The notes beneath the pieces are model-generated. The model made no database searches. It was given only the letters and a program-made list of their open reading frames with translations, and was not told the origin of the DNA. DNA of 64,000 bases, taken from Thermodesulfobacteriota bacterium (lineage in GTDB: Bacteria; Desulfobacterota_D; UBA1144; Nemesobacterales; Mycalebacteriaceae). Numbering within the stretch: position 1 is the first letter of the stretch; every line of letters starts with the position of its first letter. Below are positions 1 to 64,000 of this stretch, one piece after another. The position numbers were made by a program, and so were the translations under genes. Location: assembly GCA_965226585.1 (NCBI GenBank), contig OZ245366.1, forward strand, positions 960,001-1,024,000, written 5' to 3'.

Positions 1-2641
1 GTTTGCGTTCGCTTTGAAGCAGTTTTTTTGAAACTTCCTCAAGCTCTTTTCTGACAGCGCCGGCATCTCTCCGCTCGCGGGATTCATCTGTTTTTTCGGG
101 TTTTATTTTGAGCCTGATATTAAACCTTTTTCCGGGTTTGTCTTCCGTTCCGCTTTCGCAGGTAAAGGATATCGGACATTCAAACCCTTCAAGATGTGAG
201 AATTCCTCTTCATCCGAACAGAACGAGAAGGATGATATTCCCGCGAGTTTTTCAAGCACGGCGGAGCAAGATTCAATTAAATCGCGCGTTTCTTTTCCGC
301 CCTTCCCTTTTTCGGACAGGAAAAAAACTTCTATTTTTTCAGACACTTTAATTCCTGCGGTTCCCCTGCGGACGCGTATCTCATCAACCAGCCCCTCAAA
401 CAGAAAACTCATATTTTCGTGGTCGCGGCTGAAATCACGCGCGATTTTTTCATCACAAACGGGGTAGTCCAAATCAAGCAGGCTGAGCGGCCGGGCTCCG
501 AGTGTTTGTCTTATTCTGTCGTTAATCTCTTCGGCAAGATGCGGGCAGAATGGGTGAAGGGCTCTCGCGGAGCAGTAGAGAGTGTGGAAAAGCGTGCGCG
601 CCGCTGTTTTTGCCCGGGCGGGGTCGTCTCCGTATATGGAGATTTTTGCGGTTTCTATGTAGCGGTCACAAAAATCTCTCCAGAAAAAGCGGTATATCTC
701 CTGCGCCGCTTTTCCGAATTCGTAGTTTTCCATATAGCCGTCAATCTTTTTCAGGGCGATATTCATTGCCGCGATTATCCATTTGTCGGCCGAGGAAAGC
801 CCGTCTTTATTGATTGAAAAGCCCGGCTCCAGAATTTCTTTTATTTCTTCCGTGTCTGCATCGCCGGTTTCAAGAATAAAACGGCTCGCGTTCCACACCT
901 TGTTCATAAAGTTTCTGTAACCCCTGATTGCCGAAATGGAGAGGTCTATGTCTCTTCCGCCCGAAGTGAGCGCGCAAAGGCAGAAACGCAGAGCGTCTGC
1001 GCCGAATTCGTCCGCAATTTCAAGCGGGTCTATCACGTTACCCTTGGTTTTGCTCATCTTCTCGCCTTTTTCGTCCCGCACAAGACCGTGAATATAGATG
1101 TCTGTGAAAGGCGCCCTGCCCGTGAACTGAAGTCCCATCATCGCCATTCTGGCGACCCAGAAAAATATGATGTCAAAACCCGTTATCAGAACGCTTGTGG
1201 GATAGTATTTTTCAAGCAGGGCGTTCTCGCGGGGCCAGTCCATTGTGGCAAACGGCCATAGGGCTGAAGAAAACCATGTGTCCAGAACATTGGAATCTCT
1301 TGTGAGTTCAACCTGTTTTCCGTAATGTTTTTCCGCCAGTTTCCGCGCGGATTCTTCGTCTTTCTCAACAAACACCTCTCCGTCAGGCCCGTACCATGCC
1401 GGTATCTGATGTCCCCACCACAACTGCCTTGATATGCACCACGGCTCTATGTTGTTCATCCACCGGAAGTAGGTTCTCTCCCAGAACTTCGGGTGAAACT
1501 TCATTTTGCCCTCTTCAACCGCCTTCACCGCCTCGCGCGCGAACTCGCTTACTTCCATGTACCACTGCTCCATAAGGCGCGGCTCTATAACCGCTCCAGA
1601 CCTGTCGCCGTAGGGAACCGTGTGCGAAATCTCTTCGGTTTTTTCAAGAAATCCGCCCGCTTCAAGGTCTTTAAGAAGTTGCTTTCTCGCCTCAAACCTC
1701 TCAAGCCCCCCGTATTTTCCGGGAACGTTTTCATTAAGGCGCATATCTTCGTCAAATATGTTCACAAGCGGCAGGTCGTGTCTTCTGCCCACCTCAAAGT
1801 CGTTAAAATCGTGAGCGGGGGTTATCTTCACCGCGCCGCTTCCCTTTTCGGGGTCTGAGTACTCATCGGCTATTATCGGAATAGTTTTGCCGGTGAGCGG
1901 AAGCTCCACTTCCGTGCCCACAAGTTTTTTGTATCTCTCATCTTCGGGATGAACCGCAACAGCCACGTCGCCGAGCATGGTTTCGGGTCTTGTGGTTGCC
2001 ACAACTATGGAGCCTTCACCGTTTTTAAACGGATATTTTATGTGCCAGTAATGACCCGGAACCTCTTTCTGCTCAACCTCCAGGTCTGAAACGGCGGTTT
2101 TCAGGCCAGGGTCGTAATTAACAAGACGATTGTCGCGTCTGATAAAACCCTTTCCGTAAAGGTCAACAAACACGCTCTTTACGGCTTCGGAGAAACCGTC
2201 ATCCATCGTGAAACGTTCTCTGCTCCAGTCGGGAATAAATCCCATCGTGCGTATCTGCTCAAGGATTTTTTCGCTTGACTGCTCCTTGAACTCCAGAACT
2301 TTCTCAAGGAACGCCTCTTTTCCGAGGTCTTCCCTGCTTCCGCCCTCTTTTGCCAGTTCGCGCTCAACCACCATTTGAGTGGCAATTCCGGCGTGGTCTG
2401 TTCCCGGAACCCAGAGAACGTCAAAGCCCTTCATTTTTTTATAGCGGACAAGAACATCCTGAAGCGTGTTGTTCAGGGCGTGCCCTATGTGCAGAGAGCC
2501 CGTAACATTGGGCGGGGGCATAACGATTGAGAAAGCGGGACGTTTTCCGCCGCCGCCTGCCGGAGACTTGAACTTTTCATTCTCAATCCAGAATGTCCGC
2601 CATTTTTTTTCAAGCGGACCCGGATTGTAGGACTTTTCCAT
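1..2641 (-). CDS. valS: Valyl-tRNA synthetase, 3' end runs off the window
   Basis: Manual translation from ATG at 2641 gives MEKSYNPGPLEKKW...PPPNVTGSLHIGHALNNTLQD (HIGH motif) and EKMSKTKGN (KMSKS motif, ~1040-1063). It is missing from the ORF track because there is no stop in the window. Confidence 0.96.
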   Translation of the reverse strand, partial: MEKSYNPGPLEKKWRTFWIENEKFKSPAGGGGKRPAFSIVMPPPNVTGSLHIGHALNNTLQDVLVRYKKMKGFDVLWVPGTDHAGIATQMVVERELAKEGGSREDLGKEAFLEKVLEFKEQSSEKILEQIRTMGFIPDWSRERFTMDDGFSEAVKSVFVDLYGKGFIRRDNRLVNYDPGLKTAVSDLEVEQKEVPGHYWHIKYPFKNGEGSIVVATTRPETMLGDVAVAVHPEDERYKKLVGTEVELPLTGKTIPIIADEYSDPEKGSGAVKITPAHDFNDFEVGRRHDLPLVNIFDEDMRLNENVPGKYGGLERFEARKQLLKDLEAGGFLEKTEEISHTVPYGDRSGAVIEPRLMEQWYMEVSEFAREAVKAVEEGKMKFHPKFWERTYFRWMNNIEPWCISRQLWWGHQIPAWYGPDGEVFVEKDEESARKLAEKHYGKQVELTRDSNVLDTWFSSALWPFATMDWPRENALLEKYYPTSVLITGFDIIFFWVARMAMMGLQFTGRAPFTDIYIHGLVRDEKGEKMSKTKGNVIDPLEIADEFGADALRFCLCALTSGGRDIDLSISAIRGYRNFMNKVWNASRFILETGDADTEEIKEILEPGFSINKDGLSSADKWIIAAMNIALKKIDGYMENYEFGKAAQEIYRFFWRDFCDRYIETAKISIYGDDPARAKTAARTLFHTLYCSARALHPFCPHLAEEINDRIRQTLGARPLSLLDLDYPVCDEKIARDFSRDHENMSFLFEGLVDEIRVRRGTAGIKVSEKIEVFFLSEKGKGGKETRDLIESCSAVLEKLAGISSFSFCSDEEEFSHLEGFECPISFTCESGTEDKPGKRFNIRLKIKPEKTDESRERRDAGAVRKELEEVSKKLLQSERK

Positions 2642-2664
2642 ACCACCCGAAACAGGAGGCACGG

Positions 2665-5600
2665 CTATACCCCCGGTTTTTCTGTAAGGTTTTCGGATTT
2701 GGTTTCTTCAACCAGAGGCACTGAAACTATCTCTTCCTCTTCCTTGTCAATCGTGATGTTTCTGTAAACATCAAGCCCCGTGCCGGCGGGAATCAGCTTG
2801 CCGATAATGACGTTCTCTTTGAGACCTTTCAGTTTGTCCTCTTTGCCCTCGCAAGCGGCTTCGGTGAGGATTTTTGTTGTTTCCTGGAAGGAAGCGGCGG
2901 ACAGCCAGCTCTCCGTGCTGAGAGATGAACGGGTTATTCCGAGAAGCAGAGGCTCCGCCGTTGCGGGTTTTCCGTCCTGCTCTTCCACCTCTGAGTTTTC
3001 CTTGTGGAAAAGAGTTTTGCTCACCGGCTCTCCGGGAAGCATGGTTGTGTCTCCGGGGTCTTTTATCTTCACCCTCTTGAGCATCTGCCTGACAATCACC
3101 TCTATGTGTTTGTCGTTTATCCTGACGCCCTGAAGTTTGTACACTTCCTGAATTTCATTGACAAGGAACTCGCTGAGCGCCTTTTCACCCTTAATTTTCA
3201 GGATGTCGTGCGGGTTTTCATCACCGTCCACAAGCTTTTCTCCGGCGACAACAAAGTCTCCCCCTCTCACGAGAATGTGTTCTCCTCTCGGAACGATGTA
3301 TTCCTTTTTCTCTCCAATTTTCGGCTGGACAAACACGCGCCTTTTGCCCTTGAAGTCATCTCCGAAGGAAACATTGCCGTCAATCTCGCTCACTATCGCG
3401 AGGTCTTTCGGAATGCGGGCTTCAAACAACTCCGCGACTCTCGGCAGACCGCCGGTTATGTCTTTCGTTTTCGCGGTTTCTTTCGGAATTTTCGCGATAA
3501 TGTCGCCCGGTTTTACCTCTTCGCCGTCGCTTTTCTCTATAATCGCGCCGGTGGGAAGGTCTTCGGACTGCAGGGAATCCCGGTTTGCTGAAGTCGCGCC
3601 GCCTTTGAGAAGGACTATCCTCGGCTTCAGTTTGGTGTTCTTGGTTTCTATCACAACTTTTTCAAGCATTCCGGTTACCTCGTCCACCTGCTCTTTCAGC
3701 GTGATACCTGATTCAAGGTCTTCCCATTTTACCGTTCCCGAAGTCTCGGAAATAATCGGCGTTGTGTACGGGTCCCATTCGGCAAGAAGGGTTTTTTCCT
3801 TAACCTTCTCCCCGTCTTTGACCTTGAGCCGCGAGCCCAGTTCAAGTTTGTGGTTTTCCCTTTCGTAGCCCTTGTCATCCACAACGGATACGCGCCCGTT
3901 TCTGTTGGTTACGATAAGCACGCCACCGGTTTCCACGGTTTCCAGACTGGACATTTTTATTATGCCGGCGTAGTTGTTCTCAAGCGTGTTCTGCATCGCG
4001 CTCTGGCTTGCCGCTCCGCCAATGTGGAAGGTTCTCATCGTGAGCTGTGTTCCCGGCTCTCCGATGGACTGCGCCGCCATAATTCCAACAGCTTCGCCGA
4101 TGTCCACTATCTTTCCGGTTGACAGGTTTCTGCCATAGCAAAGGCGGCATATTCCCTCTTCGGTGTCGCAGGTGAGAACGGAACGGATTTTGATTTCGCT
4201 GATGCTGCTTGCGTTGATTTTGTCAGCCGCTTCGTTGTCTATTTCCTCTCCGCCTTTAACTATGGTTTCTCCCGTGTCGGGATCTTTGAGGTCGTCAAGA
4301 ACAACCCTTCCGAGCACTCTGTCTCCCACTCTTTCGCGTACCTTGCCTCCCTCCACGATGTTTGTGTAGAGAAGCCCCTCAATCGTGCGGCAGTTTTCTT
4401 CCGTAACGATTATGTCGTGGGCAACATCTATCAGTTTTCTGGTCAAATGTCCCGCGTTCGCGGTTTTAAGCGCGGTGTCTGCAAGACCTTTTCTTGCTCC
4501 GTGAGTTGAGATGAAGTAGTCCATCACCTTCATTCCTTCCCTGAAGTTTGAAGTTATGGGCTTCTCAATAATCGTGCCGTCCGGCCGCGCCATCAGTCCC
4601 CTCATTCCGGCAAGCTGCCTCACCTGAGTTTTACTTCCGCGCGCGCCCGAATCTATCATCATGTAGATGGGGTTTGAACTTGAGCCGTGTTTCTCTTCGC
4701 CGGACTCGTCGCTTACGGTGTCAAACTTGATGTTCTCCATCATTTCGTCCGCAACCTCATCACTGGTTTTAGACCAGATGTCCACAATCTTGTTGTAACG
4801 TTCGCCGTCCGTGATAAGACCCTGCGAATGCTGTTCCCTGACCTTCTCCTCTTCCTTCCGAGCCTGTTCAACAAGACGCTCTTTGTTGCCGGGAATTTCC
4901 ATGTCGTTGATGGAAATTGAGATACCGGACTTGGTCGCGTATTTGAAACCGAGAGTTCTTATGCGGTCTGCCATAACAACGGTTTCCTTGCCGCCTTTCA
5001 TTCTGAAGCAGGTGTCCACAAGGCCTTCAACCTCATGCTTGCTCATGGGCTTGTTGACAAGGTCAAACGGAAGGCTTTCCGGAATCGCTTCGTGGTAAAG
5101 AATCACCCTTCCGACTGTTGTCTCAACAGTATCGGCTTTGATTTTCACCTTTATCCGCGCGTGAATGCCCAGATAACCGGAGTTGTAAGCCATAATCACC
5201 TCTTCGGGCGAAGAGAGATATTTGCCGTCTCCTTTGCTGTGAGCGGAGTCTTTTGTCATGTAGTAGATTCCGAGCACGATATCTTGAGTTGGCAGAATAA
5301 CGGGCTTGCCGTGAGCGGGTGAAAGTATGTTGTTGGTAGACATCACCAGCGTCCGGCATTCGGTTTGCGCCTCAACTGAGAGAGGAACGTGAACCGCCAT
5401 CTGGTCGCCGTCAAAGTCTGCGTTGTATGCCGGGCAGACAAGCGGGTGAACCCTGATAGATCTGTCCTCCACAAGCACCGGCTCGAATGCCTGTATGCTC
5501 AATTTGTGGAGAGTCGGGGCGCGGTTAAGCATAACCATGTGCTCTTTGATAACGTCATCAAGAGCGTCCCAAACAACCGGCGAGCTTGTCTCAACAAACT

Positions 5601-7548
5601 TCTTTGCTATCTTGATTGTGGGAGCGATGGGGCTTCCGTCTTTGTTTTTCCACTCCTGCAGTTTCTGATAGATGAACGGCCTGAAAAGTTCAAGCGCCAT
5701 CTGTTTGGGAAGTCCGCACTGATGGAGTTTCAGGTCGGGACCAACCGTTATGACAGAACGCCCGGAGTAGTCAACCCTCTTTCCAAGAAGGTTCTGGCGG
5801 AATCTTCCGCTTTTGCCCTTGATAATGTCCGTCAAACTTTTGAGCGGACGGTGGTTGTGTCCCAGAACGGGGCTTCCTCTTCTCCCGTTTTCAAACAGGG
5901 CGTCAACCGCCTCCTGAAGCATCCTCTTCTCGTTCCTGACGATAATGTCCGGAGCGTCAAGTTCCTGAAGTCTTTTCAGCCTGTTGTTTCTGTTGATAAT
6001 CCTTCTGTAGAGAACATTCAGGTCTGAAGTCGCGAAACGCCCTCCGTGCGGAACAAGCGGACGCAGGTCCGGCGGGAGCACGGGAATGGTTGTCAAAACC
6101 ATCCATTCGGGGCGGTTGTTTGACTTGCGAAAAGTCTCGCAAATTTTGCGCCTTTTCGCTATTTTTCCCTTCTTGAGCGGCGAACTGGATTCCTGCATCT
6201 CAGTTTTCAGTTCTTCGGAAAGCGCCTTCAAATCAGTGCTTTTCAGCATGTTGTAAATAGCTTCCGCGCCCATGCCGTATGTGTAGTCAACCACGAACTC
6301 ATCATCGGCTTTGGCAAGAATCTCTATTTCCTCACCCGTAAAGGTTGAGTTTTTTATCATTTTGTTGAGGTCGTCCTGAGACTTTTTCATCTCCGCCTTT
6401 GTCCTTTCAAGGCTCTCATGGGCGGACTTCAGATGAGGCGGAACCTCTTCGCCTTCAGCTTCAACTTTTTTCAGATGTTTTTCAGCCTCTTTCAGGGCTT
6501 TCCTCATGGCGGCGTGCTCTTTCTTGCCGTCTCCCTTGAGAAGGTTGTCGCGAGACGCGCTCACAGCGTCTGAGCCGGAAATGGCTTTAAACGCTTCCTG
6601 TATTTTCTTGTCGCTTGAGGGCAGTTCCTCAAGTCCGAGGGCTTTGTAGTCAGCCGCGAATTTGCTTTCAAACTCTTTTTTCACAGAGTTGACGGCGTCT
6701 TTCGCGTCTTTAAGTTTTCCGCCCTTTTTTGTGTCTTCAGATTCAGACACTTTGGCGTCGTAAGCGGTGCGCTCTTTCGCGATTTTCTCTTTCGCGCTGA
6801 GAAACGAAGCCACAATTCTCTTCGCGTCCATTGCGGACACTCCCGTTTTTCCGGACATAATGCCCTGAAGCGAAAACTTTGTCGCCACTTCTGCCGGAAT
6901 CAGATGTTTGTACCAGCAGTCTTTCACCAGAAACATCTCTTCCTCACCCATAAGCAGATGCGTCAGGCGTTCCGCCTCTTCAGCGGTTTCAAGTTGGGAG
7001 GATACGTCTCCGGGCAGTCCTTTGAGAGATGATATAACGTATTCCGCCTCTCTGAGTCTGGAAAGTTCTTCTTCTGTGAGGGTCTGTCCCATTTTCAGGG
7101 AAGATGTTCCCGGGTCTATTACGGCGTGAGACTCGTAGTAGAGAACCCTGTCAAGGTCTCTGAGGCTCATGTCAAGTATCATTCCGATACGGCTGGGCGT
7201 ACTGCGGAGAAACCATATGTGGACAACGGGCGAAGCGAGGTCTATGTGCGCCATTCTTTCGCGCCTGAGTTTGGAGGTTGTAACCTCAACGCCGCATTTT
7301 TCGCAGACAATCCCTCTGTGTTTCAGCCTTTTGTACTTTCCGCACGCGCACTCGTAGTCTTTTACGGGTCCGAATATTTTTGGGCAGAACAGGCCGTTTT
7401 TCTCCGGCTTGAACGTTCTGTAGTTTATCGTTTCGGGCTTCTTGACCTCTCCGTGAGACCACGATTTTATGGCTTCAGGAGACGCTATTGATATCTGAAC
7501 CCCGGAGTAGTTGTCCGATTTATCTTTTACTATATCTTCAAAATCCAT
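2665..7548 (-). CDS. rpoC: DNA-directed RNA polymerase beta-prime subunit with a large N-terminal insertion
   Basis: KPETINYRT, Zn-finger CxCG..C..C, catalytic YNADFDGDQM, TQLTMRTFH trigger loop followed by an SI3-type insert; follows rpoB. Confidence 0.99.
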   Translation of the reverse strand: MDFEDIVKDKSDNYSGVQISIASPEAIKSWSHGEVKKPETINYRTFKPEKNGLFCPKIFGPVKDYECACGKYKRLKHRGIVCEKCGVEVTTSKLRRERMAHIDLASPVVHIWFLRSTPSRIGMILDMSLRDLDRVLYYESHAVIDPGTSSLKMGQTLTEEELSRLREAEYVISSLKGLPGDVSSQLETAEEAERLTHLLMGEEEMFLVKDCWYKHLIPAEVATKFSLQGIMSGKTGVSAMDAKRIVASFLSAKEKIAKERTAYDAKVSESEDTKKGGKLKDAKDAVNSVKKEFESKFAADYKALGLEELPSSDKKIQEAFKAISGSDAVSASRDNLLKGDGKKEHAAMRKALKEAEKHLKKVEAEGEEVPPHLKSAHESLERTKAEMKKSQDDLNKMIKNSTFTGEEIEILAKADDEFVVDYTYGMGAEAIYNMLKSTDLKALSEELKTEMQESSSPLKKGKIAKRRKICETFRKSNNRPEWMVLTTIPVLPPDLRPLVPHGGRFATSDLNVLYRRIINRNNRLKRLQELDAPDIIVRNEKRMLQEAVDALFENGRRGSPVLGHNHRPLKSLTDIIKGKSGRFRQNLLGKRVDYSGRSVITVGPDLKLHQCGLPKQMALELFRPFIYQKLQEWKNKDGSPIAPTIKIAKKFVETSSPVVWDALDDVIKEHMVMLNRAPTLHKLSIQAFEPVLVEDRSIRVHPLVCPAYNADFDGDQMAVHVPLSVEAQTECRTLVMSTNNILSPAHGKPVILPTQDIVLGIYYMTKDSAHSKGDGKYLSSPEEVIMAYNSGYLGIHARIKVKIKADTVETTVGRVILYHEAIPESLPFDLVNKPMSKHEVEGLVDTCFRMKGGKETVVMADRIRTLGFKYATKSGISISINDMEIPGNKERLVEQARKEEEKVREQHSQGLITDGERYNKIVDIWSKTSDEVADEMMENIKFDTVSDESGEEKHGSSSNPIYMMIDSGARGSKTQVRQLAGMRGLMARPDGTIIEKPITSNFREGMKVMDYFISTHGARKGLADTALKTANAGHLTRKLIDVAHDIIVTEENCRTIEGLLYTNIVEGGKVRERVGDRVLGRVVLDDLKDPDTGETIVKGGEEIDNEAADKINASSISEIKIRSVLTCDTEEGICRLCYGRNLSTGKIVDIGEAVGIMAAQSIGEPGTQLTMRTFHIGGAASQSAMQNTLENNYAGIIKMSSLETVETGGVLIVTNRNGRVSVVDDKGYERENHKLELGSRLKVKDGEKVKEKTLLAEWDPYTTPIISETSGTVKWEDLESGITLKEQVDEVTGMLEKVVIETKNTKLKPRIVLLKGGATSANRDSLQSEDLPTGAIIEKSDGEEVKPGDIIAKIPKETAKTKDITGGLPRVAELFEARIPKDLAIVSEIDGNVSFGDDFKGKRRVFVQPKIGEKKEYIVPRGEHILVRGGDFVVAGEKLVDGDENPHDILKIKGEKALSEFLVNEIQEVYKLQGVRINDKHIEVIVRQMLKRVKIKDPGDTTMLPGEPVSKTLFHKENSEVEEQDGKPATAEPLLLGITRSSLSTESWLSAASFQETTKILTEAACEGKEDKLKGLKENVIIGKLIPAGTGLDVYRNITIDKEEEEIVSVPLVEETKSENLTEKPGV

Positions 7549-7566
7549 TGTGCTTACAGCCTCCTG

Positions 7567-10500
7567 TTATTTTTCCGCCCTTGTTTCATTTTCTTCGCCT
7601 GAGTCTGGAGTCAGTTCTATCTGCAGTCCGAGAGATTGAAGCTCTTTTCTGAGAACGTTGAAAGATTCGGGAAGTCCCGGATCAAGCGACATTTTCCCTT
7701 CAACAATTGACGCGAACATTTTTGTTCTTCCGGCAACGTCATCAGACTTGACGGTAAGAAACTCCTGAAGTGTGTGCGCCGCGCCGTATGCCTCAAGAGC
7801 CCACACTTCCATCTCTCCAAGTCTCTGTCCGCCGAAGTGCGCTTTTCCTCCGAGCGGCTGCTGGGTGACAAGAGAGTACGGACCTATTGAACGCGCGTGT
7901 ATTTTCTCTTCAACCAGATGGTGGAGTTTCAGCATATACATAATTCCCACCGTAACTTTCTGGTCGAACGGCTCGCCCGTAAGCCCGTCAAACAGGATTG
8001 TTTTCCCGTCATCGGAAAGCTCGGCGAGTTCCATAAATTTCTTTATCTCCTCTTCCTTTGCTCCGTCAAAAACGGGCGAAGAAACCGGAACACCGTTTTT
8101 GAGAGACACGATAAAATCGCGCACCTGCCCGGCGCTCATTTTGTCTATAAAAGAGGTGTCCACACAGCCCTTTGTGTAGACCTCTTTCAACTTGCTCTTT
8201 ATGGCGTCCGCGCTGTAATTTTTCTCTATGTGTTCGTTTATCTGCTTTCCAATCACCTTGCTTGCCCAGCCGAGGTGAGTTTCCAGCACCTGCCCCACGT
8301 TCATCCTTGAAGGAACTCCGAGCGGGTTCAGAACCATGTCAACGGGGGTTCCGTCTTCCATGTAGGGCATGTCTTCCTGAGGAAGTATCTTTGATATAAC
8401 GCCCTTGTTTCCGTGCCGCCCCGCCATTTTGTCTCCGACCTGCAGGTTCATCTTCACCGCAACGTAGACCTTGACGGTTTTCAGAACTCCCGGAGGAAGG
8501 TCGTCTTTCTGCTCAAGTTTTTTCTTCTTGTCCTCGTATTTGGCTTGAAGCGTCTCTATCTGCTCTTCGCAGAGAGCAACTGTTTCTTTGACCTGAGCAA
8601 GCAGGGTTTTCGGCTCAACCTTGATGCTTTTCGCGCCTTCAAGAGACAGAAGCCGCACAGATTCTTGAGTGAACGCCTCGCCTTTTGAGATAACTTTTGA
8701 ACCCTTCACCGTGATGTTCGCGGACGCTTTTTTGCCCTTCAGAACAGACGCTATGTAGTCAAGCGCGCTCTGCTCAAGAATGCTTTTCTCGTATTGAGTC
8801 GCCTGGCTTATTTTGTCAATTTCTTTTATCTCAATCTCTTTCGCTCTCGCGCTTTTCTCCTCAACCGAGCGCGATGTGAGCACCTTAACGTCTATGACCG
8901 TTCCGGCTATTGAAGAGTGGCTTTTCAGGGAAGTGTCTTTCACGTCTCTTGCCTTGTCGCCGAATATTGCCCGCAGAAGTTTTTCTTCCTGCGAAAGCTG
9001 CATCTCGCCCTTGGGAGATATTTTGCCGACAAGTATGTCGCCCATATTGACCGTGGCTCCAACACGGACTATGCCGCTATCGTCAAGATTCTTGAGCGCG
9101 TCTTCTCCAACATTTGGAATGTCGCGGGTTATCTCTTCCCTGCCAAGTTTTGTTTCTCTCGCCTGACACTCAAACTCCTCTATGTGCACGGAGGTGAATA
9201 CGTTGTCTTTTACGATTCTTTCACTGATAAGTATCGCGTCCTCAAAGTTGTATCCCCCCCACGGCATAAACGCCACCATGATGTTCTGCCCGAGCGCAAG
9301 TTCGCCGTTTTTGGTTGAGGGACCGTCCGCGATGACCTGCCCTTTCTTGATTTTCTGCCCTTTGGAAACGATGGGCGTCTGGTTCCAGCATGTGCCCTGA
9401 TTGGACTTGTGGAACTTTATCATTTTGTATATCTCAACGCCCATGCCCGCAGAGTCAGATTTTTTGTCTTTGTTATTCCTCACGACTATAACCTCGGCGT
9501 CTGAGTGGATGACCTCTCCGTCCGCCTTTGCTATAACCGCAACTCCCGAGTCTCTGGCAACCGAAGATTCAAGCCCGGTTCCCACAAGCGGAGAGTTCGC
9601 CCTTATGAGGGGAGCCGCCTGCCTCTGCATGTTCGAGCCCATAAGAGCCCTGTTCGCGTCATCATGCTCAAGGAACGGTATGAGAGACGCGGAGATGGAA
9701 ACAAGCTGGGAAGGCGAAACGTCCATGTGCGTAACTTTTTCCTTCTCCACCATTTTTATTTCGCCCTCAGAGCGGGAGGAAACAAAGTCCAGCATGAACT
9801 TGCCGTTCCCGTCAAGAGGTGCGTTTGCCTGAGCGATAACGATGTCTTTCTCTTCCTCTTCCAGAGCGCTCATTTTTACTATTTTGTCCGTCACCTTCCC
9901 GCTCTCAACGATACGGTACGGGGCTCTGATGAAGCCGTAGTTGTCAATCTCGGCATAGGTACTGATGCTTGAAATAAGCCCGATGTTCGGACCCTCAGGC
10001 GTTTCAACGGGGCAGATTCTTCCGTAGTGGGAAGAGTGCACGTCTCTTACCGCAAAGCCCGCTCTTTCTCTTGTCAGACCTTTGGGTCCCAGAGCGCTGA
10101 GGCGTCTTTTGTGTGTTATCTCAGACAGCGGGTTCGTCTGATCCATAAACTGCGAAAGCTGTCCGGTTTTGAAAAAGTCTTTCACTATCGTGTCCACGAC
10201 CTTCGGAACAACTATCTCTCTGGGCATTTTGTTCTCTATGCTCTGATACCCGATTCTCTCTTTTACGGAACGCGCAAATCTCTCAAGACCGCTGTAAAAA
10301 GTTTCCTCTATCAGTTCGCCGACCGTTTTAACCCTGCGGTTGCCCAGATGGTCGATGTCATCCGCAGACCTGCGTCCGCCTTTGAGTTCAAGCAGATATT
10401 TCAGGGTTTGGATTATGTCCTCTCTTTTGAGCACAAGGATGTCTTCATCAACGTTGTGCTTTAGTTTGTAGTTCAGTTTCTTTCTGCCGACTTGCGAAAG

Positions 10501-12009
10501 CCTGTATTTTGAAGGATTGAAAAACATGTCGGTGAAGAAAGTCCTCGCGGCTTCCCTGCTTGGCGGATCGGTGGGACGGAACTTTCTGTATATCTCGGCA
10601 ATTGCCCCGTCACAGAAAACATCCGTGTCCGCTCCGATGTCCGCAAATCTTTTCCTTATAACTTCCAGATGGTCGGGAGACAGCTCCTCAACCCACGCCT
10701 CGTCTTCTTCTTTTTCTTTGAGTTTGAGCGTGTAGTTTGACTTGGAAAGGCTTGCCAGCATTTTTGAAAACTTCGCCTTGTCCGCCTTGTTCCGTCTTAT
10801 TCCCAGCGCGAAGGTTGTGTTCACTTCGTCACCGTAAACCCGTTTCTCTTCAATCAGGGTTTCAGCGATGGAAGACGATACGGAGATGTCGTCCGTGTAG
10901 TAGAAAGAGACAGTTTCAATTTGCGCTTCTCTCATGGCGCGCAAGGTATCTTCCGTTATCTTTTCCCCGAAGCGCGTTACCACTTCACCCGTGCTTTTGT
11001 CAACGATGCTTTCAGAGCCGGCATACACTTTGTCAATCAGTTCGGAATCGCTCTCAAGCGGGATGGCGTTTATCTTGTTCTTTTTCAGGATTTCTATAAC
11101 CCTTTTGGTGAACTTTCTGCCTTTCTTGTGAATAAGCTCGCCGCCCTTTTTGATGTCCGCCGAGCTTTTCTGATAGATGATGGTCTCAGGGTTTATCTTT
11201 TTCGAGATGCCGCCGCCCTTTTCAAACTTGACAGTTTCAACATCGTAGAAAAGGTTCAGTATGTTTCTTTCGGTGTAGCCGAGGGCTTTGAGAAACAGCG
11301 TAACGACAAACTTTTTTCTGCGGTCAATGCGGACGTTGAGAAAGTTTTTTGAATCAAAATCAAAATCCAGCCACCTGCCGTCTTTGGGTATCACCCTTGC
11401 CACAAAAGATTCTTTTGTGGAAGAGCGAGCCTGCTCTCCGGGTTTGGGCCCGTCGAACAGAACACCCGGAGAACGGTGTATCTGGTTCACTATCACCCTT
11501 TCGGCTCCGCCTATGATGAAAGAGCCGTTGTCTGTCATTCTGGGAATTTCGCCGAAATAGACGTCCTGCTCGGTTACTTCTTTTATGTCGCCGCTTCCGT
11601 CTTCCTCAAACACTATCAGGCGCAGGGTAACGTAGAGGGAAACTGTGTAGTCATAGCCTTTAAGTCTGCATTCGGTTTCGTCAAACTTCGGCTGAAGGTC
11701 GTATACTTCGTGCCCATTTTTGTCTTTTACGGGTCTGCCGTCTTCGTCAAGCACCCTCTGACCGAGGCTGTAATGCTCAAAGTCCAGAGAGGTTTTTTCA
11801 CCGTAATTGTCTATGGGGAATATCGCCTTGAAAACCGCCTGCAGTCCGTGGTTTTCCCTTTCCCCTCTTTTCTCCGGTTCCACGTCTTTCTGCAGAAACC
11901 TTTTGTAGGATTCCGTCTGAACATTCAGGAGGTTGGGAATGTCCTGAATCGCGGGTATTTTGGAGAAACTTACCCTTCTTTTTTCACTGTCAACCGTTTG
12001 AGAATTCAA
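7567..12009 (-). CDS. rpoB: DNA-directed RNA polymerase beta subunit
   Basis: [32 protein letters not shown] and [17 protein letters not shown] motifs. Start placed at TTG 12009 downstream of a GGAGG Shine-Dalgarno; the ORF track extends to 12042. Confidence 0.99.
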   Translation of the reverse strand: [1480 protein letters not shown]

Positions 12010-12109
12010 TATAAAAAAGCCCTCCGGAGCAAGCGCGCGCAAACGTTTCCGCTGCGTGCGCGAAACACACCAATTTCAAAACCACAGACAAAACTGCCCG
12101 CCGCAACCG

Positions 12110-12505
12110 TCAGCTCAGTTCCACGGTCGCGCCGGCTTCTTCGAATTTCTTCTTAAATTCTTCCGCTTCGTCCTTTTTCAGCCCTTCTTTTATAAGCTTG
12201 GGAGCACCCTCAACAAGCTCTTTGGACTCTTTGAGTCCCAGGGATGTAATTTCCCTGACGACCTTGATAACCTGAATTTTGTTTTCCCCTGATTCTTTCA
12301 GGGTAATGCCGAATTCAGTTTTCTCAGCGCCTCCGGCGGCATCTTCTCCGCCCTGAGCGCCAGCCGCGGGAGCCGCCGCCACTGCGATCTGAGGAGCCGC
12401 TTTTATGTCAAACTTCTCCTCTATCTCCTTTATGAGCTCGGATATCTCCATCATGCTCGCTTTTTCAAGGTAGTTAATTACCTCTTCTTTGGTCAAATCA
12501 GCCAT
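12110..12505 (-). CDS. rplL: 50S ribosomal protein L7/L12
   Basis: Ala-rich hinge and C-terminal domain KTEF...[28 protein letters not shown]...AGATVEL. Confidence 0.98.
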
Positions 12506-13217
12506 CGCTGTTTTCCTCCTTTTGTTTTTTATTATCTGAAGATTCTTCTTCCGTTGCCTTTGCCTCTTCCGCCGGAGAGTTTTCCGCCGCCTTCACTTCA
12601 CTTTCACCCTCTGCGGGTTTTTCCGCGTCCTCTTTCTTATCTTCCGCCTTCGCTTCTTTTGTTTCTTCTTTTCCGATATCTTCCGCTTTTTCTTCCCCGC
12701 CGTCCTTTGTCTGCTTCAGCGCTTCAAGACCGAACAGCAGTTTGGAGCGCATCTGCTCCAGAGAGTTCGCAAAGTTTGACATCGGTGTGGCGAGAACGGA
12801 TGCGAACATTGATATAAGTATCTGTCTTGAAGGCAGTTTTGATATCTTTTCAATCTCTTCCGCTCCGCACACTTTGCCTTCAACAATTCCGCCTTTAATG
12901 AGGAGTTTTTCAAACTCTTTCCGCGCTTCGGTGAAAACCTTTGCCGTTGCCGGGGATTCCTGACCGCATATTGCTATCGCGGTAGGACCCTGAAAAAGAT
13001 CTTTTATTTTCTCAACTTCAGTGCCTTCACACGCCTTGACGAGAAACTTGTTTTTGATAACCCGCAGTTCGGCGTCCGTCTTTTTGACCTGTCTTCTTAC
13101 AGACTGCATGGATTTCACGTCAAGCCCTCTGTATTCAATCACAAGAACTGAAACCGGATTCTGAAAAATGCCGGCAAGTTCGTCTATGATTTTCTTTTTG
13201 TCTTCTTTCTGCTGCAT
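12498..13217 (-). CDS. rplJ: 50S ribosomal protein L10 with a ~70-aa acidic C-terminal tail
   Basis: YRGL..VIKN..GPTAIA..KGGIVEG..LPSR motifs; lies between rplA and rplL. Confidence 0.95.
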
Positions 13218-13943
13218 TTATACAACGCTCTCAAAACTTTTGATTTCTTCCTTCATGTTTGCCAAGTCAATTTTAACTGAAGGTCCCATCGTGTTTGATA
13301 TGCTCACCTTTCTGAAAAACTCTCCTTTTGAGGATGATGGTTTCATCTTTTTCAGCCAGGAGAGAATGAAGAGCAGGTTTTCCTTTATTCTGGGAGACTC
13401 GAATGAGCTCTTTCCCACAACCGTGTGAACAACACTGCCTTTGTCGTTTTTAACCTCTATCCTTCCGCCTTTTGACTGCTTTACGATTTTCGCTATGTCG
13501 TTTGTCACCGTGCCCATTTTCGGCGCGGGCATCAAACCCCTGGGACCCAGAAACTTGCCCAGTTTCCCGACTTCCGCCATAACATCCGGAGTTGCAATCG
13601 CGACATCAAAATCAAGCCAGTTTTCTTTCTGTATCTTTTCCACAATATCTTCCAGCCCCGCATAGTCTGCCCCGGCTTCTTTTGCTTCTGCGGCTTTTTC
13701 CTCTTTTGCGAAAACCAGAACTTTGAGGTTTTTGCCCGTGCCTTGAGGCAGAACAAAAGAACCCCTTATCTGCTGGTCGGCTTGTTTGGGGTCAACGCCG
13801 AGTTTGACCGCCAGATCGACGGATTCGTCAAACTTTGCCGATGCTGTGCTCGAAATAAACCCGACTGCGTCATCCAGAGTGTACATAGACTCTCTGTCAA
13901 ACTTGTCGCACAACTCGCTGTATCTTTTACCTTTTTTTGCCAT
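13218..13943 (-). CDS. rplA: 50S ribosomal protein L1
   Basis: KFDESVDLAVKLGVDP, LGPRGLMP, TMGPSVK. Confidence 0.98.
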   Translation of the reverse strand: MAKKGKRYSELCDKFDRESMYTLDDAVGFISSTASAKFDESVDLAVKLGVDPKQADQQIRGSFVLPQGTGKNLKVLVFAKEEKAAEAKEAGADYAGLEDIVEKIQKENWLDFDVAIATPDVMAEVGKLGKFLGPRGLMPAPKMGTVTNDIAKIVKQSKGGRIEVKNDKGSVVHTVVGKSSFESPRIKENLLFILSWLKKMKPSSSKGEFFRKVSISNTMGPSVKIDLANMKEEIKSFESVV

Positions 13944-13952
13944 TGGTCAGTC

Positions 13953-14375
13953 CTAGTTTACATCAATTCCCATGCTTTTCGCGCTTCCGATGATAATATT
14001 TCTGGCAGACTCAATAGTGTCCGCATTCAGGTCTTGCATCTTCTTTTCCGCTATTTCGTCAATCTGTTTCATCGTAACCGACCCGACTTTTTCTCTCGGA
14101 ACGTTTGAAGACCCTTTTTTCACCTTTGCCGCATTCTTCAAAAAGTACGAAACGGGCGGCGCTTTAATCTCAAGGGAGAAGGTTTTGTCCTTGTAAACCG
14201 TTATCACAACGGGAAGCAAGCCTTCTTTACCGTTGGTTTCAGCGTTAAAAGCCTTGCAGAACTCCATTATGTTTATCCCCTTCTGTCCGAGAGCCGGACT
14301 GATTTGCGGGGACGGAGCGGCTTTGCCCGCCGGAACAAGCAGTTTCAGGTAACCGTCTATCTCTTTTGTGCTCAC
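13953..14375 (-). CDS. rplK: 50S ribosomal protein L11
   Basis: [33 protein letters not shown]. Confidence 0.98.
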
Positions 14376-14959
14376 ATCTGCTCCACCTGATTAAAGTCCA
14401 GCTCTATCGGGGTTGACCTCCCGAATATGCTGACCGAAACCAGAACTCTTTCTTTTTCCATGTTTATCTCTCTAATCACGCCGGACAGGTTGGCAAACGG
14501 ACCCTCAATAACTTTGACGGTCTCGCCCTGCTCAAACGATATCTTGAGTTTGGGCTTAAGCGTGCCTTCCTGAATCTGCTTTTTGATGCTCTCAACCTCT
14601 TTCTCGTCAATTGAAGAGATTGAGTCCGGGTCTATTCTTCCGCCTCTCATCTCCTCGCCGACAAAGCCGTTCACTCTTGGCACATCCTTTATGAAGTGCC
14701 ATGTCTGTTCCTGCATCTCCATATTCACAAACACATAGCCGGGGAAGAACATCTTTTCCGAGATTTTCTGCTTACCGTCTTTTTTGGACTCAACCAGAGT
14801 CTCGATGGGAAGCAGAACTTCTCCTATCGGCAAATCCCCGCCCGAAGCTTCCTTTTTTTGATCTAAAAAAGATTTCACTTTTTTCTCATGCCCCGTGCTT
14901 ACCTGCACTGCGTACCATTTTTTCCCGTTAGATCCCATATTCTTTTTTCCATCCGGCAT
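14372..14959 (-). CDS. nusG: Transcription termination/antitermination factor NusG
   Basis: [23 protein letters not shown] motif [21 protein letters not shown]. Start is ATG 14959 or 14938. Confidence 0.97.
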
Positions 14960-14966
14960 TCCCGCC

Positions 14967-15161
14967 TTACACAAGTATCAAGCGAATCAGGCTGGAGAAC
15001 AGGTAGTCGGCAACCGCCAGCACAACCGTGAACAAAACCGACACGGCAAGCACCACAACAGTTGACTTTACGGTGCCGGCGCGGTCAGGCCACGATATCT
15101 TCCAGAACTCAATCTCAACATCTTTCAGATATTGAACCGCCTTTCTCACATATCCCTGCAA
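14967..15161 (-). CDS. secE: Preprotein translocase subunit SecE
   Basis: E..KISWP motif followed by one transmembrane helix; sits between tRNA-Trp and nusG. Confidence 0.92.
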   Translation of the reverse strand: MQGYVRKAVQYLKDVEIEFWKISWPDRAGTVKSTVVVLAVSVLFTVVLAVADYLFSSLIRLILV

Positions 15162-15196
15162 CTTCCTACCTATGTCGACAAACGGCCAACAAACAA

Positions 15197-15270
15197 CAGG
15201 GCAGGAGGGAATCGAACCCCCAACCGGCGGTTTTGGAGACCGCTGCTCTGCCTAATTGAGCTACTGCCCT
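15197..15270 (-). tRNA. tRNA-Trp(CCA)
   Basis: AGGGCAG/CTGCCCT acceptor stem, anticodon arm GCGGT-CT-CCA-AA-ACCGC, GGTTCGATTCC T-loop; 3' CCA not encoded. Confidence 0.96.
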
Positions 15271-15296
15271 AAACCAAACACCCTCGTTGTTCCGCT

Positions 15297-16472
15297 TTAC
15301 TCGATAATACCCGTGACGACGCCTGCGCCCACGGTTTTGCCTCCTTCCCTTATGGCGAAGCGGAGTTGTTCCTCCATCGCCACCGGGGCTATAAGTTCAA
15401 CTTCCACGTTCACACTGTCTCCGGGCATAACCATCTCCACTCCGTCAGGGAGTTTCACCGAGCCCGTTACGTCCGTTGTCCTCAGGTAAAACTGAGGCCT
15501 GTATCCGGGGAAAAACGGCGTGTGCCTGCCGCCTTCCTCTTTCTTCAAAACATACACTTCTGCGGAAAACTTCTTGTGCGGCGTTATACTTCCCACCGCG
15601 CTCAAAACCTGCCCGCGCTCCACATTCTCTTTGTCTATGCCTCTGAGAAGCACACCCACATTGTCTCCGGCAACAGCATCGTCAAGTATCTTGCGGAACA
15701 TCTCAAGGCTCGTGGCCACAGTCTTGACCGTCTCGCCAAAACCCACTATCTCAACCTCGTCTCCAGCCTCTATCTTGCCCTTCTCCACCCTGCCCGTTAC
15801 AACAGTCCCGCGTCCCGATATTGTGAACACATCCTCCACCGCCATAATGAACGGCTTGTCCACCTCTCTCACAGGCTCGGGAATGTAGCTGTCCACGGCG
15901 CTCATCAACTCCCGTATCTGCGCCTCCGCATCCGCATCCCCTTCAAGCGCCTTAAGTGCGCTTACTTTTACTATCGGTATGTCATCACCGGGAAACTTGT
16001 ACTCACTCAAAAGCTCCCGTATCTCTAACTCTACAAGATCAAGCAACTCAGGGTCGTCCAGCATGTCAATCTTGTTCAACGCAACCACTATCGACGGAAC
16101 ACCTACCTGACGCGCAAGCAGTATGTGCTCCCGCGTCTGGGGCATCGGTCCGTCCGGTGCGCTCACCACAAGTATCGCGCCGTCCATCTGCGCAGCTCCC
16201 GTTATCATGTTCTTTACATAGTCCGCGTGACCGGGACAGTCAACGTGCGCGTAGTGCCGCGTATCCGTCTCATACTCCACGTGAGATATGTTTATCGTTA
16301 TCCCCCTGTCCTTCTCCTCAGGAGACTTGTCTATGTCACCAAACTCTACATACTCTGCCTTGTCCAAAACCTTCGTTATCGCCGCTGTAAGTGTCGTCTT
16401 GCCATGGTCCACGTGCCCCACTGTCCCTATGTTTAAATGCGGCTTCCCTCTCTCAAACTTCTCCTTCGACAT
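15297..16472 (-). CDS. tuf: Elongation factor Tu
   Basis: [42 protein letters not shown]. Confidence 0.99.
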
Positions 16473-16520
16473 ATCTGTATACCTCCTTTCTTGTGAAGTT
16501 AAGCAAAGTCAATTGTCCAC

Positions 16521-16593
<73 letters not shown>

Positions 16594-16609
16594 AGCAGTA
16601 GTATTTTCG

Positions 16610-16683
16610 AGCGGGAGACGGGACTCGAACCCGCGACCCTCAGCTTGGAAGGCTGATGCTCTAGCCAACTGAGCTACTCCCGC
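16610..16683 (-). tRNA. tRNA-Gly(TCC)
   Basis: GCGGGAGTAGCTCAG...TCAGC-CT-TCC-AA-GCTGA...GGTTCGAGTCC...CTCCCGCT. Confidence 0.96.
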
Positions 16684-16699
16684 AAAAAGCACGAGCCTG

Positions 16700-16782
16700 T
16701 GGGGAGAGTAGGATTCGAACCCACGTAGGCTTACGCCGGCAGATTTACAGTCTGCTGCTTTTGACCGCTCAGCCATCTCCCC
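16700..16782 (-). tRNA. tRNA-Tyr(GTA)
   Basis: GGGGAGA acceptor, GCAGA-CT-GTA-AA-TCTGC anticodon arm, long variable arm, GGTTCGAATCC. Confidence 0.96.
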
Positions 16783-16834
16783 GTCTGTCTGGTATTTAAC
16801 AAACATAAAAGAAAACCCCACCACAGGCACTGAC

Positions 16835-16907
16835 AGCTGGCGAAGGGATTCGAACCCCCGACCTGCTGATTACAAATCAGCTGCTCTGCCAACTGAGCTA
16901 CGCCAGC
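16835..16907 (-). tRNA. tRNA-Thr(TGT)
   Basis: GCTGGCGTAGCTCAG...GCTGA-TT-TGT-AA-TCAGC...GGTTCGAATCC...CGCCAGCT; classic Thr-Tyr-Gly-Thr-tuf order. Confidence 0.96.
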
Positions 16908-16946
16908 GGTAAATCCATATTCACGCACTACTGACCAAGACAGTTG

Positions 16947-16974
16947 ATTTTATATAGAAAAAAAACTATGTCAA
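16947..16974 (-). promoter_or_regulatory. Sigma70-type promoter for the tRNA-tuf operon
   Basis: TTGACA (16974-16969), 16-bp spacer, TAAAAT (16952-16947), about 40 nt upstream of tRNA-Thr. Confidence 0.7.
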
Positions 16975-16985
16975 ATCCGAATTCA

Positions 16986-17429
16986 TCAAACAAAAGAAGC
17001 CGTTATTGAAGCGTCCGCGACTTTTTCCCCTCCGGAAAGCGTGGCGAAACCTTCAAAAACCATAACCCTTGTGCGTTTGCGCGTCAGGTTTACCGAAAGG
17101 GTCAATTCCTCTCCGGGCCCAACGGGCTTTCTGAAGCGGCAGTTGTCAAGCCCCATCAGATAGGCATTTGAAAAACCGAGCTCTTTTATTTCATCGGCAA
17201 AAGATGCGCCGATAAGAACACCTCCCGCTTGCGCGAGAGATTCCGCGATAATAACTCCCGGAACAACGGGATTGCCGGGGAAATGCCCGAGGAACATGGC
17301 TTCATCCGCCTCAAAAGTTCTTAGCGCGACAATTTTGGAACCCTTCTCAAACTCGGTCACGCCGTCCAGAAACAAGAACGGCTCCCTGTGGGGAATAAAC
17401 TGCTTTATCTGTTCTCTGTCGAAAACCAT
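16986..17429 (-). CDS. fabZ: 3-hydroxyacyl-ACP dehydratase
   Basis: IPHREPFLFLD, GHFPGNPVVPGVIIAESLAQ, FRKPVGPG. Confidence 0.96.
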   Translation of the reverse strand: MVFDREQIKQFIPHREPFLFLDGVTEFEKGSKIVALRTFEADEAMFLGHFPGNPVVPGVIIAESLAQAGGVLIGASFADEIKELGFSNAYLMGLDNCRFRKPVGPGEELTLSVNLTRKRTRVMVFEGFATLSGGEKVADASITASFV

Positions 17430-17431
17430 AA

Positions 17432-17977
17432 TCAGTATTTGTTGTCGTACATTTCTATAACCTTCTCGGTTATATCAACGCCGTCAGACACAAAAAGAAC
17501 TCCGGATTTGGCAAGGATAACGGAGTAGCCGTCGGATTTGCCCAGTTGGTTTACAACGTTTTGTATCTGCTGGGAAATCTTTCTTCTCATCTCGGCGTCT
17601 CTCTTTTTAAGTTCATCGGTAAAATCCTCTCTCGCCCTGAGAAGCTCCTTCTTCTTTTTCTCAATTTCAGAGCTTTTCCCTTTGAGGGTGTCTTCGTTCA
17701 TAACGGAGAGGTTTTTTGTGAAATCTTTTTCCATCTTGTCGTACTGCGCGCTTTTTTTGTCAAGTATTGCCTGCTTTTTCTTGAACTCTTTTTCAAAAGA
17801 TGCGCGCGCCTTTTTGCCCGCTTTGGAATGGATAAGAACGCGCTGAACGTCAATAATTCCAATGCGCGACTGCTTTTGAGCCACAGCCTCGTGGCAGAAA
17901 GCGAATACCAGAGAAACCAGAAAAACCGCCATCAGCGGAAGGCGGAAAAAACTCCGCTTAGAAAAAATGCTAACCAT
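17432..17977 (-). CDS. skp: OmpH/Skp periplasmic chaperone
   Basis: Signal peptide, RIGIIDVQRVL..S.AGK, coiled coil, DIT.KVI; ATG 17977 follows an AAGGAGG SD; downstream of bamA. Confidence 0.9.
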   Translation of the reverse strand: MVSIFSKRSFFRLPLMAVFLVSLVFAFCHEAVAQKQSRIGIIDVQRVLIHSKAGKKARASFEKEFKKKQAILDKKSAQYDKMEKDFTKNLSVMNEDTLKGKSSEIEKKKKELLRAREDFTDELKKRDAEMRRKISQQIQNVVNQLGKSDGYSVILAKSGVLFVSDGVDITEKVIEMYDNKY

Positions 17978-18010
17978 TTGTCTCCTCCTTTGCTTCAAAT
18001 CCTTAAAATC

Positions 18011-20350
18011 CTAAAAAGACGCGCCTATTGAGAAGTTTATTTGTTTTCTCTCCTCAAAGGGCTGTCTGTCTATAGGATAACCTATTTCAATCTTAATCAA
18101 ACCCAAAGGCGAGCGCCACCAGAAACCGTAGCCGTAGTCTTTGCGCAGGGCGTCCGGGTTGATTGAAAGCGGAGCCACGAGGTTTCCGTTCTGGTCGCCC
18201 CCGAAAACATTGCCCATGCCGTAAAACAAAACCCCGTAAAGACCAAGAGATTTGATAATCGGCACGGCGAGGTCTGCTTTCGCGAATATTCTCTCCGTTC
18301 CGCCCAGAGAGCCGACAACCTGCCCCTGCGCGCCCAGCGCCGGAATTCTCAGCTGTCTGTAATCGTAGCCGCGAAGGTCTCCCGACCCGCCGAGGAAAAG
18401 TCTTTCGTCCGCCGCGTGTGAGTTTCCGCTGCTTCCTCCGCGAAGAAAAATTCTGTCGTATCTTACTTTAAGGAAAAGGAACGCGCCCCGGAAAATGGGA
18501 ACCCACGAGTTACCTTCAAAAACCATCTTGCTCAAATTCGTGTCGCCGCCGAAAGGTCCCGAATGTTCGTAAAGTATCAGCGCCCTGTACCCGCTTGTGG
18601 GAAACTGGTAGTTGTCTCGGTTGTCCCAGCTTATGTCCGCTCCCACCGCGCTGATGATTCCCTTTGATTCCACATAGCCCACGGCAGCCGCCGCCGCGGT
18701 CGGGTTCGCAATGGCAAGCTGTTCCCACCGGTGATACACGCGCCCCCACAACTGGCGGTATATGGATTTGCCGATTCCGATTGTTGTTCCCGTTGAGTCT
18801 GTGTCGTAGTCAACGTAGTCCCTCTCTATGCGGTGGAGGGAAATATCAAATGTCCAGTCCGTGTCCAGAAAGTTTCTGTCGCTGTATCTGAAATTGTAGG
18901 TGTCCGTTATGTCTCCGAAATTCGCGCTTGCCTCAACCGCTTTGCCGTATCCAAAAAAGTTCGCCTCTTTGATTGAGCCGAAGAATATGAAATCTTCAAT
19001 GGAGCTTACGCCCGCCCCGAGGTTGAACTGCGCCGTTGACGCTTCGGCAACTGAAACCGTGATGTCCAGCTCATCGGGTCTTGTTTCCGACTGCTTGCTT
19101 TGAACCTGAATTGATTCAGGGTCAAAAAATCCGAGCCGCCCCACAAGCGGTCTTATAAGGGAGAGGTCGCCCGATTTGAAAAGCTGTCCCTCAACAACCG
19201 GAATTTCTCGCCTGATAACCTTGTCCAGAGTTTTGTCGTTGCCGACTATGTCTACCCTTCCGATTTTGAACACTTCGCCCTTTTCAACAACAAAGGTTAT
19301 GAACACTCCGGGCTTTCCGTCTGCAGTGGGCTGTTTTATCACAGAGGGCTGAACATTCACGTTGGCGTAGCCCTGATTTGTGTAGAGAGAGGTGAGCAAG
19401 TTTATGCTTGATGAAAGTTTTGTGCTTCCATACGCCTCGCCCTCTTTCAAGCTCATTCTGTAGAGAGCTTCCTCAATGCTGACTTCGGGCGGCGGCTCAA
19501 TCCCTTTAAGCTCAATGCCGGACACGACATACTTTTTGCCTTCAACCACATCAAACCGCACGGCATAAGAGTTTTTCTTCCTGTTGCGTGTCAACTGAGG
19601 CCCCGTAACCTGCGCGTCAAGATACCCTTCATCCAGATAGGCGAACTTGATGCGATCCGCGTCTCTGTCTATCTCCTCTTTTATGAAAAGCCCTTTCTGT
19701 CCGAGGCTGTAAAATCTGCGCGGAGAACTGAAGATTCTTTTCTTCAAATCTTTGACTTTTATTTCCTGCGTTCCGGCAATCTCAACGGACGAGATTTTTT
19801 CCTTTGAGCCTTCTTCAATTTTGTACGAAACGCTCACGCCGCCGGCTTCGGGCTCTATTTGATAGGTAACCTCGGTGTTGCCGTAGCCGTCTTTGGCATA
19901 CAGGGCAACTATGTTGCGGGATTCGGCGTGTATTCTGCCCGCGCCAACTATCTGGTTTTTCTGAATGGTGATGACTTCCTCTATTTTGTCATCTTCAATC
20001 TCATCGTTTCCCCTGAAAGAGAGGTCAACAACAACAGGGTTTTCCGTAACCGTGTAGATAAGTTTCACGCCGGACGGCGAAACCTCTTTCTCAACCGAAA
20101 CGTCATAAAAATTTCCTGTCGCGTAAATCTTTTTTATGTCTTCGGCAATGGCGGACTCGTTGTATTCCTTCCCTGTTCTTTGGGAGATAAGAGCCTCCAC
20201 AAAGTCGGTTCCTATCCTGTTTGAGCCCTCAATAACGATTTCGGAAACCGGGGCGGCTTCGGCGTGGCGGGCAAACCCTCCCGCGGCAAAGACAAGGACA
20301 ACGGCAAAAACGACAATCAGTTTTTTCACAAAATCCGCCAGTTTAAGCAT
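18011..20350 (-). CDS. bamA: Outer membrane protein assembly factor BamA
   Basis: POTRA repeats (GNDKTLDKVIRRE), LGGSGDLRGY, WRSPLGLIK, C-terminal Phe. Confidence 0.95.
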   Translation of the reverse strand: MLKLADFVKKLIVVFAVVLVFAAGGFARHAEAAPVSEIVIEGSNRIGTDFVEALISQRTGKEYNESAIAEDIKKIYATGNFYDVSVEKEVSPSGVKLIYTVTENPVVVDLSFRGNDEIEDDKIEEVITIQKNQIVGAGRIHAESRNIVALYAKDGYGNTEVTYQIEPEAGGVSVSYKIEEGSKEKISSVEIAGTQEIKVKDLKKRIFSSPRRFYSLGQKGLFIKEEIDRDADRIKFAYLDEGYLDAQVTGPQLTRNRKKNSYAVRFDVVEGKKYVVSGIELKGIEPPPEVSIEEALYRMSLKEGEAYGSTKLSSSINLLTSLYTNQGYANVNVQPSVIKQPTADGKPGVFITFVVEKGEVFKIGRVDIVGNDKTLDKVIRREIPVVEGQLFKSGDLSLIRPLVGRLGFFDPESIQVQSKQSETRPDELDITVSVAEASTAQFNLGAGVSSIEDFIFFGSIKEANFFGYGKAVEASANFGDITDTYNFRYSDRNFLDTDWTFDISLHRIERDYVDYDTDSTGTTIGIGKSIYRQLWGRVYHRWEQLAIANPTAAAAAVGYVESKGIISAVGADISWDNRDNYQFPTSGYRALILYEHSGPFGGDTNLSKMVFEGNSWVPIFRGAFLFLKVRYDRIFLRGGSSGNSHAADERLFLGGSGDLRGYDYRQLRIPALGAQGQVVGSLGGTERIFAKADLAVPIIKSLGLYGVLFYGMGNVFGGDQNGNLVAPLSINPDALRKDYGYGFWWRSPLGLIKIEIGYPIDRQPFEERKQINFSIGASF

Positions 20351-21020
20351 CCGCCAGTCTGCCTCCGCTAATTACGACAGTTCTGTCAAATCTTTCGGAC
20401 AACTCTCTGCTGTGCGTGGCAACAACAAGCGCGGTGTTTTTTCTGTCTCTCATTGAAAACATCAAATCCGCCACAAGGGAAGAGGTTTTTGAGTCCAGAT
20501 TTCCGGTTGGCTCATCGGCGAGAACAATATCGGGTTCAGACACAAGCGCGCGCGCTATGGCGACCCTCTGCTGCTGTCCGGCGGAAAGTTCATCGGGGTA
20601 GCTGTGGAGTTTGTCCGCAAGTTCCATTTCGCGCAAAAGTTGTTCCGCTTTTTTGAATGCATCCCCTTTTCCCTCGCCCGATATGAGAAGCGGGAAGCTC
20701 ACGTTTTCAAGAGCGGTGAACGCTCCGAGCAGGTTGTGAGACTGAAAAACAAATCCCATTCTGCGCCGTACTCCCCCGCTTAAAACAGAGTCCGGAGCGG
20801 ATGAGTAAGATTCGCCTTTGAAAAAAATTTCTCCGCTGGTCGGGGTTTCCAGAGCGCCCAGCATATTAAGCAAAGTGGTTTTTCCTTCTCCTGATTTTCC
20901 TTCTATTGAAACGCTCTCGCCACTGCCTACAACAAAATCCACTCCGTCAATCGCCTTAACGGAGTTGTGCCGGAGGTTGTATTCCTTCACCAGTTTTTTT
21001 GCTTCAATAATTATGCTCAT
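20343..21020 (-). CDS. lolD: Lipoprotein-releasing ABC transporter ATPase (LolD-like)
   Basis: Walker A GKSGEGKTT, GFVFQ, LADEPTGNLD, VATHS; adjacent to lolC/E. Confidence 0.85.
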   Translation of the reverse strand: MSIIIEAKKLVKEYNLRHNSVKAIDGVDFVVGSGESVSIEGKSGEGKTTLLNMLGALETPTSGEIFFKGESYSSAPDSVLSGGVRRRMGFVFQSHNLLGAFTALENVSFPLLISGEGKGDAFKKAEQLLREMELADKLHSYPDELSAGQQQRVAIARALVSEPDIVLADEPTGNLDSKTSSLVADLMFSMRDRKNTALVVATHSRELSERFDRTVVISGGRLADA

Positions 21021-22267
21021 TGAACTTTCAACTTCGAGGCGATACTGCCGGAACGTACACTGCGCGCCGGATAGAGCGCGGCAAGAACACAGAGCGACTG
21101 GCTTATTGCTCCGACAACGAGAAAGTGCAGAGGCTCTATAATAACAGGGAATTTTGATATTCCATAAACATCGGGGTCAAACGGAATAAGCCCCGACACG
21201 GTCGCGCTGGTTTCAAGCAGATAGCACACGCCAAGGGCAAGCGCAGAACCCGTAAAAGTTCCCGCGAAACCGAGTGTCGCCCCTATGATGACAAAGATGT
21301 TTCCTATCTGTTTTGTAGAAGCCCCGGCGGCGCGCAGGATTGAGATATCTCTGCTTTTTTCAATCATCATCATAAGCAGAACGCTCATCACGCTCAGGGC
21401 GGCAACAAGAACTATGAAGCCCAGAAAAACCGTGAGCCCCAGTTTTTCAAGGCTCAGGGCGGCGAAGAGTTTGCTGTTTGCCTCCTGCCAGCTTTGGGCG
21501 ACAAACGGAAAGCCGAGATTGTCTTCAATACTTCTCGCCGTCTGTTCGGACGCCATCGGGTTTGCGACCGCAACTTCAAAAGACACGGCGGTGTTTTTGC
21601 CGAAAAAATCCGCCGCCTCCCTTATGTTCATATACGAAGTGGTGGAGTCGTAATACGCCATTCCGTATTTAAAGATCCCGGCAACTGTGAATTCCTGCGT
21701 GCGGGGTTTTCTTTTGAACGGTTTTTTTGAATCCGCAGACGCCGCGAAGGTAACCGTGCCGCCCTCTTCAACTCCAAGGGCGGCGGCAAGTGTGTGTCCG
21801 ATAACTACCGGGGGCGGAGATGAAAAACCTTCAAGAACGGAGAAAACGCTCCGCCCGTCTTTCGTTTGCTTTCCCCGTCCCGATAATAGATAGGGAAACG
21901 TCTTTACGTGCGCCTCAGGATTTATTGCGCTGACCCTTGTTCCCTGCGAGCCGCTTGCTGAAACAAGCAATCCCGTTCCGTAGATAACCGGAGACACGCC
22001 GCTCACGCCCGGGGTCGCGCTGATTTTGTTTTCAACTTCCGCGCGATTTTCAACACCGCCGTCATAGCTTGAAACGAGTATGTGCGGAGAGGCTCCGAGA
22101 ATGGTTTTCTGCAGTTCCGTTTGAAAACCGGACATAACGGAAAGCACGATATTGAGCGAGAAAACGCCCACTCCCACACCGATAACGGATATAAGAGCGG
22201 TTGAGAATATGGCTCTGACCCTTCTTTGCGAACGCAGGTATCTAAACGCGACAAGAAGTTCAAACAT
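21017..22267 (-). CDS. Lipoprotein-releasing ABC transporter permease (LolC/E family)
   Basis: VAFRYLRS, SVMSGFQ, W...N..LFAAL.LEK, ALYPAR; MacB/FtsX topology. Confidence 0.9.
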   Translation of the reverse strand: MFELLVAFRYLRSQRRVRAIFSTALISVIGVGVGVFSLNIVLSVMSGFQTELQKTILGASPHILVSSYDGGVENRAEVENKISATPGVSGVSPVIYGTGLLVSASGSQGTRVSAINPEAHVKTFPYLLSGRGKQTKDGRSVFSVLEGFSSPPPVVIGHTLAAALGVEEGGTVTFAASADSKKPFKRKPRTQEFTVAGIFKYGMAYYDSTTSYMNIREAADFFGKNTAVSFEVAVANPMASEQTARSIEDNLGFPFVAQSWQEANSKLFAALSLEKLGLTVFLGFIVLVAALSVMSVLLMMMIEKSRDISILRAAGASTKQIGNIFVIIGATLGFAGTFTGSALALGVCYLLETSATVSGLIPFDPDVYGISKFPVIIEPLHFLVVGAISQSLCVLAALYPARSVRSGSIASKLKVQ

Positions 22268-23755
22268 CTAAGGTCTCATGTGCGGGAAGAAAAGCACTTC
22301 CCTTATGGAGGTTGAGCCGGAGAGCAGCATAACAAGGCGGTCTATGCCGATTCCCGCGCCCGCAGTCGGGGGCATTCCGTGCTCAAGGGCGGTGAGAAAA
22401 TCCTCATCCGTCTCGTGCGATTCCTCGTCTCCCTTTTTTTTCATTTCCGCTTGCGAGGCAAATCTTTTTCTCTGTTCTTGCGGGTCGTTCAACTCGGAAA
22501 AGGCGTTGGCTATTTCCCATCCGTTCACATACAGCTCAAACCTGTCCGCGATTTCCGGATTGGAATCAGACGCTCTCGCGAGCGGCGAAACGTCAAGCGG
22601 GAAACCGAAAACAAATGCGGGGTTTTTAATGTTCGCCGCCACTGTTTCCTCAAAGATTCCCGTAAGTGCTTTTCCCCGTATTCCGTCATGCCCGATGCCT
22701 AGAGAGTCCGCTTCTTTGAAGAGAAAATCGCTGTCGGTAAAAATCTTTTCCCCGTATTTTTCTCTGAGAGATTCGTAGATGTCTATCCGTTTCCACGGCG
22801 GCGAAAAGTTCAGTTCGGTTCCGTCAAAATCCACTTTTCCCCCGTTTGCGGCGGACAGGGCGAAAGATGAAATCATCTCTTCGGTCAAGTCCATCATATC
22901 TGTGTAGTCTGCGTATGCCTGATAGAACTCAATCATAGTGAATTCCGGGTTGTGCCGTGTGGAGACGCCTTCGTTTCTGAACACGCGCCCTATTTCGTAA
23001 ATCTTTTCAAGCCCGCCAATCACAAGGCGTTTCAGATACAGTTCCGGCGCGATTCGCAAAAACAGGTCCATATCAAGGGCGTTGTGGTGCGTTACAAACG
23101 GCTTTGCCGCCGCGCCGCCGGCGATGGGGTGAAGCACGGGGGTTTCCACTTCAAGGAAGCCCTTTTCTTCAAGAAAGTTTCTTATAAACCGTATGCATTC
23201 CGAGCGCAGGATAAATGTGTCTCTCACTTGCGGGTTGGCAACCATATCCAGATATCGTTTTCTGAACCGTGTTTCCACATCCTGAAGCCCGTGCCACTTT
23301 TCGGGAAGCGGGCGCAGGGTTTTTGTAAGCAGGGAGATTTTTTCCGCTTTAACCGTCAGTTCGCCGGTTTTTGTTTTGAACAGTGTTCCCGTAACCCCGG
23401 CAAAGTCTCCCGCGTCCAGATATTTGCCGACTGTTTCAAAGTCTTTTTCTGAAGTGTTCTTTTTGTTCGCGTAGCACTGGATTTTTGCCGAAGCGTCTGC
23501 CACATCAAAGAATGCGGCTTTTCCGAAACTTCGTTTAGACATCACCCTTCCCGCGATTGAGAAGCCGGCAATGGCAGAGATTTCGTCATCATTTTTGCCT
23601 TCCGTTTGCGCGAGAATTTCCTTGATGGAGGATGAGGGCTTAAAGGTGTTTGAATACGGGTTTCCCCCGCTTTCGCGGATGCCCGCTGTTTTCTCTTTTC
23701 TGAGACTGTATTCGTCGTTTTCGTTTCTTTCGGTATCAGGCGGCTTGTTGCTCAT
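22268..23755 (-). CDS. lysS: Lysyl-tRNA synthetase (class II)
   Basis: RPLPEKWHGL, LRIAPELYLKRL, FRNEG..RHNPEFT, GMPPTAGAGIGIDRL. Confidence 0.98.
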   Translation of the reverse strand: MSNKPPDTERNENDEYSLRKEKTAGIRESGGNPYSNTFKPSSSIKEILAQTEGKNDDEISAIAGFSIAGRVMSKRSFGKAAFFDVADASAKIQCYANKKNTSEKDFETVGKYLDAGDFAGVTGTLFKTKTGELTVKAEKISLLTKTLRPLPEKWHGLQDVETRFRKRYLDMVANPQVRDTFILRSECIRFIRNFLEEKGFLEVETPVLHPIAGGAAAKPFVTHHNALDMDLFLRIAPELYLKRLVIGGLEKIYEIGRVFRNEGVSTRHNPEFTMIEFYQAYADYTDMMDLTEEMISSFALSAANGGKVDFDGTELNFSPPWKRIDIYESLREKYGEKIFTDSDFLFKEADSLGIGHDGIRGKALTGIFEETVAANIKNPAFVFGFPLDVSPLARASDSNPEIADRFELYVNGWEIANAFSELNDPQEQRKRFASQAEMKKKGDEESHETDEDFLTALEHGMPPTAGAGIGIDRLVMLLSGSTSIREVLFFPHMRP

Positions 23756-23840
23756 CTGTTATCTCCGGCGGGGAACTGTAACAAGGCAACAATATACTTT
23801 TATCGGTGGTCTTTAACAAGAAGGAAACACGGGCGGGCGG

Positions 23841-25103
23841 CTATGCTCTCGCGCCGCTTTTGTATTCTGATTCAATCTCTTTCAGGCGCGCTTTTGTTTC
23901 GGCGTTTGTGCGTTTCCCGCCTTTGACGCTGTTGCAGTGTCCGCAGAGGAGTTGTTTGTTCTTGTCTTCCTCTCCGCCGCCTTTGATTTTCGGCATAATG
24001 TGGTCAACCGTCAGATTTTGATAGCGAAAGTGATAATCGCAAATCGCGCAAACGCCCGCCTGTTCGCCGTAGAGAATGGTTTTGATGTTCGGGCTGACAA
24101 CAATTCCATCTCGCTTTTGAGGAAACCCTCTTTTGTTTGTATCCCAGTGATGAAAATCCACAAACAAATTGCGTTGAGCCATTCTTATCTTGACGAGATC
24201 AACTGCTTTCACAGACTGGTCTATTCCAATCCATTTTCGCTCTAACATTTGAGATGCTACAAGTGTTGTGGCACAACCACAAAACGGGTCAAGTACAACG
24301 CCACCTTTACTACTGGACGCTTTAACTAGACGTTCCAACAAGGGGAGTGGTTTTTGAGTTGGATAACCTGTACGGCTTTTAGATTGAGAATTTTCATAGG
24401 GAATATCTGACCACCAATCATTACCGTTCATTCCCTCGCTTGGGTAGTAAATTCGTTCTTTCCCTTGATCTATTCTCTTGCGGCACCTGTTCCCCTCATC
24501 GTCTAATTGTTTGTAGTGGCTATCTATGTATGCCTGTGAACACGGCAGAGTGCAGTCGTTTTTAACTTTGTTTTTATTCTTTGAATAAAAGAGCAAAACA
24601 TCGTGTTTTTGAGCCCACTTTCTACGCTTTCCTCTTGGGCTTCTTCCTGATGTTGAATAGCACCACAACACTTCATTTAAAAAGTTTAAATGTCCAAAAA
24701 TTACATCCATTACCAGTTTCAACCAGTGGCTCATTGTCGGGTCGCAATGCAAATAGATACTTCCAGTTGGCTTGAGTAATCGCTTCATTTCAATAAGGCG
24801 GATTGCCATAACGACTAAATATGACCTGTGACTTTTTCCGCTGATTTCTCCGGCAGTATTTATAAGGTCTGAAACGGCAGGATATTTTTCTCCAATCTCT
24901 CCTATCTCCTCCGCTTTCACATCATCCATTGTCCACCAGTCTTTAAACTCCGCCCCTTCCGCTTTACTGCCAATCGGAGCGATAAAATCTTTTTTCTTAT
25001 TAAATGGCGGGTCTAAATAAATCAGGTCAACGGACTCGTCATCCATTCCCCGCATAACGGGAAGGTTGTCGCCGGTGAACAGTGTGTAAGGTTCAACGCC
25101 CAT
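23841..25103 (-). CDS. Beta-class amino (N6-A/N4-C) DNA methyltransferase fused to a C-terminal HNH endonuclease
   Basis: Motif IV DLIYLDPPFN precedes YPTQKP and motif I VLDPFCGCATT. C-terminal CAIC..VDHIMP..GG..N..LLCGHCN..KG is an HNH with Zn cysteines. Likely start ATG 25103 (MGVEPYTLFTGDNL). Confidence 0.88.
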   Translation of the reverse strand: MGVEPYTLFTGDNLPVMRGMDDESVDLIYLDPPFNKKKDFIAPIGSKAEGAEFKDWWTMDDVKAEEIGEIGEKYPAVSDLINTAGEISGKSHRSYLVVMAIRLIEMKRLLKPTGSIYLHCDPTMSHWLKLVMDVIFGHLNFLNEVLWCYSTSGRSPRGKRRKWAQKHDVLLFYSKNKNKVKNDCTLPCSQAYIDSHYKQLDDEGNRCRKRIDQGKERIYYPSEGMNGNDWWSDIPYENSQSKSRTGYPTQKPLPLLERLVKASSSKGGVVLDPFCGCATTLVASQMLERKWIGIDQSVKAVDLVKIRMAQRNLFVDFHHWDTNKRGFPQKRDGIVVSPNIKTILYGEQAGVCAICDYHFRYQNLTVDHIMPKIKGGGEEDKNKQLLCGHCNSVKGGKRTNAETKARLKEIESEYKSGARA

Positions 25104-25125
25104 TTTGACACACAGCCCGACTGTC

Positions 25126-25242
25126 TGAACAAGGCGCCGGGCCTTGTTCATCACTTCACTGAGAAGAGATTCTGCTTATTTCCCGCAAGGGTCTTGTATT
25201 CACAGAGACCCGACAACGCGGGGTCTCAATGAAGTGATGAAC
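25126..25242 (-). ncRNA. Candidate structured small RNA or 5' leader upstream of the MTase-HNH gene
   Basis: 19-bp terminal stem 25242-25224/25164-25146 with one G-U on the minus strand, internal hairpins, and an overlapping 10-bp hairpin at 25126-25150. Begins 7 nt after a consensus -10. Confidence 0.55.
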
Positions 25243-25249
25243 GGTGGAG

Positions 25250-25278
25250 AATGTATTAAGACGCGGGGGCGATGTCAA
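25250..25278 (-). promoter_or_regulatory. Sigma70-type promoter
   Basis: TTGACA (25278-25273), 17-bp spacer, TACATT (25255-25250). Confidence 0.65.
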
Positions 25279-26453
25279 ACAGCATTCAGTTTGCTTTCCC
25301 TGAACAGCGCGTAAAAAGCGAAAAATATAAAACCCGCAAGCGCGACAACCGCAAGCGCGACATACATATTGAAATACCCGAACGTATGGGCAATTCCGCC
25401 CGAAAGGAAAGTTCCCAGCATCCCGCCGAATGTGAATGACGCGCTACACACGGCAAACACCTTTGCCCTTGTTCCGTCTCCCGCCTTTTCAAGCGCGAGC
25501 AAGTAGAGAGACGGATAGACAAACCCGTGCGCCGTTCCGAAAAGCGCGCCGGAAATGGCAACGGAAAAGGCGGAGCGCGAGAAGGCGAGGATTACCACTG
25601 AAAGAAACGCCACAAATAAAAACGGCGGGCAAACCCGGTGAATTCCATACTTGTCGGGAATCCAGCCGAGAAAAATCCTTACAAACAAAACCGCCGCCGT
25701 GAAACAGACGAAAAACAGATGGAAATCCTCAACCCCCACAGATAAAGACGAAAGCGACACAAACGAAAACTCAGCCATGAAAACCCAGCCCGATATGAAC
25801 AGCATAATGGCGCCAACAACAAGCGGCTTTGAAAACGGCGGCAAAATTTTCCATCCGCCCTTCTCCCCTCCGCGCCGCGAAAAACGGTCTCTTACAAAAA
25901 ACGACACAAACACACCCGCAAGCGAAACAACAGATATGAAAGTGAACAAACCGGCAAAGCCGTCTGATGAAATTATGATTTTCCCAACATACGGAGCCAC
26001 CGCGTAGCCAATGATGGTGAACATTCCGTATATCCCCATCGCCTGAACCCTTTTCCCCTCAGGGGCAATCTCCGTGATTACCGCTCCGGCGGATGTGAAA
26101 AACAAAGAAAAAGCCGCGCCCTGAAGCATTCTGAGGGCGTATATCTCCCAGCCGAGAGAGTTGATGAAAACAAATCCCGCGCACACCAGAAACAACAGAA
26201 AAAAACCGGCGATGATAAACATCTTCCGCCCGTAGCGGTCTGCCAGAACACCTGAAAGCGGAGTGAATACCAACATACTCACACCGGAAATTCCCATTAT
26301 AAAACCTGAGTCAGACGGATTGCCGCCGAGGTCTTCTATGCGAAGGGGGAGAAGAAGAAAAGCGTGGAAAACAAAGAAAAAAAGCGCGCACGCAAAAGTG
26401 GGAAAAATAAAATCGGGAGAGAGAAAAAACTCCGCGCGACTGCGGAAACGCAT
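25275..26453 (-). CDS. Major facilitator superfamily transporter
   Basis: About 12 hydrophobic helices; motif A SGVLADRYGRK and a second copy GWIPDKYG. Confidence 0.92.
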   Translation of the reverse strand: MRFRSRAEFFLSPDFIFPTFACALFFFVFHAFLLLPLRIEDLGGNPSDSGFIMGISGVSMLVFTPLSGVLADRYGRKMFIIAGFFLLFLVCAGFVFINSLGWEIYALRMLQGAAFSLFFTSAGAVITEIAPEGKRVQAMGIYGMFTIIGYAVAPYVGKIIISSDGFAGLFTFISVVSLAGVFVSFFVRDRFSRRGGEKGGWKILPPFSKPLVVGAIMLFISGWVFMAEFSFVSLSSLSVGVEDFHLFFVCFTAAVLFVRIFLGWIPDKYGIHRVCPPFLFVAFLSVVILAFSRSAFSVAISGALFGTAHGFVYPSLYLLALEKAGDGTRAKVFAVCSASFTFGGMLGTFLSGGIAHTFGYFNMYVALAVVALAGFIFFAFYALFRESKLNAV

Positions 26454-27745
26454 CAGGAAGTTCCCTGCTTCCGGGTGAACTTTACGCGCCCCGCAACTAT
26501 TGTGTGCATAACCGCGCCCTTTACCTCCCAGCCGTCAAACGGCGAGTTTGAGCTCTTTGAACTGAACTCCTCAGAGCAAACGGTGTATTTTTTCTCAGGG
26601 TCAAAAACAACCACATCCGCAGGCGCGCCAACCTTCAAAGTTCCGCCGCCGGTTTTCAAAATTGCCGCCGGAACCGTTGACATCTTTTCAACCATCTCTT
26701 CAAGCGTGATAACGCCGTCATCAACAAGACGCAAAGAAAGCGGAAGCGCGGTTTCAAGCCCCACTATTCCAAACGGAGCCCTGTCAAACTCAACGTTTTT
26801 CTCATCACGCGAATGCGGAGCGTGGTCTGTCGCTATCGCGTCTATCGTTCCGTCCGCAAGCCCTTTTCTTATGGCTTTGACATCCTTCTCCGAGCAAAGC
26901 GGCGGGTTCATTTTTGCGTTCGTGTTGTAGCCCTCAACCGCCTTGTCCGTCAGCGTGAAATGGTGCGGAGTTGCCTCTGCGGTAACCTTTATGCCGTTTT
27001 TCTTTGCCTGCCGTATCACGGCAACAGAACCGGCGGTTGACACATGGCAGATATGAAGCGGCGTTCCCGTGAGCCGGGAAAGCGTGATATCTCTGGCGAC
27101 GCAAATCTCCTCCGATTCAGCGGGAATTCCTTTCAGCCCCATCGTGGTTGAGATGTATCCCTCGTTCATCACACCGTCTCGAGAAAGCGACACATCTTCG
27201 CAGTGAGATATAACAGGAATTCCGAAAGGCTTGGCGTATTCCATGGCGCGGCGCAGAACGCCTGAATCCGTAACGGGCATGCCGTCATCGGATATCGCCA
27301 CACAGCCCGATTCCACCATCTCGCCAATGCCCGCTATGGAGCCGCCATCCTCGTTTTTTGTTATCGCCCCGATGGGAAAAACACGCGCCGCGCCCTCGGT
27401 GCGGGCTTTCATCAGTATGTATTCGGTAACCGTGGCGTTGTCATTAACGGGGTTTGTGTTCGGCATACAGGCAACCGCCGTGAAGCCGCCGGCAACCGCG
27501 CTGAGAGTTCCCGTCTTAATTGTCTCCTTGTGCTCAAAACCGGGCTCGCGCAAGTGGACGTGCATATCAACGAAACCGGGAGCCACAACCATTCCGCCCG
27601 CGTCCACAACTTTAACGCCGGGAAGTTTTTCCGCCCCCGCCGGAGGTTTCGCTATAACGCCTTTGTCTATAAAAATGTTTCCCTTGCGCCCTTTCGCGCC
27701 GGAAGACGGGTCAATAATTTTTCCGCCTTTTATCAGTATTTTCAT
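26453..27745 (-). CDS. pyrC: Dihydroorotase (type I)
   Basis: PGFVDMHVHLREPG, MPNTNP, KMNPPL, IATDHAPH; ATG 27745 overlaps the pyrB stop. Confidence 0.96.
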   Translation of the reverse strand: MKILIKGGKIIDPSSGAKGRKGNIFIDKGVIAKPPAGAEKLPGVKVVDAGGMVVAPGFVDMHVHLREPGFEHKETIKTGTLSAVAGGFTAVACMPNTNPVNDNATVTEYILMKARTEGAARVFPIGAITKNEDGGSIAGIGEMVESGCVAISDDGMPVTDSGVLRRAMEYAKPFGIPVISHCEDVSLSRDGVMNEGYISTTMGLKGIPAESEEICVARDITLSRLTGTPLHICHVSTAGSVAVIRQAKKNGIKVTAEATPHHFTLTDKAVEGYNTNAKMNPPLCSEKDVKAIRKGLADGTIDAIATDHAPHSRDEKNVEFDRAPFGIVGLETALPLSLRLVDDGVITLEEMVEKMSTVPAAILKTGGGTLKVGAPADVVVFDPEKKYTVCSEEFSSKSSNSPFDGWEVKGAVMHTIVAGRVKFTRKQGTS

Positions 27746-28701
27746 TCCCGCGCCTCCGTTTTTCTTGAACACAAAAGGTAGAGTATCGCCATTCTGACCG
27801 ATATGCCGTTTGCCACCTGATCCAGAACTGCAGACCCTTTCCCGTAGGCAACTTCAGACATCATTTCAATTCCCCTGTTCAGAGGTCCGGGGTGCATAAT
27901 CGTAAGTCCCGGCGGGGCAAGTTTTACGCGCTCTTCGGTAAGTCCGAAAAACTTGAAATACTCCCTCACGGACGGAAAATAAAGGTTGCCGTCTCTCTCT
28001 GTCTGCACTCTCAGCATTATAACAACATCGGTTCCGGGCAGGGCGTCTTCCATTGAGTGGAAAATCTCAACTCCCATCTCCGCGAAATGAACGGGAAGCA
28101 TTGAGCACGGACCCACAATTCCGACACGGGCTCCCAACTTCAAAAGCGCGTGTATATCAGAGCGGGCAACTCTGCTGTTGAGAATGTCGCCGACTATCAA
28201 AACCTTCAGCCCCTTTACGCGCCCTTTTGCCTGCCGTATCGTCAGAAGGTCGAGAAGCGCCTGACTTGGATGCTCGTTTGAGCCGTCTCCCGCATTGACC
28301 ACCGACACGCCCGTCTGCCGGGCGAGAATCTCCGGCGCGCCCGACATTGGATGCCTTATGATGATGACCTCCGCGCCCATCGCCTCAAGGTTTTTCGCCG
28401 TGTCTAAAAGGTTTTCGCCCTTCGTTACACTGCTTTGCGAAACGGTGAAGTTCAGAACATCCGCGCTGAGCCGCTTTTCGGCAATCTCAAAAGACGCCTT
28501 CGTGCGGGTGCTCGGCTCAAAAAACAGGTTTGCTATCGTGATCCCTTTAAGGGCGGGAACTTTTTTGATTTTTCTCTCCGTCGCCTCCTTCATTGAAGCG
28601 GCGGTTTCAAGAATGGCGTTTATTTCCTCCGCGCTGAGGTCGGCAATTCCCGTAAGGTCTTTTCTGTGGAAACCGTCTGAACTGTTTTTTTGCGCGCTCA
28701 T
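27742..28701 (-). CDS. pyrB: Aspartate carbamoyltransferase catalytic subunit
   Basis: FFEPSTRT, NAGDG..EHPSQALLD, MHPGPLNRG. Confidence 0.97.
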   Translation of the reverse strand: MSAQKNSSDGFHRKDLTGIADLSAEEINAILETAASMKEATERKIKKVPALKGITIANLFFEPSTRTKASFEIAEKRLSADVLNFTVSQSSVTKGENLLDTAKNLEAMGAEVIIIRHPMSGAPEILARQTGVSVVNAGDGSNEHPSQALLDLLTIRQAKGRVKGLKVLIVGDILNSRVARSDIHALLKLGARVGIVGPCSMLPVHFAEMGVEIFHSMEDALPGTDVVIMLRVQTERDGNLYFPSVREYFKFFGLTEERVKLAPPGLTIMHPGPLNRGIEMMSEVAYGKGSAVLDQVANGISVRMAILYLLCSRKTEARE

Positions 28702-29261
28702 TTTTTCGTTATGAAAACCCCCTGCTCTCCGCTTTTGCCGTCAGGCATCACGGCAACCCTCCGGTTTTCCTCCGCCTTCACCTTAACGGCGCAGTAGTCC
28801 GGCTGTATGGGAAACTCTCTGCCTCCCCTGTCTGCCATCACCGCGAGGGTTATCCGCGCCGGTCTGCCGTAATCTGTAATGGCTTCCATCGCGGCGCGCA
28901 CGGTTCTGCCGGTAAATATCACATCGTCCACAAGAAGCACGTTCAAGCCCTCAACGCTGAAAGGCATATCGGTTCCCTTCACTTCGGGCCACTTGCGCCC
29001 GCTGTGCCCTATGTCGTCTCTGTATAATGTTATGTCCAGAACCCCGACCGGAACTTTGCCTCCCGTTATTTTTGAAAGAGAGTCCGCCATTTTCCGCGCC
29101 ACAACTTCGCCCATCGTTTTGATGCCGACAACGCATATCTCTTTTCCGCCCGCATCACGCGCCACTTTGCGAGACATATCCTCAACCGCCGAGGCAAAGG
29201 CGTTGCCGTCCATAATTCTTTCCGGCGCCGCTTGTGATTCCCGTTTTTTCGCTTCGCTCAT
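28698..29261 (-). CDS. pyrR: PyrR / uracil phosphoribosyltransferase family protein
   Basis: LDITLYRDD and LVDDVIFTGRTVRAAM PRPP-binding loop; upstream of pyrB. Confidence 0.92.
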   Translation of the reverse strand: MSEAKKRESQAAPERIMDGNAFASAVEDMSRKVARDAGGKEICVVGIKTMGEVVARKMADSLSKITGGKVPVGVLDITLYRDDIGHSGRKWPEVKGTDMPFSVEGLNVLLVDDVIFTGRTVRAAMEAITDYGRPARITLAVMADRGGREFPIQPDYCAVKVKAEENRRVAVMPDGKSGEQGVFITKK

Positions 29262-29265
29262 TTTG

Positions 29266-29982
29266 TTACAGTATCCCTGAGAAAATCCTTTTCCACCGTA
29301 TCTCCGGAATAAGGGAGTCTTTAAAACTCCACGACCAGTGTATCATCACCGCTTTGCCCACCACTTCGCTCTCGGAAATGGTTCCCCACAGGCGGCTGTC
29401 GCGGCTGTTGTCGCGATTGTCTCCCATCAGAAAGACCTGCCCCTCAGGCACTATCAGCGGATATGAAACGTTGCCCTTGTAGGTTGAGTAGCGTCCCTTT
29501 TCGTAGATAACGCTCACGTTTTTTGTTCCAAATCTCTGCTCGTATCTCTCAAGCCCGTCTTCCTCTTCATACATTCCCGCGTACGACTGAACAGTCTTGT
29601 CTCCGTTTATGTAAATCACCCTGCCCCGTATCTCCACAATGTCGCCGCCGGTGGCTATCACCCTTTTTATGAAATAGTTTTTCTTTCCGCCCGGATTGTC
29701 GGATTTTTTGAAAACCACGATATCGCCCTTTTTCACATCGGCGTTTTTGTAGACGGCTATGTCAAAAAAGGGAATCTTCGTCTCGTAGGCGAACTTTTGA
29801 ACGATTATGTAATCACCCACAAGAAGCGTGGGCTCCATTGATGACGAGGGTATCTTGAACGGCTGAACTATAAACGCCCTTACGCACAGGGCGAGAAGAA
29901 GAGCAAGAAGTACGGATTCCAGATTCTGCCTTAAAAACGACTTATCGGCGTCAGTTTTGCTGCTTAAAAAAAAACCGGACAT
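29266..29982 (-). CDS. lepB: Signal peptidase I
   Basis: FKIPSSSMEPTL, FIKRVI, MGDNRDNSRDSR.WG. Likely start ATG 29982; the ORF track extends to 30072. Confidence 0.95.
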   Translation of the reverse strand: MSGFFLSSKTDADKSFLRQNLESVLLALLLALCVRAFIVQPFKIPSSSMEPTLLVGDYIIVQKFAYETKIPFFDIAVYKNADVKKGDIVVFKKSDNPGGKKNYFIKRVIATGGDIVEIRGRVIYINGDKTVQSYAGMYEEEDGLERYEQRFGTKNVSVIYEKGRYSTYKGNVSYPLIVPEGQVFLMGDNRDNSRDSRLWGTISESEVVGKAVMIHWSWSFKDSLIPEIRWKRIFSGIL

Positions 29983-30025
29983 TTGTGTCACCGGAGCGGG
30001 GCTTATTATAGACGCGGAGCGGGAA

Positions 30026-32185
30026 CTATTCAAATACCCTGCCGCATCTTTCCACGGAAACCACCCCTTCAAGCACAGACAGCGAGTCCATAACCTTTTC
30101 CAGCTGCTCTATGTTTTTCACTTTTAGCAGAACGCTGTATTTTATTCCCTCATCAAATTTGCCGGATTGTTTTTCAACAATTTCAGTGCCGAGAGCCTTA
30201 AACGCTTTTTCAACCGATGAGAACATTTCACTTCTGTCCGAGCAGACAACTGAAAGCCCCGTAGTCGCCCTTCCCCTGAAACTTTTGCGCCACCGCGCCT
30301 TTACGCTTGTCTCGCCTTCGGCATCCATGCACATATCGCACGCCGCCGAATGAACAACCACGCCGCTGCCGCGCGTCAAATGCCCAACCACCTGTTCGCC
30401 GGGAACGGGAAGACAGCAGTTTGAAAAACGGGTTATAAGGTTGTTGTCGTCAAGAAGAATCATCTTCCTGCTTTCCGGGTCAGCCACCTTGTCCAGAATC
30501 TTTTCTATCCTTCCCATCTTTTTCGGCCCAATGCCGAAGCCCGGGTCTATTATCTCCTGAAGGCTTGTTACGGACGCGCCGCCGAAACCCACCATGCGGA
30601 AAAAATCGTCCGGGCTTGAGTAGCCGAGTTTTTCAAGCGGTTTTTTAAGTTCTCCCGCCGCTATCATGGAAGTCAGGTTTTTGCCGCCCGCCGCAAGCCG
30701 CCTTTCGCATATCGCCCTCCCTATGTCCAGAGACTTCTCCCTTTGCATTCCCGCAAGCCGTTTTCTTATGCGGCTTTTTGCCTCAGGCGTAACAACGGCG
30801 GCAAGCCACTGCTCAGACGGGCCGGTGTTTTCAGAAACTTTGATTTCAACTATGTCTCCGGTTTTAAGCGTTTTAAGCGGAGAAACCGACTGCCTGTTGA
30901 CAATCGCCTCAGAGCATCCGTCTCCTATGTCCGTGTGAATCCGGTAGGCGAAATCCACCGCCGTTGACCCGACCGGAAGCTCAACAAGTTCCGCCCTCGG
31001 TGTGTACACATAGATAACGCTCGGCTCAAGTTCCGCTTTCAGAGACTTCATAAAACCCGCCGGATACGCAGAGCCGCCCCGCCCCGCGAGGTCACCTATT
31101 CTTGAAAAATGCCGCCGCAAGTCCGTGTCTGATACGCCGGGCTTTCCGCCGCTTTTATATTTCCAGTGCGCGGCTATCCCTCTTTCCGCGAACTCATGCA
31201 TCTTCTGCGTTCGTATCTGAACCTCCACCCGCTCGCCGTCGGGCGAGATAACGGTTGTGTGGATTGACTGATAGCCGTTGCTTTTCGGAAGCGATATGTA
31301 GTCCTTGATTCTTCCCGGCACCGGGCTCCACAGCCCGTGAACTTTGCCGAGAACAACGTAGCAGTCGCTCTCAGCCTCCGTGATGACCCTGAAGGCGATG
31401 ATATCGTGAAGTTCGCTGAACTCCAGATTTTGCCATTTCATCTTCCGGTATATGCCGTAGAAACTTTTCACCCTCCCGAACACTTCGGATTTAACGCCGT
31501 CAGCAAGGAGGCTTTTTTCCAGTCTTTTCTTTATGTCGCTGATTCTGCGTTCCCGCCGCGCCGCGCCTTTTTTCAGTTTCAGCTCAATCTTCGCGTATTC
31601 ACGAGGGTTGAGAAACTTGAAGGAAAGGTCTTCAATCTCAGAAGTCAGCCACCCTATCCCCAGCCTGTGGGCAAGCGGGGCGTATATCTCCATCGTCTCT
31701 TTCGCGATTCTTCTGCGCCGCTCCGGAGAAAGAAACTCAAGTGTTCTCATGTTGTGCAGGCGGTCTGCAAGTTTGATTAAAACCACCCGCACATCTTTCG
31801 CGGTCGCAAGTATAAGTTTTCTGAAATTCTCCGACTGCCGCTCCTCGTCGCTTGAGTAGGAAAGTTCGCCCACTTTTGTCGCGCCGTCCACAAGGCGGGA
31901 GATTTCATCGCCGAACACATCGCGGATGTCTTTCTGGGTCGCGAGCGTGTCTTCAACCGTGTCGTGAAGAAGCCCGGTTGCTATCGTGGAGGGGTCAAGC
32001 CCCAGTTTCGCGAGTATCAGAGAAACCTCAAGCGGGTGGCTAAGGTACGGCTCTCCGGACGATCTTTTCTGTCCGGCGTGAACCTTCGCGGAATAGACAT
32101 ACGCCTTGTTTATCAGCCCGATATCCGCTTCCGGCAACGAGCCGAACTCTCCGGCTTTATCAAGTATGTCGTTGAGTCTTATCAT
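30026..32185 (-). CDS. spoT: Bifunctional (p)ppGpp synthetase/hydrolase (long RelA/SpoT homolog)
   Basis: HD hydrolase LLHDTVED, synthetase RIKDY..NGYQSIHT..EVQIRT, TGS domain DFAYRIHT, ZFD CCLPVPG, C-terminal ACT. Confidence 0.94.
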   Translation of the reverse strand: MIRLNDILDKAGEFGSLPEADIGLINKAYVYSAKVHAGQKRSSGEPYLSHPLEVSLILAKLGLDPSTIATGLLHDTVEDTLATQKDIRDVFGDEISRLVDGATKVGELSYSSDEERQSENFRKLILATAKDVRVVLIKLADRLHNMRTLEFLSPERRRRIAKETMEIYAPLAHRLGIGWLTSEIEDLSFKFLNPREYAKIELKLKKGAARRERRISDIKKRLEKSLLADGVKSEVFGRVKSFYGIYRKMKWQNLEFSELHDIIAFRVITEAESDCYVVLGKVHGLWSPVPGRIKDYISLPKSNGYQSIHTTVISPDGERVEVQIRTQKMHEFAERGIAAHWKYKSGGKPGVSDTDLRRHFSRIGDLAGRGGSAYPAGFMKSLKAELEPSVIYVYTPRAELVELPVGSTAVDFAYRIHTDIGDGCSEAIVNRQSVSPLKTLKTGDIVEIKVSENTGPSEQWLAAVVTPEAKSRIRKRLAGMQREKSLDIGRAICERRLAAGGKNLTSMIAAGELKKPLEKLGYSSPDDFFRMVGFGGASVTSLQEIIDPGFGIGPKKMGRIEKILDKVADPESRKMILLDDNNLITRFSNCCLPVPGEQVVGHLTRGSGVVVHSAACDMCMDAEGETSVKARWRKSFRGRATTGLSVVCSDRSEMFSSVEKAFKALGTEIVEKQSGKFDEGIKYSVLLKVKNIEQLEKVMDSLSVLEGVVSVERCGRVFE

Positions 32186-32213
32186 AAAGCCATATCTCCA
32201 CCGGATGAAATCC

Positions 32214-32819
32214 TCACTCCCTGGCGTAGGATTTTCTTATCCGCTCAATGCGCTCTCTGCGGATTTTGAACATTTTTATCGCGTCCTCTATTTCACGCAT
32301 AGCGTCTTCAAGTTTCCGGTTGATGATGATGTAGTCGTAGTGGTCAATGACGGATATTTCGTCTTTGAGCGACACAATTCTGTTTCTGATGCTTTCTTCC
32401 GTTTCCGTGTTTCTCTTTTTAAGTCTGTTTTTTATCTCCTCAATATCCGGCGGAACAACAAAGAAAAGAACCGCTTCGGGAAACCTTTCCTTAATTTTTC
32501 GCGCCCCGTCCACGTTCACGTCCAGAATCACATCCGAGGCTCCGCCCGCCGTGGCGGACGCTTTTTTTATCTGGCTCCACGGCGTACCGTAGCGGTTTCC
32601 GTGAACCTCCGCCCATTCGGCGAAATACCCTTCCCCCACGCGCCGCTTAAACTCTGCGAGGTCAATAAAATCGTAATCTCTCTGGTCGCCCTTGTCGGTG
32701 GGCCTTTTCGGGCGTGTTGTGCATGAGATTGAGAAACCCACTTCCGGCATAACATCCCTCACGTGCTTGACGAGAGTTGTTTTGCCGCTTGCCGAAGGAC
32801 CTGAAATTACAAATATCAT
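32214..32819 (-). CDS. gmk: Guanylate kinase
   Basis: SGPSASGKTT, S.TTRP.R, EWAEVHGNRYGT. Confidence 0.96.
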   Translation of the reverse strand: MIFVISGPSASGKTTLVKHVRDVMPEVGFSISCTTRPKRPTDKGDQRDYDFIDLAEFKRRVGEGYFAEWAEVHGNRYGTPWSQIKKASATAGGASDVILDVNVDGARKIKERFPEAVLFFVVPPDIEEIKNRLKKRNTETEESIRNRIVSLKDEISVIDHYDYIIINRKLEDAMREIEDAIKMFKIRRERIERIRKSYARE

Positions 32820-32852
32820 GGTATTTGAGATTATATAACAGAGAGAAAAAAG

Positions 32853-33521
32853 TTAAAAAGAGCCTATAACTCCCGCGTTGATTTCACGAGCGGATTCCAC
32901 CACAAGGTTAGCTCTCTCAAGCGCGGCGCGAGGATGCGAGTTTGTAACCGCAACGCATTTCATTCCCGCCGCAAGAGCCGCCTCTATTCCGTGCGGAGAG
33001 TCTTCTATAACAACGCAGTCTTCCGCCCGCGCGGCTGTTCCGTTTTTGTTAAGACCTTCGAGAGCAAGGAGAAAAACTTCAGGGTCGGGCTTGCATTTTT
33101 CACAATCGTCCGCGCTTGCCACAAATGAAAACAAATCAAACAGCCCGCCCCTCAACAGCACGGACTCTATCTCGCTCTTTAACGCGCCAGACGCTATAGC
33201 GAGAGCAAAACCCCGCCCGGAAAGAGCGCGGATAAGGTCTTCCGCGCCGTCAAACAAACCGCAGTTTTTTATCATCTCCGAAGTCATTGCCGATTTTCTT
33301 TCCGTCATTGCGGAGACTGTTTCAGCGGCCGCCCGTTTGCCGTTTTCTTCGAGCAGAGCGGTGAAGAAAGTTTTGTCGTCAAGGGCGAGATATTTTGAGA
33401 AATAGTCGCCATGCGAAATCTCAATTCCTTCTGGCGCGAGAATCTTGCGAAACGCGTTCAGATGAACAGTTTCCGTGTCCGCTATTACGCCGTCAAAATC
33501 AAATATCACCGCTTTTGTCAT
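32853..33521 (-). CDS. HAD-family phosphatase (beta-PGM/CbbY-like)
   Basis: FDFDGVIADT, KPDPEVF, IEDSPHGIEAA. Confidence 0.88.
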   Translation of the reverse strand: MTKAVIFDFDGVIADTETVHLNAFRKILAPEGIEISHGDYFSKYLALDDKTFFTALLEENGKRAAAETVSAMTERKSAMTSEMIKNCGLFDGAEDLIRALSGRGFALAIASGALKSEIESVLLRGGLFDLFSFVASADDCEKCKPDPEVFLLALEGLNKNGTAARAEDCVVIEDSPHGIEAALAAGMKCVAVTNSHPRAALERANLVVESAREINAGVIGSF

Positions 33522-33575
33522 TGTGAGTTTTCCGTTGTGATACTATAAAGTATATTCTCAAAAGAGAGGTTTTTT

Positions 33576-33911
33576 ATGAGTTATTACAAACCTGAAGATT
33601 TGCAGAAATTCGGCGAGGTCGGAACCTTCGCGAAGGATTTGATGGACAAATTCTTTGACTATTACAACTCCGCGACATCGGGAGAAGGTTCGCTGACAAA
33701 ACGTGAAAAATCCCTCATCGCCCTTGCCGTGGCGCACTCCAAGCAGTGCCCCTACTGCATAGACGCCTACACAAATGCGTGTGTTGAAAACGGCGCGGGT
33801 CCCGAAGAGATGACAGAAGCCGTTCACGTTGCGGCGGCAATGTCTGCGGGCATAGACCTTGTTCACGCCGTTCAGATGCGCAACGCGATGAAGAAAAACG
33901 GCGCTTTGTAG
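33576..33911 (+). CDS. AhpD/CMD-family peroxidase-like protein associated with arsenosugar radical SAM clusters
   Basis: YYKPEDL.KF, KFFDYY, REKSLIALAVAH..QCPYCIDAYT; directly upstream of the arsS-like gene. Confidence 0.85.
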   Translation: MSYYKPEDLQKFGEVGTFAKDLMDKFFDYYNSATSGEGSLTKREKSLIALAVAHSKQCPYCIDAYTNACVENGAGPEEMTEAVHVAAAMSAGIDLVHAVQMRNAMKKNGAL

Positions 33912-33938
33912 GGCGCGACCCGCCGGAGCGCGCCTAAA

Positions 33939-34922
33939 ATGCCTGACGAAAACAATTTCAGCAGTTTTGTGGAGCAAAAGGGAATCAGCATAACCCCCCT
34001 TTCGCTGAGCACTCTGCAGGTCAACATAACAAAACTTTGCAATCAAACTTGTGTTCACTGCCACGTTGACGCTTCCCCGAAAAGAACCGAGCAGATGAGT
34101 CTGAAAACCGTGAACAGGTGTCTGGACATTCTCTCATCAGATAAAGTGGAAACCCTTGACATCACAGGCGGCGCGCCGGAACTCAATCCGCATTTTGACT
34201 ACTTTGTTGAGCGCGCGGCGGAGATGGGAAAGCGCGTAATCGTGCGCCACAACCTCACGGTTACGCTTGACGGAAATCCCGTTACCGGCGAAAGCAAAGA
34301 GTATCTGCCAGAATTTTTCGCCTCACACGGTGTCGAGGTGGTTTCATCGCTTCCGCACTACGAGGAGTATTTTACGGACAAACAGAGGGGCAAAGGGGTT
34401 TTTGAAAAAAGCATCCGCGCGGCGCTTCTTCTGAATGAAAAAGGATACGGAAAAACGGACGGACTTGTTCTGAACTTTGTCTATAATCCGCCCGGAGAGT
34501 ATCTTCCGGCAAATCAGGCGGAACTTGAAAAAACCTTCAAGGAAAAACTGAAAAGCAGGCACGGGATTGAGTTCAACGGGCTTTACTGCATAACGAATAT
34601 GCCCATCAACAGGTTCCGGCAGTATCTTCTGAAAAACAAACGGTACTCGGCTTATATGGACAAACTTGTTTCCGCCTTCAATCCCGCCGCCGCAGAGGGT
34701 GTTATGTGCAGAAACATGATAAGCGTTGACCACAACGGCGCGCTTTACGATTGCGATTTCAACCAGATGTTAAACATGGCGGCCGTTCTCAAACCGGACG
34801 GAAAAGCGACAGTGTTCAACTCATCGGTGAGCGAGATAACCGGGCGCGCGATAAAGTTTGCCAGCCATTGTTTCGGCTGTACCGCCGGAGCGGGAAGCAG
34901 TTGCGGAGGGAAAACGGCTTAA
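33939..34922 (+). CDS. arsS: Radical SAM/Cys-rich domain protein (ArsS, DUF3641 type)
   Basis: CNQTCVHCHV, DITGGAPELNP, LYDCDFNQML, C-terminal HCFGCTAGAGSSCGG. Confidence 0.88.
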   Translation: MPDENNFSSFVEQKGISITPLSLSTLQVNITKLCNQTCVHCHVDASPKRTEQMSLKTVNRCLDILSSDKVETLDITGGAPELNPHFDYFVERAAEMGKRVIVRHNLTVTLDGNPVTGESKEYLPEFFASHGVEVVSSLPHYEEYFTDKQRGKGVFEKSIRAALLLNEKGYGKTDGLVLNFVYNPPGEYLPANQAELEKTFKEKLKSRHGIEFNGLYCITNMPINRFRQYLLKNKRYSAYMDKLVSAFNPAAAEGVMCRNMISVDHNGALYDCDFNQMLNMAAVLKPDGKATVFNSSVSEITGRAIKFASHCFGCTAGAGSSCGGKTA

Positions 34923-34949
34923 CCGCTCGCGCCCCGGAACCTGACTAAA

Positions 34950-35588
34950 ATGAACACTATCGCGATTTTTTTGAAACATCCCACTCCGGGAAAAGTAAAG
35001 ACCCGGATTGCGAAAGACATCGGAGACGAGCGCGCCGCGCAGGTGTATTCCGCGATGGTGGAGACGGTTCTTGAAGCGGTCGGAACAAAAAACCACAGGC
35101 GCGTTTTCTACGACCCGCCTGACAAAAAAGACGAGATTGCCAACTGGCTCGGCGCGGATATTGCCCGAAACTTTCTGCCTCAAAGAGGCAACTCGCTTGG
35201 AGAAAAAATCTCAAACGCCATTTCAGACTGCCTGTCAGACGGAAGCAAAAAAGTGTCTGTAATCGGAACCGACTGCCCGGACGTAACGGGAGAAGTGATT
35301 GAAGAATCGTTTGCGCGCCTCGACTCCGCAGACGCCGTTATAGGTCCCTGCGAAGACGGCGGCTACTATCTGATAGGGTTAAAACACAGCCGCCCGGAAC
35401 TGTTCACCGGCATAGACTGGAGCACAAGCAAGGTAACCGCCCAGACACTTGAAAAAATACAAAATCTGAACCTGAAAGCGGAAATCCTCAAAACCCTGCG
35501 CGACATAGATTCCGCAGACGCCCTGACACCGCTGTTAATGAACAAACTCTCATCACGCGGCGGCGCGGCGGCAGTGGAGAAAACATGA
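34950..35588 (+). CDS. DUF2064/TIGR04282-type glycosyltransferase (CofC-like fold)
   Basis: K.P.PGKVKTR, QRG..LGEK, IGTDCP, GP.EDGGYYLIG, IDWST, LRDID. Confidence 0.87.
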   Translation: MNTIAIFLKHPTPGKVKTRIAKDIGDERAAQVYSAMVETVLEAVGTKNHRRVFYDPPDKKDEIANWLGADIARNFLPQRGNSLGEKISNAISDCLSDGSKKVSVIGTDCPDVTGEVIEESFARLDSADAVIGPCEDGGYYLIGLKHSRPELFTGIDWSTSKVTAQTLEKIQNLNLKAEILKTLRDIDSADALTPLLMNKLSSRGGAAAVEKT

Positions 35589-36328
35589 CCGAAACAGCAA
35601 TAGTTGAGCCGTCTCTCGCGCTTGCGTTTCTCGCAGGTCTGGCATCGTTTCTTTCGCCGTGCATTTTCCCCCTCGTTCCGGGATACCTGTCCGCAATAAG
35701 CGTCAGAGACGGAAAGACGGGAATTCCCGAAGGGCATTTTTCCCTGCTTGTTCCGACCGCGCTGTTTGTTCTGGGTTTCTCGTTTGTGTTTTCGCTTATG
35801 GGAACTTCGGCTTCGTTTCTCGGCTCTTTTCTCACAGGAAACAAAGACATACTCGCCGCCGCTTCGGGCGCGCTGATAATGGTTTTCGGTGTCTTCACGA
35901 TGGAACTTGTGAATATCCCCGCGCTTCAGAGGGAAAGAACCCTGCGCCTCAGCGGAGGCGGCGGCTTTGCCTATGTGTTTCTCATCGGGTGCGCTTTCGC
36001 AATCGGATGGACGCCCTGCATAGGGCCCATGCTCGCTTCCATTCTCTCATACGCCGCGCTGTCTCAGGAGCCGTCAGAAGGGGTCGCGCTTCTGCTTGTG
36101 TATTCCGCCGGACTGGGGATGCCGTTTATCGCGGCGGGGCTGTTTCTCTCGCAGTGGCGCAGGGCGGCGGTTTCTGTGAGGAAGTATTATGGCGCGTATA
36201 AATACGTTGTGGGCGGGATGATGGTGGTTGCCGGGTTTCTCATAGCGGCAGACCTTCTGTTCTATGTGAACGTTTACGGGCAGAAGATTTTCCAGTTTTT
36301 AGGCATAGATTTCTGGATGAGAATCTGA
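35585..36328 (+). CDS. ccdA: Cytochrome c biogenesis / thiol-disulfide transporter CcdA
   Basis: AGLASFLSPCIFPLVPGY and GWTPCIGP motifs; about 6 transmembrane helices. Confidence 0.92.
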   Translation: MTETAIVEPSLALAFLAGLASFLSPCIFPLVPGYLSAISVRDGKTGIPEGHFSLLVPTALFVLGFSFVFSLMGTSASFLGSFLTGNKDILAAASGALIMVFGVFTMELVNIPALQRERTLRLSGGGGFAYVFLIGCAFAIGWTPCIGPMLASILSYAALSQEPSEGVALLLVYSAGLGMPFIAAGLFLSQWRRAAVSVRKYYGAYKYVVGGMMVVAGFLIAADLLFYVNVYGQKIFQFLGIDFWMRI

Positions 36329-36340
36329 TGTTTGCGCCGT

Positions 36341-36369
36341 TTGACTAACAACCCCTCTTTCCATATATT
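36341..36369 (+). promoter_or_regulatory. Sigma70-type promoter
   Basis: TTGACT, 17-bp spacer, TATATT; followed by a GGAGGA SD and ATG 36403. Confidence 0.55.
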
Positions 36370-36402
36370 GTGTTGGATTGATTCCAAGCGGAGGAATGCA
36401 TT

Positions 36403-36648
36403 ATGCCTTGCTACGAATACGAATGCGCTAAATGCGGAGACAGATTTGAGTTTCTGCATCTTAACAAAAACGATGTCGCCAAGTGCGAAAAATGCGGAAC
36501 AAAAAAGGTGAAAAAACTCCTTTCCTCCTTCGGTTTCGGATTCAAGGGGTTTGGAGCGTCTCCCGCTCAACCGGCGGATGTTGCGGCGCCTGAAAGCGAA
36601 ACAGCTTCGGGCGGATGCTGTTCAAGTGAATCTTGCGGATGCTGCTGA
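36403..36648 (+). CDS. FmdB-family zinc ribbon protein with Cys-rich tail
   Basis: MP.YEYEC..CG..FE, C..CG, KLLS; tail GGCCSSESCGCC. Confidence 0.85.
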   Translation: MPCYEYECAKCGDRFEFLHLNKNDVAKCEKCGTKKVKKLLSSFGFGFKGFGASPAQPADVAAPESETASGGCCSSESCGCC

Positions 36649-36690
36649 AGACCCTCACAAAAAAATTACAAAAAAAAGAGAGAGAACAAA

Positions 36691-37977
36691 ATGGCAAAAA
36701 AAGACCTGAAACAATCTGCGCTTGAATACCACAAACAGGGAAGAAAAGGGAAACTTGAGGTTGTCCCCACAAAACCGTGTGAAACTCAGTGGGACTTGTC
36801 TCTCGCCTACTCACCCGGAGTGGCGGAGCCTTGCAGAGAGATAGAGAAGGATCCAGGCACCGCTTACGAATACACAAACAAAGGAAACCTTGTCGGCGTG
36901 ATTTCAAACGGAACCGCCGTTTTGGGGCTTGGCAACATCGGCGCGCTTGCGGGCAAGCCGGTTATGGAAGGTAAAGGCGTTCTTTTCAAAAAGTTTGCGG
37001 ATATTGACGCCTACGACATTGACATCAACTGCGAGGACGCCGACAAGTTCATTGAAATTGTTGAAAGCCTTGAGCCGACTTTCGGGGGAATCAACCTTGA
37101 AGACATCAAGGCGCCCGAATGTTTCAAAATTGAGAAGGAGCTTAAAGAGCGGATGAACATTCCGGTTTTTCACGATGACCAGCACGGAACGGCGATTATC
37201 TCCGGCGCGGGTCTGCTGAACGCGTGTGAGATTTCGGGCAAAAAGCTTGAAGATTTGACGATGGTTTTCAACGGCGCGGGAGCGTCTGCCATTGCTTGCG
37301 CGGAACTATTCATATCTCTGGGCGCGAAGAGGGAAAACATAATAATGTGCGACAGCCGGGGCGTTATCTACAAAGGGCGCGGTGAGGGAATGAACCCGCA
37401 GAAAGAGATGTTTGCCATTGACACGAAACACAGAACGGTGGAAGACGCGATGAAAGGCGCGCAGTGCTTTGTGGGGCTTTCAAACGGCGGCGCGGTAAGC
37501 CAGGACATGGTGAGAAGCATGGACAGCAACCCGATAATTTTCGCGATGGCGAACCCCGACCCTGAGATTTCATACGAAGACGCGACAAGCGCGCGGACTG
37601 ATGATGTGATTATGGCGACCGGAAGGTCTGACTATCCGAATCAGGTCAACAACGTGCTTGGATTTCCGTTTATTTTCCGCGGCGCGCTTGATGTGCGGGC
37701 GGAGGCGATAAACGAGGATATGAAGGTTGCCGCCGTGCGCGCGCTTGCCGCTCTCGCAAAGGAGCCGGTTCCCGCAAGCGTCATAAAGGCATATGGCGGA
37801 GACCCGATTGAGTTTTCTCCCGATTACATTGTGCCGAAGCCGTTTGACCCGCGTGTTCTGCCGTGGGAATCTGCGGCGGTTGCCGAAGCCGCGATTAAGA
37901 GCGGTGTGGCGAGAATCAAGATAGACACGAAGAAATACAAGCAGTCGCTTGAGAAGAAGATTCAGGACCAGATTTGA
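36691..37977 (+). CDS. NAD(P)-dependent malic enzyme, without a PTA domain
   Basis: [56 protein letters not shown]. Confidence 0.94.
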
Positions 37978-38621
37978 ATTTTCGCGCCGCCATCTTCGAC
38001 ATGGACGGGGTGCTGATAAACAGCGAACCTCTGTGGGAGAAGGCGGAAACACAACTGCTCAAATCAAAGGGCGTTACATACGACCCGCTTTTCAGAGACA
38101 GAGTTATAGGGCTCAGCCAGCGTGAGTTGTCGGAGTTGATAATCGGCGAGTTCGGGCTGGACTGTTCCGTGTCTCAACTGATAGATGAGAGGATGGAGTT
38201 TCTTTTCCGCATTTACGACAAAGAGTTGGAGATGTTTGACGGCGCAAAGTCCGTTATTGAGAGTGTGCGGAAAAGCGGAATGAAAACCGCCATTGCCTCC
38301 ACTTCCCCGATGAATGTAATTGAGTATGTGCTTGGAAAGTTTTCCCTTTCCGGTCTTTTTGACGCCGTTGTTTCCGGCGACTGCGTGGAGAAGGGAAAGC
38401 CCTCGCCCGATATATACCTGCTTGCGGCGGAAGGAATAGGCGTTGCGCCCGCAGATTGCGCCGCAATAGAAGATTCGCCCAGAGGCGTCCGCGCCGCCAT
38501 TTCGGCGGGAATGTTTTGTATTGCGATTCCCGATAAGCGGTTAAAAGAAGACGGGTTCGGGATTAGCAACGCGGTTTGCGCGGATATCAGGGAAGCGGGG
38601 GAGATGATTGTTTCAGTATAA
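37974..38621 (+). CDS. HAD-family phosphatase
   Basis: [27 protein letters not shown]. Confidence 0.88.
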
Positions 38622-38659
38622 GCCCAAATTTTTACAATTACGGATTAAAAAAAGCGTCT

Positions 38660-40846
38660 TCATCTCTTGCGGGCAAGTTTCCTGATTAAATCCCGCGAAT
38701 GTTCAACAGACGGGGCGTAAAACTTCGCCTTGCTTGGACCCGCGCCGATTTTGATTGAATATGCGTCCGGAGGAAGTTCTGAAAACATATCCTCATCCGT
38801 CACGTCGTCTCCCACCGCCAGAGCAAACCCCCACTTTCCGTCCGAAAACCAGCGGCGAATGGAAGACCCCTTGTTGATTGAAAAGTTTCTGACCTCCACA
38901 ACCTTGTTTCCGCGCATAACCTTTACGCCAAGATTTTGCACCATGCCCGAAAGCGCCTCGTTTAACTCCCCCAGCCTCACGGCGGCAAGAGACGGCTCAA
39001 CCTTTCTGTAATGCCACGCAAGCGAGTGATTCTTTCTCTCAACAAACGAGCCCGGAGTCCTGTCCGTAAATATCTCAAACACAGACAAAATATCCCTCTT
39101 CCAGTCATCCGCGCCCGACACTGCGCGCTCCCATTTCGCGCCGTCTTTTATCCACGCTCCGTGCTCGGCAACAATCGCGTTACTCACGCCCCCAAGCCAT
39201 TTGGAAAGCGTTTTTCTGTCTCTGCCGCTCACAATCACAAGTTTTACTCGCGGATTTGACGAAAGCGCGCGAAGCGGTTTTTTTATCTCGTCATCGGGCT
39301 TTGCATCACCCGGATTTCCCCGAAACGGAACCAGCGTGCCGTCGTAGTCAAGAAGGATGATGGAGTTCCGGCTTGCCCGGAAACGCCGGACAATTCCGTC
39401 CGCCGCCTTTGCGGAAAGAAGTTTTGAAGACATCTCCCCCTGCCGCCGCTTTACCAGACTCAATTTGTCCAGAAAATCATTCTTCCAGCGCACAAGGTCG
39501 TATCTGACAAGCCGCTCTCTCATCGCCTTCATGGCGGTTTTTCGCTCTGCCGCGGGCATTTCAAGCGCGGCGCGCAGGGCGGCGGACACCTTTGAAATAT
39601 CGTTCGGATTAACGATAAACGCCTCGCCCAGCTCCCTTGAAGTTCCCGCCATCTCGCTGAGGATAAGCGCCCCAAGCCCGTCTGCGCGAGACGCGACATA
39701 CTCTTTCGCGATAAGATTCATTCCGTCTCTTGAAGGGGTGATGAACAGAACATCGGCGATTGAATACAGCGAAATCATTCCCTGAAAATTGAATGAGCGG
39801 TAGAGATATTTAACCGGCTCCCGGTTCAGCGTTCCCCACTTGCCGTTTATCTCGCTCACCATGCGCTCAATTTTTGAACGGAGATCCCGGTAGCTTTCAA
39901 CACCCGTTCGCGAGGGAACAACCACAAGCAGAAGCACCGCCCGCCCGCGCCACTTGGGATTTTCTTCAAGGAACCGCCCGAATGCTTCAAGCCGTTTTTC
40001 CACGCCCTTTGTGTAATCCAGCCTGTCTATTGAGAGAATCATCTTACAGTTGCGGGGAAACATACTTTTCTTTTTCTCTATGCTTTTTTTGACCGACTCA
40101 AGGCGCGGGGCGGAAGAAAACTTTTTCACATCCACGCCCATCGGGAACATATCCGCCTTCACCAGCCGCCCGTCCACCTCAAAAACACCAAGCGTGTTCT
40201 CAATCCCGGACACCCTTCTCACGCTTTCTGAAAAATGCCGTACGTAGTCAAAAGTGTGAAAACCCGCAAGATCCGTTCCAAGCAAACCGTCCAGTATTTC
40301 CCGGCACTGCGGTATCAGCCTGAACAATTCGGATGAGGGAAACGGTGTGTGCAGAAAAAATCCTATCTCCGCAGACGGAAGCCGTTTTCTAAGCAGAGAC
40401 GGAAGAAGCATAAGGTGATAGTCATGCACCCAGATTGTGTCGCCGCCCCGCGCAACCTGCAAAACGGCGCGCGCGAATTTTTCGTTCACCTTCCGGTAGG
40501 CTTCGTAAAAACGCTCGTCATAAACGGCAAACTGCGGAAAGTAGTGAAAGAGCGGCCAAAGGGTTGAGTTGCAAAAACCGTTGTAGTATCCGTCCGTCTC
40601 CTGTTCGCTGAGAAACACGGGAACAAGGTTTTTTTTGCCGAGAGAGCGGGTGATGTCTCGCGCCTTTTCGCCCTCTGGAGACGGAATGCCGGGCCAGCCC
40701 ACCCAAACGCTTTTCGCCCCGAAATTCAGCCCCCCTATTCCGGTCGCAACTCCGCCGACATTGGGCTTGAGCGTAAACCCGCCGTCTGCGCGAGGAGACG
40801 CTGAAACGGGAAGGCGGTTTGAAACTGTGATGATTTTTTTCGCCAT
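38660..40846 (-). CDS. Bifunctional trehalose-6-phosphate synthase/phosphatase
   Basis: GT20 motifs VSNRLP, WVHDYHL, FLHTPFPS, DRLDYTKG, RDGMNL; HAD domain LDYDGTL and GDDVTDEDMF. Confidence 0.95.
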   Translation of the reverse strand: MAKKIITVSNRLPVSASPRADGGFTLKPNVGGVATGIGGLNFGAKSVWVGWPGIPSPEGEKARDITRSLGKKNLVPVFLSEQETDGYYNGFCNSTLWPLFHYFPQFAVYDERFYEAYRKVNEKFARAVLQVARGGDTIWVHDYHLMLLPSLLRKRLPSAEIGFFLHTPFPSSELFRLIPQCREILDGLLGTDLAGFHTFDYVRHFSESVRRVSGIENTLGVFEVDGRLVKADMFPMGVDVKKFSSAPRLESVKKSIEKKKSMFPRNCKMILSIDRLDYTKGVEKRLEAFGRFLEENPKWRGRAVLLLVVVPSRTGVESYRDLRSKIERMVSEINGKWGTLNREPVKYLYRSFNFQGMISLYSIADVLFITPSRDGMNLIAKEYVASRADGLGALILSEMAGTSRELGEAFIVNPNDISKVSAALRAALEMPAAERKTAMKAMRERLVRYDLVRWKNDFLDKLSLVKRRQGEMSSKLLSAKAADGIVRRFRASRNSIILLDYDGTLVPFRGNPGDAKPDDEIKKPLRALSSNPRVKLVIVSGRDRKTLSKWLGGVSNAIVAEHGAWIKDGAKWERAVSGADDWKRDILSVFEIFTDRTPGSFVERKNHSLAWHYRKVEPSLAAVRLGELNEALSGMVQNLGVKVMRGNKVVEVRNFSINKGSSIRRWFSDGKWGFALAVGDDVTDEDMFSELPPDAYSIKIGAGPSKAKFYAPSVEHSRDLIRKLARKR

Positions 40847-40922
40847 ACGGAGCGGCGCGCGTAACGAACTGTGCCTGTTGGCAATGCGCTTCGGTATATA
40901 ATACTATACGCTGGCAGACGCT

Positions 40923-41462
40923 ATGAGAATAATAACACGAACGCTCAGCGCGGCCCTTATTGCGGTCGTCGCCGTCCTGATTGTGTATTCTTTCGACAAA
41001 CGTCTGTCCGGGCAGAGGGGCATTTGGCCTCAGTCGCCGCTTGTTGGACAGCCCGCCCCCGAGATGTCGCTGAAAATGTTTGACGGCAAAACTTTCAATT
41101 TAAGCGAGACAAAAGGCAAAGTTGTGGTGCTGAACTTCTGGGCTTCGTGGTGTCTGCCGTGCGCGGAGGAAGTGAAGGATTTCAACAAAGCGCAGAAAAA
41201 ATACGGCGGAAATGTTGTTTTTATCGGAGTCAACGTAATGGACGATATGGAAGAGGCTCTTGAGTTCACCGCGGAATTCAAAACGCTATACCCAAGCGGT
41301 TATGACGAGAGCAAAGCGGTTCACGTCAACTACGGGGTTGCCGGAGTGCCCGAAACTTTTTTCATTGGCAGGGACGGAACGATAAAAGACAAAATATCCG
41401 GACCCGCAACATACTCCCGAATATCAAAGGCGATAGTGTCCGTCTCCGGAGGGCGGAACTGA
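40923..41462 (+). CDS. TlpA/ResA-type thiol-disulfide oxidoreductase
   Basis: N-terminal anchor, VLNFWASWCLPC, YGVAGVPETF. Confidence 0.9.
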   Translation: MRIITRTLSAALIAVVAVLIVYSFDKRLSGQRGIWPQSPLVGQPAPEMSLKMFDGKTFNLSETKGKVVVLNFWASWCLPCAEEVKDFNKAQKKYGGNVVFIGVNVMDDMEEALEFTAEFKTLYPSGYDESKAVHVNYGVAGVPETFFIGRDGTIKDKISGPATYSRISKAIVSVSGGRN

Positions 41463-41470
41463 TACGGTAA

Positions 41471-42952
41471 ATGAGTTTTTCCACCCTGCTACAAAACGCT
41501 CTGCTGATAAGCCCGGAAATTATAGTTTCGGTTGCCGGACTTGCGCTTGCCGTGCTCGCGCCCATTTTGAAACAAACTCCCCGGAGCAAACGCTCGGCAA
41601 TTTTCTCTTCGGTCGCAATAGCGGGGTTTGCCGCCGCCTTCGCTCTGAACACGGGCAGATTTGACGGCGTTCAAACTGCGTTTTCGGGTTCCCTGTCGCT
41701 CGACACTTTTGCCGGATTCTTCAACTCAGTTTTTCTCATAAACGCCGCCGCCGTAACATTTTTCGCTCTGTCATACACACGGGAGCCGGAAAGACTTGGC
41801 GAGTTTCTCGCCCTTTCCGCCTTCTGTACCGCCGCGATGATGCTGATGACGGAATCGGTGGAATTCATCTCCCTGTTCGTGGCGTTTGAAACCATGTCAA
41901 TCTGCGCCTACGCGCTTTCGGCGTTTTCGTCCAGAGCGTTTCCGTCTGCGGAATCGGGAATTAAATACCTTGTTACCGGAGGTTTTTCGTCCGCCGTTAT
42001 GCTGTTTGGCATAGCCCTTTTCTACGGCGCTGCCGGAAGCCTGCGGTTTGATGAGATAGGCGCGGCGTTTGCGGCTTCCCCGTCAAACCCGATGCTGATA
42101 ACCGGCGCGGCTCTTGTTCTTTCGGGCTTTATCTTCAAAGTCGGCGGCGCGCCTCTGCACCAGTGGATTCCTGATGTGTATCACGGCGCGCCTCTGCCCG
42201 CCGCCGCTTTTATGTCTGTCGGCGTCAAGGTTGCGGCGTTTGCGGTTCTGGCAAGATTTATCGTGCAGATAGGTGAGTTCGGAGACTGGGCTTTTCCTCT
42301 GGTTCTCACCGTTGTGGCGGTTGCCACGATGACCGCCGGCAACATTGCCGCGATAGCCCAGAGCAATGTAAAAAGAATGCTCGCCTATTCAAGTGTTGCG
42401 CATGTGGGATACGGATTTGTCGGCATCGCGGCGTATCTTGCCGCGCAGAATACGGACGGGCTTTCGGGGCTTTTCTACTACATGTGCGCCTACGCCGTAA
42501 TGAGCCTCGGCGCGTTCGGCATTTTGTCTTTGATTAGCGGAGATGAAAACGAGTGTCAGACTTTCAGCGACATTGCCGGTTTGTGGAGAACAAAACCCGC
42601 GGTTGCCGCCGGGCTCGCGGTTTTTATGTTCTCGCTCGCGGGAATACCGCCCACCATCGGGTTTTTCGCGAAATACAGGGTTTTCCTTCCCGCCGCGCAG
42701 GAGGGAATGTTGTGGCTTGTGCTTGTGGCTCTTGTCAACAGCGTTGTTTCCGCCTACTACTACCTGAAGGTTCTGGTTTTTGTTTTTATGAAACCCGTTT
42801 CAAAACAGCAGACCGTAAAGACTGTGCCCGCGGGGATTGGAGCGCAAGCCGTTCTCGCCCTGCTCTGTATCGCAACCCTTTTACTGGGCGTGTTTCCGAT
42901 GTATTCTGCTGAAATGGCGGATGCCGCCGCGCAGGCGCTGACTCTCAAATGA
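41471..42952 (+). CDS. nuoN: NADH-quinone oxidoreductase subunit N
   Basis: ESGIKY, FKVG.APLHQWIPDVYHGAP, KRMLAYSSVAH, SLAGIPPT.GF. Confidence 0.94.
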   Translation: MSFSTLLQNALLISPEIIVSVAGLALAVLAPILKQTPRSKRSAIFSSVAIAGFAAAFALNTGRFDGVQTAFSGSLSLDTFAGFFNSVFLINAAAVTFFALSYTREPERLGEFLALSAFCTAAMMLMTESVEFISLFVAFETMSICAYALSAFSSRAFPSAESGIKYLVTGGFSSAVMLFGIALFYGAAGSLRFDEIGAAFAASPSNPMLITGAALVLSGFIFKVGGAPLHQWIPDVYHGAPLPAAAFMSVGVKVAAFAVLARFIVQIGEFGDWAFPLVLTVVAVATMTAGNIAAIAQSNVKRMLAYSSVAHVGYGFVGIAAYLAAQNTDGLSGLFYYMCAYAVMSLGAFGILSLISGDENECQTFSDIAGLWRTKPAVAAGLAVFMFSLAGIPPTIGFFAKYRVFLPAAQEGMLWLVLVALVNSVVSAYYYLKVLVFVFMKPVSKQQTVKTVPAGIGAQAVLALLCIATLLLGVFPMYSAEMADAAAQALTLK

Positions 42953-45237
42953 CAACAAAAAAAGGCGGATTTCAAAATGAAGCATGGGCGGTTCTGCTCT
43001 TCCTGTTTGGAATGGTTGTAGCCGCGAGCCTTGTTATGGGCGGCTCTCTCTCCCCGTCCGGCGGAGGCCCGGTGGGCTGGGTTGGAAAAAACATATCGTG
43101 GGGTCTGTCCTATGCGTTTGGGGTCTCGTCATGGCTGATAGCCGCCGGATGCGTTTATTTCTGCTTCCGTTTTCTGTTTTCCGCCCCCGCAAGAAACGAC
43201 TTGCTCAAAGATGTTGCGGCGTTTCTGGGGCTTGCGGTTTCATCCGCTCTTTTTGCCGCTCTCGCCCTTGAGGGTATTTTCGTGAACCATCTCACCTCTT
43301 ACGGAGCCGGCGGCATAGCCGGAAAGTTTATTATGTCTTTCACGGTTGACAGCATGGGAACGTTCGGCTCCCACCTTATCGCGCTGTCTGCTTTCACCGC
43401 TTGCGCGGCTTTTCTCTCTCGCACCAGTCTGCGTTCGGCTCTGGAACTTATTTTCAAGGCGGTAAAAGCCCTTTCCAGAGCGATAAAAGTTGTGTCTGCG
43501 GCGGTTGGCGCGGCGGCGTTCAAGGCGGCTGTTTTCCTTGTTTCCCGTTTCTATACTGCGGGCAAATATCTGTTTTTCCTCATTTACAGAGTCGTGAAAG
43601 AGCGTCTTGAAAAGAGAAAAGAAAAACCCGTTATCAAAAAAGACAAAGGACCCGCCGTTCCTCCCTCGCCGCCGGTGAAGATTCAAAAGCCGGAGGAGAA
43701 ATCCCCGCAAGCCCCTCCGCAGATAGTTGTCAGAGAGGAAGACAAAAAACAGACCGCTTCGGAGATTGCCGGAAAAAACGGGGAGGAAAAACCCCGCAAG
43801 CGCGGATTTGTACTGCCGCCAATAGACCTTCTGGAAAGGCCGCCCGCTGGAAAAATAGAGGTGGACAGTCAGGCGGCTTACGAAAAAGCCCGCAGTATAG
43901 AGGAGAAACTGGAGAGCTTTAACGTCTCCGGCAAAGTAACGGAAATTAGACCCGGTCCCGTGATAACGATGTTTGAATACAAGCCCGCCGAAGGCGTAAG
44001 GGTGAGCAGAATCGCCCAGCTTGAAGACGACCTCGCAATGAGCCTGAGCGCGAGCAGTATAAGAATCATATCGCCAATTCCGGGAAAAGACGTTGTAGGC
44101 ATAGAGGTTCCCAACGGCGAGCGGGAGCCCGTGTGCCTCAGAGAGATAATTGAGCACGGCGATTTTTCCGCGAACAAGTCGCTTCTGACAATCGCGGTTG
44201 GAAAAGACATTGCCGGAAAACCGTATTACACAGACCTTGCCACCGCCCCGCACCTTATGATTGCCGGAACAACGGGTTCGGGCAAAAGTGTTCTTTTGAA
44301 CTCACTGCTCGCGAGCTTTTTCTACAAAGCGGGCCCAGACCGTCTGCGCCTTCTTATGATAGACCCCAAGATGCTTGAGTTCGCCATTTATGAAAACATC
44401 CCGCACCTTCTGCACCCGATTGTTACGGAGCCGCGAAAGGCGGTTTCCGCGCTCAAATGGGCTGTGGCGGAAATGGAAAACAGATACAAAATTCTGTCTC
44501 AAGAGGGAGTGAGAAGCATAGACTCCTACAACACGAAAATTGAAAAAACCGAAGGCGCGGACTCGCCAAAAATTCTTCCCTACATAGTGATACTTATAGA
44601 CGAACTTGCCGACCTGATGATGACTGCGGCGGCGGACACACGCGACACCATAATACGGATAGCCCAGAAAGCGCGGGCGGCGGGAATTCACCTTGTTGTG
44701 GCAACCCAGCGTCCCAGCGCGGATGTTGTATCGGGACTGCTGAAAGCAAACATACCGGCGCGAATTTCGTTTCTTGTGTCAACAAAAACAGATTCCAGAG
44801 TTGTTCTTGACGCAAACGGGGCGGAGAGTCTTCTCGGCAAAGGAGACATGCTTTTCCTGAAACCCGGAACCAGTTTCCTTGAAAGAATTCAGGGCGCGCT
44901 GATAACCGATGACGAGAGGGAAAAAATTGTGGACTTCCTCAAAACGCAGGGAGAGCCGGAGTTTGACGGTAAAGTGGCGGAAGCCATAAACAAAGCGGCG
45001 GAGCCTGAAAACGCGGGAGACGGCGGAGACGAGGAAGATGACGGAATGTATCCCGAAGCGCTCGCCATTGCGCGTGAGGCGGGAAGCGTTTCAATCTCAA
45101 TGCTCCAGCGCCGCCTGAAAATCGGATACAACCGCGCCGCCACAATTGTGGAGAGAATGGAAAGAGAGGGAATAATCGGCGAACCCCAGGGAGCGGGCAA
45201 ACCGAGAGAGGTTATCGCTCAAGCGGAAGACGGATAA
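42949..45237 (+). CDS. ftsK: DNA translocase FtsK
   Basis: N-terminal transmembrane domain, PHLMIAGTTGSGKS, IDELADLM, ATQRPS, gamma domain SMLQRRLKIGYNRAA. Confidence 0.96.
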   Translation: MTTKKGGFQNEAWAVLLFLFGMVVAASLVMGGSLSPSGGGPVGWVGKNISWGLSYAFGVSSWLIAAGCVYFCFRFLFSAPARNDLLKDVAAFLGLAVSSALFAALALEGIFVNHLTSYGAGGIAGKFIMSFTVDSMGTFGSHLIALSAFTACAAFLSRTSLRSALELIFKAVKALSRAIKVVSAAVGAAAFKAAVFLVSRFYTAGKYLFFLIYRVVKERLEKRKEKPVIKKDKGPAVPPSPPVKIQKPEEKSPQAPPQIVVREEDKKQTASEIAGKNGEEKPRKRGFVLPPIDLLERPPAGKIEVDSQAAYEKARSIEEKLESFNVSGKVTEIRPGPVITMFEYKPAEGVRVSRIAQLEDDLAMSLSASSIRIISPIPGKDVVGIEVPNGEREPVCLREIIEHGDFSANKSLLTIAVGKDIAGKPYYTDLATAPHLMIAGTTGSGKSVLLNSLLASFFYKAGPDRLRLLMIDPKMLEFAIYENIPHLLHPIVTEPRKAVSALKWAVAEMENRYKILSQEGVRSIDSYNTKIEKTEGADSPKILPYIVILIDELADLMMTAAADTRDTIIRIAQKARAAGIHLVVATQRPSADVVSGLLKANIPARISFLVSTKTDSRVVLDANGAESLLGKGDMLFLKPGTSFLERIQGALITDDEREKIVDFLKTQGEPEFDGKVAEAINKAAEPENAGDGGDEEDDGMYPEALAIAREAGSVSISMLQRRLKIGYNRAATIVERMEREGIIGEPQGAGKPREVIAQAEDG

Positions 45238-45244
45238 TTTCCGC

Positions 45245-46456
45245 CTACCTGTCAACCTCGCCAAGCACTATGTCTATACTGCCCAGAGCGGCAACAACAT
45301 CGCCAAGATACGCGCCTTCAAGCATCGGCGCGAGCGCCTGAAGATTTACAAACGAAGGACCCCTCACGCGCATACGGTAGGGTTTTTTCGTCCCGTCACT
45401 CACAAGGTAGTAGCCAAGTTCCCCTTTGGGATTTTCAACCGCGTGATACGCCTCGCCTGCGGGCGGGGAAAAACCGTCATACACAAGAACAAAATGGCGT
45501 ATAAGCGATTCCATTTTCGTGTAGACCTCCTGTTTTTCGGGAAGAACTATGTCCGGCAGGTCGGCAATCCAGCGTCCGCCGGGCAGGTTGTCTATTGCCT
45601 GTTTGATAATTCTCACGCTCTGCCTGCATTCTTCCATTCTGCACAGATAGCGTGAATAGGCGTCTCCGTCTTCGCCGACTATGACGTCAAAATCGTAGTT
45701 TTCGTAGCCGAGATACGGCTTTGATTTTCGCAAATCAAACTCCACGCCGCTTCCCCTGAGCGTGGGTCCCGAAAGCCCCCAGTCAATCGCATCTTCCGCG
45801 CTTATAACGGCTATGCCTTTTGTTCTTTCAAGCCAGATGCCGTTTTTTGTGAGAAGTTTGTCAACCTCGTCCAGAGTTTTCGGAAACTCTTTGACGAAGT
45901 TGTTCACGGCTTCGCTGAAACCGTCCGGCAGTTCTGCGGGAAGCCCGCCCACCCTCGGATAAGAGGTGGTCATTCTGGCTCCGCACACCATTTCAAGAAT
46001 GTCGTAAATCCTCTCGCGCTCTTTGAAGCAATACATAAACGAACTGAACGCGCCCAAATCCAGCGCGCCCGTTCCGATGCCCACCATATGCGACTCTATC
46101 CTGCCGAGCTCAAACAAAATCACTTCGGCGGCTTTCGCCCGTTCGGGAATCTCATCCTGAATATCCAGCAGTTTTTCAACGGCGAGGATAAAACCTATGT
46201 TGTTGCAAATGGCGGCAAGGTAGTCCATCCGGTCGGTGTAGGGAAGGCATTGCTGGTAGGTGATGTTTTCGCACAGTTTTTCTATGCCTCTGTGCAGATA
46301 GCCGATGTGCGGAACGGTTTTGCGTATCACCTCTCCGTCAAGATTCAAAACTATGCGCAAAACCCCGTGAGTTGCCGGATGCTGGGGACCCATGTTGAGG
46401 ATCATCTCCCTGCCGTCTGTGCCACCGTCATCAGTAATAAACTGAACGCGCTCCAT
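45245..46456 (-). CDS. nuoD: NADH-quinone oxidoreductase subunit D
   Basis: NMGPQHPATHGVLR, GYLHRGIEK, C-terminal GEVDR. Confidence 0.97.
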   Translation of the reverse strand: MERVQFITDDGGTDGREMILNMGPQHPATHGVLRIVLNLDGEVIRKTVPHIGYLHRGIEKLCENITYQQCLPYTDRMDYLAAICNNIGFILAVEKLLDIQDEIPERAKAAEVILFELGRIESHMVGIGTGALDLGAFSSFMYCFKERERIYDILEMVCGARMTTSYPRVGGLPAELPDGFSEAVNNFVKEFPKTLDEVDKLLTKNGIWLERTKGIAVISAEDAIDWGLSGPTLRGSGVEFDLRKSKPYLGYENYDFDVIVGEDGDAYSRYLCRMEECRQSVRIIKQAIDNLPGGRWIADLPDIVLPEKQEVYTKMESLIRHFVLVYDGFSPPAGEAYHAVENPKGELGYYLVSDGTKKPYRMRVRGPSFVNLQALAPMLEGAYLGDVVAALGSIDIVLGEVDR

Positions 46457-46969
46457 TTAGAAGTTGCCTTCCTTGAGCGCCTTTTCAAAAGAGCGTTTTG
46501 CGGGCTCACGGTCGCGCACGTCAAAATCTTTGCGGAGCGGAAACCCTTCGTAGTTTCCGTCAAGAAGTATCCGCCTCATGTCGGGATGCCCTTCAAACCT
46601 TATTCCGAACATGTCAAAAACCTCTCTTTCAAGCCAGTCCGCCCCTCTCCAAACGGAAGTTACAGAATCCACAACGGGCGATTCCGCCGTGAGCGCGACT
46701 TTCAGAAAAACCCTTAACTCTTCGTTGTAGGACGAATCAAAACGGACTGTGTTGTAGATAACCTCAAAACGCGCGCCGGCTTTTTCTCGGAGATAGTCCA
46801 CCGCCGTAATGTCTGACAGATAGACAAACGCGAAATCCTTTTTCAGCGTAAGGCAGACCTGCTTTACCTCTTCCGCCGGAATAAGAAAAAACGGCTCCCC
46901 TCCCCTCATCTCTCCCGAAGAGACGGCGGCTGCGGAAAGAGCCCGCTCAATGGATGAGGCAACGCTCAT
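46457..46969 (-). CDS. nuoC: NADH-quinone oxidoreductase subunit C
   Basis: [29 protein letters not shown] 46969 overlaps the nuoB stop. Confidence 0.94.
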
Positions 46970-47451
46970 TTCAGGGGCGCGCCTTCGTTCTCTATTTTTT
47001 TCTGTATCTTCATCACGGCGTCCAGAAGGGCTTCCGGACGCGGCGGGCATCCGCCGACATAAACATCAACCGGCAGAAATTCGTCTATTCCCTGAACCAC
47101 GGCGTAACTGTCAAAAGGGCCTCCGCCGCAAGTGCATGAACCCATCGCTATAACCCATTTCGGCTCCGGCATCTGGTCGTAAATCTTCCTGCACACAGAA
47201 GCCATTTTGTAGGTTATTGTGCCGGAAACTATCATCAAATCCGCCTGCCGGGGCGAAAACCGCGCCACCTCCGCGCCGAATCTCGCCATGTCATAGCGAG
47301 ACGCAAGCGCGCCCATCATCTCAATCGCGCAACACGCCGTTCCAAGCGGCATGGGCCACAAACTGTTTTTTCTTGACCAGTTCACAAAGGCGGAAACCTT
47401 TGTTGAAATAAAGCCGTCTCCGCCGAGAAGGTCGCCGCTGTTTATCGCCAA
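46966..47451 (-). CDS. nuoB: NADH-quinone oxidoreductase subunit B
   Basis: [24 protein letters not shown]. Confidence 0.97.
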
Positions 47452-47801
47452 TCAAGCACCCCCTTGAACAGAACATAAAGGTATCCGGCAACTATCACGA
47501 GAAGAAACGCCGCTATCTCAATCGCCGCCACAAGACCCAGTTCGCGGGCTGCCACCGCCCACGCTATAAGAAAGACCGCCTCAATATCAAAAAGTATAAA
47601 AAGCGCGCCGATAATGTAGTAGTTCACGGGAAACTTGCCGCCCGCCTCTCCAACCGGGGTTATGCCTGATTCGTATGGGGCGGATTTATGCGCGCCGGGT
47701 TTCTTTTTTCCAAGGAATACGGAAATAAACAGAAGAACGGCGGCAATGCCGACTGTCAAAATCCAAATGATAACCACAGGGGCGTAGGTGTGACCGTCCA
47801 T
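47442..47801 (-). CDS. nuoA: NADH-quinone oxidoreductase subunit A
   Basis: PYESG, FILFDIE, KGVLDW. Confidence 0.94.
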
Positions 47802-47811
47802 CGGTGAAGGA

Positions 47812-47839
47812 ATGTTAAGTTACGGAAAAATATTGTCAA
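47812..47839 (-). promoter_or_regulatory. Probable sigma70 promoter of nuoABCD
   Basis: TTGACA (47839-47834), 16-bp spacer, TAACAT (47817-47812). Confidence 0.45.
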
Positions 47840-47894
47840 GAAATCACCTTTTAATACGGCGGCGGCGGTTATAATTCTCGCCGGAAATAGGGCA

Positions 47895-48596
47895 ATGTCT
47901 CAAGCAGAACTCAACGTTTGTATCACCTGTATGCGTGAGGAAGAAAATCTGAAAATCCTCATTCCGCGCATCTCAAAAGTTCTGGACAACTACGGAATCA
48001 CCTACAAAATAGGCGTGATTGACACGGTTGAGCCGATGGACGGAACGCCGGAAGTGTGCCGGAGTTTTGACAACGTCATCTACTTTCCCACCGAAGGCGG
48101 CATAGACGGATACGGCAGAGCCGTGCGAACGGCAATAAACAGCGCAGACTCTGAATACGTGATAGTGATGGACGGCGATCTTTCGCATCCGCCCGAAGTA
48201 ATTCCCTCAATGCTTGACCTCAGAAAGGAAAAAGACATGGTTATCGCGTCCCGCTACACAAAGGGCGGAAGTTCCGATGACAGCGCAATCAACCGCCTTA
48301 TGTCCCGCGCCCTGAACATCGCCTGCTCCACCGTGCTGGGAATTGACTGCAAAGACTGGTCAACAAGTTTCAAAATCTACAAAACCGCGCAGGCGCAGTC
48401 TCTGTCTCTGGGCTGTGAGCATTTTGATATACATCAGGAAATTATCTACAAACTTCACCGCAAGTATCCCGGCTTCACCTTTGCCGAAGTCCCGATGGCG
48501 TTCGGAAAACGGCTTCACGGCTCATCCACCCGTCAGATGGTCTACGCCTACTCGCTCGCGAAAACAATACTGAAACTGCGTCTGGGAATTATTTAG
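47895..48596 (+). CDS. GT2 glycosyltransferase (polyprenol-phosphate mannose synthase-like)
   Basis: DGT..V, GYGRA, VMDGDLSHPP, IASRY..GG. Confidence 0.85.
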   Translation: MSQAELNVCITCMREEENLKILIPRISKVLDNYGITYKIGVIDTVEPMDGTPEVCRSFDNVIYFPTEGGIDGYGRAVRTAINSADSEYVIVMDGDLSHPPEVIPSMLDLRKEKDMVIASRYTKGGSSDDSAINRLMSRALNIACSTVLGIDCKDWSTSFKIYKTAQAQSLSLGCEHFDIHQEIIYKLHRKYPGFTFAEVPMAFGKRLHGSSTRQMVYAYSLAKTILKLRLGII

Positions 48597-49539
48597 CAAG
48601 CCGCGCGGCGGTTTTTATCGCCTCAAGCATACTGCGCGGGTCGGCAACTCCCTGCCAAGCTATGTCAAAAGCGGTTCCGTGGTCGGGAGAGGTTCTCACA
48701 ATGGGAAGCCCCAGCGTTATGTTCACCCCTCTGTAAAAAGCCACCATTTTGAAAGGCGCAAGCCCCTGGTCGTGATACATCGCCACAACAACGTCCCATT
48801 TTCCTTCCATCGCGCCGTAGAAAACCGCGTCTGCCGGAAGCGGACCCGCAACGTCAATCCCTTCAGCGGAAGCCATCATAATGGCGGGGGCTATCTCGTC
48901 TATCTCCTCTCTGCCAAATTCTCCGTTCTCGCCCGCGTGCGGGTTGAGTCCGCAAACCGCGATTTTCGGCGATTCCACCCCGAACTTTTCCGTAAGAGCG
49001 GACGCGCATATTTTTATGGTGCTGAGCACCGCTTCATGTTTAACAAGTCCGGGCACGTCAGCGAGGGCGCAATGAATTGTTACAAGCGCGACCCTGAAAT
49101 CGCCGCCCTCAAACATCATCACCACATCTTCCGCGCCGGTCATCTCTTTAAGCATCTCCGTGTGTCCGGGATAAGGAGAACCCGCCAGTTGTATCGCTTT
49201 TTTATTTATGGGAGCCGTAACAATCGCGTCCGACAGCCCTCCGGCGGTATGCTCAACCGCCGCCTCTATCGCGGCAAGAGACTCTCGCCCCGAAGATTCA
49301 TCCACCTCGCCTGAGCGCAAATCGTCAAACCTCATATCGCCGCAGTCAACAAACTCAACCGTGTCATCTTTCGCGCCCGTAAGTTCGCAGGCGCGGGAAA
49401 AAATTTCACGACTGCCGAAAACCACCGGCTCGCATATCTCAGCTGCCTCTCTGTCCGCCACCGCTTTGGCGACAATTTCGGGACCTATTCCGCCGGGGTC
49501 TCCAAGCGTAAGAGCTATTTTAGGTTTTACCGGGGTCAA
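48589..49539 (-). CDS. pdxA: 4-hydroxythreonine-4-phosphate dehydrogenase
   Basis: GDPGGIGPE, TAPINK, GLNPHAGE, MYHDQGL, RTSPDHGTAFDIA. Confidence 0.96.
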   Translation of the reverse strand: MTPVKPKIALTLGDPGGIGPEIVAKAVADREAAEICEPVVFGSREIFSRACELTGAKDDTVEFVDCGDMRFDDLRSGEVDESSGRESLAAIEAAVEHTAGGLSDAIVTAPINKKAIQLAGSPYPGHTEMLKEMTGAEDVVMMFEGGDFRVALVTIHCALADVPGLVKHEAVLSTIKICASALTEKFGVESPKIAVCGLNPHAGENGEFGREEIDEIAPAIMMASAEGIDVAGPLPADAVFYGAMEGKWDVVVAMYHDQGLAPFKMVAFYRGVNITLGLPIVRTSPDHGTAFDIAWQGVADPRSMLEAIKTAARLAK

Positions 49540-50300
49540 TCCAGCCCCCTGAAAAGTTCCGCACTGTTTCTGAAAAGACTCTCCTCCATCACGGCGGGTT
49601 TTTCCCCTCTCACCTCTGCGAGAGTGTCAAACACATGGCGCACAAAAGCGGGCTCGTTGTCTTTGCCCCTCATTGGAACGGGGGCGAGATACGGCGAGTC
49701 TGTCTCAATCAGAATACGGTTGGCGGGGATTTTCTTTGCGGTTTCGCGGATTTCCGGCGCATTTTTGAAGGTTAGAATTCCGGAAAAAGATATGTGAAAG
49801 CCAAGGTCAAGAAACCGCTTTGCCGTCTCATAGGTTCCTGAAAAACAGTGAATCACGCCCGGATTGTCTCCCGAAGCGTGTTTTTTCAACACCGCCTCAA
49901 CATCGTCTTCAGACTCTCTCAAGTGGACGATAACCGGAAGCCCCAGCCGCCCCGCAAGCCCGACATGCGACTCAAAAGATTCAAGCTGAATATCGCGCGG
50001 CGATTTTTCGTGATGGTAGTCAATTCCCGTTTCGCCTATGGCAACAAGTTTTTCGTTCTCCGCCAGTTCAGACAAATCGTTCACCGTATTGCCGTCAAAA
50101 GAGGAAGCGTAGAGGGGATGAATTCCGGCAGCCATGTGAACGGAGTCAAACTGCTTTGCTATCAGCGCGGTTCTGCGCGCGCTTTCTATTCCGGTGGAAA
50201 CGGAAACAATTTTCCCCACCCCTTCGCCCGCCGCCCTTTCAACCGCCCCGGGCGCGTTTTCTCCAAGCATTTCCAGATGCGCGTGTGTGTCAACAAGCAA
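49536..50300 (-). CDS. tatD: TatD-family nuclease
   Basis: DTHAHL, GIHP, IGETGIDY, HCFSG, ETDSPYLAPVP.RG. Confidence 0.93.
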   Translation of the reverse strand: MLVDTHAHLEMLGENAPGAVERAAGEGVGKIVSVSTGIESARRTALIAKQFDSVHMAAGIHPLYASSFDGNTVNDLSELAENEKLVAIGETGIDYHHEKSPRDIQLESFESHVGLAGRLGLPVIVHLRESEDDVEAVLKKHASGDNPGVIHCFSGTYETAKRFLDLGFHISFSGILTFKNAPEIRETAKKIPANRILIETDSPYLAPVPMRGKDNEPAFVRHVFDTLAEVRGEKPAVMEESLFRNSAELFRGLD

Positions 50301-50303
50301 GGG

Positions 50304-50780
50304 TCAGCCGTCTCCGCCCGTGTCTTTTTCGTCATCCGCCGCAAGGTCTTTCACTTCGGCAAGAAACTGGTTCACGTTGTCAAATGATTTATAGACTGAA
50401 GCAAAGCGCAAATAGGCAACTTTGTCGAGATAGCGCAGGTTTTTCATAATCTGTTCGCCAACCTCGTGCGCCTGTATTTCGCGCTCTTTTCTGCTTGCGA
50501 GTTCGCCTTCTATTTTCAGAACAAAATTCTCTATTTCTTCGGGGGTGATGCCTGTTTTTTCGCACGCTTTTTTAACGCCTTCAAAAACTTTTTCCCTGCG
50601 GAAATCCTCTGTGCGTCCGTCTTTTTTAACAATGGATATTTTCACCTCAGGCCTTTCGTAAGTGGTGAACCGCTTCCCGCATGACGCGCATTCCCTTCTG
50701 CGCCGTATGGATGATGTTTCCTCGTTACTGCGCGAGTCCACAACGCTTGTGTCGTCTTTCATGCAAAAAATACACTTCAA
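50304..50780 (-). CDS. nrdR: Transcriptional repressor NrdR
   Basis: TTG 50780 start gives [30 protein letters not shown] cone, [10 protein letters not shown]. Confidence 0.95.
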
Positions 50781-52024
50781 ATTTCGAGACCTTCGTACAC
50801 GGGGAATTTGAGGCACAGCTCTTTTGAATCCTCTCCTATTGCCGCGAGTTTTTTGTCGTCTTGCGGGTTTTGCAGGGCTATGTCAATAAAGTCCGCGATT
50901 GTGTCCATTTCGTTCTCTTTCATTTTTCGTGTGGTAACGGCGGGTGTGCCGATTCTGATGCCGCTTGAGACTGCGGGCGGAAGTTTGTCAAAAGGAATGG
51001 CATTTTTGTTGACGGTAACCCCCGCTTTTTCAAGGGCTTCTTCGGCGTCTTTGCCCGTTATGTTTCTGTTTGTCAGGTCAATAAGTATAAGGTGGTTGTC
51101 TGTTCCGCCGGATATCAGGTTGAACCCGCGCCGTTTGAGAGATTCCGCCATAGCGCGGGCGTTGGCAAGCGTTTGTTCCTGATACTGTTTGAAGTCCGGT
51201 TTCATTGCTTCCGCAAAGGCGACCGCTTTCGCGGCTATAACGTGCATAAGGGGTCCGCCCTGAACTCCGGGAAAAACCCTGCCGTTCAAAACTTTTTCGT
51301 GTTCGCTTTTCATCATAACAAGCCCGCCTCTGGGACCCCTGAGGGTTTTGTGCGTGGTTGTTGTAACAAAATCGCAATACGGAACCGGGTCGGGATACAG
51401 CCCCGCCGCCACAAGCCCTGCGGGGTGTGCTATGTCTGCCATAAGTATCGCGCCCGTTTCATCGGCTATTTCTCTGAACTTTTTGAAATCAAGTCGTCTT
51501 GGGTACGCGCTGAATCCCGCGATAATCATTTTCGGTTTATGTTTAACGGCAAGGTCTCTGACCTCATCGTAGTCAATAAGAAAAGTTTCGGGATTCACCC
51601 CGTAAGAGACGGCGTTGTAGTAGCGTCCTGAAAAGTTGACTTTGCTTCCGTGCGTAAGGTGGCCGCCGTGCGCCAGATCCATTCCGAGAAAGGTATCGCC
51701 GGGTTTGAGGCATGAGAAGAAAACCGCCATATTTGCTTGCGCTCCTGAGTGCGGTTGAACATTCGCGCAGTCTGCGCCGAAAATCTTTTTCACTCTGTCT
51801 CGCGCGAGGTTTTCCGCGATGTCCACAAACTCGCATCCGCCGTAGTAGCGTTTGCCGGGAAGCCCTTCGGCGTATTTATTTGTCAGCACGCTTCCCAGCG
51901 CGGCAAGCACTGCGGTGCTCACATAGTTTTCAGAGGCGATAAGTTCAATTTTTATCTCCTGCCTTTCCATCTCGCGCCTTATGGCGTCTGTAATTTGCGG
52001 GTCTGTTTCTTCAATGATTGACAA
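50777..52024 (-). CDS. glyA: Serine hydroxymethyltransferase
   Basis: [34 protein letters not shown]. Confidence 0.98.
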
Positions 52025-52100
52025 AGTTTTGTATCTCCAGTTGGGATTTCACAACGCTAACAAAATTGCGCGCCTTTCGCAAATTACAAAAGTGGACAAC

Positions 52101-52469
52101 CTTCCGTCATTCCGTTGCCCTTTCCGTCATTCCGTTGCCCCTTCCGTCATTCCGTTGTTCTCCCTCCGTCATTCCTGCGGAAGCAGGAATCCAGTATTGA
52201 TTAACCAGTTGAATACTGGATTCCGTGTCAAGCACGGAATGACGGGAAGGAAAAAGGCACGGAATGACACACTTCCCCGTCATTCCTGCGGAAGCAGGAA
52301 TCCAGTATTGGTTAACCAACTGAATACTGGATTCCGTGTCAAGCACGGAATGACGGGATGGGGAAAAAGGCACGGAATGACACACTCCTCCGTCATTCCT
52401 GCGAAAGCAGGAATCCAGTATTGGTTAACCAACTGAATACTGTATTCCGTGTCAGGCACGGAATGACGG
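52101..52469. repeat. Palindromic repeat array: three 20-bp half-site units, then three 80-bp cloverleaf elements (52166-52245, 52277-52356, 52390-52469)
   Basis: Unit CCGTC-ATTCCTGC(GGAA)GCAGGAAT-CCAGTATT(13 nt)AATACTGG-ATTCCGTG(TCAAG)CACGGAAT-GACGG, spaced 111 and 113 bp apart. Confidence 0.95.
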
Positions 52470-52475
52470 GAAGGG

Positions 52476-55400
52476 TCAAAACCTGTAATTAACCCCGCCT
52501 CTAAACTGTTGCACAAAAGTATCAACCGAAGAACTCACCCCGCCGCCATATTCAAAACTCACATTAAACTTCTCATAAGGGCTGTATTCAAAACCCGCGC
52601 CATAAGTGAACATCACCCTGTCCATTGTGCCGTCAACGGGAACATTATCCCTCTCAAGCCTTCCTTCAATCTCAGATTCAGGGTTAAGCACCTGTATATC
52701 CGCGCCGGTTCTTATCCACATGTTTATCGTCTCATTGAGAGGACTCCGCGCCTCTATTGACGGACTCACGTACACAAGCAACTCGCTTATCTCATCTACC
52801 CCAAAGGCATCCATCGCCGCATCCGCCGCACCTGTTCCTGTTGTAAGCGAAGTCTCAACAAACTTGTCCGCCGTTATTTGTGATGCTCCAACCGCTACGC
52901 GGGGGAAGAAAGCAAACTCTCCCATTAAGAACGGTCTTGCCGCTCCTATTTCACCGCCAAATACTGTTGCGTCCACATCCGCCGAGTAACTGTTACCCGC
53001 CGTTCTGGTCGCTTCCCAACTTGTTGACCCGTAACGCAGGTTGCCGTCAAGAACAAACTCATCAACCAACGCCTCGGCAAATATGCCGCCCATAAATCTT
53101 GTCGCGTCTCCGCTTGCTTTGCCCAGTCCTTTTGTGTCCGCCGCAGTCTCTGTTTCTGAACTCGCGTCTATGTCCGATATCTCATATCCGCCCGCGATAG
53201 AAACAAGCACTCCGCTAAATGGCGCGGAAAAACCGCCGGTGAATGAATAAACATCCTCGTCATACTGTATCGCCGATGTGTGCCTTGTGTATCTTCCGCC
53301 GGATGTTGCCCATACGCATCCGCCAGTCCAAAACTCTCCGGAAATCTCATCACTCGCCGCTCCGCTGATTCCGCATCCTCTCGCCAACTTGTCAGCAAAG
53401 TTTCTGTCTGAACGGTAGGCGGACTGTATCAGCGCGTCATATACATCCAAACTTGTGTCTTTGTGCGATGTCGCTATTAAAAACAAATTGCCGTTTTCGT
53501 CTGTCTCAACACTTATTCTTTCGCCGATTTCCGCGCTCAGGCGGTCTGCAACTTCCTGCCTTTCTTCGCCTTCCGGCAGGGATTCCGCTTCAAAAATTGT
53601 GTATTCCGTTACATGCGTTCCGGGAACTTCAACTTCAACATTGAAACCCTCAACATCTTCGGCGGTTATCGTCCCCTCAAGGTCTATCAGCGGGTTGCCC
53701 GCAACGCTTTCAGGGTCTGCCATAATAACAAGGGTTGAGTTTGCACCGAAAGATATCTTCTCAAGCCCGTTAATCGTTTCCCCGCTCCTTATTACCAAAG
53801 TTCCGTTGACTGTCAGAGTGTCTCCATCACTATCTCCAAAATTCAAAGAACCGCCGCCCGATTTCTCCGGCTCTGTTCCCGCAAACTCAGCGGTTCCCGC
53901 AGAACCGAGACGGAAACGCCCGTCTCCGCCGGATGATGCGGAACGCCTGCTGCTGGTGGTAACATTCGTGCCGTCATACGTTCCGCCTGCGGCTATGGTA
54001 ACACTTGCGCCGCCCACAACAGCCGATGTGTCTATGTCGCCATACACCTTGCCGGTGGCGTTAACCGTAACTTCTCTCTTATCGTAGACAAGGGACGGGT
54101 TAGTTTGTGCCCACCCCGCATCCTTCGCGCCCGCAGACATTTTTATCGCCACACCGCCCGTTACGTTCACGGTTCCGTCCACCCAAACAAAAGCCCCGCC
54201 GTTTGCCGTGCTCGCGTCAATCCCGATTCCCGGAGTTGCATCCGTCCCGTTCGCGTACACCGCCGAATCTGAATCAATAATTACATTTGCATATCCGGTA
54301 TCAGCCCTCGCTATTATCGCCTTCGCGCCGGTTCCGCTCGCGTTCACAAGCGTTCTGCCTCCTAATCGGACTTTCGCCTCTATGTCCCACAAACCTACGG
54401 CAGATGCCCCTGCGGAGGTCGTCCTCGGCGCGCCGGTTGTTGTGGCGTTCAGCCCTTCAGCCTGTCCGCCCGGGAGGCTGATAACATGTGTAACATCCGA
54501 ACTTGACGAATGATAAGAGTTGACAGTCGCGTCCGCTCCGGCCGATTCTGCCACGGCAAACTTACTCCGGAGTCCGTTTGCGTAACGCACTGCGGGAGTT
54601 CCTCCGCTTGGTGTGCGGAAAATAATATCCACCCGGGCATTTGCGTTCTTAGAGTTTGCGTGGGCGGCGGTACTGCGGTCGCCGTTCACGAATAAAGTGC
54701 CGCTCGTCTCAATACTTGCGTTTCCGCCTGCGCTAGCCTGTATCGCCGTGCTGTCAACGCCCACCGTATAGACAGCCGTTCCCATACTTGACTGGCTGAC
54801 TGAAACATTTCCCGACCCGCTCACTCCGTACAGGGCGTGGCTTTGCTTCTGCACCGCCCACGCTTTTGCCTGTCCTGAAACGGTAATGGCAACATCTCCG
54901 CTTCCGCTTGATACGCCACGAAACGCGCTTGACCTGTCAGGGATGACTGACAGCCGAGAATCTCCGCTCATTGAAAAAGATATGTCTCCGTTTCTCGTCT
55001 CCGCGACAATTGCGTCTGCAACGAAATGACCGAGCATAGCTACCTGAGAGGTGCCGCCAAGCGCAATATTTATGGGTCCGTCCGCGCTGTTCGCGTGTAT
55101 GGCTCTGGCGGCGGTTCCGTATTGCGGGAATCCGGCTATCACCTGCGCGCCGCCCTGCAAGCGGACGGTTGTGGAGCCGTTGCGGGTTTGCAGTCTGACG
55201 GTATTGGTATTCGACTGCCCTGAGGAAACATACGCCGAATCCGGATTCATTAACGGCGCATCCGCCGCCGCCGCCGCGCCGTTGACATAAAGCCCTATGG
55301 CACCGTCCACCGATGTCGCTTTTATGGTGTCGCCGCCACTACCTGCGTAAGAGACTCGCGACTTGTCGGAAATGATTATTTTTGTTTCTCCGTTAACCAT

Positions 55401-58400
55401 TTGCGACACGACACCGCTTCCTCCTGCCGCCTCTATCCGGGAATCGACTGACGCGTTAAGGAAAAAGTCCGTATTGTCGCCGCCCGTAATGTTCACCCCC
55501 GTGCCACTGCCTATTATCCCGGATGTTCCGTTTATTTGGACAACTACGCGTCCGAAGATAGACACCGATACGGCGTTTCCGGCGGATGAGACAATTGATG
55601 AATTGCCGACCAGAGTAATTTCCGTTCTTTCTGTTGAGCCGATCGCGTCAACACTCAGCGCGGAGGCTCCGCTTGTTTTTGTGCTGATGTTGGCGTTGTC
55701 TGCAAGATAAACTCTAACTCCAAGTTCAGTTCCCGGTGTTGTCGCCACATATGTAGAGATTACGTCAACCGCGCTTCCCGTTCCGGCGACCGCCGTCAGA
55801 GAAGAATTGACTATATCAAGCGTTGCCACGCCTTTGTGAGCCTGAACCTGCGCGGCGCGTCCGCCGGCGGATTCAATAGTTGAGCCGCTGACGATAACAT
55901 GCACGCCTCCAACCACTCTTGTTCCCACAGCCGAAATTCCGCTTGACCCCGCAACCGCCATGACGGTTGAATCGTTCACCGCCAAAACTACCGCCGACAA
56001 GTCCGCCGCTCCCGCGCCTCCCGTTCCGGCATCAACGGCGTCAACGGCATTTGCTCCCGCGCCGTTTAACGCGATAAACGAGCCGCCGACTACATTCACT
56101 GCTCCAACAATTGCTCCAACCGCCGGGTTGCCCGCGTGCGCCGACCATACCTTGGACCCGCTTATGTGCACAGTCCCCCCTTTGACGGCTGTGCCCGTGC
56201 CTGATGTGCCCGTTGCCCAAACCTCCGAGCCGTTAGTTATGCTCACGCCGCCAGCCGTGATGACGCCTTCTCTTACCGCCCACACCTTTGAGCCGTTAAT
56301 GGTTACATCTCCGCCGCTCTGGATTTTGATGGCATTGCTGTCCGCGCCGTTTGCGCCAACTACCGCACCGTTGACCACATTCACTGCGGTCGCCGCTTGA
56401 ATCGTGATTGACTCGTCGCCTTCGCTCCAAACGCTGACACCGTTTAAGTCAAAACCCTCATCGAAAGAAGTGATGACAAAGGTTCCCGCTCCGTTAGACC
56501 AAACTTTTGAGCCGTCTGTTATGGCCAGCGATGTCCTTCCCGTTTCGGTAATTACAGGGTTCATGGGACTGTCTCCCGTTGACCACACATTTGAGCCGCT
56601 TATGCTGATGTCTGCTCCTGTTATCGCGCTTTTTGCCGCTCCATGCGTCCAAACGTTTGACCCGTTAAACACTTTCACCGTTCCGGTTGCCACAATTCCG
56701 CCGCCGCCGGTCGCGCTGTTTGCCCCCGCAGTCGCGCCGCTCAGAAGTACGTCTTGCGCCGTAATCGCGTTGCTGTCCGCTCCTTCAGCCCACACAGACG
56801 CGCCGTTGAGTGTTACGGTTCCGGTTGCGGTTGTGGCAAGGGCATCTGTTGTTGCGCCGTTTGCCCACAGCTTTATGCCGTGAATTGTTACTTCCGTTGT
56901 TATTCCCGCAGTTGAAACGCTGTCTGCCGTTGTCCAAACTTCTCCCGCTCCGTCTCTTGATTCAATGGTGAGCGTTCCCGAAGTCGCATTAATCGCAGAA
57001 CTGCTCGCGCCTTCCGCCCAAACCTTTGAGCCGCCGTAAATTTCTAATAATGAGGCAACCACAACCGAGTTGCTGTTATCGCCTTCCGTCCAAATTTGCG
57101 CTCCTTCTATTGCTACGGTTCTCGCGACAATAGCCTGAGAGTCCCTTTCGGTTGCAAAAACGCTCAAGCCACGCGCTTCCGGCGATGTGATTGTTAAGGT
57201 TCCCGCAGTTTTGGCATTGATGGCGACACCGCCCCTGCCGCCGGCATAGATTACTGAACCGGTGTCTCCGGTGATGTTTATGTCGCCGTTTATTGATGTT
57301 GCATCAACACCGATCCCGGCTTGGTCAGCTATGGAAGTACTAATTCCGTAGGCTTCCGTATAGGCTGAATTCAGTTGACCTCTTCCCCTTCCCTCAATTA
57401 GCCCACTTGAGAGTGTAATATCAATATCTCCGTCAACCGTGTTTGCTATAACTCCGTTTCTGCCAACTATGGTGGATACACCGTTCAACAGATTTATCTC
57501 TATGCTTCCGGCACCTCCGGTAACCGCCGCCAAACCGTAGGAGTCTCCAACGGATGAAGCCACGATTTCCGCCTGATCCGTCAGGTTGACCGTTATGTCG
57601 CCGCTTACGCTTGTGGCTGTCGCGGCTTTGGTGTCAGACGCCAAATCCCGCATTCCACCCACATAAGGATAGATTCCCGAATAGATGCCCAAAAACGAAA
57701 GTTCAATGTCTCCGGCTTGCGTCTCCATCTCAATGCCTTTTGTCTCGCCCGCCACTCTAAAGTCGTAGTCATAAATCTCAACCTTCTCTACTTCAATAAT
57801 CTTTTTGGTTACATTATTAAGCGGAATAATCACGCCGCCTGCGAGTATGGCATGCTCATAGATAGGTATGTCAATACTTTTCGGCAGTGGATACACCTCA
57901 ATTCTGCTTTTTCCGCTGAACTCCGCCACCGCTTTTCCGCTCTGGCTTGATATGTAAATGCCGTTGCCGGTGCCAACTCCGTCAATGTTAATAACTGAAC
58001 CGTTGTGAATCCCCACCACTGCGTCTCCGGTGCCGGCTTTTACAACGGCAACGGTGCCTCTCCTTCCGTCTTTGTCTGCGCGCGCCGCGCCGTCAAGTAT
58101 AAAGGTCGCGCCCTGCGCACCGCCAACATCTATGGTGGAACCGTCGGTTGAGGTTGTTTTTATAACTGAGCCGGTTGCGGAAAAAGCGGCGTCCGCTCCC
58201 GCCGCCGCCGCGTTGACCGTAATGGCGGTTGCGTCTGTAACTTCAGTTGGTGAACCGTCTGTGATTGTTAATGTGGCACCTCCCGATGACTTGGTACAGG
58301 AAAGAGCGGCACCTGCGGGCGTTACGCCGCCGCAGTCAGCCTGAGCATGCGATTGATGGGGGGGGGTAGAAGCGAATAAAAAGACGAGCAGAGAAAAGAC

Positions 58401-58418
58401 TGTTAGTTGTTTGCGCAT
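52476..58418 (-). CDS. Large autotransporter-type adhesin (type Va), 1980 aa
   Basis: Sec signal peptide, G/A/S/T/V-rich beta-helix-like repeats (I.GS.VW..G), C-terminal ~300-aa amphipathic barrel ending GVNYRF. Confidence 0.85.
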   Translation of the reverse strand: MRKQLTVFSLLVFLFASTPPHQSHAQADCGGVTPAGAALSCTKSSGGATLTITDGSPTEVTDATAITVNAAAAGADAAFSATGSVIKTTSTDGSTIDVGGAQGATFILDGAARADKDGRRGTVAVVKAGTGDAVVGIHNGSVINIDGVGTGNGIYISSQSGKAVAEFSGKSRIEVYPLPKSIDIPIYEHAILAGGVIIPLNNVTKKIIEVEKVEIYDYDFRVAGETKGIEMETQAGDIELSFLGIYSGIYPYVGGMRDLASDTKAATATSVSGDITVNLTDQAEIVASSVGDSYGLAAVTGGAGSIEINLLNGVSTIVGRNGVIANTVDGDIDITLSSGLIEGRGRGQLNSAYTEAYGISTSIADQAGIGVDATSINGDINITGDTGSVIYAGGRGGVAINAKTAGTLTITSPEARGLSVFATERDSQAIVARTVAIEGAQIWTEGDNSNSVVVASLLEIYGGSKVWAEGASSSAINATSGTLTIESRDGAGEVWTTADSVSTAGITTEVTIHGIKLWANGATTDALATTATGTVTLNGASVWAEGADSNAITAQDVLLSGATAGANSATGGGGIVATGTVKVFNGSNVWTHGAAKSAITGADISISGSNVWSTGDSPMNPVITETGRTSLAITDGSKVWSNGAGTFVITSFDEGFDLNGVSVWSEGDESITIQAATAVNVVNGAVVGANGADSNAIKIQSGGDVTINGSKVWAVREGVITAGGVSITNGSEVWATGTSGTGTAVKGGTVHISGSKVWSAHAGNPAVGAIVGAVNVVGGSFIALNGAGANAVDAVDAGTGGAGAADLSAVVLAVNDSTVMAVAGSSGISAVGTRVVGGVHVIVSGSTIESAGGRAAQVQAHKGVATLDIVNSSLTAVAGTGSAVDVISTYVATTPGTELGVRVYLADNANISTKTSGASALSVDAIGSTERTEITLVGNSSIVSSAGNAVSVSIFGRVVVQINGTSGIIGSGTGVNITGGDNTDFFLNASVDSRIEAAGGSGVVSQMVNGETKIIISDKSRVSYAGSGGDTIKATSVDGAIGLYVNGAAAAADAPLMNPDSAYVSSGQSNTNTVRLQTRNGSTTVRLQGGAQVIAGFPQYGTAARAIHANSADGPINIALGGTSQVAMLGHFVADAIVAETRNGDISFSMSGDSRLSVIPDRSSAFRGVSSGSGDVAITVSGQAKAWAVQKQSHALYGVSGSGNVSVSQSSMGTAVYTVGVDSTAIQASAGGNASIETSGTLFVNGDRSTAAHANSKNANARVDIIFRTPSGGTPAVRYANGLRSKFAVAESAGADATVNSYHSSSSDVTHVISLPGGQAEGLNATTTGAPRTTSAGASAVGLWDIEAKVRLGGRTLVNASGTGAKAIIARADTGYANVIIDSDSAVYANGTDATPGIGIDASTANGGAFVWVDGTVNVTGGVAIKMSAGAKDAGWAQTNPSLVYDKREVTVNATGKVYGDIDTSAVVGGASVTIAAGGTYDGTNVTTSSRRSASSGGDGRFRLGSAGTAEFAGTEPEKSGGGSLNFGDSDGDTLTVNGTLVIRSGETINGLEKISFGANSTLVIMADPESVAGNPLIDLEGTITAEDVEGFNVEVEVPGTHVTEYTIFEAESLPEGEERQEVADRLSAEIGERISVETDENGNLFLIATSHKDTSLDVYDALIQSAYRSDRNFADKLARGCGISGAASDEISGEFWTGGCVWATSGGRYTRHTSAIQYDEDVYSFTGGFSAPFSGVLVSIAGGYEISDIDASSETETAADTKGLGKASGDATRFMGGIFAEALVDEFVLDGNLRYGSTSWEATRTAGNSYSADVDATVFGGEIGAARPFLMGEFAFFPRVAVGASQITADKFVETSLTTGTGAADAAMDAFGVDEISELLVYVSPSIEARSPLNETINMWIRTGADIQVLNPESEIEGRLERDNVPVDGTMDRVMFTYGAGFEYSPYEKFNVSFEYGGGVSSSVDTFVQQFRGGVNYRF

Positions 58419-58503
58419 GGTTCACCTCACGGGATTAAACTGTTTGGTTGCGGGAACTCTAAATGTAAATTGGCTTGTGTGCCAGTAGAGGGGAAAAATT
58501 TTT

Positions 58504-58550
58504 CCGTCATTCCGTGCCTGACACGGAATCCAGTATTCAACTGGCTAATT
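58504..58550. repeat. Truncated copy of the 80-bp palindromic element between the divergent autotransporters
   Basis: CCGTCATTCCGTGCCTGACACGGAATCCAGTATTCAACTGGCTAATT; the second half of the element is missing. Confidence 0.88.
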
Positions 58551-58574
58551 TCATATATATTAAAAAATACGCAA

Positions 58575-61500
58575 ATGTCATTGCCACAAAAAAGCCCCTT
58601 TTTCCTCTCACTTTTCCTCACAGCCGCCCTGCTTACAGCAATCGCTACGCCCGCTTACTCGCAAAGCACCATCGCCTGCAACGTATCTTCTCCCTCTTCT
58701 GTTGATTGCGGAGAAGGCGACATAATCCTCAGCGTTACGGATGACACCATCTATCTTCGACCTCCGGACAAAATCGCTATTAATGCTGTAACAAGCGGCG
58801 CGGGAACAATTACCGCAACTTTTACTGATAAAGGCAGAATTATTTCAAGAATACCGGACGGCGCGAACGGGTTTATCGCGACAACCGAAGATGGCAATAT
58901 CACCGCGACTTTTGACGAGCGGTATTCGGGAATTTTTATGTACACCAGAGGCAACCACGACACCTACTCAAACGCCAGAGGCGCGACATTCACAAGCACA
59001 AGCGGCAATATAAGTGTTTTGCTGACAAATACTGCGTCAATCCTCGCCCCGTCTCTGGGAGACTCTTACGGCTTGGCGGCTCAAACGGGAGAGGACGGAG
59101 ATATAAACATAGTGATGAAAAACGGGAACTCATGCATAGCCGGCAGAAACGGGGCTATAGCCAGCACCGTTAACGGCGATATACATATAGAACTGTCAAA
59201 CGCTCTTATTCGCGGTGTAGGCACAGGCGGGTGGGCTTTGAATGCAACATCGGCAAACGGAGATATTACAATCACAGGAGATGGCACGGGCAGTATCGAC
59301 TCTGCTACTCAGGCCGTTTATCTTGACACCGGCGGTGAGGCAAACATCAGCGGTGTTACAATCTGGACAGAAGACGGTACGGCTGTCCATTCAACGGGAG
59401 GACTGACTGTTTCAAACGCAGAGATTTGGACTAACGGCTCCGTTAGCACTGCGGTGAGGGCAGATACGGTGAATGTGTCGGGCGGAATGATTTGGGCGGA
59501 CGGCGGCCCGAGTAGCACTGCGGTGAGGGCACAAACGGTGAATGTGTCGGGCGGAATGATTTGGACGAACGGCGGCGCGGGTAGCATTGCGGTGAGGGCA
59601 GATACGGTGGATGTGTCGGGCGGAATGATTTGGGCGGACAGCGCGGGTAGCCCTGCGGTGGACGCACAAACGGTGAATGTGTCGGGCGGAATGATTCGGG
59701 CTAACAGCTCGGTTTATGCGTTGGGGGTGCTAGCACAAACGGTGGATGTGTCGGGCGGAATGATTCGGATTGACAGGGGGATCGCTGTGGTTCTCGTAGA
59801 CGGCGAGGGTCCACCAGAGTTGAAGGTTGGAGGAGGCGCGGTTGTGCGCGGCGATGTGTTTTTGCTTAATGGATATTTGTATGGCGCAACGATAACAACC
59901 GACCCCGGCGGCAATATAACGGGCGGAATACGACTTTCTAACAACAGCGATGTTTTCTACAACAACGGTTCTTTCACCGGACACGGAAACACCAGAGGCG
60001 GCGATGACAGGGTTGAAAACAAGGGAACCTTCACCCTCACCGGAGATTTTGACATGGGTGAAGGCAATGACACTTTTGAAAACAAAGACAGTGGAATGGT
60101 AGTTTATGGCAACCACTCAATAATCGCAGAAACCAAGCCTGACCCACCCTCCACGCAACAATCCTCTCCTTCCCGTCATTCCGCATCCTCTCCTTCCCGT
60201 CATTCCGTGCCTGACACGGAATCCAGTATTCAACTGGCTAATCAATACTGGATTCCTGCTTCCGCAGGAATGACGGAGGGGGCGGGAATGACGAGGGATG
60301 GGTCAGCAAGCGGCGACAGCCGTTTCCGCCTTTCCGCATCAGACCCCGCCCCTGCGGACACAACCGCAACCATAAACTTCGGTGATGGCAATGACCATTT
60401 CATAAACAACGGCACAATAATAATTCAAGACACAGGCGGATTTGCGGGACTGGAGAAAATAACCTTCGGTGAAAACTCAACCGTAATGGTTACCGCAGAC
60501 TCTACAGAAATGACAACAGACAAACCCCTCATAGAACTTGAGGGCGAGATAACTGCAGAAGATGTTAAAGACCTAAACATAAAATTAGCCAACCCTGAAA
60601 GACATTCAGACGAATTTTCTTTATTCAGCGGAGACTCTTTGCCTGACGGTGAAGCCGAAAGGCAAGAGGTATTGAGCATGATAAGCGGCGGTCTTGGTGA
60701 AGGCAGTAGCGCGGGAGTGGATTCAAACGGCAATATATTTGTTGTGCTTGCCAATTCCGTCCACTTTAACTACTTGAGAAACTACGATGCAATGATCCAA
60801 TCCGCCTATTATTCGGATAGTGCCTTCTCAGAAAAACTGCGAGGCAGTTGTTACGGCGGAGAAGCGGAAACACAGAACTTACGCGGCGGCTGTCTCTGGG
60901 CAGACGCAGGAAGCCGTCACACACGGCACGATACAAAGGTTAAATACGGTGAAGATGCTTATGTATTTGCCGGAGGTTTTTCCATCCCCGCAGGGCAGTC
61001 TGCCGTGTCAATCGGCGCGGGTTATGAAACATCAGACTTTAATGCCGGAACAGATACAAACGCGGCGGGTGAGCGTTTTATGGCAGGGTTATCAGTAGCA
61101 GGTGAGATTTGGAAAAGAATTATCGCAGACGCAAGAACACAGTTTGCAAAAGCGGCATGGGAATCAACATCCGCAAGGGGAGAAGATACCTACTCCGCAA
61201 AAACGGACATAACAACGTGGTCTGCCGCAATAGGGGCGGAGATGCCATTCTTTCCCGGTGGTGTATTTATGGTGGTTCCGCGTCTTGAAGCGGGTGTAGC
61301 CCGTGTATCTGCGGACAGTTTTACAGAAACCGGCGGCGGAGATATGCCGCTTTCTGTTGAAGGATTATCACAAACATATTTGCGTGTAACCCCATCGGTA
61401 ACTGCTTATGCTCCCGCAGGGGAAAGTGTAAATATGTGGATGACCGCCGGGGCGGATGCTCACCTGACAGACCCCAAGACGGACTTAAAAGCCGCCTTCT

Positions 61501-61682
61501 CTCCTGATGACCCGGTAAATACAAAAGGCGGTTTTGAACGCATAAACATAAGATACAGCGCGGGGGCTGAGGTAAATCCGTTAAAAGGTGTAAGTGTTCG
61601 TGTGGCGTATAGCGGCGGTGTTTCCACTACCTTTGATACGCTTACGCAGACATTTACGGCAAGGTTCGGAGTGGCGTTTTAG
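58575..61682 (+). CDS. Autotransporter-type adhesin (type Va), ~1035 aa, paralog of the gene at 52476-58418
   Basis: ATG 58575 gives a signal peptide ([30 protein letters not shown]). Shares [24 protein letters not shown] and YDA.IQSAY.SD blocks with the paralog; barrel ends RFGVAF. Confidence 0.85.
59427..59765 (+). repeat. Five in-frame tandem repeats of 66-69 bp (22-23 aa)
   Basis: Units W(T/A)xx..AVRA(D/Q)TV(N/D)VSGGMI share the near-identical core ACGGTG(A/G)ATGTGTCGGGCGGAATGATT. Confidence 0.93.
60197..60276. repeat. Complete 80-bp palindromic element inserted in frame in the autotransporter CDS
   Basis: Reverse-orientation copy of the 52166 element, translated as [26 protein letters not shown]. 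Confidence 0.95.
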
Positions 61683-61701
61683 GGACGCGGACGCGCCCAC
61701 T

Positions 61702-61871
61702 CCGTCATTCCGTGCTTGACACGGAATCCAGTATTCAACTGGCTAATTAATACTGGATTCCTGCTTTCGCAGGAATGACGGGGAAAGAAGAATGACGGGG
61801 AAAGAGGAATGACGGAGGGGCAACGGAATGACGGAGGGGCAACGGAATGACGGAATAGGCAGGAATGACGG
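61702..61871. repeat. 80-bp palindromic element (61702-61781) followed by five 17-19-bp GAATGACGG half-site units
   Basis: Organisation is the reverse complement of the array starting at 52101. Confidence 0.93.
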
Positions 61872-61874
61872 AAA

Positions 61875-64000
61875 ATGACAAAAACCCCAAAACGCCCCCT
61901 TATCGTAAAAGGTGCGAGAGAAAACAACCTCAAGAATATAGATGTTGAAATTCCACGCGGAAGCTTTACGGTCGTAACAGGCCTCAGCGGTTCCGGTAAA
62001 TCATCTCTCGCGGTGGACACTATCCACGCAGAGAGCATGAGAAAATACATCCAATGCCTGTCCACATATACACGCCAGTTTCTCGACAGAGTTGCCCGCC
62101 CCGATGTTGACTCCATTGAAAACCTTCCGCCTTCCATATCCATTGAAAATAGAAACAGCGTTCGCAACAACCGCTCAACTCTCGGCACAACAACTGAAAT
62201 ATACGACTACCTGCGCCTTCTGTTCGCAAGCGCGGGAACAACCATCTGCCCCAACTGCAATACACCCGCAAAAGAACACTCTCCGGGCTCCGCCGCAAAA
62301 ACACTTGTGTCCTCACGGAAAGGAGAATACGCGCTGATATTCTTTCCCGTGCCCGAAAATGAAACCGCGCGGCGGCTTTTGAAAAAAGGATTTACTCGCG
62401 CCCTCTCAAAATCAGGAGAAGTTTTGAAAATAGATGAAAATATAAATCTCGCCACATCAAGCGGGATTGTTGTTGACAGAATAAAAGTAACGGAACGGTC
62501 GCTTTCACGGGCGGTGGAATCACTTGAACGGGCGTTCAGAGAAAACACGGTCGCCTGCGTTCGCGCCGAAAACGGGGAAATCCTTTCCTTCAAAAAAGGG
62601 CTTTCCTGCGAAAAATGCGGCGCGGAATTCCGCAAACCGTATCCGGCGATGTTCTCTTTCAACAGCCCGCACGGAGCTTGCGAAAACTGCAAAGGATTTG
62701 GAAATACCCTTGAAATAGACCGCTCCATTGTAATTCCAGACCCCTCAAAAAGCATAAACAGCGGAGCGGTTGAGCCTTTCGGTTTCCGCTCTTTCAGATT
62801 CGCGAAAAGAAAACTCGCAGAACTCGCCGAAAAAAACGGCATAGACCCCGACACACCTTTTTCCAAACTCACACAAAAACAACGGGATTTTCTGTTTTCC
62901 GGCAACGGCTCCGTTGGCGTGGCAAAAGGCGGAATTGAAGGGTTTTTCAAAAAAATAGCGCAAAAAATATACAAAGTGCAAAACAGGGTTTTTATTTCCC
63001 ACTACCGCTCCGCCGTTCTGTGCCCCGTGTGCGGGGGAGGCAGAATACGCCCCTGTGCGGCGGCGGTGAAAATCGGCGGGCTGAACATAGGCGAAATGTG
63101 CGAAATACCGGTCGGCAAACTGGCGGATATGTTTGATGACAAATCCATCTCTAAAATCCTCACAAAAACACAAAAAAAACTCGCAAGCGATATCGTGAGC
63201 GAAATACACGGACGCGCAGTTTTTCTTAAAGATGTGGGGCTGGAATATCTTACGCTCTCTCGCCCGGCGCGTACGCTTTCGGGAGGAGAATCACAGCGAG
63301 CGGCTCTTGCCAGCCAGATAGGTTCGGGACTTACGGACACACTTTATATTCTTGACGAACCGTCTGTCGGTCTGCATCCCCGCGACACACGCAATATGGT
63401 CTCAATAATTAAACAAATAAAAAAGAAGGGAAATACCCTCGTGGTTGTGGAACACGACCCCGACATAATCAGAGAGTCAGACTACATAGTTGAACTGGGC
63501 AGAGAAACCGGCGAAAACGGCGGAAATGTGGTCTATCAGGGGCATCCCGCAAAACTTGCGGCGCAGGCTCCGGAATCTTACACGGGGCTTTATCTGTCGG
63601 GCAAAAAAACCATCTGCGCGCCTTGCGGAAACAGAAAAAAAAGCAAAAAGAAAATTACCGTGAAAAACGCTTGCGAAAACAACCTGAAAAATGTGGATGT
63701 TTCCATTCCGCTCGAAACTCTTGTCTGCGTAACGGGGGTTTCGGGTTCGGGGAAAAGTTCTCTCATAAAAGAGGTTCTTTATAAAAATCTCGTCAACACA
63801 ATTCACGGCGAACACACACCCGCCGGAAAATGCGCGGCTATCAGGGGAACGGAAGCGGTTACGGATGTTGTTATGCTTGACCAGTCCGCGATTGGAAAAA
63901 ACTCGCGCTCAAATCCCGTTACCTACGTAAAAGCGTATGACGCGATAAGAAAACAAATGGCGTCATCCGCAGATGCCGCGCAAAACGGGCTTACGGTTTC
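61875..64000 (+). CDS. uvrA: Excinuclease ABC subunit A (UvrA family), 3' end runs off the window
   Basis: Manual translation: [36 protein letters not shown]; in-frame [22 protein letters not shown] at ~63276; second Walker [10 protein letters not shown]. Confidence 0.93.

Follow-up and report, generated by a model that had tools for sequence, protein, structure and literature searches.

[quoted passage not shown]

The question raised by this locus is where an extra segment of 68 residues in the RNA polymerase beta subunit (RpoB) came from, and whether it still has a function there. From the letters of the window, i.e., the whole analyzed stretch of 64,000 nucleotides, the segment had been proposed to be a captured C-terminal domain (CTD) of ribosomal protein L7/L12 (L12), acting either as a passenger or as a docking module for translation factors. 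Translation placed the 68 residues in frame within rpoB, confirmed the L12 CTD in rplL and showed that rplL adjoins rpoB on the upstream side (Table 1). The motifs flanking the segment, expected to lie about 10 residues apart elsewhere, are indeed separated by 10 residues in Pseudomonas RpoB versus 83 here. In the alignment with Pseudomonas RpoB the net gain amounts to 73 residues, which replace the loop after E. coli residue 351 and have the SI1/BEAN domain on one side and the conserved lobe helix on the other. This helix and its following loop presumably form the gate-loop region. The insert was covered without indels by contigs from 4 runs of 3 studies, sponge and cave metagenome studies included, with one run possibly being the source of the window DNA itself. 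The same RpoB carries a further genus-specific insertion of 22-24 residues (11692-11763, minus strand, residues 94-117), which is 77% identical across the genus.

Table 1. Positions of the insert, its host gene and related features (window coordinates unless a locus is named).
Feature	Position	Strand	Remarks
rpoB, host gene	7567-12042	-	1491 codons, single open frame, TTG start
Core of the insertion, very likely derived from the L12 CTD	10615-10818	-	RpoB residues 409-476; its end aligns with the final L12 residue
N-terminal linker of the insertion	10819-10851	-	Residues 398-408; 77% identical across the genus
C-terminal linker rejoining the lobe	10606-10614	-	Three residues, 477-479
Conserved lobe helix and following loop	10543-10605	-	Residues 480-500
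Ordinary lineage-specific SI1/BEAN lobe insertion, just upstream of the insert	10885-11244	-	Residues 267-386; shared with Proteobacteria
rplL (L7/L12), intact, directly upstream, likely donor	12110-12505	-	CTD at 12113-12319
Genus-specific RpoC insertion, about 250 residues	6310-7056	-	Residues 165-413, after E. coli beta-prime 164; 52% identical in 5 genomes
L12 domain in RpoB of G014 and G024	L091:9529-9750; L092:7676-7897	-	Just before the IKEQEV strand; clear L12 match

The lobe insertion is restricted to one genus, whose members have small genomes. It was present in all five assembled rpoB genes of the window's genus; rpoB was not found in the sixth member. In a first alignment of 30 loci, the five from the genus carried the insertion and it was absent from the 25 others of the order. 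Across 111 distinct lobe sequences, collected from metagenome loci and from members of the class, lengths were 374-382 residues in the five members of the genus versus 303-357 in the other 106. When all 120 genomes of the phylum were searched with a profile, strong matches came only from these five. The genus forms a long branch in an RpoB tree of 15 rows. Being in frame, in a surface loop and confined to one lineage, the insert belongs to the broad kind of lineage-specific RNA polymerase domain insertions. With the BEAN and HABAS domains, as described in the available text of PMC11515920, and with E. coli SI1 it shares the insertion of a folded domain into a beta-lobe (beta-uD2) surface loop and a conservation below that of its host; it differs from them by its fold and site, an identifiable donor and a genus-level age. 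The TGD/E motif of the BEAN bracket fold is absent from the five inserts, and the predicted elements differ from those of BEAN and of the HABAS barrel-sandwich hybrid, as far as that source describes them.

When the window's insert was analyzed alone, its likeness to L12 was not above chance (BLASTP E 0.59). No match to the L12 CTD family PF00542 was obtained at E ≤ 10, and the best Pfam match was domain III of EF-G (PF14492, E 5.8e-4), with a probability of 49.5 for EF-G domain III versus 4.1 for L12. The 12 identities originally counted in a one-gap alignment with the window's own L12 were recovered; the best alignment has 14, two of them in an unalignable middle part. A profile of the five inserts, built without any L12, matched 13 PDB sequences at E ≤ 10, of which the first 10 are all L7/L12 (best E 0.0036, covering positions 3-63 of 64). 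The profile-profile score between inserts and L12 was 28.35, compared with a mean of 10.3 and a maximum of 21.96 for 300 column shuffles and with 9.32 for the reversed insert profile, which indicates homology to the bL12 CTD above controls. Here the probability was 74.6 for L12 versus 0.56 for EF-G domain III. The likeness to L12 is therefore significant only together with the four genus-mates, since the window's insert alone does not rise above chance; the comparison with shuffled controls came out as predicted for the family profile, which exceeded 300 of 300 shuffles. The lobe inserts stay below the PF00542 gathering cut-off of 25.9 bits (best member E 0.056; 12.6 bits for genome G001). Among 1.84 billion representatives the five-insert profile found no L12 at E ≤ 0.001, as is expected because its matches lie at about 20 bits for a library of that size.

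The predicted fold partly agreed with the proposed L12-CTD/ClpS fold. In a single predicted model the insert is a compact domain, in which a structural core of 58 residues is shared with the bL12 CTD (PF00542; PDB 1ctf, 3j9y chain 7 and 8yeq) at 1.8-2.0 Å, and the first strand and helix and the last strand-helix-strand of L12 are retained. In the same model the second helix of L12 is replaced by a strand, so that the order of elements is ferredoxin-like, and a fold search with the predicted insert placed ferredoxin-like folds level with or above L12. No L12 was among the matches listed by Foldseek for this model. An alternative would be a small ferredoxin-like domain of other origin, such as EF-G domain III, resembling L12 by convergence. 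The Pfam match to EF-G domain III occurred in one of the five inserts only, at 20.3 bits with a cut-off of 27 bits; the other four match L12 better, and neither the family profile nor its 13 PDB matches point to EF-G. Moreover, donor-specific residues and the exact L12 domain boundaries would be left unexplained, and an origin outside L12 is very improbable. The lobe copy, an old one, may be a natural case of an L12-type fold becoming ferredoxin-like.

Compared with the bL12 CTD, the insert has the same length and boundaries and the same invariant residues F54, K65, K70, E96, G114 and A115 (E. coli L12 numbering according to chain 3j9y_7); R107 is also invariant in the inserts. Unlike whole bL12 it lacks the N-terminal dimerization domain and the hinge, so that only the CTD is found amid RpoB sequence. 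The insert works like a lineage-specific polymerase insertion, and it descends from PF00542 while falling outside this family by its score and by its binding surface.

The CTD of the adjacent rplL starts 1,501 bases before the insert in the window. A comparison of 92 distinct L12 domains from the analyzed loci gave four columns that the L12s of the genus have fixed and that are rare elsewhere. All inserts agree with two of these, F110 and L98; F110 occurs in 6 of 6 L12s of the genus and in none of the 86 remaining ones, L98 in 6 of 6 versus 3 of 86. This agreement suggests that the neighboring rplL was the donor; T57 and L93, the remaining two columns, have no match in the inserts. F110 was also seen in one unrelated L12 (P0015). 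The insert profile scored a mean of 17.1 bits against the L12s of the genus, versus 11.5 and 10.6 bits in the comparisons. At the DNA level the likeness between insert and rplL is weak or absent, with 6 to 44 of 300 codon shuffles reaching the observed score in the five genomes (44 for the window's insert). Combining these results, the evidence that rplL served as donor is good but not decisive, because the diagnostic columns were chosen after inspection of the data and because E. coli L12 ties with the best L12 of the genus against the insert profile (21 bits). Next to rplL, the L10 gene encodes an acidic low-complexity tail of about 70 residues (12498-12710, minus strand), which is similar in G001, G003 and G004, short in G002 and absent from the other families seen.

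A search with PF00542 over the 120 genomes identified 117 rplL genes and two more domains above the cut-off, which fall within RpoB frames in G014 and G024, members of another family of the same order (loci L091, L092, L197 and L198). Like the lobe insert, these are L12 tails inserted in frame with exact L12 domain boundaries, within the first third of RpoB (residues about 144-217) and about 600 bases from their donor (666 and 587 bases). They differ by their site and by being much better preserved: they reach the PF00542 cut-off (47 bits; L12 probability 99.2), are ∼42% identical to the L12 profile with the motifs of all three helices recognizable, and still show DNA likeness to rplL (0 of 300 shuffles). 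V66 and L80 have changed in these copies. G014 and G024, both without the lobe insert, nest with full support among relatives that have neither insert. Therefore, the L12 tail was captured twice in this order, at two sites, the capture in G014 and G024 being the independent and younger event. Pattern matching over 185,579 genomes recovered a well-preserved L12 tail at this second site only from G014 and G024. The neighboring IKEQEV strand is, we assume, the docking strand for Mfd/CarD; G014 and G024 both keep Mfd-type genes. A different insertion, of 130-150 residues, follows the FIQTPYR motif in RpoB of L093 and L094 (G012 and G026), and its repeats resemble the lobe SI1/BEAN domain. With the controlled profile tests, the donor-specific residues and this separate, clear insertion in another genus, the predicted derivation from L7/L12 is supported, and the lobe insertion is, judged by its sequence, very likely a copy of the L7/L12 CTD.

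Such copies could have arisen in two steps. A tandem duplication would first have copied the whole L12 tail together with the beginning of rpoB, up to some early position. A deletion that removed everything between the second L12 copy and that same position would then have joined the L12 tail in frame to the rest of rpoB, which yields precisely the arrangement observed. The intermediate of this route would retain intact rplL and rpoB. It would also account for the upstream gene's tail being the donor and for the location of both known sites within the first third of RpoB. With moderate confidence, we favor the explanation that the lobe insert is a copy of the L12 CTD from the adjacent gene which survives as a folded surface appendage that does not bind translation factors; its persistence as such an appendage is likely. 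Selection would now preserve folding and anchoring, as the core and linkers are conserved, and not the binding surface.

This surface was compared residue by residue. In L12, K65, I69 and R73 have roles in the binding of translation factors. The available text of PMC5887453 lists V66-V68, K70, L80 and E82 as residues that bind EF-G. As stated in the original prediction, K65 and K70 are kept in all five inserts, whereas V66, I69 and R73 are not: columns 66, 69 and 73 are invariant in 92 of 92 L12s (V/I at 66), while the inserts have changing and largely polar residues there. The positions of L80 and E82 fall in the helix that is predicted to be lost from the inserts, so that of the conserved factor-binding surface (66-70, 73, 80 and 82) only K65 and K70 are retained throughout. 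Most of the 13 invariant aligned columns of the inserts are hydrophobic or small. Within the genus the insert core is 42% identical, whereas other variable parts of RpoB reach 54-63%, RpoB itself 80% and the L12 CTD 82%, making the core the fastest-changing and least conserved RpoB segment measured.

With the mapped binding surface largely gone, and with the segment being the least conserved one measured in RpoB, docking of translation factors is disfavored. Continued binding of the insert to translational GTPases or the ribosome, linking RNA polymerase to translation, would fit the invariance of K65 and K70, the attachment of L12 tails to EF-Tu-like domains elsewhere (P0008 and P0055) and the two independent captures within one class. 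These captures, however, occupy different sites, and even the younger copies in G014 and G024 lack V66 and L80. The RNA polymerase lobe, in addition, is set apart from the RNA exit, at which the ribosome docks. Docking is thus unlikely, and of the two roles that were originally offered the passenger or structural one would fit the sequences better. The invariance of K65, K70, E96 and R107 and the 77% conservation of the linker would speak against a pure passenger, and the functional importance of the insert for transcription may be small. Genes for DksA-type, CarD, Mfd-type and GreA proteins are kept in the three genomes of the genus that were searched.

The invariant residues, which are of the exposed type, and the conserved linker would also suit an L12-derived insert with a task in transcription, in which the insert at the lobe tip contacts the beta-prime clamp insertion, downstream DNA or NusG and helps to close the DNA channel. 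The insert directly precedes the conserved lobe helix and loop, and all five genomes of the genus carry both the lobe insertion and an insertion in RpoC, the latter being found in 0 of 9 other members of the order aligned. For the RpoC insertion, designed helical bundles were the only PDB relatives obtained, and family matches did not go below E 0.02; its site is presumably that of the Thermus beta-prime insertion. NusG bridges the clamp, lobe and gate loop, according to the available text of 10.1101/324400. An identity of 42% is, however, low for an interface, many private features co-occur by descent in a genus on a long branch, and G014 and G024 have an L12 domain without the beta-prime insertion. 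The two insertions co-occur and perhaps are in functional contact, but a task in transcription, although the main rival explanation, is unlikely. A wider proposal is that the polymerase repeatedly captures an L12 arm from the neighboring gene and that the copy in this genus, having switched a helix to a strand, gained a working role, either in GTPase or ribosome binding or as a lock with the beta-prime insertion across the DNA channel. This is held only tentatively, as a possibility well below even chances, next to the favored explanation of a folded appendage.

The origin of lineage-specific insertions in RNA polymerase is an open question. A 2024 survey, in its available text, terms the mechanism unclear and the events ancient. 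[quoted passage not shown] L12 is not mentioned in the main text of that paper, and the 2 listed of 447 places with L12 in its supplementary table are gene-neighborhood entries. Among the results listed by literature searches, none described an RpoB that carries an L12 domain; Lane and Darst 2010 may hold a related case. Here, an adjacent and recent donor can be identified, and at least two events at different sites in one order provide a young and an old copy of the same kind of capture. Therefore, capture of a neighboring gene becomes directly testable.

L12 domains were also encountered in other proteins. P0008 has three L12 CTDs before EF-Tu domains 2-3, behind a signal-peptide-like start, while P0055 has one L12 CTD after EF-Tu domains 2-3. 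In P0015 and P0054 a whole L12 is fused end to end with RpoB, and these are probably gene-model or assembly artefacts. Two L12 CTDs are located at the end of the 836-residue protein P0009.
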